DNA of 33,945 bases from SRR20825006_1863, one strand, 5' to 3'; counted from the first letter of the stretch, positions 1-33,945 are shown. Program-made: numbers and translations. Notes: generated by a model not told the origin, from the sequence alone.

Positions 1-1111
1 CAAGACCAACATGGACGAGTTCGCCATGGGCTCCTCCAATGAAACCAGCTACTACGGCCCGGTGAAGAATCCGTGGGACCTGGAACGGGTTCCCGGCGGC
101 TCATCCGGCGGCGCCGCTGCCTGCCTGGGTGCCCGCCTGGCCCCTGGCGCCACCGGCACCGACACCGGCGGCTCTATCCGCCAGCCCGCTGCCCTGAACA
201 ACATTACCGGCCTCAAGCCCACCTACGGGCGGGTGTCCCGCTGGGGCATGATTGCCTTTGCATCCAGCCTGGATCAGGCCGGCCCCATGGCCCAGAGCGC
301 CGAAGACTGCGCGCTCATGCTGCAAGCCATGGCAGGGCACGATCATCGCGACTCCACCAGCCTCAACGAAAAGGTGGGCGATTACCTGGGCGCCCTGAAA
401 GACGACATCAGCGGCCTGACCATCGGCATCCCGGAAGAATTTTTCCCGGATACCCTGGATGGTGCCATCGCCGATAACAGCCGTGACGCCATTCGCGAAC
501 TGGAAAAACTCGGCGCCAAGGTGGTGTCCGTGTCCCTGCCCAGCATCAAGCTGTCGGTGCCGGCCTACTATGTGATTGCCCCGGCAGAAGCCAGCGCCAA
601 CCTCAGCCGCTTTGACGGCGTGCGTTTCGGCCATCGCTGTGACGACCCTCAAGACCTGGAAGACCTGTACAAGCGCTCCCGCTCCGAAGGATTTGGCGAC
701 GAAGTAAAACGCCGCATCCTGGTCGGCGCCTACGCCTTGTCCGCCGGTTACTACGACGCCTACTACCGCCGCGCCCAGCAAGTGCGTCGCCTGATCCGCG
801 ACGACTTCGCCCGCGCCTTTGAAAAAGTGGACGTACTGATGGGCCCCACGGCCCCGGAAACCGCTTTCAAGCTCGGCGCAAAAAAGGACGATCCGGTCAG
901 CATGTATATGGCCGACGTGTTCACCATCGGCGTCAACCTGGCAGGCCTTCCCGCGCTATCCATGCCGACAGGTTTCATCAACGGCCTGCCCACCGGCACC
1001 CAGATCATCGGCAATTATTTCCATGAGGGGCAGATTCTCAACGTGGCCCACAAATATCAGCAGGCCACGGACTGGCACAAGCAAGCGCCAGCGTTTGGAG
1101 GTGCACAATGA
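1..1111 (+). CDS. gatA: Asp-tRNA(Asn)/Glu-tRNA(Gln) amidotransferase subunit A, 5'-truncated by the window edge
   Basis: Frame is open from base 2 ([12 protein letters not shown]). Amidase signature PGGSSGG...[12 protein letters not shown], GatA-type RFDGVRFG and [19 protein letters not shown]; overlaps gatB (ATGA). Confidence 0.97.
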
Positions 1112-2547
1112 GTTGGGAAGTGGTTATCGGTCTGGAAGTGCACGTCCAGCTCAACACCGCCAGCAAACTGTTCTCTGGCAGCAAGCTGTCCACCGGCGCA
1201 GAACCGAACACCCAGGCATCACTGGTTGATCTGGGCCTGCCTGGCACCTTGCCCGTGGTGAACCGGGAAGCGGTACGCAAGGCTGCCTTGTTCGGCCTGG
1301 CCATCAATGCCGACATCTGCCGTCACAGTGTTTTTGAACGGAAAAACTATTTTTATCCAGATCTTCCGAAAGGGTATCAAACTACTCAGCTAGCCGAGCC
1401 CATTGTCGGTGCTGGCGTCGTGGAAATTCAGCTGGAAAGCGGTGAAAAGAAGAATGTGCGCATCCACCACGCACATCTGGAAGAAGACGCAGGAAAATCC
1501 CTGCACGAAGACTTCCATGGCATGACCGGCATCGACCTGAACCGGGCCGGCACGCCGCTGATCGAAGTGGTCAGTGAACCAGACATGGCCAACGCCGAAG
1601 AAGCCGTGGCCTTTGCCCGCAAGTTGCACGCCATCGTCACCTCCATCGGCATCTGCGATGGCGACATGTCCCAGGGCAACATGCGCTTCGATGTGAACAT
1701 TTCCGTTCGCAAACCCGGCGAGCCACTGGGCACCCGCACCGAAACCAAAAACCTCAACTCTTTCCGCTTCATGGAAAAGGCCATCGCGCTGGAAGTAGAA
1801 CGGCAGATTGACGTTCTGGAAGATGGCGGCGAAATCGTTCAGGAAACCCGCCTTTACAATGGCGACACGCACACCGCCCGCTCCATGCGCAGCAAGGAAG
1901 ACGCCAACGACTACCGTTACTTCCCCTGCCCGGACCTGTTGCCCGTCGCGATTACCGATGCCGACATCGAAGAACTGAAAGCTGCCATGCCCGAGTTACC
2001 GGATTCTCGCAAAGCACGCTTCATCAACGACTATCAGCTGTCAGAGTACGATGCAGACCTGTTGTCCGGCTCCATCGCCACTGCCGCGTTCTTCGAAGCA
2101 GCCGCCAAAGCCGGCGGTGACGCCAAGCTGGCCGCCAACTGGGTCATGGGTGAACTCGCCGCCAAGCTGAACGCCGAAGAAAAAGATATTGCCGGCAGCC
2201 CGGTTAGTGCCGAACAGCTGGGCCAGCTGATTGCTCGACTGAAAGACGGCACCATCAGTTCGAAAATCGCCAAACAGGTATTCGAAGCCTGCTGGGCCGG
2301 CGAAGGCAACCCGGACGACATCATTGAAGCCAAGGGCCTCAAACAGATGAGCGACACCGGCGAACTGGAAAAAATTGTCGATGACATCATCGCCAACAAC
2401 GCCGCTCAAGTGGACGATTACCGTAACTCTGACGACGCCAAGAAAAAGAAAAAAATCGGCTTCTTTGTGGGCCAGGCCATGAAGGCCACACAGGGCAAAG
2501 CCAACCCACAACAACTGAACAAACTGTTGCAGGAGAAACTGCAATGA
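1108..2547 (+). CDS. gatB: Asp-tRNA(Asn)/Glu-tRNA(Gln) amidotransferase subunit B
   Basis: [55 protein letters not shown] motifs; C-terminal YqeY-like [17 protein letters not shown] upstream. Confidence 0.98.
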
Positions 2548-3356
2548 GCCTGATCCATGACCGGGTAAAATTGGAAAAGAAAGACGGCATTGCCTACGTC
2601 ACCCTGAGCCGACCCGATAAATATAACGGCCTGGATTTCCCGATGATGGAAGGACTGGTGGAAACCGCCCGCCTGATTCGCAAGGACCGTGAATTACGCG
2701 CCGTTATTCTTCAGGGCGACGGCAAGGCATTCTGTGCCGGACTGGATTTCGGCACCGTCATGAAGCAGCCGGTAAAACTGCTGCGCAGTTTCACCAAATA
2801 CGGCATCAAGAAAACCAATCTTTTTCAGGAAGTGTGCTGGTGCTGGCGCGAACTGCCCATCCCGGTGATCGCCGTGCTGCACGGCTACTGCTACGGCGGC
2901 GGCATGCAGATTGCGCTGGCAGCGGATTTTCGCATCACCACCCCGGACTGCGAAATGTCCATCATGGAAATCAAGTGGGGGATGATTCCCGACATGACAG
3001 GCACCGTGACCCTGCGTGAGCTGGTACCCATGGACGTGGCCAAGGAACTGACCATGACCGGGCGTTTGTTCACCGGTGACGAAGCCAAAACCATGAACCT
3101 GGTCACCCGCGTGGCAGCCAACCCCCTGGAAGAAGCTGAAAAACTGGCACAGGCGATCAAGACCCGCTCACCGGATGCCATCAGCGCCAGCAAGGCCCTG
3201 TTTCAGCAAAGCTGGAACGTGCCGGAAGCCCAGGCTTTCGACGTAGAAAGCAAACTGCAATTCAAAATGCTGCGCAGCAAAAACCAGCGCCGCGCCATGC
3301 AGGCCAACATGAAAAAAGAAGCGCCAACATTCGGCCCTCGCGAACGGGATTACTGA
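2544..3356 (+). CDS. Crotonase/enoyl-CoA hydratase family protein
   Basis: AFCAGLD oxyanion motif, [21 protein letters not shown]; start overlaps the gatB stop. Confidence 0.92.
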
Positions 3357-3368
3357 ACCGATTCGCAC

Positions 3369-3397
3369 GCACCGGGGCGCCTTGCCCCGGTGTCTTT
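3369..3397 (+). terminator. Probable intrinsic terminator after the gat operon
   Basis: GCACCGGGGC-gcctt-GCCCCGGTGT stem followed by a short CTTT tract. Confidence 0.6.
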
Positions 3398-3488
3398 CCC
3401 TCCTCATCGATCTGCCAAGCGAGTCCTGTTTCCTCTCGGGATCTTGCGGCATACTCAATGCAGAAACCGACCATTATTGAGGCAGCGT

Positions 3489-4271
3489 ATGATTTCTGTA
3501 GCCGAAGCCAGCGGCGGCTTTTCCGCCCTGACCCGCCTGTACAAACGTCTCGTCAACGAACTGATCGGTCAGCTACCGCTGCAGCCACAAACCCTGCCCC
3601 TGGCACCCACGGACGATGCCTTGAAATTCGGCATGTGTCGCGACACCACCTATGTGGTGAAAGGCGGCATGCTGGGCATGCGTTGTCAGGACCGCAAGCT
3701 GTTCACTTGGGACGAAGGCGATCTGATTCTGCCCGACGCCGGCAACGATGAAATTACCTACTACGCGGAAAGCTCCGTGCTGCTCGGGGCCTACCCCACT
3801 GTCGAACTGGTGGATGCGGTTCTCGCCGATGACCAGATGGCACGGCTGTGGACCCGGATTCTTACCACCCAGCAAGGCATGCTGACACGGCTTCTCGCTG
3901 CCCATGTTCCCGAAGAGCACCACACCACACCGGGCTTCGCCTATTTTGAGCCCGGCAACATCATCATTCACCAGGGCGAGCCCGCCGACTATGTCTTCAG
4001 CCTGTTCGAAGGTGAAGCGGATGTGCTGGTGGATAATGTGGTCGTCGGTCATGTCAGCGAAGGGGAAGTGCTCGGCGCCATCGCCCTGCTCACGCATTCA
4101 CCACGCAGCGCCACGGTGCGGGCAAAATCACGCTGCTCGGTGGTCAAGGTTCCCAAGCACCAGTTCAAGAACCTGATCCGCACCAATCCGGGCATGATCC
4201 ACAGCCTGCTGACAGACATGGCCCGGCAGGTAAAATCATTGAATGGTCAGGTGGTGGAATTGTCGGCCTAA
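3489..4271 (+). CDS. Cyclic nucleotide-binding domain protein (degenerate N-terminal domain plus C-terminal cNMP domain, no obvious HTH)
   Basis: IIHQGEPADYVF..EG.ADV and GEVLGAIALL..SPRSATVRA fit the cNMP-binding beta-roll. ATG 3489 follows GAGG and is preferred over the ORF start at 3390. Confidence 0.85.
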   Translation: MISVAEASGGFSALTRLYKRLVNELIGQLPLQPQTLPLAPTDDALKFGMCRDTTYVVKGGMLGMRCQDRKLFTWDEGDLILPDAGNDEITYYAESSVLLGAYPTVELVDAVLADDQMARLWTRILTTQQGMLTRLLAAHVPEEHHTTPGFAYFEPGNIIIHQGEPADYVFSLFEGEADVLVDNVVVGHVSEGEVLGAIALLTHSPRSATVRAKSRCSVVKVPKHQFKNLIRTNPGMIHSLLTDMARQVKSLNGQVVELSA

Positions 4272-4337
4272 TCCGGCGACGTTCGCCTCCAGGCCCGAAA
4301 ACGCAACCTCAGCAACCCCCAGGGAGGGCGGCTCACC

Positions 4338-4478
4338 ATGAAACATCTCATCGGATGGGCGTTTCTGATTATGGTCATTGTTCTGGTTCTGATTGGCGTC
4401 ATGGCGGAGGACCCGCCGATCATGGCCGAAGGCATGCAGGACACGCCGGCCGCCACGGAGTATCAGCCCGGCAACTGA
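4338..4478 (+). CDS. Small (46 aa) predicted membrane/exported protein, not in the ORF track
   Basis: MKHLIGWAFLIMVIVLVLIGVMAEDPPIMAEGMQDTPAATEYQPGN*; AGGGAGG RBS upstream; hydrophobic run of ~19 aa; overlaps the moeB 3' end convergently by 16 bp. Confidence 0.65.
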   Translation: MKHLIGWAFLIMVIVLVLIGVMAEDPPIMAEGMQDTPAATEYQPGN

Positions 4479-5218
4479 CGCGCCGCGCAAACCGGGCATT
4501 GAGGATCACGGGGAATCGCCACCTGGCGCCAACTCAGCGTCCGGCCGTCAAACAAATGCAGCACCGATGCCAGCGCGGCACCGGACAGCGTTCTTATGGC
4601 AGCCAGAGCCTGCAAGGTTCCGACCACACCGACCACCGGCCCGAGAATCCCCGCCTCACTACAGGCCAGGTCACCGTCCGTGCCGCCACCGTACACACAG
4701 GCGTAGCAGGGGCTGTCCGCTGCGCGCAAATCAAACACCGCCAACTGGCCATCCATACGAATAGCCGCGCCACTGACCAGCGGTCTGGCATGGGCCACAC
4801 AGGCACGGTTGATGGCCTGTCGAGTGACGAAGTTATCAGTGCAATCGAGCACCAGAGTCGCCTCTGCGACGGCGTCGTCCAGCCAGGCATCATCCACGCG
4901 CACCACCACCGAGCGCACGTCCACATCCGCGTTCAATAGTTGCAGCTGATCACGTAGCGCCTCGGCTTTGGGTTGGCGGACCTGGTCACCGCGAAACGCC
5001 ACCTGCCGGTGCAGATTGCTCAGTTCCACCCGGTCGTCATCCGCCAGCACCAGCTGCCCGACACCAGCGCCCGCAAGATATAACGCCGCCGGATTGGCCA
5101 GGCCACCACAACCGACGATCAATACCCGGGCGGCTGCCAGCGCCTCCTGCCCGTCCAGATCCAGTTCATCCACCATTAATTGGCGGCTGTAGCGATTGAG
5201 TTGCTCGTCGTTAAACAT
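4463..5218 (-). CDS. moeB: MoeB/ThiF/HesA family adenylyltransferase
   Basis: RYSRQ, GCGGLA, D.D.VELSNLHRQ, DCTDN, CYAC and CPVC zinc motifs; downstream of prmC. Start MFNDEQ at 5218. Confidence 0.88.
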   Translation of the reverse strand: MFNDEQLNRYSRQLMVDELDLDGQEALAAARVLIVGCGGLANPAALYLAGAGVGQLVLADDDRVELSNLHRQVAFRGDQVRQPKAEALRDQLQLLNADVDVRSVVVRVDDAWLDDAVAEATLVLDCTDNFVTRQAINRACVAHARPLVSGAAIRMDGQLAVFDLRAADSPCYACVYGGGTDGDLACSEAGILGPVVGVVGTLQALAAIRTLSGAALASVLHLFDGRTLSWRQVAIPRDPQCPVCAARQLPG

Positions 5219-5228
5219 GGAAAGACTC

Positions 5229-5259
5229 GCTGCATACAACACGCTTCACGCTGACACGC
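5229..5259. repeat. Solo heptamer-array arm (GCTGCAT ACAACAC GCTTCAC GCTGACAC GC)
   Basis: 7-bp periodic GCnnCAH units matching the arms at 13126, 14634 and 20267; ends 10 nt before the moeB start on the minus strand. Confidence 0.8.
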
Positions 5260-5316
5260 AAAGCCGGTCTACAAAAGTGGCGGCAGAACCCGGAATGATC
5301 GCAAGCCGGCTTTCGC

Positions 5317-6144
5317 CTACACCGGGTGCTGCCCAAAGGTGACCCGGTCGTTGCCACCCAGATCCTGTGCCGTACCGACCTGCACGAAGCCGGCCTGCGC
5401 CAACAAGGTACGCACGGCCTCTCCCTGCTCAAACCCATGCTCCAGCAACAGCCAGCCGCCAGCAACCAATTTGCCTGTTGCCTGCTGCACAATTGCAGCC
5501 AGATCCGCCAGCCCGTTATTGGGCGCGACCAGCGCCGAGCGCGGCTCGAAACGCACATCGCCTTCACCCAGGTGATGGTCATTTTCTTCGATATAAGGGG
5601 GGTTGCTAACGATTAGCTCAAACGGCCCTGAGCAGGGCGACAACCAGCTACCCGGCAGGCAAGTCACCGCAGCGCCAAGCCGGCGCGCGTTATCCCCCGC
5701 CACCTGTAAGGCGGCCTCGCTGAGGTCCACCAGCGTGACATGCCAATCCGGCTGCGCCAGCGCCAGAGACACCCCGATAGCCCCTGTTCCCGTACCCAAA
5801 TCCACAACGCGCGCCTGTGCCGGCAAATTCAGCGATAACGCTTTTTCCACCAGTATTTCCGTATCCGGACGAGGAATAAGGGTATCGGCAGTCACCCGAA
5901 AAGCGTGACCAAAAAACTCCCGCTCGCCGATTAAGTGCGCCACTGGTTCACCCTGAATACGGCGAGCCAACAAGGAAGAAAAACGCGATTGCTGCCGGGC
6001 ATCCAGCTCCCGTTCCGGCCAAGTGAACAGGTAGCTGCGTGCTTTCCCCAGCACATGACAAAGCAGGAGATCCGCGTCCAGTGCAGCGCTGGGCGAGTCG
6101 CTCAACCGACGACGCGCATCGCGCAGGGCCGCGTCAATGCGCAT
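5317..6144 (-). CDS. prmC: Release factor glutamine methyltransferase
   Basis: LIPRPDTE, DLGTGTGAI, SNPPY motifs; directly downstream of prfA. Confidence 0.97.
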   Translation of the reverse strand: MRIDAALRDARRRLSDSPSAALDADLLLCHVLGKARSYLFTWPERELDARQQSRFSSLLARRIQGEPVAHLIGEREFFGHAFRVTADTLIPRPDTEILVEKALSLNLPAQARVVDLGTGTGAIGVSLALAQPDWHVTLVDLSEAALQVAGDNARRLGAAVTCLPGSWLSPCSGPFELIVSNPPYIEENDHHLGEGDVRFEPRSALVAPNNGLADLAAIVQQATGKLVAGGWLLLEHGFEQGEAVRTLLAQAGFVQVGTAQDLGGNDRVTFGQHPV

Positions 6145-6149
6145 GGCGA

Positions 6150-7235
6150 TCAGTTCTCGCCCAACGCGGCCAATTGATCGGCCTGATATTCCGCCAGCAA
6201 GGCACCCAGCAGTTCATCCATGTCCCCCTCCATCATTTCGCCCAGGCGATACAGGGTCAGGTTGATGCGGTGGTCGGACACCCGGCCCTGCGGGTAGTTG
6301 TAGGTACGGATGCGCTCGGAGCGATCACCAGACCCCACCAGGGATTTACGCTCCGCCGCCTGCTCCGCGTGGGCTGCGTTCTGCTGGGCATCATAGAGTT
6401 TGGCGCTGAGCAGGCTCATTGCACGGGCCTTGTTCTTGTGCTGGCTGCGCTCATCCTGACACTCCACCACCACGCCGGTGGGCAGGTGCGTAATACGCAC
6501 GGCAGAATCGGTGGTGTTAACGTGCTGGCCACCGGCGCCGGAGGAGCGATAGGTATCGATACGCAGGTCTTCGTTGCGAATGGTGATATCCCCCAGTTGC
6601 TCGGCTTCCGCCATGATCGCCACCGTGCAGGCAGAGGTATGGATCCGCCCCTGGGATTCCGTGGCCGGCACACGTTGCACCCGGTGGGCACCGGATTCAA
6701 ATTTCATGCGCGAATAGACGCCCTCACCGATCACCCGCGCAATCACTTCCTTGTAGCCACCGTGCTCGCCCTCACTGGCGCTGACCATTTCCACTTTCCA
6801 GCCGCGTTGATCCGCATACTTGGAATACATGCGGAACAGGTCGCCGGCAAAAATGGCCGCTTCGTCGCCACCGGTGCCGGCGCGGACTTCGAGGAACACG
6901 TTGGCGCCGTCGCGAGGGTCTTTCGGCAGCATCAGTTTCTGCAGCTCTTCAGCAAGCTCCTCCATACGCGCCTGGGCATCACGGGCTTCTTCCGCGCCCA
7001 TTTCGCGCATATCCGGATCACTATCGTCCTGCATGGCCTTGGCCGCATCCAGATTGTCCGCCGCTTGCTGATACTCCTGATAGCATTTCACCACCGGATC
7101 GATTTCCGCGTACTCCCGGGACAAATCACGAAACTGGTTCTGATTGCCGATCACATCCGGGTCAGACAGCAATCCCGCCAGCTCTTCGAACCGGTCTGCG
7201 AGCTTGTCCAGCTTGCCTTGCAATGACGCTTTCAT
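6150..7235 (-). CDS. prfA: Peptide chain release factor 1
   Basis: [17 protein letters not shown] (PxT), GAGGQHVN (GGQ), [12 protein letters not shown]. Confidence 0.99.
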
Positions 7236-7283
7236 AGAGTCCTCTAAAGCACCGTGCTTTATTCAGGGGTGTATTCGGGTGGG

Positions 7284-8558
7284 CTATTCGTTTTCTTCGG
7301 ACGAGGAACCCGGATTTTCGAGCAGCAATTCGCGGGCCAGCAACAGGGCCTCGGCGCGACCATCTGCCGCCATTTTTCGCAAGGTCACACTGGGCGTATG
7401 CAGCCACTTGTTAACCAGCGAATGCTGGAACTTGCGCAGCACCTGTTCCGCATCTCCACCATTGCGTAACTGCTGAAGGGCTTTTTCCAGTTCGCTCTCC
7501 GCCATGTTGGTGCGTTGCTCACGGTAGTCGCGCAACACCTTGACGGCATCCTGCTCACGGCGCTGGCGGCGATGACGCACGATGGCATCACGGATCAATT
7601 CCGAGGCTTCCTGGGCCGCCTGCTGACGGGCACGAACGTTTTCCTGAATGGCTTCCTGCAAGTGATCCACGGTGTACAGATAAACGTCGTCCAGCTCTCC
7701 CACCTCCGGTTCGATATCCCGTGGCACGGCAATATCCACCATGAACATGGGCCGGTGGCGACGTTTTTTCAGGGCCCGCTCGACCATGCCTTTGCCCAGA
7801 ATCGGCAACGGTGCAGCAGTACAGGAAATCAGGATATCGGCACTTTCCAGCGCCACCGGCAATTCTTCCAGGCTAATGCCCCGGCCACCCACGGCCGCCG
7901 CCAGCTCGCCCGCGCGCTCCTGGGTGCGGTTGGCAATGGTAATTTCCTGCACCTGCTGCTCGCCCAGGTGACGCGCCACCAGCTCGATCATTTCACCGGC
8001 ACCGATCAATAACGCCCGGCTTTTTTTCAGGTCCGCAAAGATGTGGCGCGCAAAGGATACCGCCGCGTAGGCCACCGATACCGGGTTGGCGCCGATGCCG
8101 GTTTCCGTGCGAATGCGTTTGGCCACCGAAAAAACTTCCTGGAACAGGCGCGACAGTTCGCCATTGAGCAGGCCCGCTTCGTGGGCACGGGCATAAGCCT
8201 CACGCATCTGCCCCAGGATCTGGGGCTCGCCCAGCACCAGCGAATCCAGGCCGCCCGCCACCCGCATCATATGCTCCAGCGCCTGCTCCCCGGAGTGCTG
8301 ATACAGCACCGTGGACAGCCGCTCGGCGGACAGGTTACGGCTCGAGGCCAGCCATTGGGTAAAATTCGGGGAAACGTCGTCGGTGAGGCAATACAGCTCG
8401 GTGCGATTACAGGTAGACAGCAACGCCGCCTCCCGCACACCGGGCATCTCACGCAAGCTGGCCAGCGCCGCTTCCGCCTGCTGCGTTGAAAACGCCAGAC
8501 GTTCGCGTAGCTCCACATCCGCGGTGGTGTGATTGACGCCAACAGCGACTAGATTCAT
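7284..8558 (-). CDS. hemA: Glutamyl-tRNA reductase
   Basis: GVNH.TA, LSTCNRTE, GLDSLVLGEPQILGQ, GAGEM, DIAVPRDI. Start MNLVAVG at 8558. Confidence 0.98.
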   Translation of the reverse strand: MNLVAVGVNHTTADVELRERLAFSTQQAEAALASLREMPGVREAALLSTCNRTELYCLTDDVSPNFTQWLASSRNLSAERLSTVLYQHSGEQALEHMMRVAGGLDSLVLGEPQILGQMREAYARAHEAGLLNGELSRLFQEVFSVAKRIRTETGIGANPVSVAYAAVSFARHIFADLKKSRALLIGAGEMIELVARHLGEQQVQEITIANRTQERAGELAAAVGGRGISLEELPVALESADILISCTAAPLPILGKGMVERALKKRRHRPMFMVDIAVPRDIEPEVGELDDVYLYTVDHLQEAIQENVRARQQAAQEASELIRDAIVRHRRQRREQDAVKVLRDYREQRTNMAESELEKALQQLRNGGDAEQVLRKFQHSLVNKWLHTPSVTLRKMAADGRAEALLLARELLLENPGSSSEENE

Positions 8559-8779
8559 ACATTCCTGTGCGCGCCAGTGGCAGCGCGCGATCGTGGCCAG
8601 CCCAAAACCCCGGAAAATGCCCGGGCGCAAGGGTGTGGCATTTTGCGCGAAAGCGCCTGCCAAAACAATGTCGGCCCGGAAAGCAAACCGGTATGGTGGC
8701 GCATACCACTTCACGGTTTGGGCAATGGCCAAGCGCTGTGCCATGATAGCCTAAACAGAAAACAGGCATACCTACCTTA

Positions 8780-10480
8780 ATGATCCGTTACGCGATTCTG
8801 CCGCTCTGCAGCGCACTCCTGATCCACGGCTGCGCCAGCCAGACCCCAGCTCCTGAGCCCACCCCGGAACCCACGGTGCCGGTGGCCAGCGCCCCAAATT
8901 ATGACAGCGAGACCCTGTCCGACCTGCTCGTGGCAGAAGTAGCAGCCCAGCGTCAATCCCTGGGCGTCACCCTCGGCTACTACAGTCAGGCGGCAGAAAG
9001 CACTCGCGACCCGGCTGTCATTAGCCAGGCGGCCCAGCTGGCCCACTATCTGGAAGATCCTCAGCAAGCCCTGGCCATGAGCGAACTCTGGCTGGAAACC
9101 ACGCCAGACAGCGAAGACGCCCTGCAAGTGGCCATCCTCTCGGAGATTCGCCTGGGCAACACCTCAGCGGCCACCCGGCATCTGGACCAGTTACTGAGCG
9201 CCCATGGCGAAGACGCCCTGGGCCGTCTGGTCAACCAGGCACGCGGCCTGGACGAACAAGGCAACCTGCAACTGGTCGAGGCCCTGGCCCAGCTCACCGA
9301 TCGCTATCCGGATCAGGCACCACTCTGGTACGCCCGCGCCCTGTGGCTTGAACACGAAAAACAGCCCGAACCGGCCCTGGACGCCACCGAGCGCACGCTC
9401 AAATTAATGCCCCGTCATGAAGATGCCCTGCTCCTCAAGGCGCAACTGCTCTACGAAACCGGCGAGCCCCAAAAAGCCCTTCGCCACCTGAAAAAGCTGG
9501 TCCGCAAATACCCGCAAGCGCGCCGCCCCCGCATCGCCTACGTGCGCATGCTGCTGGCCACCGGTCAACTGGAAGAAGCTGGCGAGCAACTCACCATCAT
9601 GGCAGAGCAAAACCCGCAGGATCTGGACCTGCGCTTCTCGCTGGCCCTGCTTGCCCTGGAGGCCGGCGCCAGCGATGCCGCCCAGACCCAACTGAACGTC
9701 CTGCTCGCACAGAACTATCGCCCCGACGATATTCATCTGTACCTGGCTCAGGCCGCCGAGCAGAAAATGGACACCGACAGCGCCATCGACCATTACCTGA
9801 AAGTCGGCGGCCCACAGGCCATACGTGCGCGGGTTCAAGCCGCACGCCTGCTCTACCAGCAAGGCAACACCAGCCAGGCCCACGCCCTGATGCGCAACCT
9901 GGCCCAGCAGCAACCGGAACTGCAGAACAGCCTGACCATCACCGAAGCGGAAATGCGCAGCAACAACGGCGATCCGCAAGGCGCCATCGCCCTGATCAGC
10001 GATGCATTGCGCGACCAGCCGGACAATACCGAGCTGCTCTACAGCCGGGCCATGACCGCTGAAAAGGTAGGCGACATGGCGCGCCTGGAAAAAGATCTCA
10101 AGCGCATCATCACACTGAACCCGGACGATGCCAGCGCTCTCAATGCCCTGGGCTACACCCTGGGTAACCGCACCGACCGTCTGGACGAAGCCTATCAATA
10201 CGTATCCCGGGCACTGGAACTGCGCCCCGACGACCCGGCCATTCTCGACTCCATGGGCTGGGTGCTCTACCAGCGCGGCGAGCCGGAAGCCGCCCGGGAC
10301 TACCTGCGGCGGGCCTATGAAAAATTCCCCGACCCGGAAGTCGCGGCTCACTATGGCGAAGTCCTGTGGGTTCTGGGCGCTCAGAACCAGGCCCGCCAGG
10401 TCTGGCGCGATGCACTGGAAAGCGACCCGGACGCCCCCCACATCCGTGAAGTCATGGAAAAACTCGGAGCCCGCCTGTGA
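8780..10480 (+). CDS. TPR-repeat lipoprotein
   Basis: Lipobox-like LIHGC, helical repeats, ALNALGYTL and ILDSMGWVLY TPR motifs; located between hemA and lolB. Confidence 0.9.
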   Translation: MIRYAILPLCSALLIHGCASQTPAPEPTPEPTVPVASAPNYDSETLSDLLVAEVAAQRQSLGVTLGYYSQAAESTRDPAVISQAAQLAHYLEDPQQALAMSELWLETTPDSEDALQVAILSEIRLGNTSAATRHLDQLLSAHGEDALGRLVNQARGLDEQGNLQLVEALAQLTDRYPDQAPLWYARALWLEHEKQPEPALDATERTLKLMPRHEDALLLKAQLLYETGEPQKALRHLKKLVRKYPQARRPRIAYVRMLLATGQLEEAGEQLTIMAEQNPQDLDLRFSLALLALEAGASDAAQTQLNVLLAQNYRPDDIHLYLAQAAEQKMDTDSAIDHYLKVGGPQAIRARVQAARLLYQQGNTSQAHALMRNLAQQQPELQNSLTITEAEMRSNNGDPQGAIALISDALRDQPDNTELLYSRAMTAEKVGDMARLEKDLKRIITLNPDDASALNALGYTLGNRTDRLDEAYQYVSRALELRPDDPAILDSMGWVLYQRGEPEAARDYLRRAYEKFPDPEVAAHYGEVLWVLGAQNQARQVWRDALESDPDAPHIREVMEKLGARL

Positions 10481-11064
10481 CCCTGAGCCTTACCCGCATT
10501 ATTGGCCTGGCGCTGATTGCCCTGGCATTGAGTGCCTGCCAACTACGCCCGACCACCACCGCCCAATTCGAACACCCCGGCCAGATCCAGCAATGGCAGA
10601 TGAGCGGCAAACTGGGCTACCGCACCGCCAACGACGGCGGCAGCGCCACCTTTGACTGGCGCCAACAGCCTCAACGGGGCGACATTCATTTTTCCGGGCC
10701 ACTGGGCTTTGGCAGCGCAGACCTCCATTGGGATAGCGGCCGCGCGGAGCTGATCACCGCCAAGGAAACCTACCAGGCCCGCAGCCCCGGCGAACTGGCC
10801 TGGCACCTCACCGGCTTCTGGCTACCCGTGTCCGCCCTGCAGTACTGGGCCCGTGGCCTACCCTGGCCCGGCGCCCCGGCTGACGCCGAGTATGATGATC
10901 AGCAGCGCCTGATCTCACTGGAACAACTGGGCTGGTCACTCACCTTTGATCGCTACGAACCCATCGCCGGCATCACCTTGCCCTACCGGATCAAGGCCCA
11001 ACAGAACAGCAACCGCTTTACCTTGCTGATCAAGGACTGGCAGCCAGGCAGCCGCGCACAGTGA
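10477..11064 (+). CDS. lolB: Outer-membrane lipoprotein insertase LolB
   Basis: Lipobox LSAC; W...GKLG, FSGPLG, LPVSALQYWARG, LEQLGW motifs; upstream of ispE. Confidence 0.93.
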   Translation: MTLSLTRIIGLALIALALSACQLRPTTTAQFEHPGQIQQWQMSGKLGYRTANDGGSATFDWRQQPQRGDIHFSGPLGFGSADLHWDSGRAELITAKETYQARSPGELAWHLTGFWLPVSALQYWARGLPWPGAPADAEYDDQQRLISLEQLGWSLTFDRYEPIAGITLPYRIKAQQNSNRFTLLIKDWQPGSRAQ

Positions 11065-11987
11065 CCCGACCAACACCCGCCCCGGCACTGACACTGCCAG
11101 CCCCGGCGAAGCTCAATCTGTTTCTGCACATCACTGGTCGCCGTGAGGATGGCTACCATCAACTGCAAACCGTGTTCGCCCTGCTCGACCATGGAGACAC
11201 CCTGTCATTCGCCTCGGCAGACACTCTGTCGCTGCAATGCCTCCCGGAAAGTAACCCGGACACCCTCCCGACGGATGACAGCAACCTGATTCTGCAAGCC
11301 GCCAGAGCGCTACAGGCGCACACCGGTAGCAACAAGGGCGCGGCGATCACATTGACCAAGCGCCTGCCAATGGGTGGCGGCGTCGGTGGCGGGTCCTCCG
11401 ATGCCGCCACCACCCTGCTCGGCCTGAATGAACTCTGGGAACTGGGCCTTACACTGCCTGAGCTGGCCGATATCGGCCTGGCGCTGGGCGCCGATGTGCC
11501 CGTCTTTGTGCTGGGTCACAGCGCCTGGGCAGAAGGGGTCGGCGAACGAATTTCCCCTGTCACACTGCCAAATGATGCTTTTTTGGTCGTTCATCCCGGA
11601 ATTCATGTATCAACTGCTCGAATTTTCGGCGACCGGCAATTGACAAGGGATACACCCATCAGTAAATTACCGGCCTCGCTTGAGGCGGTGCTGACCCGCG
11701 ACTTTCACAACGACTGTGAAGCGGTAGCAACCCGGCATTTTCCGGAAATCGGAAAAACGCTGGACTGGCTCAAGCAACATACGGGTAACGCTCGTATGAC
11801 CGGCACAGGCGCTTGCTGTTTTTCTCGCCTGACCGGATTGCAACAGGGGCAGCAATTGCTGCAACAGTTGCCACAACACTGGACAGGTTTCGTCGCTCGA
11901 AGCTGTAATACTTCTCCTCTCCACCAGATTCTGGGAGAGACACTGGCGAAGTTTCGAGAGACAAAGAATTCAGGCAAACCCGCCTAA
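11061..11987 (+). CDS. ispE: 4-diphosphocytidyl-2-C-methyl-D-erythritol kinase
   Basis: PAPAKLNLFLHITGRREDGYH.LQT, PMGGGVGGGSSDAAT, LGADVP, MTGTGAC. Confidence 0.97.
   Translation: MTRPTPAPALTLPAPAKLNLFLHITGRREDGYHQLQTVFALLDHGDTLSFASADTLSLQCLPESNPDTLPTDDSNLILQAARALQAHTGSNKGAAITLTKRLPMGGGVGGGSSDAATTLLGLNELWELGLTLPELADIGLALGADVPVFVLGHSAWAEGVGERISPVTLPNDAFLVVHPGIHVSTARIFGDRQLTRDTPISKLPASLEAVLTRDFHNDCEAVATRHFPEIGKTLDWLKQHTGNARMTGTGACCFSRLTGLQQGQQLLQQLPQHWTGFVARSCNTSPLHQILGETLAKFRETKNSGKPA
11640..11668 (+). promoter_or_regulatory. Probable sigma70 promoter inside ispE for tRNA-Gln-prs
   Basis: Perfect TTGACA (11640-11645), 17-bp spacer, TAAATT (11663-11668), in a locally AT-richer part of the gene. 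Confidence 0.65.
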
Positions 11988-12007
11988 GCGGGCCTGAGAC
12001 CGAGTGT

Positions 12008-12083
12008 TGGGGTATAGCCAAGTTGGTAAGGCAGCGGGTTTTGATCCCGTTATTCCCAGGTTCGAGTCCTGGTACCCCAGCCA
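12008..12083 (+). tRNA. tRNA-Gln (TTG)
   Basis: TGGGGTA/TACCCCA acceptor stem, anticodon TTG at 12041-12043, GGTTCGAGTCC T-arm, encoded CCA. Confidence 0.98.
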
Positions 12084-12158
12084 TTTTCTTCTGAGGAACC
12101 TCTTACCCTTCCCCTTAGCGGTTCCCAAATTCACGACGCAAGACCCCAGGGGGCGCCA

Positions 12159-13118
12159 GTGTCCAAGCTCGTCGTTTTCACCGGTAACGCAAATCCCGAA
12201 CTGGCCAAAGCCATGGTCAACAACCTGAACCTGCCGATCGGCAACGCCGATGTGGGCACGTTCAGCGATGGCGAAGTTGCCGTGGAGATCCAGGAAAACG
12301 TGCGCGGCAAAGACGTCTTTATCGTGCAATCCACCTGCAGCCCGACCAACAACAACCTGATGGAATTGCTGGTCATGGCCGACGCCCTGCGTCGCTCCTC
12401 CGCAGGCCGTATCACCGCCGTCATGCCCTACTTTGGTTATGCCCGCCAGGATCGCCGCGTGCGCTCCGCCCGCGTGCCGATTACCGCCAAAGTAGTCGCT
12501 GACATGATCACCGCCGTAGGCATTGATCGCGTGGTCACCGTGGACCTGCACGCCGACCAGATTCAGGGCTTCTTCGATATTCCAGTGGATAACGTCTACG
12601 CCACCCCGCTGATCGTGGCCGACATCGAACGCCAGAACCATGACGACCTGATGGTGGTTTCCCCGGACGTGGGCGGCGTAGTGCGCGCCCGCGCCCTGGC
12701 CAAACAGCTCAACGACGCCGACCTGGCCATCATCGACAAGCGCCGCCCCAAGGCCAATGTGTCCCAGGTAATGCACATTATCGGTGAAGTAGAAGGCCGC
12801 ACCTGCGTGCTGGTGGATGACATGGTCGACACTGCCGGCACCCTGTGCAAAGCCGCCCAGGCCCTGAAGGATCACGGTGCCGCCAAGGTGATTGCCTACA
12901 TCACCCACCCGATCCTGTCCGGCCCGGCCATCGACAATATCGCCAGCAGCGCTCTGGACGAACTGGTAGTCACCGACACCATTCCCCTGTCCGACGCCGG
13001 CCGCGCCTGCGCCAACATCCGCGTCCTCAGCCTGGCACCCATGCTGGCCGAAACGGTACGCCGGGTGAACAACGAAGAGTCCCTGAGCGCCATGTTCGAC
13101 CGGTTGGAGCTGGTTTAA
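12159..13118 (+). CDS. prs: Ribose-phosphate pyrophosphokinase
   Basis: [47 protein letters not shown] start. Confidence 0.99.
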
Positions 13119-13125
13119 GAGAGCT

Positions 13126-13276
13126 GCAGCAGGCAACACGCTTCACGCAACAACACGGAGCAGGTTAATTTTGATCTGCTTCTCAAGAGGCCGCGCACCA
13201 GACTTGGGCGCGGCCTCTTGCGTTTAAAACCTGCCCCCACTTGTCGCGTTGTTGCGTGGCGCGTGTTGCGTGATGC
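13126..13276. repeat. 151-bp bipartite heptamer-array element
   Basis: Left GCAGCAG GCAACAC GCTTCAC GCAACAA CACG; right CGCG TTGTTGC GTGGCGC GTGTTGC GTGATGC (imperfect inverted repeat); 87-bp spacer. Confidence 0.9.
13184..13225 (+). terminator. Strong hairpin, possible terminator after prs, at the centre of the repeat element
   Basis: 13-bp perfect stem CAAGAGGCCGCGC/GCGCGGCCTCTTG followed by CGTTT. Confidence 0.55.
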
Positions 13277-13294
13277 CTCCCGAAGGGCCATAAT
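13266..13294 (+). promoter_or_regulatory. Probable rplY promoter
   Basis: TTGCGT-17 bp-CATAAT followed by GC-rich discriminator CGCGCCC, typical of ribosomal-protein promoters. Confidence 0.6.
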
Positions 13295-13299
13295 CGCGC

Positions 13300-13381
13300 C
13301 CCCGCGGAATCCTCCGTGGCTTTATCAACCTCTCTGGCCGACCTGGTCGCGGGAAGCCCGAGAGCATACTGGAGACAGACC
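13300..13381 (+). promoter_or_regulatory. Possible structured rplY (bL25) leader
   Basis: Hairpins CGCGGA..TCCGTG and CTCT..CTGGTCGCGGG..AGAG before the GGAG RBS; L25 autoregulatory leaders are known in Gammaproteobacteria. Family match not verified. Confidence 0.4.
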
Positions 13382-14029
13382 ATGTCCAATGAATTCCTGC
13401 TGAATGCAGAAAGCCGCAGCGATACAGGGAAAGGTGCGAGCCGCCGCCTGCGTCGTCTGCAAGAACGTGTTCCCGGCATCCTCTACGGTGGCGAAGCCGA
13501 GCCGCAGATGATCAGCGTTGAACTGCGCGAGCTGAAAAAAGCCCTGGAAAACGAAGCGTTCTACAGCCACATCCTGACACTGAAGCTGGACGGTGCCAGT
13601 GTGCAGGCCGTACTGCGTGACATGCAGCGTCATCCGGCCAAGGGCCACCCGCTGCACGTGGATCTGCTGCGCGTCGACAAGACCCACAAAATCACCATGA
13701 ACGTTCCCCTGCACTTCATCAACGAAGAAAGCTCTATCGGCGTGAAGAAGCAAGGCGGCGAGATTCAGCACAACTACGCGGAAGTGGAAGTGAGCTGTCT
13801 GCCCCAGGACCTGCCAGAGTTCATCGAAGTGGACATGGCTAACGCTGAGCTGGAGACCGTTATTCACCTGTCCGATCTGAAACTGCCGAAAGGCGTGGAA
13901 CTGACCCAGCTTGCCCTGGGCGACGACCACGACCAGCCGGTAGCTGCGGTTCACCAGCCGAAAGTTCGTGCGTCCGCTGATGACGATGCTGACGAAGCGG
14001 CAGGCGAAGAAGCCTCAGGCGAGGAATAA
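13382..14029 (+). CDS. rplY: 50S ribosomal protein L25 / Ctc (long form)
   Basis: [46 protein letters not shown] 13382 after GGAG. Confidence 0.98.
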
Positions 14030-14037
14030 GACGCACC

Positions 14038-14625
14038 GTGGCGGAACCTGTTCGACTGATCGTGGGCCTGGGCAATCCGGGCCACGAATACGAAGACACC
14101 CGCCACAATGCCGGCGTCTGGTATGTAGACGCCCTGGCCCGACGCCAGGGCGTCTTCCTTACCGAAGACAAGAAATATTTCGGCCTTACCGCCACCTTCT
14201 CCTTTGAAGGCGAAACAATCCGCCTGCTGGTTCCGACCACCTTCATGAACCGCAGTGGTCAGGCCACCGCCGCACTGGCAAACTTCTTCAAGATTCCCGT
14301 TACGCAGATACTGGTTGCTCACGACGAGCTCGACCTGCCACCCGGCTGTGCCCGCTTCAAGCAAGGCGGCGGCCACGGAGGCCACAATGGTCTGCGCGAC
14401 ATCATCAGCCGACATGGCAACAGCCGCGACTTTTACCGGCTACGGCTTGGCATCGGCCACCCCGGCTCTGCCGACCGGGTTACCCCCCACGTGCTGAACA
14501 AACCCTCCAAAGCCGATCGAGACCTGATCGATCGCGCCATCGACGAAGCTGTCCACCACACCCCGGATATGCTCCGCGGCGATCTGAACGGCGCCATGAA
14601 CCATCTCAACGGCTTCAAGGCGTAG
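14038..14625 (+). CDS. pth: Peptidyl-tRNA hydrolase
   Basis: [45 protein letters not shown]. Confidence 0.99.
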
Positions 14626-14633
14626 AGAGAGAC

Positions 14634-14778
14634 CCCTCACGCAACACGCTTCACGCAACAACACGAAGCTTAGCCTCTCTTCATGGCCATGCTTCGGCCC
14701 CGCGCTGCAACCTGGCCGCGGCCTGCCACCTTCCAGCCCACACCACCCCATCCCGCGTTGTAGCTTGTCGCTTGCCGC
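14634..14778. repeat. Bipartite heptamer-array element with mixed arm types
   Basis: Left CCCTCAC GCAACAC GCTTCAC GCAACAA CACG; right CGCG TTGTAGC TTGTCGC TTGCCGC; 88-bp spacer. Confidence 0.85.
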
Positions 14779-14816
14779 TCATGTAGCATTGCGGCCTCGA
14801 AAAATGGAGGTCTGTC

Positions 14817-15908
14817 ATGGGTTTCAAATGCGGTATCGTCGGTCTGCCCAACGTGGGCAAATCCACCCTGTTCAACGCGCTGACCAAAGCGGGTATTGAT
14901 GCCGAGAACTTCCCGTTCTGCACCATTGAGCCCAACACCGGCGTGGTACCGGTGCCAGACCCCCGTCTGGACAAACTCTCCGCCATCGTCAGCCCGGAGC
15001 GGGTCATGCCCGCCACCATGGAATTCGTGGACATTGCCGGCCTGGTCGCTGGCGCCTCCAAAGGCGAAGGCCTGGGCAATAAATTCCTGGCCAACATCCG
15101 TGAAACCGACGCCATCGCTCACGTGGTGCGCTGTTTCGACGATGAAAACGTGATCCACGTATCTGGCAAGGTCTCCCCCCTGGACGATATCGCCGTGATC
15201 AACACCGAGCTGGCCCTGGCCGACCTGGACACGGTGGAAAAAGCCCACCTGCGCGCCACCAAGGCCGCCAAGGGCCAGGACAAGGATGCCAAAGGCTTGC
15301 TGCCGGTACTGGACAAGGTGCTGCCCGCCCTGAACGAAGGCAACCCAGCCCGTTCCGTAGACCTGAATGACGATGAACGCAAAGCCATCAAGAGCCTGAA
15401 CCTGCTGACCTTGAAGCCCACCATGTACATTGCCAACGTGGACGAAGGCGGCTTTGAGGACAACGCCCTGCTGGACGCCGTGCGCGAGCTGGCCGAAACG
15501 GAAAACTCTTCTGTGGTCCCCATCTGCGCCAAGATCGAATCCGAAATTGCCGAACTGGACGACGAAGAAAAAGCCGACTTCCTCGCCGACCTGGGCATGG
15601 AAGAGCCCGGCCTGAACCGGGTCATCCGTGCCGGCTTTAACCTTCTCGGCCTGCAAACCTATTTCACCGCTGGTGTGAAAGAAGTCCGCGCCTGGACGGT
15701 CAAGGTCGGCGCCACCGCGCCCCAGGCTGCAGGCGTGATTCATACGGATTTCGAGAAAGGCTTCATCCGTGCCGAAGTCACCGGCTACGATGATTACATC
15801 GACAACAACGGCGAGCAGGGTGCCAAGGAAGCCGGCAAGTGGCGCCTGGAAGGCAAGGAATACATCGTCAAGGATGGTGACGTGGTGCACTTCCGTTTCA
15901 ACGTATAA
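14817..15908 (+). CDS. ychF: Redox-regulated ATPase YchF
   Basis: [65 protein letters not shown]. Confidence 0.99.
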
Positions 15909-15912
15909 GAAC

Positions 15913-15943
15913 GCTGCGCGCACCACGCTTCATGCAACACGCG
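15913..15943 (+). repeat. Heptamer-array arm (GCTGCGC GCACCAC GCTTCAT GCAACAC GCG)
   Basis: Four GCnnCnH units starting 4 nt after the ychF stop. Confidence 0.85.
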
Positions 15944-15946
15944 AAC

Positions 15947-15978
15947 AAAAAAGGCCGCCCTTCCAGGGCGGCCTTTTT
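15947..15978. terminator. Bidirectional intrinsic terminator between ychF and cysE
   Basis: AAAAAAGGCCGCCCT-tcc-AGGGCGGCCTTTTT between convergent genes. Confidence 0.92.
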
Positions 15979-15980
15979 AT

Positions 15981-16015
15981 TTAGCTATTAATTATTAACT
16001 GTTAACTATTCATTG
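15981..16015 (-). repeat. AT-rich heptamer array
   Basis: TTAGCTA TTAATTA TTAACTG TTAACTA TTCATTG on +, starting 5 nt after the cysE stop on -. Confidence 0.75.
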
Positions 16016-16020
16016 CCCTT

Positions 16021-16788
16021 TTAGTCCGTACCGCCCGCATTCACCGGCTCAAAATCTTCATCTTTCAATTCCGGCAACTTCTCATCACAACCCTGAATAC
16101 CCTGCTTTTTCAGGTTGGTGCAGACCCTATCCAGCTTGTTGTCCACTGCGTGCATATGATCCAGCAAAAGGTGAATCGCTTCGGCCACCGGGTCGGGCAT
16201 GTCGTTGCTGACACCATAGGCCTGGAAGCCGATTTTCTCGGCCATTTCTTGGCGAGTCTTTTCTTTCTCGGTCAACGGATGGCTAATCACCCGGCCCGGG
16301 ATTCCCACCACCGTCGCCCCTTCCGGCACTTCCTTGGTCACCACGGAATTGGAGCCGATCTTGGCATTCTTGTGCACCGTAAACGGCCCCAGCACTTTCG
16401 CGCCTGCGCCGACCACCACACCATCTTCCAGAGTCGGGTGGCGTTTGCCCTTGCTCCAGCTGGTACCACCCAGAGTAACCGAGTGATACAACGTCACGTC
16501 ATCACCGATTTCTGCGGTTTCACCAATCACCACACCCATGCCGTGATCGATAAAGAAACGACGGCCAATTTTGGCACCGGGGTGAATTTCAATACCAGTA
16601 AGCCAGCGCGAAAACGTGGATAGCAGCCGCGCAAGTTGCTTGAAATTACGCGTCCATAACCCATGCGCCAACCGATGAAAAAGCACCGCGTGCAAACCGG
16701 GATAGTTGAGCAACACTTCCAGCGTATTGCGGGCCGCCGGGTCCCGGTGAAAGACCGACCGGATGTCCTCGCGCACTTGATCAAACAT
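16021..16788 (-). CDS. cysE: Serine O-acetyltransferase
   Basis: [46 protein letters not shown] hexapeptide repeats. Confidence 0.97.
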
Positions 16789-16859
16789 AACTACCTCAAC
16801 TTCGAAGCCTTGGGCCTGGGCCCGTTAGGATGACGCCAACAACCGTTTGTTACGGCGCA

Positions 16860-17642
16860 TCAGCCATCATCTCGCGGCATTTTTTTCTCCAACGCCACCA
16901 ATACGCCCCGCAAAATGCTCATTTCCATTTTGTCCGGTCGGGCGCGCATAAACAAACGGCGCATGCGTGTCATCACCTGCCCGGGCTGTTCCGGATTGAG
17001 GAATCCACTCTGTGCCATCACCTTTTCCAGATGGTCCAGAAAACCCGATACCGCTTCGTTGGTGGCCGGCGGCTCATCCCAGAACATTTCCGGCAACGGC
17101 ATGACCTCGCGACGGGAACGGGATTCCTGCAGCTCAAAGTCGTCCCCCAGCAACGCCAGGCGCAGCTCGTAGCTGATTAATTGGACCGCCGACGCCACAT
17201 TCAAGACCCCATACTCGGGGTTGGTGGGCACGCTCACATGAAGATTGCAGCGGCGTAGCTCGTCGTTGGTCAGGCCCCGATCTTCACGACCGAACAACAC
17301 CGCGATGCGAGTATCCTGCGGTGCATTGGCTAAATCGTGAGACAGCTGTGCAGCCAGCTGGCGTGGTGTCAGGCAAGGCCACGGGATACGCCGCTGACGG
17401 GCGCTGGTGCCAATCACCAGGGTGGCGCCTTCCAGGGCCTCGTCCACGCTATTGCATACCTGTGCAGCCTCCAGCACATCGCCGGCACCAGAGGCGCGCG
17501 CCGTCGCCTCCACACTGGGGTAGGCCTGCGGCTGCACCAGACGCAGATCCGATAGGCCCATGGTTTTCATGGCCCGGGCAGCCGCGCCGATATTGCCGGG
17601 GTGGGAGGTTTCCACCATCACAATGCGCACATTTTCCAACAT
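16860..17642 (-). CDS. trmJ: tRNA (cytidine/uridine-2'-O)-methyltransferase, SPOUT family
   Basis: ETSHPGNIGAAARAMKTMG, GTSAR, FGREDRGLTNDEL, LNVASAVQ; divergent from suhB. Confidence 0.95.
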   Translation of the reverse strand: MLENVRIVMVETSHPGNIGAAARAMKTMGLSDLRLVQPQAYPSVEATARASGAGDVLEAAQVCNSVDEALEGATLVIGTSARQRRIPWPCLTPRQLAAQLSHDLANAPQDTRIAVLFGREDRGLTNDELRRCNLHVSVPTNPEYGVLNVASAVQLISYELRLALLGDDFELQESRSRREVMPLPEMFWDEPPATNEAVSGFLDHLEKVMAQSGFLNPEQPGQVMTRMRRLFMRARPDKMEMSILRGVLVALEKKMPRDDG

Positions 17643-17706
17643 GGGAGGCCTCTCATTAAAAAAGGCGCTAATCTTAACACGGCGGCTGCCCTGATCGCGC
17701 GGGCTC

Positions 17707-17715
17707 TGCTACAAT
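17707..17715 (+). promoter_or_regulatory. Extended -10 element of the probable suhB promoter
   Basis: TGcTACAAT followed by GC-rich CCGCGCCCC. Confidence 0.6.
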
Positions 17716-17755
17716 CCGCGCCCCGGAACGGGAACCCCGCGTTTCCCCGCCCCGC

Positions 17756-17766
17756 GCTCTTTAACA
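17756..17766 (+). promoter_or_regulatory. boxA (NusB/NusE site) in the suhB leader
   Basis: Exact GCTCTTTAACA 35 nt upstream of the suhB ATG; a boxA in suhB leaders is an established Nus-factor autoregulatory element. Confidence 0.85.
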
Positions 17767-17801
17767 CCGTTACGCCACACGTCATATTGAGGATAGATGC
17801 C

Positions 17802-18620
17802 ATGCATGCGCCGCAAGTGAATATCGCCCTGCGAGCCGCCCGTCAGGCGGGAAATCTGATTCGCAGAGCTGCTGAAAGCAGTGATCCCGTGTCTGTCACG
17901 AAAAAGGGCATGAACGACTTCGTCACCGAAGTGGATCGCGCTGCGGAAGCGCGCATCATCGATGTGATTCGCAAGGCCTACCCGGACCACAGCATTCTAG
18001 CTGAGGAATCCGGTGTTATCGAAGGCAGTGGCGACGGTAAAGACTGCCAGTGGATTATCGACCCATTGGACGGCACTACCAACTTCATCCATGGTTTCCC
18101 CCAGTACTGCATCTCCATTGCCCTCAAATTCAAAGGCAAAATCGAGCATGCAGTCATTTACGATCCCAACCGCGACGAAGAATTCACCGCCAGCCGTGGC
18201 CGTGGCGCCGCCCTCAATGGCCGCCGTATTCGCTGCACCAACCGAGCAGGTCTGGATGGCTGTCTGATTGGCACCGGCTTCCCTTTCCGCAAGGACCAGG
18301 CCCCACACATGGACGCCTATCTGGGTATGTTCGCCGATATCGCCGCGTCCACCGCCGGCCTGCGCCGTCCCGGCTCTGCTGCCCTGGACCTGGCCTGGCT
18401 GGCCGCCGGACGGCTGGACGGCTTCTTTGAATTCGGCCTGGCAGAATGGGACATGGCCGCAGGCGTACTGCTAATTACCGAAGCTGGCGGCCTGGTTGGC
18501 GACCTGAGCGGTGGCCACAAGTACCTGGAAAGCGGCGGTATCGTAGCCGGCAGCCCGAAAGTCTTTAAGGGCTTGCTGCAAAAAATCAAACCTCACCTGA
18601 ATGATAAACTGAAACGCTAA
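17802..18620 (+). CDS. suhB: Inositol monophosphatase family / Nus factor SuhB
   Basis: DFVTEVD..AE, WIIDPLDGTTNF.HG, RRPGSAALDLA, WD.AAG; ATG 17802 after GAGG. Confidence 0.96.
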   Translation: MHAPQVNIALRAARQAGNLIRRAAESSDPVSVTKKGMNDFVTEVDRAAEARIIDVIRKAYPDHSILAEESGVIEGSGDGKDCQWIIDPLDGTTNFIHGFPQYCISIALKFKGKIEHAVIYDPNRDEEFTASRGRGAALNGRRIRCTNRAGLDGCLIGTGFPFRKDQAPHMDAYLGMFADIAASTAGLRRPGSAALDLAWLAAGRLDGFFEFGLAEWDMAAGVLLITEAGGLVGDLSGGHKYLESGGIVAGSPKVFKGLLQKIKPHLNDKLKR

Positions 18621-18644
18621 ACACCCGCCCCGCCTTGCTTTGCG

Positions 18645-18674
18645 CCCTTTCCTCCTCAGCGGGGAAAGGGTTTT
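18645..18674 (+). terminator. Intrinsic terminator after suhB
   Basis: CCCTTTCCTC-ctcagc-GGGGAAAGGG followed by TTTT. Confidence 0.8.
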
Positions 18675-18805
18675 CCTTACCTTATTTCCCGCCCTGTTTT
18701 GTAAAAACTCCTTAGACTTCAATACGAAAGTGCTGCCTGTGGCATGGACATCTCGGCACGCTTTGCTAGCGTGTCAGGTATAACGGTTCAGCAAGGAGAC
18801 GCTTC

Positions 18806-20263
18806 ATGGCAACGGTTTCTCTCACGGACAACGCCCTGTTCCGCCAACAGTGCTACATCAATGGCCAGTGGTGTGATGCTGACGACGGCGCCACTTTTAC
18901 GGTCGATAACCCGGCCAACGGCGAAGACATCGGTACCTCCCCCCGCATGGGCGAGGCCGAGACCCGCCGCGCCATCGACGCCGCCCATCAGGCGTTCCCC
19001 GGCTGGCGCGACAAGACCGCCGCCGAACGCGCCAACCTGCTGATGGCCTGGCACGACCTGATGATGGAGCACCAGGAAGATCTGGGGCGCCTGATGACCC
19101 TGGAGCAAGGCAAACCCCTCCCTGAAGCCAAAGGGGAAATCGCCTATTCAGCGTCTTTCCTGAAATGGTTTGCGGAAGAAGCGCGCCGGGCCTATGGCGA
19201 CACCATTCCCGCTTCCAAACCCGGCCAGCAGATCGTGGTGATCAAGCAGCCCATCGGGGTCACCGCCGCGATCACGCCCTGGAACTTTCCCTCCTCGATG
19301 ATTACCCGTAAAGCCGGGGCGGCATTGGCCGCAGGCTGCACCATGGTAGTCAAACCCGCCAGCGCCACCCCGTATTCCGCTCTGGCACTGGCTGAGCTGG
19401 CAGAGCGGGCCGGGATTCCCGCCGGTGTTTTCAACGTGATCACCGGCAGTGCCGGAGCTATTTCCACCGCGATTACCGACTCCCCTGTCGTCCGCAAGCT
19501 GAGCTTCACCGGCTCCACCGAAGTGGGCAGCCAGCTGATGGCCCAGTGCGCCAAACACATTCAGAAAGTCTCACTGGAGCTGGGTGGCAATGCCCCCTTC
19601 CTGGTGTTCGACGACGCCAACCTGGATAAAGCCGTGGAAGGCGCCATGGCCAGCAAATTTCGCAATACGGGCCAAACCTGCGTCTGTGTGAACCGTTTCC
19701 TGGTACAGGAAAGCATCCACGATGCCTTTGTGGAGAAATTCAAGGTCGCCATTGAAGCCATGAAAGTGGGCGATGGCTTTGACGAAGGCGTGTCCCAGGC
19801 CGCGCTGATCAACCGGGGCGCCTCCGACAAAGTCATGGAACATCTGGAAGATGCATTGGGCAAAGGCGCCCGAGTCATCACCGGCGGCCAGCGCCACGAA
19901 CGGGGCGGCAGCTTTGTGCAGCCGACATTGATCACCGACGTCTCCACCGATGCCCAGCTCTGTCAGGACGAAACCTTTGGTCCGCTGGCGGCCATCATTC
20001 CCTTTAAAACGGAAGAAGACGCCATCCGCATCGCCAACGACACCCCCTATGGGCTGGCAGCGTACTTCTACAGCGACAACATCCACCGCTGCTGGCGCGT
20101 GGCAGAAGCACTGGAAAGCGGCATGGTCGGCGTCAATGAAGGCCTGATATCCAACGCCACCGCACCGTTTGGCGGGGTCAAGGAATCCGGTCTGGGCCGC
20201 GAAGGCTCTCACCAGGGCATGGAAGAATACCTGGAAACGAAATACCTGTGCATGGGAAGTTAA
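18806..20263 (+). CDS. gabD: NAD(P)-dependent succinate-semialdehyde dehydrogenase family protein
   Basis: ITPWNFP, FTGSTEVG, LELGGNAP, GQTCVCVN (catalytic Cys), ETFGP, APFGGVKESGLGREGS; AAGGAG RBS. Exact substrate is uncertain. Confidence 0.9.
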   Translation: MATVSLTDNALFRQQCYINGQWCDADDGATFTVDNPANGEDIGTSPRMGEAETRRAIDAAHQAFPGWRDKTAAERANLLMAWHDLMMEHQEDLGRLMTLEQGKPLPEAKGEIAYSASFLKWFAEEARRAYGDTIPASKPGQQIVVIKQPIGVTAAITPWNFPSSMITRKAGAALAAGCTMVVKPASATPYSALALAELAERAGIPAGVFNVITGSAGAISTAITDSPVVRKLSFTGSTEVGSQLMAQCAKHIQKVSLELGGNAPFLVFDDANLDKAVEGAMASKFRNTGQTCVCVNRFLVQESIHDAFVEKFKVAIEAMKVGDGFDEGVSQAALINRGASDKVMEHLEDALGKGARVITGGQRHERGGSFVQPTLITDVSTDAQLCQDETFGPLAAIIPFKTEEDAIRIANDTPYGLAAYFYSDNIHRCWRVAEALESGMVGVNEGLISNATAPFGGVKESGLGREGSHQGMEEYLETKYLCMGS

Positions 20264-20266
20264 GAC

Positions 20267-20421
20267 GCTGCATGCAACACGCTTCACGCAACAACACGAG
20301 GCAATGCCTGTAATAACGCATACCCTCGAGCTTCGCGCATCAACGCGAGCACGCGGAGACAAGACGTGAAGCCAACACCACACGCAAGGCGCGTTGTTGC
20401 GTGCAGCGTGGAGCATGCTGC
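20267..20421. repeat. 155-bp bipartite heptamer-array element
   Basis: Left GCTGCAT GCAACAC GCTTCAC GCAACAA CACG; right CGCG TTGTTGC GTGCAGC GTGGAGC ATGCTGC; 91-bp spacer. Confidence 0.9.
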
Positions 20422-20437
20422 GTTAAAGGAGTTAAGG

Positions 20438-21589
20438 ATGACGAAACGGCTAAACATCGCCCTGCTCCCCGGCGACGGCATCGGCCCTGAAGTCATGGCC
20501 GTGGCCGAGCAGGCACTGACGCTGCTGATTGACCGCTTTCAGTTGCCGCTGTCCTACACCTCCTTCCCCTGGCCGTCCCACGCCTGGCATCAACAACACG
20601 GGCAGATGATGCCGGATGATGGCGTCGACCAGCTACGCGCTTTTGACGCTATTTTGTTGGGGGCACTCGGCGACCCGGGGCCACTGGATGATCCGGACCG
20701 TTTTGTGCTGCCCGACAGCATTTCTCTCTCGCCACTACTGGCGCTGCGCAAACAACTGGACCTGTGGGCCTGTGAGCGGCCAGCCCGCTGGCAACCCGGC
20801 GCGCCCCAATACCTCAGCGATCCACGCGCCAACGATGTGGACATGCTGGTGATTCGCGAAAACAGCGAAGGTGAGTACAGCAATCAGGGCGGCCGCCTGC
20901 GGGCTGGCACACCCCACGAGGTAGCCACCCAGGTAGAAGTGTTCACTGCCACCGCCACCGAACGGCTCATTCGCCATGCCTTTGAACGAGCCCGCCAACG
21001 GGCCGCCCAGCGCGATCTGCCGCGTCAGTTCAAAGACGAAAAAAACGCCCAGGTATGCCTGATCACCAAGCGCAACGCGCAACCTTTCTGGGGCGACCTG
21101 TACACCGAAACTTTCCTGCGCCTGGCTCGGGAATACCCGGACGTGGATACCCATCATGAACTGGTCGACGCCGCCTGCATGAAATTCGTGCAGTGCCCAT
21201 GGCGCTTCGATGTGGTGGTGGCCAGCAACCTGCACGGCGACATTCTCACCGATCTGGCTGCAGTGCTCTGCGGCGGCCCCGGGCTGGCCCCGTCCGCCAA
21301 CCTGAACCCGGCCGACAGCGACATCCCGGCGTTATTCGAACCGGTCCACGGCAGTGCCCCGGACATCGCCGGACAAAACCTGGCCGACCCCCGCGCCACC
21401 CTGCTCAGCCTCGCCATGACCCTGGAATGGCTCTCCCCTCACCACCCGGCTCTGAGCAATGCGGCACAACATCTGCATGACACCGTAAAGGCGGACCTGG
21501 CGAAAGAAGGAAACACGCCGGCACAGCATTCGCAAAAGAGTGGCACCCGGGAAACAGGACAACGGCTTTATGCATTGCTGGCCCCGTAG
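20438..21589 (+). CDS. Isocitrate/isopropylmalate dehydrogenase family, tartrate/D-malate dehydrogenase-like
   Basis: PGDGIGPEV, RENSEGEY, DVVVASNLHGDILTDL, FEPVHGSAPDIAG; ATG 20438 after AAGGAG (the ORF start at 20366 lies inside the repeat). Confidence 0.88.
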   Translation: MTKRLNIALLPGDGIGPEVMAVAEQALTLLIDRFQLPLSYTSFPWPSHAWHQQHGQMMPDDGVDQLRAFDAILLGALGDPGPLDDPDRFVLPDSISLSPLLALRKQLDLWACERPARWQPGAPQYLSDPRANDVDMLVIRENSEGEYSNQGGRLRAGTPHEVATQVEVFTATATERLIRHAFERARQRAAQRDLPRQFKDEKNAQVCLITKRNAQPFWGDLYTETFLRLAREYPDVDTHHELVDAACMKFVQCPWRFDVVVASNLHGDILTDLAAVLCGGPGLAPSANLNPADSDIPALFEPVHGSAPDIAGQNLADPRATLLSLAMTLEWLSPHHPALSNAAQHLHDTVKADLAKEGNTPAQHSQKSGTRETGQRLYALLAP

Positions 21590-21723
21590 CATCAGCCAGT
21601 AACGTCAATTCACCAGCGAGGCGTATTCCCACGCCCCGCGGGCACAGCGCTGCAAAGGTGGGCGACAAAACCAGCCACCCGCAGCAGGCAACGACGGCAA
21701 TGAGCAATGAGAAAGGAGGCACC

Positions 21724-22971
21724 ATGAGTCATTTGTCCCCCTTACTGGTACAGTCCAGCGGGATTTGCGCAGAGCGTGGCGAAGGTAGCTGGCTCTATGA
21801 TGAAAAAGGCAACCGCTGGCTGGACTTCACCTCCGGCATCGGCGTGACCTCCACCGGCCATTGCCACCCCAAAGTGGTCGCAGCAACCCAGGCCCAGGTG
21901 GGCAAACTGGTCCATGCCCAATACGCCACCGTCACCCACCCCAACATGCTGGCCCTCACCGACCGGCTCTATGAGCACCTGCCCAAGGGGCTTGATGCGG
22001 TGGCCTTTTCCAACTCCGGCAGTGAGTCCGTGGAAGCGGCCATTCGCCTGGCGCGACAGGCCACCGGCCGCACCAACCTCATCGCCTTTCGCGGCGGCTT
22101 CCACGGCCGCACCCTGGCCGCCGCCTCGCTAACCACCTCTACCAGCAAGGTACGGACTGGTTGGCAGCCGCTCATGGCCGGGGTCAGCATTGCACCATTT
22201 CCCCATGCTTACCGCTATAAGCAAGACATGGATCAGTGTGTCACCGACTGCCTCAACGAGCTGGATCATATCTTCGCCACCGAGTGCAACCCGGCCGACA
22301 CTGCCGCCATGATCATCGAGCCGGTACAGGGTGAGTACGGCTACTACCCTGCCTCTGCCGCCTTCATGAAGGGGCTGCGTGAGCGCTGTGACAAACATGG
22401 CATCCTGCTGATTGCCGATGAAATCCAGGCCGGTTTCGGGCGCACGGGCAAGTTCTGGAGCCACGAACATTTCGATGTAAAACCCGACATCATTGTCACC
22501 GCCAAGGGGCTGGCCAGCGGCTACCCGCTCTCCGCCATCGCCGCCAGCCGTGACCTGATGACCCATGGCTATCCCGGCTCACAGGGCGGCACCTACGGCG
22601 CCAACGCGGTGGCCTGCGCGGCGGCCCTGGCCACACTGGACGTCATTGAGGAAGAGCAACTGGTGCCTCGCGCCGACAAGCTCGGCCAGCAGCTGCTCAC
22701 CCACTTACAGGGCCTGCAAAAGCAGCATGACTGTATCGATGAAATTCGCGGCATGGGACTCATGCTGGGCCTGGAAATTGTCAGCGCCCCGCACACTCCC
22801 GATGGCGAGCGTGCTGGCAAGCTGCTCAAGCATTGCGAAAACAACGGCATGCTGATGCTGCGCTGCGGCACTCAGGGGCAAGTGGTACGCTGGTTGCCAC
22901 CGCTCACCGTCACCGAAGCGGAAATCGAAAAAGCGGTAGAACTGTTTGATGCCGCACTGAAAGAAACGTGA
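21724..22971 (+). CDS. Class III PLP aminotransferase (4-aminobutyrate aminotransferase-like)
   Basis: LDFTSGIGV..GHCHP, NSGSE.VE, FHGRT, EPVQGE, DEIQAGFGRTG, TAKG (PLP Lys), GGTYG; ATG after AAGGAGG. Confidence 0.92.
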   Translation: MSHLSPLLVQSSGICAERGEGSWLYDEKGNRWLDFTSGIGVTSTGHCHPKVVAATQAQVGKLVHAQYATVTHPNMLALTDRLYEHLPKGLDAVAFSNSGSESVEAAIRLARQATGRTNLIAFRGGFHGRTLAAASLTTSTSKVRTGWQPLMAGVSIAPFPHAYRYKQDMDQCVTDCLNELDHIFATECNPADTAAMIIEPVQGEYGYYPASAAFMKGLRERCDKHGILLIADEIQAGFGRTGKFWSHEHFDVKPDIIVTAKGLASGYPLSAIAASRDLMTHGYPGSQGGTYGANAVACAAALATLDVIEEEQLVPRADKLGQQLLTHLQGLQKQHDCIDEIRGMGLMLGLEIVSAPHTPDGERAGKLLKHCENNGMLMLRCGTQGQVVRWLPPLTVTEAEIEKAVELFDAALKET

Positions 22972-22976
22972 AGACA

Positions 22977-23126
22977 GCTACAAGCTTCAAGCCACAAGCG
23001 ACAACGCGGTTGAGCACTGTGCCATCCGAGGAACGTAGACACCACGCGCCAGGCAAAGGCGCGGCACAGAACCAGGGAAATGTCAGCCCTTTCCCGTGTT
23101 GCAGCTTAACGCTTGCGGCTTGTCGC
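22977..23126. repeat. 150-bp bipartite heptamer-array element (CAA-type arms)
   Basis: Left GCTACAA GCTTCAA GCCACAA GCGACAA CGCG; right CGTG TTGCAGC TTAACGC TTGCGGC TTGTCGC; 86-bp spacer. Confidence 0.9.
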
Positions 23127-23141
23127 TCATAAGGAGAACCA

Positions 23142-24113
23142 ATGACTGATACCGTTGTTACCGTGCTGCTAGCCGACGATGAACCCGCCCTGCCCGGTCT
23201 GGGATCCCTGGACGGCCTGGCCCGGGTTCAGGAAGCACGGACACCGGCGCAGTTAAAAAGCGCGCTACCGGAAACCGACATTCTGGTGGTCACCGATTTC
23301 CGCACCGGCCTGCTGGAAGAAGTGTGGCCGGATAACTGCCCGGTACGCTGGGTCCATGCCACCAGTGCGGGCGTGGATGCGCTGATGATCGATCCGATCA
23401 AGCACAGTGACATCGTGGTCACCAATGCCCGCGGTATTTTCGATCGCGGCATTGCCGAATATGTACTGGGCGCCTTGCTGATGTTTGCCAAGGACACACT
23501 GGGCAACCTGGCACTGAAGGAACAACACCGCTGGCAACACCGCGAAACCCGCATGTTGCGCGGCGCCAATGCATTGATCGTGGGCGCCGGCTCTATTGGC
23601 CGGGAAGTGGCCACGATACTCAGCGCCATGGGCATGAACGTAATCGGCACCGCCCGCCATGCGCGCCAGGACAGCGCCTTTGACCGGGTCCACAGGCAAC
23701 AGGATTTGCCCGCCCTGCTCGGCGACGCGGACTATGTGGTGATCACCGCACCACTGACACCGGACACCGACGGCCTCTTCGACGCCACCACCTTCCGGCA
23801 GATGAAGCCCGGCGCGGCTCTCGTCAACGTGGGGCGCGGCCCCATCGTGCGCACCGACGCCCTGGTGCAAGCCCTGCAACAGGGCCGGCTGGCTGGCGCG
23901 GCTCTGGATGTGTTCGAGGAGGAACCGCTGCCCGCCAATCACCCATTATGGAATCACCCCAAGGTGATGATCTCGGCCCACATGGCCGGGGACTTCATTG
24001 GCTGGCGCCAGGCACTGGGCCAGCAATTTGTCGATAACTTCCACCGCTGGCGCCGGGGTCAGCCACTGGACAACCCGGTCAGCAAGGAACACGGCTATGT
24101 AACCAACCGGTGA
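23142..24113 (+). CDS. D-isomer-specific 2-hydroxyacid dehydrogenase
   Basis: SAGVD, TNARG, GAGSIG Rossmann motif, NVGRG, LDVFEEEPL, SAHMAG (Arg/Glu/His triad). Confidence 0.93.
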   Translation: MTDTVVTVLLADDEPALPGLGSLDGLARVQEARTPAQLKSALPETDILVVTDFRTGLLEEVWPDNCPVRWVHATSAGVDALMIDPIKHSDIVVTNARGIFDRGIAEYVLGALLMFAKDTLGNLALKEQHRWQHRETRMLRGANALIVGAGSIGREVATILSAMGMNVIGTARHARQDSAFDRVHRQQDLPALLGDADYVVITAPLTPDTDGLFDATTFRQMKPGAALVNVGRGPIVRTDALVQALQQGRLAGAALDVFEEEPLPANHPLWNHPKVMISAHMAGDFIGWRQALGQQFVDNFHRWRRGQPLDNPVSKEHGYVTNR

Positions 24114-24148
24114 GCCCGCCGCGACGGGCCACCCCAGGAGGATCGTCG

Positions 24149-25555
24149 ATGAGTAAGGAATTACTGACCATGAGCGCTCAGGCGCTGAAAGCCGCTTACC
24201 AGACCGGCGCCCTGTCACCTGTGGAGGTGTGTAACACCCTGCTGGACCATGTTGAACGTCATGATGAGGCACTCAACGCCTGGTGTCTGATCGACCGTGA
24301 TACCACCCTGCAATGGGCCCGTGAAGCCGAACAGCGATACCAGAACGGCAACGCTAACGGCTTGCTCGATGGCGTGCCGGTGGCAGTCAAAGACGTCTTC
24401 CTTACCCCCATGTGGCCCACCCTGAAAGGATCGAAAACCATCGATCCCGCCAGCACCCTGGAGAAACGCTCCCCGGCCGTCGCCGCGCTGGAACGCCACG
24501 GGTATGTGCCTCTGGGCAAGACCACCACCCCCGAATTTGGCTGGAAAGGGATTACCGACAGCCCCCTGTGTGGCCCCACCAACAACCCCTGGGATCCGAG
24601 CAAAACCGCCGGGGGCAGCAGTGGTGGCAGCGCGGCCGCGGTGTCTGCCGGCATGGCGCCCATGGCGCTGGGCACCGATGCGGGCGGCTCCATTCGCATT
24701 CCCGCCGGGTTTTGCGGCATCGTCGGCCACAAGCCCACGTTCAGCGAAGTCCCCCACTGGCCAGCCAGCCCCTTCGGCACCCTGGCCCACGCCGGGCCCA
24801 TGACTCGCACCGTGGCCGACGCCGCACTGATGATGACTGTCATGAGCGAAGCCGATGCCCGCGACAGCCTGGCCGCGCCACGCCGTGGCATTGATTATGT
24901 GGCCGCCCTGCAGCAGCCCATCAAAGGCCTGCGCATCGCCCTGAGCACCACCCTGGGTTATGCCGATGTGAATCCGGAAATCGAGAAAGCCACCCGCGAA
25001 GCCGCCCGGGTTTTCGAGTCACTGGGCGCCACCGTCAGTGAAGTCGACCCGGGATTCAGCAACCCGCTGGCCGCCTTCAGCCACCTGTTCTATAGCGGGG
25101 CGGCCAATGCCATGCGCGACCTGGGCGAGCGCCAGCGTAGCCTGATGGACCCAGCCCTGGTCGAAGTGGCCACCAAGGCAGAAAAGCTGAGTATGCTGGA
25201 TTATCTGGGCGCCATGAACGAGCGCATGGCAGTGAGCGAGCGCATGGCGGTATTCCATACGAAATACGACTTGCTGATCACCCCCTGCCTGCCCATCGAA
25301 GCCTTCGACACCAACCGGGAAGTGCCAGTGGACTGGCCCAGCACCCGCTGGCCAACGTGGACGCCGTTCACTTATCCCTTCAACCTGACCGGCCAGCCGG
25401 CACTGTCTGTGCCGCTGGGACTCAGCAGCAACGGTTTGCCCATGGCGCTACAAATTGTCGGCGCCCGTTTCGACGATGCCCGGGTACTTGCCGCCGGCCA
25501 CGCCTTTGAACAGGCCCAGCCGTTTAACCAGTTACCACCGATGCTGCACAACTAG
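24149..25555 (+). CDS. Amidase signature family amidohydrolase
   Basis: VAVKD (Lys), GGSSGGS, GTDAGGSIRIPA (Ser nucleophile), FNLTGQPALS; ATG 24149 after AGGAGG. Confidence 0.93.
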   Translation: MSKELLTMSAQALKAAYQTGALSPVEVCNTLLDHVERHDEALNAWCLIDRDTTLQWAREAEQRYQNGNANGLLDGVPVAVKDVFLTPMWPTLKGSKTIDPASTLEKRSPAVAALERHGYVPLGKTTTPEFGWKGITDSPLCGPTNNPWDPSKTAGGSSGGSAAAVSAGMAPMALGTDAGGSIRIPAGFCGIVGHKPTFSEVPHWPASPFGTLAHAGPMTRTVADAALMMTVMSEADARDSLAAPRRGIDYVAALQQPIKGLRIALSTTLGYADVNPEIEKATREAARVFESLGATVSEVDPGFSNPLAAFSHLFYSGAANAMRDLGERQRSLMDPALVEVATKAEKLSMLDYLGAMNERMAVSERMAVFHTKYDLLITPCLPIEAFDTNREVPVDWPSTRWPTWTPFTYPFNLTGQPALSVPLGLSSNGLPMALQIVGARFDDARVLAAGHAFEQAQPFNQLPPMLHN

Positions 25556-25636
25556 GCGCTCGGCGGTGCGCACAGGACTATCGCTTAGTGTCAGGCGTCC
25601 AGCGCCTGGCATCCGGCCTTTGATAAGGAGCAGATA

Positions 25637-26842
25637 ATGGGAAACAGCAATCTGGACACGGATTTCTACGAAAGCGAAGACCCGATCTGGAACCCGGCCT
25701 TGCTGACCATTCCGGTGCCGGGCATCCGCCGCATGGTGAATCTGGCTGCGGATCTGGACGATGTCATTCACCTGTCCATCGGCCAGCCGGACTTCAAGCC
25801 GCCGGAACACGTCATTCAGGCTGGGGTGGATGCGCTCTACGCCGGCCAGACCGGTTACACCATGGATGCCGGTTTGCCGGAACTGCTGGAATCATTGGCG
25901 GAGTATTACAGCAAGCGCTACCAACGCACCCTCGTGCCGGAAAACTTCATGGTGACCACCGGTGCCACCGAAGCCCTGTATCTGGCGCTAACAGCGACCT
26001 CGGCGCCCGGCCGGGAGTTCATCGTGCCGGACCCGTCTTTCATGCTTTACGGGCCGCTGATTCGCATGAATGGCGGCATTGTGCGCAGCATTGCCACCCG
26101 CGCAGAGAACAATCATCAACTGGATCCCCAGGAAGTGATTGATGCCATGGGGCCAAACACCTTTGCGGTGATCCTTAACTCGCCCAGCAACCCCACGGGC
26201 ACCATTTACCCACGGGAGACCATCGAGGCAATCGTCGAGGAGGCAGCCTACCGCGGCATCCATGTGATCAGCGACGAGGTCTATGACCACCTGATCTACG
26301 ACGGAAAACATTACCCCAGCGTACTGTCCAGCTGCCCGGATCTGGACCACGTCATGGTGATCAGCAGCTTCTCGAAAACCTTCTCCATGGCCGGCATGCG
26401 TGTCGGCTGGCTAATTGGTAGCCAAGGGGCCATCAAAAAACTGCGGCGCTACCACATGTTCACCACCACGGTCGCCAATACGCCCTGCCAATGGGCCGGC
26501 GTAGCGGCGCTGCGTGGCAGCAATCAGTTTATCGATAACATGGTGGAAGAATATCAACGCCGACGGGACCGGCTGGTGGAATTGGTGGAACAGACGCCTC
26601 ACCTCACCGGCTACAAACCGGACGGCGCTTTCTATCTGTTTCCCTCATTACCGGAAGGTGTCGACGGGGCTAACGTGGCCCTGAAACTGTTACGCGAAAC
26701 CGGCGTCTGCACCATTTCCGGCGATACCTTTGGGGACGCCGGGCGCAATGCCCTGCGTATCAGCTACTCCACCTCGCTGGATCAGATCGAAGAAGCCTTC
26801 AAACGGATCATTCCCTGGATGGAGAAACAAAACTTCAGTTAA
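25637..26842 (+). CDS. Class I/II PLP-dependent aminotransferase
   Basis: IGQPDF, NSPSNPTG, SDEVY, SFSKTFSMAGMRVG, GAFYLF, LRISY; AAGGAG RBS. Confidence 0.93.
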   Translation: MGNSNLDTDFYESEDPIWNPALLTIPVPGIRRMVNLAADLDDVIHLSIGQPDFKPPEHVIQAGVDALYAGQTGYTMDAGLPELLESLAEYYSKRYQRTLVPENFMVTTGATEALYLALTATSAPGREFIVPDPSFMLYGPLIRMNGGIVRSIATRAENNHQLDPQEVIDAMGPNTFAVILNSPSNPTGTIYPRETIEAIVEEAAYRGIHVISDEVYDHLIYDGKHYPSVLSSCPDLDHVMVISSFSKTFSMAGMRVGWLIGSQGAIKKLRRYHMFTTTVANTPCQWAGVAALRGSNQFIDNMVEEYQRRRDRLVELVEQTPHLTGYKPDGAFYLFPSLPEGVDGANVALKLLRETGVCTISGDTFGDAGRNALRISYSTSLDQIEEAFKRIIPWMEKQNFS

Positions 26843-26853
26843 GAATAGCCACT

Positions 26854-26898
26854 AAAAAAGCAGGCCGGCTTGGGCGTATCAGCACCCAACCGGCCCGC
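26854..26898 (-). terminator. Probable terminator between convergent genes
   Basis: On -: GCGGGCCGGTTGGGTG-ctgata-CGCCCAAGCCGGCCTGC followed by TTTTTT. Confidence 0.7.
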
Positions 26899-26963
26899 GA
26901 TCGTCCTGAGTCCAATGCCGGATTACGACTACACCTGATTCGGCCCCATACCGGCTTTTTCGA

Positions 26964-27476
26964 TTACGGTTTCTGCGCATCTTTTTGTGCATCTGCCTGG
27001 GCCAGTTCCGCTTCCATATCGGAAAACATCTGCTGCAGGGACGGCATCACATGCTGCATCTGACGCTGGGAAATCTGTACCGATTCAGCCATTACCTGGG
27101 GCATTTTTTTCATGATCGCCCGCCCACTTTTCGACTGATAAAACTCGGCCATGTCCCGCAGCTCCTGCAGGGAAAAGGTACGCTGATAAATCGCCAGCAT
27201 CTGCTCTTCCATGGCGCCCCAGTCCAACCCCTCCTCAAGAATGGTCTGCACCCGTGCGGTATAGCGCTCCATCATGGCCGTGTTATCAGCCGGGATGGTC
27301 TGCGTCAGAGCCTGATCGGTCATGCCTTCAATCTGTCGCCGGGCCTCACTGAAAATGGCTTTGGCATTACTGGCTTCCAGCACCTCTTTGGCGGCAGCCG
27401 TCTTGTCCGCCTGTTCCGATGCCTGTGCGGTTACCGACAGGAAAGACAGCAACAGTACGATCAGTATTTTTTTCAT
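26964..27476 (-). CDS. Exported DUF2059-like protein
   Basis: Signal peptide MKKILIVLLLSFLSVTAQA; IY..TFS.QEL..M.EFYQS.SGR....KMP pattern; GGAG RBS. Confidence 0.8.
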   Translation of the reverse strand: MKKILIVLLLSFLSVTAQASEQADKTAAAKEVLEASNAKAIFSEARRQIEGMTDQALTQTIPADNTAMMERYTARVQTILEEGLDWGAMEEQMLAIYQRTFSLQELRDMAEFYQSKSGRAIMKKMPQVMAESVQISQRQMQHVMPSLQQMFSDMEAELAQADAQKDAQKP

Positions 27477-27521
27477 GATTATCTCCAACATTGCGGTGCC
27501 AACACCGCCAGCCTGAAAAGC

Positions 27522-27550
27522 AAAAAGGCCGTGACGAATCACGGCCTTTT
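27522..27550 (-). terminator. Intrinsic terminator after secF
   Basis: AAAAAGGCCGTGA-cgaa-TCACGGCCTTTT (UUCG loop on -). Confidence 0.9.
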
Positions 27551-27552
27551 AC

Positions 27553-27582
27553 TATCAATTAACCACCATCAATGATCAATTG
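27553..27582 (-). repeat. AT-rich heptamer array after secF
   Basis: TATCAAT TAACCAC CATCAAT GATCAAT TG on +, between the secF stop and its terminator. Confidence 0.55.
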
Positions 27583-27585
27583 CCG

Positions 27586-28509
27586 TTATGGCATTTCATC
27601 CACTTCTTCCGGTTCCGGAACCATGAAGTCTTCCTTGCTGACCTTCATCATGAAGAGAATATTACTGACCACATAAATCGATGAGTAGGTACCCACTGCA
27701 ACCCCTACCAGCAAAGCCTCCGAGAAGGAACGCATGACTTCTCCACCAAAGAAGTACAACGCCACTAATACCAGCAAAGTAGTCACAGAAGTGTTGATGG
27801 TCCGGGTAAAGGTCTGGTTCACCGCGCCATTGATAATCGCGACCGGATCGGTCTGTCGGGTACTGCGGAAATCTTCCCGAATCCGGTCAGCCACCACGAT
27901 AGAGTCGTTAAGCGAGTAACCGATCAGCGCCAGCACCGCCGCCAGCACCGTCAGATCGAAAGGCCACTGAATCAGCGCAAACAGCCCCAACACGATGATC
28001 ACATCGTGAAACAGTGCGAGCACGGTCGCCACGCCAAACTTGTTGGAGAACCGAAACCACACGTACAGCATCATCAGGCCAAGGGCCAGCAACATGGCGG
28101 TGCCGGATTCATCGCGGAGTTCGTCACCCACCTGGGGGCCAACAAATTCCACTTTCAGCAGTTCCAGATCCGCATTGTGCTCTTTAAGCACATTGAAGAC
28201 GTTCTGGCCGACCTTGTCCGCATCCGCATCGTCCTTGGGGGCCACACGGATATTCACTTCCTTGGGCGAACCGTAATGTTGCACAACGGCATCACCGAAA
28301 CCCGCCTCAGTAAGATCATCGCGCGCCTGAGACAACTCCACATCCACCGGACTTTTCACCACCACGGTAGTGCCCCCGGTGAAGTCCAGCCCCAGGTTAA
28401 GCCCCCGGGTCAGCAGCAGCGCCACGGAAATAACCACTAGCGCCAGCGACAGGATACCCAGCGGTTTGCGGGCGGCCATAAAATTGATGTTCATGGGTGC
28501 TTTGCTCAT
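27586..28509 (-). CDS. secF: Protein translocase subunit SecF
   Basis: GLDFTGG, VGPQVG.EL, ALFHD, GYSLNDSIVV.DRIRE, GTYSSIY. Confidence 0.98.
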   Translation of the reverse strand: MSKAPMNINFMAARKPLGILSLALVVISVALLLTRGLNLGLDFTGGTTVVVKSPVDVELSQARDDLTEAGFGDAVVQHYGSPKEVNIRVAPKDDADADKVGQNVFNVLKEHNADLELLKVEFVGPQVGDELRDESGTAMLLALGLMMLYVWFRFSNKFGVATVLALFHDVIIVLGLFALIQWPFDLTVLAAVLALIGYSLNDSIVVADRIREDFRSTRQTDPVAIINGAVNQTFTRTINTSVTTLLVLVALYFFGGEVMRSFSEALLVGVAVGTYSSIYVVSNILFMMKVSKEDFMVPEPEEVDEMP

Positions 28510-28516
28510 AACCGCC

Positions 28517-30397
28517 TCAGATGCTCAGTTTGCTCGGGGCGCGGGCGCCTCGACCGTAAATCATTTCTGCCATGGCACGGGTACCGATAATCGCCGTGAA
28601 CATGGAGGTGAGGATGCCAATGAACAATGTAACCGCAAAACCCTGCACCGAACCGGTACCCGCGGCGAACAGAATCACCGCCACAATCAGGGTGGTAATG
28701 TTGGCATCGAGAATGGTGGTAAATGCGCGAGCGTAGCCTTCTTCAATGGCCTGGCGCGGACTGAGCCCTCGGCGCAAATCTTCACGAATACGTTCGAAGA
28801 TCAGCACATTGGCATCCACCGCCATGCCCACGGTCAGCACGATCCCCGCAATACCCGGCAAGGTCATGGTGGCACCGGGGATCAACGACATGACGCCGAC
28901 GATGATCACCAGGTTGCCAAGCAATGCCACATTGGCAATCAGGCCAAACACCTTGTACCAGACGATCATGAAGACCAGCACTAACGCCAGGCCCAGCGCC
29001 ATGGACTTGAGACCGGCCTCAATGTTTTCCGCCCCCAGGCTCGGGCCCACGGTGCGCTCTTCCACAATACTCACTGGCGCAGCCAGAGAGCCCGCCCGCA
29101 GCAGCAAGGCCAGCTCGGAGGCTTCCGCCGGATTATCCAGCCCGGTAATCCGGAAACGGCTACCCAGAGTGCTCTGGATAGTCGCCACATTGATCACGTA
29201 CTTGTCCGTACTGCTGGTCATCTGATCAACGCTATTGCCGTCTTCATCGATAACCTTTTTCACGTCAGTCTTGGTTTCGATGAACAGCACGCCCATGGGA
29301 TTACCCACGTTCTTGCCGGTAACACGCTGCATGCGGCGCGCGCCATCTGAATCCAGCGTCACGTTTACTTCCGGCTGACCATTCTGCTGATCAAAGCCCA
29401 TCTTGGCATCGATCACCTGATCACCGGTGGCAATGCTGGATTTATTCAACGCAACGATACGGCCCTCTTGTCCCTTGAACGGGAAGAACTCCAGACCGGG
29501 AGGCGCCATGCCGGAACGCAGGCGGGCAGAAGACACACTGTTGTCTACCAGACGGAACTCCAGGGTCGCGGTGCGGCCCAGAATCCGGCGGGCGGTGGCC
29601 GCATCCTGAATCCCCGGCAGCTGCACCACGATACGGTCAGCCCCCTGACGCTGCACCACAGCTTCCGCCACACCCAGTTCGTTCACTCGCTTGTTCAGCG
29701 CGGTACGGTTCTGGTCCACGGCGTAATCCTGCATTTCCTTCAGGGCCGTTTCGTTTAGCGTCATGACAATTTTCGGGCTATCACCGGCCGGCTGCATGGC
29801 CAGCTTGTCCAGCGCCTGACGCAACGGCGCACGGGCTGCGTCCGCAGCCACCTGGTCGCCAAAGGTGGCGGTCAGGGTGGTGCCATCCACAGACACCGCG
29901 CGGTAACGCACACCCGCATCACGCAAGGTCAACTTTGCGGTGCCTTCCCAGGCTTCCATGCGGCTCTTCACCACCGAATCCATGTCGACCTGCAGCAGGA
30001 AATGTACCCCGCCACGCAGATCCAGACCCAGATTCATGGGACTCGCACCGATATCCCGCAACCACTGGGGCGTGGTCGCCGCCAGGTTAAGGGCCACCAC
30101 ATAATTATCGCCCAGCGTCGCCGCAGCAATATCCTTGGCACGCAACTGAGCTTCCGTATCGCCCATACGCACCAGCAGTGAGCTCCCCACGATTTCGCCG
30201 TCACCGTGGCTCAGGCCAGCATCATCCAGGGCGCCAAGCACGCGCTGCCTGGCCACATCAGAGACTTCACCCCCCGCCTCGGAATGGCTGACCTGGATAG
30301 CAGGGGCATCCGGGTACAAATTGGGGAGCGCATAAAGGCCACAAACAACGAGGGCAGCCAAAAGCAGGAAAAATTTCCAGCGTGGATAGCGGGTCAT
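28517..30397 (-). CDS. secD: Protein translocase subunit SecD
   Basis: LGLDLRGGVHF, RVNELGVAE, RIVVQLPG, VGPSLG, GMAVDANVLIFERIRE, DANITT. Start MTRYP at 30397. Confidence 0.98.
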   Translation of the reverse strand: MTRYPRWKFFLLLAALVVCGLYALPNLYPDAPAIQVSHSEAGGEVSDVARQRVLGALDDAGLSHGDGEIVGSSLLVRMGDTEAQLRAKDIAAATLGDNYVVALNLAATTPQWLRDIGASPMNLGLDLRGGVHFLLQVDMDSVVKSRMEAWEGTAKLTLRDAGVRYRAVSVDGTTLTATFGDQVAADAARAPLRQALDKLAMQPAGDSPKIVMTLNETALKEMQDYAVDQNRTALNKRVNELGVAEAVVQRQGADRIVVQLPGIQDAATARRILGRTATLEFRLVDNSVSSARLRSGMAPPGLEFFPFKGQEGRIVALNKSSIATGDQVIDAKMGFDQQNGQPEVNVTLDSDGARRMQRVTGKNVGNPMGVLFIETKTDVKKVIDEDGNSVDQMTSSTDKYVINVATIQSTLGSRFRITGLDNPAEASELALLLRAGSLAAPVSIVEERTVGPSLGAENIEAGLKSMALGLALVLVFMIVWYKVFGLIANVALLGNLVIIVGVMSLIPGATMTLPGIAGIVLTVGMAVDANVLIFERIREDLRRGLSPRQAIEEGYARAFTTILDANITTLIVAVILFAAGTGSVQGFAVTLFIGILTSMFTAIIGTRAMAEMIYGRGARAPSKLSI

Positions 30398-30524
30398 AGT
30401 TCTTTCCGGTAGTGCCGGTTTTTTAATAGTGCGACAGTGCGTCGAGCGCCGAAAAAAGGCGGCCGGCATGCACGATTAATCAACCGCTCGATACATTGGG
30501 TTTTGCTGGCGTTACCGCCACAGC

Positions 30525-30550
30525 AAAAGCCCCGCTCTAGACGGGGCTGC
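30525..30550 (-). terminator. Terminator-like hairpin after yajC
   Basis: On -: AGCCCCG-tctagag-CGGGGCT followed by TTTG. Confidence 0.55.
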
Positions 30551-30557
30551 TATTCTT

Positions 30558-30920
30558 TTAGATGGACTTGATGGTGCCTTTGGGCAGAGTGGCCTGGACG
30601 CTGCTTTTCTGCAGTTTGATTTCCAGGTTGTTGCTGATTTCCACCACCACAAAGTCATCAGTCACTTTCGCCACCTTACCCAGAATGCCACCGCTGGTGA
30701 CCACTTCATCACCCTTGCTCAGGCTCTGGACTAGGTTTTTGTGTTCCTTGGCACGCTTCTGCTGCGGGCGAATCAGGAAGAAATAGAAAACCACCATCAT
30801 CACCACCAGCATGATCAGCTCTACACCGCCCGGACCGGCAGGGGCAGCGGGGGCTGCAAACGCCGGAGAAACCATGGCAGAGGCCAACAGGGCCAGCAGG
30901 GAACGCATTGCGATGTTCAT
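30558..30920 (-). CDS. yajC: Preprotein translocase subunit YajC
   Basis: FYFFLIRPQQKRAKEH, KGDEVVTSGGI.G, LPKGTIK; ATG 30920 after GGAG. Confidence 0.97.
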   Translation of the reverse strand: MNIAMRSLLALLASAMVSPAFAAPAAPAGPGGVELIMLVVMMVVFYFFLIRPQQKRAKEHKNLVQSLSKGDEVVTSGGILGKVAKVTDDFVVVEISNNLEIKLQKSSVQATLPKGTIKSI

Positions 30921-30943
30921 TGAATACTCCAATCGATAGATAG

Positions 30944-32178
<1,235 letters not shown>

Positions 32179-33309
32179 GTTCCTTCAATAAACATGGCAT
32201 CGCCGTAGCTGAAAAAACGGTACTGGGCCTCAATGGCCGCCTGATAGGCGTTCATCACCCGATCACGGCCCGCAAAGGCACTGATCAACATCAGCAGCGT
32301 CGATTTTGGCAGGTGGAAGTTGGTCACGAGAGCATCCACCAGCCGGAACCGGTAACCCGGATAGATAAAGATATCCGTCTCGCCCTGCCCGGTTTGCAAA
32401 CCACCAGACTGGCTGGCCGCTTCCAGCGCCCGCAGCGCGGTCGTTCCAACCGCCACCACCCGGCCACCCCGGGCATGGGCCTGGGCCACCTGTTCAACCA
32501 GGGAGTCAGGTATCTGGTAGCGCTCACTGTGCATGTGATGGTCTTCCACCTTGTCCACGCGCACCGGCTGGAACGTCCCTGCTCCTACATGGAGGGTGAC
32601 AAAACCGATATCAACCCCGTGCTGCTCCAGGGCCGCCAGCATCGCATCGTCAAAATGCAGGCCGGCGGTCGGGGCCGCCACAGCGCCGGGTTCGCGGGCA
32701 TAGACCGTTTGGTAGCGCTCCATATCACCATCCTCATCCGGGCGGTCGATATACGGCGGCAACGGCACATGGCCGATTTTCTCCAGGGCCGCCAGCAGAG
32801 TGTCGCAACCTTGGCCCGGCAGCGAGAACTGCAAGACAAACAGGGCGCCACGGCGCCCCGTTACCTGGGCACGAATACCCTCATCAAATTCCAGCCAACT
32901 TCCCGGTTTCGGTGACTTTGAGGCGCGCACGTGGGCGAGCGCCTCGTGGTCATCCACCACCCGCTCGATCAGCACCTCAACCTTGCCACCGCTTTCCTTC
33001 TGGCCAAACAGCCGGGCAGGAATGACGCGGGTATCGTTGAAGATCAGCAAATCACCGGGATGCACATGGGAAAGCAGATCAGGAAACTGCTGATGCAGCA
33101 GCGCATCGCGGGTAAGCGCCAACAGACGCGCATCACGGCGCTCGGCAGGCGGATGGCGGGCAATCAACCCGTCGGGGAGCTCAAAATCAAAATCGTCGAC
33201 GTTCACGTACTGTACCGGCACGGAAGTTCAAGGGGCGCCAAGGATACCTGCTAAACCCCCTCACACCAAGCGGTCTACGTCGCCGGTACGCCAGGGAGTG
33301 AGGCGCGAT

Positions 33310-33783
33310 TCAGGGCGCCTTGGGTTTCTTCGACAGCTGCACCGTCGCCGTAGCGGACAGGCGATCGTGAAGCGTTTGATGCGGCGCGATCAGCACCACC
33401 AGATAGCCGGCCCCGAACAGGCCCCAGGACACGCAGGCACCCAGGAAGCGAGCCAGGGTCTGCCAGAGCCTAACCGGCCCACCGCGATAATCCCGCACCT
33501 GCAACCGCCAGGCACGCATGCCAAGGGTCTGGCCGCCACGCATCCAGAACCAGGCGTAGAACAACCAGGTTTCCACCAGCAACAGCGGCAGCAGAATCCC
33601 CTTCAGGTAATCCGGCGCAGCACGGGTGACGCCATTAATATCTTCCATCGGCAACCCGGTTTTGGGGTAGACCAGCACAAAGATACCCGTAGTCACAAAC
33701 CACAAGGCGAGTACCAGAAAGCCATCATAGACCAGCGCCATCAAGCGCTTAAGCAAACCGGCGGGCGGGGCATATTCGGTCAT
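33310..33783 (-). CDS. RDD family membrane protein
   Basis: AGLLKRLMA..YD, GQTLGMRAWRL, LHDRLSAT motifs; hydrophobic helices. The ORF-track extension to 33918 runs into the tRNA. Confidence 0.9.
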   Translation of the reverse strand: MTEYAPPAGLLKRLMALVYDGFLVLALWFVTTGIFVLVYPKTGLPMEDINGVTRAAPDYLKGILLPLLLVETWLFYAWFWMRGGQTLGMRAWRLQVRDYRGGPVRLWQTLARFLGACVSWGLFGAGYLVVLIAPHQTLHDRLSATATVQLSKKPKAP

Positions 33784-33839
33784 GATCACTTTCCTGGACA
33801 GACGAGTTGAGCTATCGGGAGCCCGGAGACGCCCGACAT

Positions 33840-33868
33840 AAAAAAGCCCGCTGGAAGCGGGCTCTTTT
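33840..33868 (-). terminator. Intrinsic terminator downstream of tRNA-Leu
   Basis: On -: AGCCCGCT-tcc-AGCGGGCT followed by TTTTT. Confidence 0.88.
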
Positions 33869-33874
33869 ATTGTT

Positions 33875-33945
33875 TGGTACCAGAGGCCGGACTTGAACCG
33901 GCACGCCCGTGAAGGCAACGGATTTTGAATCCGTCGTGTCTACCA
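33875..33945 (-). tRNA. tRNA-Leu (CAA), 5' end outside the window
   Basis: On -: TGGTAGACACG-ACGGA TT CAA AA TCCGT, long variable arm, GGTTCAAGTCC, ends ACCA. Confidence 0.95.

Follow-up and report, generated by a model that had tools for sequence, protein, structure and literature searches.

Heptameric tandem repeats occur in the intergenic DNA of bacteria, the cyanobacterial STRR being an example. Elements of the ERIC/IRU, Correia and RUP kinds are about 100–200 bp long, have inverted ends and a central palindrome, lie near stop codons and potentially form stems in mRNA; their sequence is conserved, their termini are defined and they are accompanied by target duplications. The attC sites of integrons lie downstream of a stop codon and ahead of the following ribosome-binding site (RBS) and carry pairs of outer and inner boxes around a variable terminal loop, with structure conserved over sequence. 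As described in the main text of PMC4679880, the TAACTGA repeats of Beggiatoaceae have a 7-nt period, are intergenic, are polarised to starts and stops and come in 'split' sets of related 7-mers; they are direct repeats with one inverted case, and the terms 'helix bundle' and 'intervening' do not occur in that main text. PMC3116915 describes REPINs as non-autonomous, extragenic inverted doublets with modal spacings of 71 and 110 bp and a less conserved spacer, and PMC4990558 describes the intervening sequence of Coxiella as having inverted ends that form a 28-bp stem cut by RNase III.

The window, by which we mean the whole 33,945-nt stretch of DNA that was analysed (SRR20825006_1863), contains four intergenic elements for which no published description was found in a literature search that covered few subscription journals and no supplements. 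All four elements of the shared plan that a sequence-only reading had proposed, with inward-facing heptamer arms on either side of a spacer, were recovered at the positions given in Table 1, and their spacers measure 87, 88, 91 and 86 nt. The same reading had placed the left arms 3–8 nt past a stop codon (the measured distances are 7, 8, 3 and 5 nt for elements 1 to 4) and had let two right arms end about 4 nt ahead of AAGGAG; the distance is 4 nt for elements 3 and 4. Elements 1 and 2 begin with a degenerate heptamer unit, one right-arm unit of element 4 is degenerate as well, and the two types of arm in element 2 make it a hybrid. GCnnCAH runs of at least three units occur ten times in the window compared to none in 100 order-4 Markov shuffles. 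Three arm sites were found beyond the four elements, namely the lone arm, the forward arm past ychF and the short-class element of Table 1. The forward arm is followed by a bidirectional terminator-like hairpin (about 15946–15979), and the queA reading frame passes through one arm of the short-class element. Short hairpins that have GCnnCAH arms and lack the core described below also occur.

Table 1. Elements and single arms located in the window (positions counted from its first nucleotide)
Feature	Position	Strand	Left arm	Right arm	Outer boxes	Inner boxes	Context and remarks
Element 1	13126..13276	.	13126-13153	13249-13276	CACG 13154-13157; CGCG 13245-13248	CGCG 13192-13195 and 13209-13212; 13-nt loop, inside extended GC-rich stem	between prs and rplY leader
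Element 2	14634..14778	.	14634-14661 (GCnnCAC type)	14758-14778 (GCnnCAA type)	14662-14665, 14754-14757	14701-14704, 14717-14720	between pth and ychF
Element 3	20267..20421	.	20267-20294	20394-20421	20295-20298, 20390-20393	20334-20337, 20352-20355	between gabD-like gene and tartrate/isopropylmalate-dehydrogenase-like gene
Element 4	22977..23126	.	22977-23004	23099-23126	23005-23008, 23095-23098	23043-23048 (CACGCG), 23060-23063	between class III aminotransferase and D-2-hydroxyacid dehydrogenase
Lone GCnnCAH arm	5229..5257	+					directly upstream of moeB-like start; reverse arm in mRNA sense; without core
Forward GCnnCAH arm plus GCG	15913..15943	+					4 nt past ychF stop
Forward arm of other heptamer family (AATTAAT/AGTTAAC)	15984..16016	-					past stop of convergent cysE
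Short-class element	32078..32178	.				none	between queA and tgt; paired GCnnCAH arms, 44-nt spacer

The conserved unit is the half, which consists of a heptamer arm (3–5 heptamers), an RCRCG box, a nearly unique linker of 32–35 nt and a YCGCG box. Two halves face inward, either across cargo or, as is usual, across a loop of 13–14 nt, which accounts for the spacer of 84–95 nt. Longer forms, for which genus-wide scans covered spans of 180–500 nt, contain nested elements or unique DNA flanked by the two halves, showing that the half is fixed and the spacer length only modal. The fixed-length spacer of the sequence-only reading therefore holds as a mode of 84–95 nt, the fixed length itself belonging to each half and not to the spacer as a whole; its 'short central motif' does exist and had been under-read, being a pair of CGCG boxes that each lie 32–35 nt from an outer box. 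The genome-wide peak near 86–91 nt, on which that reading had been staked beforehand, was seen in genomes G001 (84–95 nt in 15 of 17 independent matches) and G007 (85–93 nt in 14 of 23, the other nine being longer, 104–233 nt, and none shorter), with 0–400 nt allowed in both. In 784 kb chosen regardless of the core, YCGCG was located 31–37 nt from an arm-anchored RCRCG at 54 of 111 sites, where the rate at 6461 control sites would predict about 3, and the linker lengths have a sharp lower edge (9 at 31 nt, 67 at 32 nt). Among orthologous alleles the inner boxes mismatch at 1.6% and the linkers at 13.5% (64 pairs, partly ascertained); the corresponding counts in a non-circular set of 10 pairs from 6 elements are 0/100 and 48/557. 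Boxes and spacing are thus conserved as the linkers drift, which lends support to the suggestion that geometry matters more than sequence in these elements. The R/Y position of the outer boxes forms an A-C mismatch in 4 of 12 cases and, as judged from sequence, it is the sequence of these boxes and not their pairing that is conserved. A half folding as its own hairpin, the outer box pairing with the inner one, was rejected as a general structure because it holds for few halves only.

Compared to intergenic heptamer repeats such as STRR and TAACTGA, the elements have the 7-nt period in common; paired arms and boxes at a fixed distance are found only in the elements described here, as far as the main text on the TAACTGA repeats goes. 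With attC sites they share the position between stop codon and RBS, the box pairs, the variable loop and the precedence of geometry over sequence, but they lack the RYYYAAC/GTTRRRY cores, their boxes are 33 nt apart instead of 5–6 nt, and they form no cassette array. ERIC/IRU, Correia and RUP elements differ in that the elements here conserve only boxes and lengths and have ends of several families. An inverted doublet with a modal spacing, on the other hand, is what REPINs show as well (PMC3116915), and REPINs often lie inside the loop of an element. Mobilisation as a REPIN type by a RAYT (HUH) transposase, for which PF01797 genes in 22 of 24 genomes could also be cited, nevertheless appears highly improbable. 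The element ends are degenerate tandem heptamers with boxes and not palindromic REPs, the halves lack a GTAG or CGTC tag and are not palindromes (fold energy −11.7 kcal/mol for own and −11.2 kcal/mol for chimeric halves, p 0.57, 220 halves), and true GTAG REPINs coexist with the elements and insert into them. At 24 PF01797 loci, GTAG REPs flank the RAYT-type genes and the core is present at three; RAYT was rejected as the partner since no half adjoins a PF01797 gene at these loci.

A different partner is indicated by the arms. The sequence-only reading had advised looking for copies that bracket a gene, and element-type arms indeed surround four-helix-bundle (FHB, PF05635) genes: in this genus these genes sit between a stop codon and an RBS, within heptamer arms of the element type. 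The FHB gene between coaBC and radC in G001, for instance, is flanked by GCnnCAH arms, and its right arm ends, as in the elements, with CAACACG. The arms at 30 FHB loci are of the GCnnCAH/GCTACAA, AAGTTGA, GCTACGA, TTTCGAG, CGCCTGA, CGTCAGA and AATTAAT types, and the arm family located past cysE in the window also brackets FHB genes (loci L147-L149). The core itself was found on at least six arm families, most of which bracket an FHB gene too, and its left and right arms nearly always belong to one family (59 of 64 cores, 20.5 when shuffled). The only PDB match of the FHB protein is 2gsc, the five-chain structure of XCC0516 (E 2.5e-24). The elements thus have inward-facing arms of a family that brackets PF05635 genes in the same lineage, and they occupy the position typical of FHB cassettes, from a stop to the next start or between two stops. 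They differ from FHB cassettes (PF05635, 23S rRNA-IVP/S23p, Avd-like) in having no ORF and in their ruler core, which was absent from the FHB flanks at all 30 loci. No gene was seen between two halves in 20 G001 regions, 20 regions of other genomes and 29 long forms, so an autonomous element of that build was rejected for the regions and long forms examined, and no autonomous partner of the core was found there. The ends of one G020 element enclose a cargo of about 500 nt that is AT-rich and partly masked. Inverted ends able to form a stem of about 28–35 bp are shared with FHB cassettes and with 23S rRNA intervening sequences; in contrast to the latter, the elements do not lie in an rRNA gene, and their neighbours are protein-coding genes of core housekeeping operons.

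It could be argued that such elements are classical MITEs moved by a DDE transposase that reads terminal inverted repeats, since they are intergenic, have inverted ends and a modal length of about 150 bp, and may hold cargo between the ends. We consider this very unlikely. The elements have no fixed terminus because their arms differ in length by entire heptamers, and at least six interchangeable families of ends exist. No terminal repeats shared with a transposase-bearing element were seen: the only small ORFs between inward-facing arms at the loci examined (spans up to 1600 nt) are FHB genes. Near-identical dispersed copies were absent from the part of the G001 genome searched, where the nearest-paralog linker identity has a median of 0.65 (0.59 when shuffled) and reaches at least 0.85 for 2 of 55 linkers. 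The comparison with empty sites recommended by the sequence-only reading did yield near-empty alleles, but no target duplication was visible by eye at these alleles, which belong to diverged genomes or resemble element deletions. The notion of a non-autonomous mobile element gains support from the arms shared with FHB genes and from the swapping of whole elements at one site; the mobility itself is putative, as recent paralogous copies, target duplications and excision were not seen.

The elements belong to a genome-wide family, the nearest genome giving 205 arm-triplet matches compared to 2 in the control, and among the matches examined the armed core was confined to Alcanivoracaceae-type genomes. 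Among 80 loci examined out of at least 119 matches, arms were present at 23 titled Alcanivorax, Alloalcanivorax or Alcanivoracaceae and at five from two vaguely titled MAGs, and absent at 51 others (one near a contig end was dropped); because the search pattern is strict and the number of matches a lower bound, it may have overlooked related cores whose boxes differ. Four-unit arm matches number 5 in G022 and 4 in G009, against 342 in G013 and 549 in G017; G022 and G009 are near-complete genomes without an FHB match and with almost no four-unit arms. Many cores are present in G011 (82% complete), in which no FHB gene was matched. FHB genes are insufficient for element presence: G005 has three of them and almost no elements, and in the sister genus they occur in 16 of 19 genomes and the core pattern in 2 of 19. 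Carriage by phages or plasmids was rejected, as a full-core scan of these gave one chance match, a half scan gave 25 matches of which one, on host-like DNA beside an integrase-like gene, has a real arm, and blastn gave no element match.

The elements are located directly past stop codons and often end just ahead of the next RBS. The 78 cores with gene context comprise 44 co-directional, 25 convergent, 5 divergent and 4 uncalled cases. What occupies a given site varies between strains: some have an FHB cassette or REPINs there, some have elements unrelated to one another, and in some the spacer is nearly empty. Even strains that are 99% identical carry unrelated elements in orthologous spacers. 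At the prs site, other genomes have different alleles of element 1. The arm of element 2 is 16 nt shorter in G001 and 14 nt shorter in runs X2 and X3. In G001, which is about 99% identical here, the place of element 4 is taken by an element that follows the same box plan with AGTTRAA arms, and the flanks differ only within about 20 nt on the upstream side and 60 nt on the downstream side. A further site, present in 24 of 24 genomes, is occupied by cores whose arms belong to two families, by arm elements of other kinds, by REPINs or by near-empty spacers, and in nested cases (L412, L417, L434, L436) the right half of an older element persists beside a newer full one. Same-site cores with different arm families are no closer than random (identity 0.58, background 0.56; 66 pairs, with several sites counted in both orientations), so sites have been independently refilled many times. 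On the same values the idea, raised by the prs site, that arms are rewritten on a resident core was rejected. The findings point to selfish elements of a hitherto undescribed kind, exchanged into place immediately past stop codons. Our favoured explanation, to which we give about an even chance of being correct, is that the elements are gene-less passengers of the FHB cassette system. Their sequence and geometry would serve for recognition, and they would take the place of post-stop spacers and pass from strain to strain by short-tract recombination.

A less probable though serious alternative is a domesticated cis element that spread long ago, with ordinary intergenic switching as its turnover, and that the host now keeps as a signal for termination or for the processing or stability of mRNA, or else as a site where a host protein binds DNA or where CGCG is methylated. 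The boxes are conserved in place, recent paralogs are lacking, CGCG is under-represented (0.78), and core-less alleles of the prs site have an ordinary terminator instead. The inner stem is also longer between two stops (at least 8 of 12 pairs in 10/22, compared to 7/46 and 1/12 elsewhere, p 0.027), and spacer switching between G001 and G020 is not specific to elements (8/22 of arm-bearing and 13/50 of other spacers, p 0.41). However, the elements are dispensable, with near-empty alleles in existence and three good genomes having almost none; their sites were refilled independently, their halves are symmetric with no polarity relative to transcription among the 78 cores, and covariation was not found (term +0.6). 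The latter, together with the lack of copy-specific complementarity between arms or linkers (0.73/0.83/0.79 with the own partner, 0.73/0.82/0.75 otherwise), means that the RNA scaffold envisaged in the sequence-only reading gains little. The fold z-scores are −8.5, −7.0 and −3.3 for three elements and a poor −0.9 for element 2. Rfam covariance models gave only two tRNAs in the window at the gathering threshold and 0 matches at E 0.1 at 12 element loci, and a promoter and terminator scan gave chance-level counts, calling 0 of the 4 window elements. Excision or splicing gained no support: assembled RNA contigs, which cannot reveal ends or levels, contained no skipping of elements 1 and 2 in the two libraries spanning them, nor any element-skipping joint among those listed for X2, X3, X4 and X17.

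The halves might also be written de novo at a break or gap by the stop codon, by an FHB-associated polymerase with a noisy template, leaving a repair scar and not a copy; both 3' ends would be extended by heptamers, a box, about 33 nt and a second box, and the extensions joined head to head. We regard this as improbable, and equally so its specific form, in which a ring of FHB protein, acting by itself or together with a polymerase that is cryptic or belongs to the host, would extend both DNA ends by family-specific heptamers and a segment of ruler-measured length and join them, overwriting the spacer. Such writing would fit copies that are nearly unique on an exact plan, the sharp lower edge of linker length, and a variable middle that can hold single-copy DNA. 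It would also fit arms that match by family and not by copy, the common occurrence of lone and chimeric halves, and AGTT-type arms that often start on the AG of TAG, TGAG or TAAG. Against it, a template locus was not found, and the loop and linker subfamilies that recur among cores fit ordinary descent from a few masters. RVT_1 was matched in three of five genomes and is absent from core-rich G007 and G017, and no adenine bias was seen among 31 ortholog pairs (CT 32, AG 28, GT 19, CG 19, AT 7, AC 7); DGR-like mutagenesis was rejected on the same two grounds.

Returning to passengers of the FHB cassette system, the elements would be a lineage-specific variant, with bipartite ends, of the heptamer-armed PF05635 cassettes. 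An FHB oligomer may read the invariant heptamer letters, each protomer taking one unit, and the pair of boxes at ruler distance is a putative site for a cutting or joining protein, possibly a second one. The element would be written in at the 3' end of a gene, where it would supplant the existing spacer or the proximal half of an earlier element, and would then stay at its site and pass between strains or species through short-tract recombination in the flanking genes. Where needed, the host may co-opt the inner hairpin as a terminator-like stem, and by analogy with intervening sequences the long arm stem may be a substrate for RNase III.

Intergenic 7-nt repeats and PF05635 four-helix-bundle proteins are both long-standing unknowns, and in this genus several arm families are available, each accompanied by its matching gene. 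The two CGCG-type boxes 32–35 nt apart provide a second sharp signal that is amenable to exact mutants, and since the marine genus, probably Alcanivorax, is cultivable and harmless, the question can be tested directly. That near-identical strains differ by the replacement of whole spacers implies that terminators and leaders of core operons (prs-rplY-pth-ychF) are repeatedly rewritten. If the writing of ends were true, it would represent a telomerase-like selfish system in bacteria, explaining intergenic heptamer repeats and giving PF05635 a function.

The four intergenic elements described in the sequence-only reading were all found in the window sequence, at their places and built as claimed. 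Runs of at least three GCnnCAH units occurred 10 times in the window but in none of 100 Markov shuffles, and three further arm sites lie outside the four elements (see table). Three elements gave long-rod folds (z -8.5, -7.0 and -3.3), while element 2, whose arms represent two sub-types, gave no rod fold (z -0.9). They are bordered by genes for housekeeping and catabolism (prs, rplY, pth, ychF, a gabD-like gene, a tartrate/isopropylmalate-dehydrogenase-like gene, a class III aminotransferase and a D-2-hydroxyacid dehydrogenase). G001, the nearest genome of the genus, is about 99% identical to the window over the 20 kb compared and contained 101 + 104 arm-triplet matches, versus 1 + 1 with the reversed pattern.

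Positions of the elements and associated features in the window and in genomes of the genus (G numbers)
Feature	Sequence	Position
Element 1	window	13126-13276
Element 2	window	14634-14778
Element 3	window	20267-20421
Element 4	window	22977-23126
Further arm site	window	5229-5257
Further arm site	window	15913-15943
Further arm site	window	32078-32178
tRNA gene	window	12008-12080
tRNA gene	window	33878-33945
ychF/cysE convergent spacer	window	15909-16020
queA frame at arm	window	32130-32185
Changed right end in RNA runs	window	13260-13286
L194, nested element	G001:C8	108506-108724
L394, L396, reverse-transcriptase-like ORFs	G001:C10	5650-7529
Ends with differing contents	G001:C39	~182470
Two-gene module	G001:C39	193300-193960
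L328, tandem duplication	G007:C1	254694-255621
L336, tandem duplication	G007:C1	2611439-2614365
L133, FHB gene with internal stop	G010:C53	12493-12801

The spacer had been proposed to be of fixed length, and a genome-wide peak near the claimed 86-91 nt was indeed seen, although longer forms exist and the fixed part is the half. With spacers of 0-400 nt allowed between paired arms, the scan of G001 gave 18 matches, one of them internal to the ortholog of element 3, and 15 of the 17 others had spacers of 84-95 nt; in G007, 14 of 23 fell at 85-93 nt, nine were longer and none was shorter. All long-class copies have four boxes in common, lying 33.7 ± 2.1, 14.0 ± 1.9 and 33.2 ± 1.7 nt apart (64 of 67 de-duplicated cores) with a middle distance of 13 or 14 nt in 50 cores, both figures being from an ascertained set. 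An unselected test on 784 kb, fetched by position and not by core, confirms the ruler spacing: YCGCG was located 31-37 nt from 54 of 111 arm-anchored RCRCG sites compared to about 3 expected, with a peak at 32-34 nt, and 38 of the 111 sites had no YCGCG within 80 nt. Since the longer forms retain both halves and vary in what lies between (unique DNA of 66-160 nt, a REPIN or an element of later date), the invariant unit is the half, consisting of arm, RCRCG, 32-35 nt and YCGCG, and a spacer of 86-91 nt reflects the most frequent way in which two halves are paired. One unique middle is single-copy and present only at the same site, in three of five genomes. The linker consensus is weak and linker-linker pairing is limited to the six bases adjoining the inner box (0.54 vs 0.45 shuffled).

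Nesting was observed at L194, L428 and L437, where a core has a complete TTTCGAG-armed mini-element within its loop; the L437 one lies within a REPIN, itself between two inner hairpins. At another locus, the same element ends enclose a plain core in G001 and, in G020, an AT-rich and partly masked stretch of about 500 nt that resembles ORF fragments.

Arms and core form independent modules: arms of the types GCnnCAY, GCnnCAA, GTTnnAA, GCTnnTA, AATnAAT and GGATGCA all occur with the core, and left and right arm belong to the same family in 59 of 64 cores versus 20.5 expected. Arms were no more complementary to their own partner than to other arms of their family, linkers did not cluster by arm family (0.36 vs 0.34), and RNAalifold on 12 copies returned an arm stem only, without net covariation. 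The core pattern is present in 23 of the 24 genus genomes, and a stricter arm-free version in 21 of 24, compared to two of the 19 genomes of one sister genus and none of 27 from seven other genera. Among the matches listed from a species-wide scan, all armed ones came from Alcanivorax, Alloalcanivorax or Alcanivoracaceae (23) and from two MAGs (5). This distribution suggests that the window derives from an Alcanivorax. Some arms are drawn out into uninterrupted GCTACAA or TTTCGAG heptamers, reaching about 30 units; this was seen in G013, G017 and G014 and at L142, L155 and L156, in some cases directly upstream of four-helix-bundle (FHB, PF05635) genes, and such expansion could make the arms phase-variable. 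In the ychF/cysE spacer a forward arm comes after either stop codon; the two arms belong to different heptamer families and flank a terminator-like hairpin, and the partners differ among genomes.

Across 20-24 genomes the four element sites contained, among the alleles listed, numerous occupants unrelated to one another and, in a few cases, a nearly empty spacer; alleles were re-read in ten genomes. In G001 the element 4 site carries an AGTTRAA-armed element with unchanged box plan, and the flanks differ from those of the window by 3, 7, 3, 0, 1 and 0 (downstream) and 2, 0 and 0 (upstream) per 20 nt. G001 also has a different variant of element 1, and since genomes at 86-94% identity share the window's allele while G001 does not, alleles cross species lines. 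An additional site (24 of 24 genomes) likewise has varied occupants, and its arm-bearing alleles all adjoin the same flank, which we interpret as a TAG stop of the opposite strand. Because cores of different families at one site resemble each other hardly more than background (0.58 vs 0.56), the sites have been refilled repeatedly. Nearest-paralog linker identity had medians of 0.61-0.66 versus 0.53-0.59 shuffled (part of each of G001, G007, G014 and G020), and over 198 kb of G001 and G020 switching affected 8 of 22 arm-bearing spacers and 13 of 50 others (p 0.41). The low paralog identity and non-specific switching count against active copying; switching of intergenic regions is a general process.

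A natural allele in RNA runs X2 and X3 combines the core of the window's element 1 with an altered right end, apparently matching that of G001, which suggests recombination inside the element. The queA frame passes through one arm and stops inside a short element; compared with the short allele that G007 and G019 carry, this arm seems to have been placed between TTATTGA and a 9-mer common to both alleles, one isolated indication that native DNA can acquire arms around it. Tandem duplications including an element, of 771 nt (L328) and about 2825 nt (L336), may be real or assembly artefacts. In G001 a small two-gene module, which resembles a YefM-YoeB toxin-antitoxin pair, follows an arm where G020 has a short element.

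A search for copies that bracket a gene, such as an FHB gene, had been suggested. Heptamer arms do so at the 30 FHB loci read, but the ruler core was absent from every one of these flanks. FHB genes are present in 21 of 24 genomes and at these 30 loci occupy operon spacers between inverted heptamer arms, including those of the window's own family; our reading of the flanks places them at metK-ahcY, coaBC-radC, transporter-cysC and glyA-nrdR, and at coaBC-radC both the gene and its arms differ between G001 and G020. The FHB protein of G001 matches XCC0516 (2gsc, five chains), which is reported to be a toroidal homopentamer (PMC4990558). FHB presence correlates loosely with element load: four-unit arms matched 5 and 4 times in G022 and G009, both without FHB, versus 342 and 549 times in G013 and G017, and in G005, with its three FHB genes, there are 6 such matches, all at one of these genes. 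The FHB gene of L133 has one internal TAG stop and intact arms.

Ortholog mismatch was 1.6% in the inner boxes versus 13.5% in linkers, 10.6% in loops and 9.2% in coding flanks in a partly ascertained set, and 0 of 100 versus 8.6%, 16% and 7.2% in a small non-circular set. The elements are 3'-end features, the gene context being co-directional in 44 cases, convergent in 25, divergent in 5 and uncalled in 4 by crude ORF calls. The inner stem is longer between two converging stops (p 0.027), in keeping with its having been co-opted as a terminator-like hairpin. Elements 1 and 2 are spanned unskipped by contigs of two RNA libraries from one study, which may contain some DNA and in which ends are invisible.

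REPINs and MITEs are similar to the elements in plan, and intervening sequences in their ends, but for each of these some defining tests came out negative. A MITE of the DDE type is highly improbable, and we give hardly any credence to a REPIN, the REPIN-associated transposase (RAYT, PF01797) genes being bordered here by GTAG REPs. A diversity-generating retroelement was rejected, as reverse transcriptase distribution and mutation spectrum both misfit; two adjoining reverse-transcriptase-like ORFs in G001 (L394, L396) are possibly a defence-associated pair. Rfam gave no match for the elements, and no account of a ruler core flanked by paired heptamer arms turned up in the accessible parts of the literature (including PMC4679880, PMC4990558, PMC3116915, 10.1101/2024.07.17.603846 and 10.1101/2022.05.22.493013), to which supplementary or subscription-journal repeat catalogues could add a listing of the family.

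The mechanism we propose builds on the observed anatomy, shared arms, position, replacement, nesting and constraint, and we consider its chances about even. The heptamers would be recognised by the FHB ring and the ruler half by this ring or a second factor, insertion would cost the resident spacer, and spread would take place via short-tract recombination. Among the alternatives, a domesticated host signal appears rather unlikely, and that each half is written de novo we consider improbable. We conclude that the elements are a real and new form of the heptamer-armed FHB cassette class.
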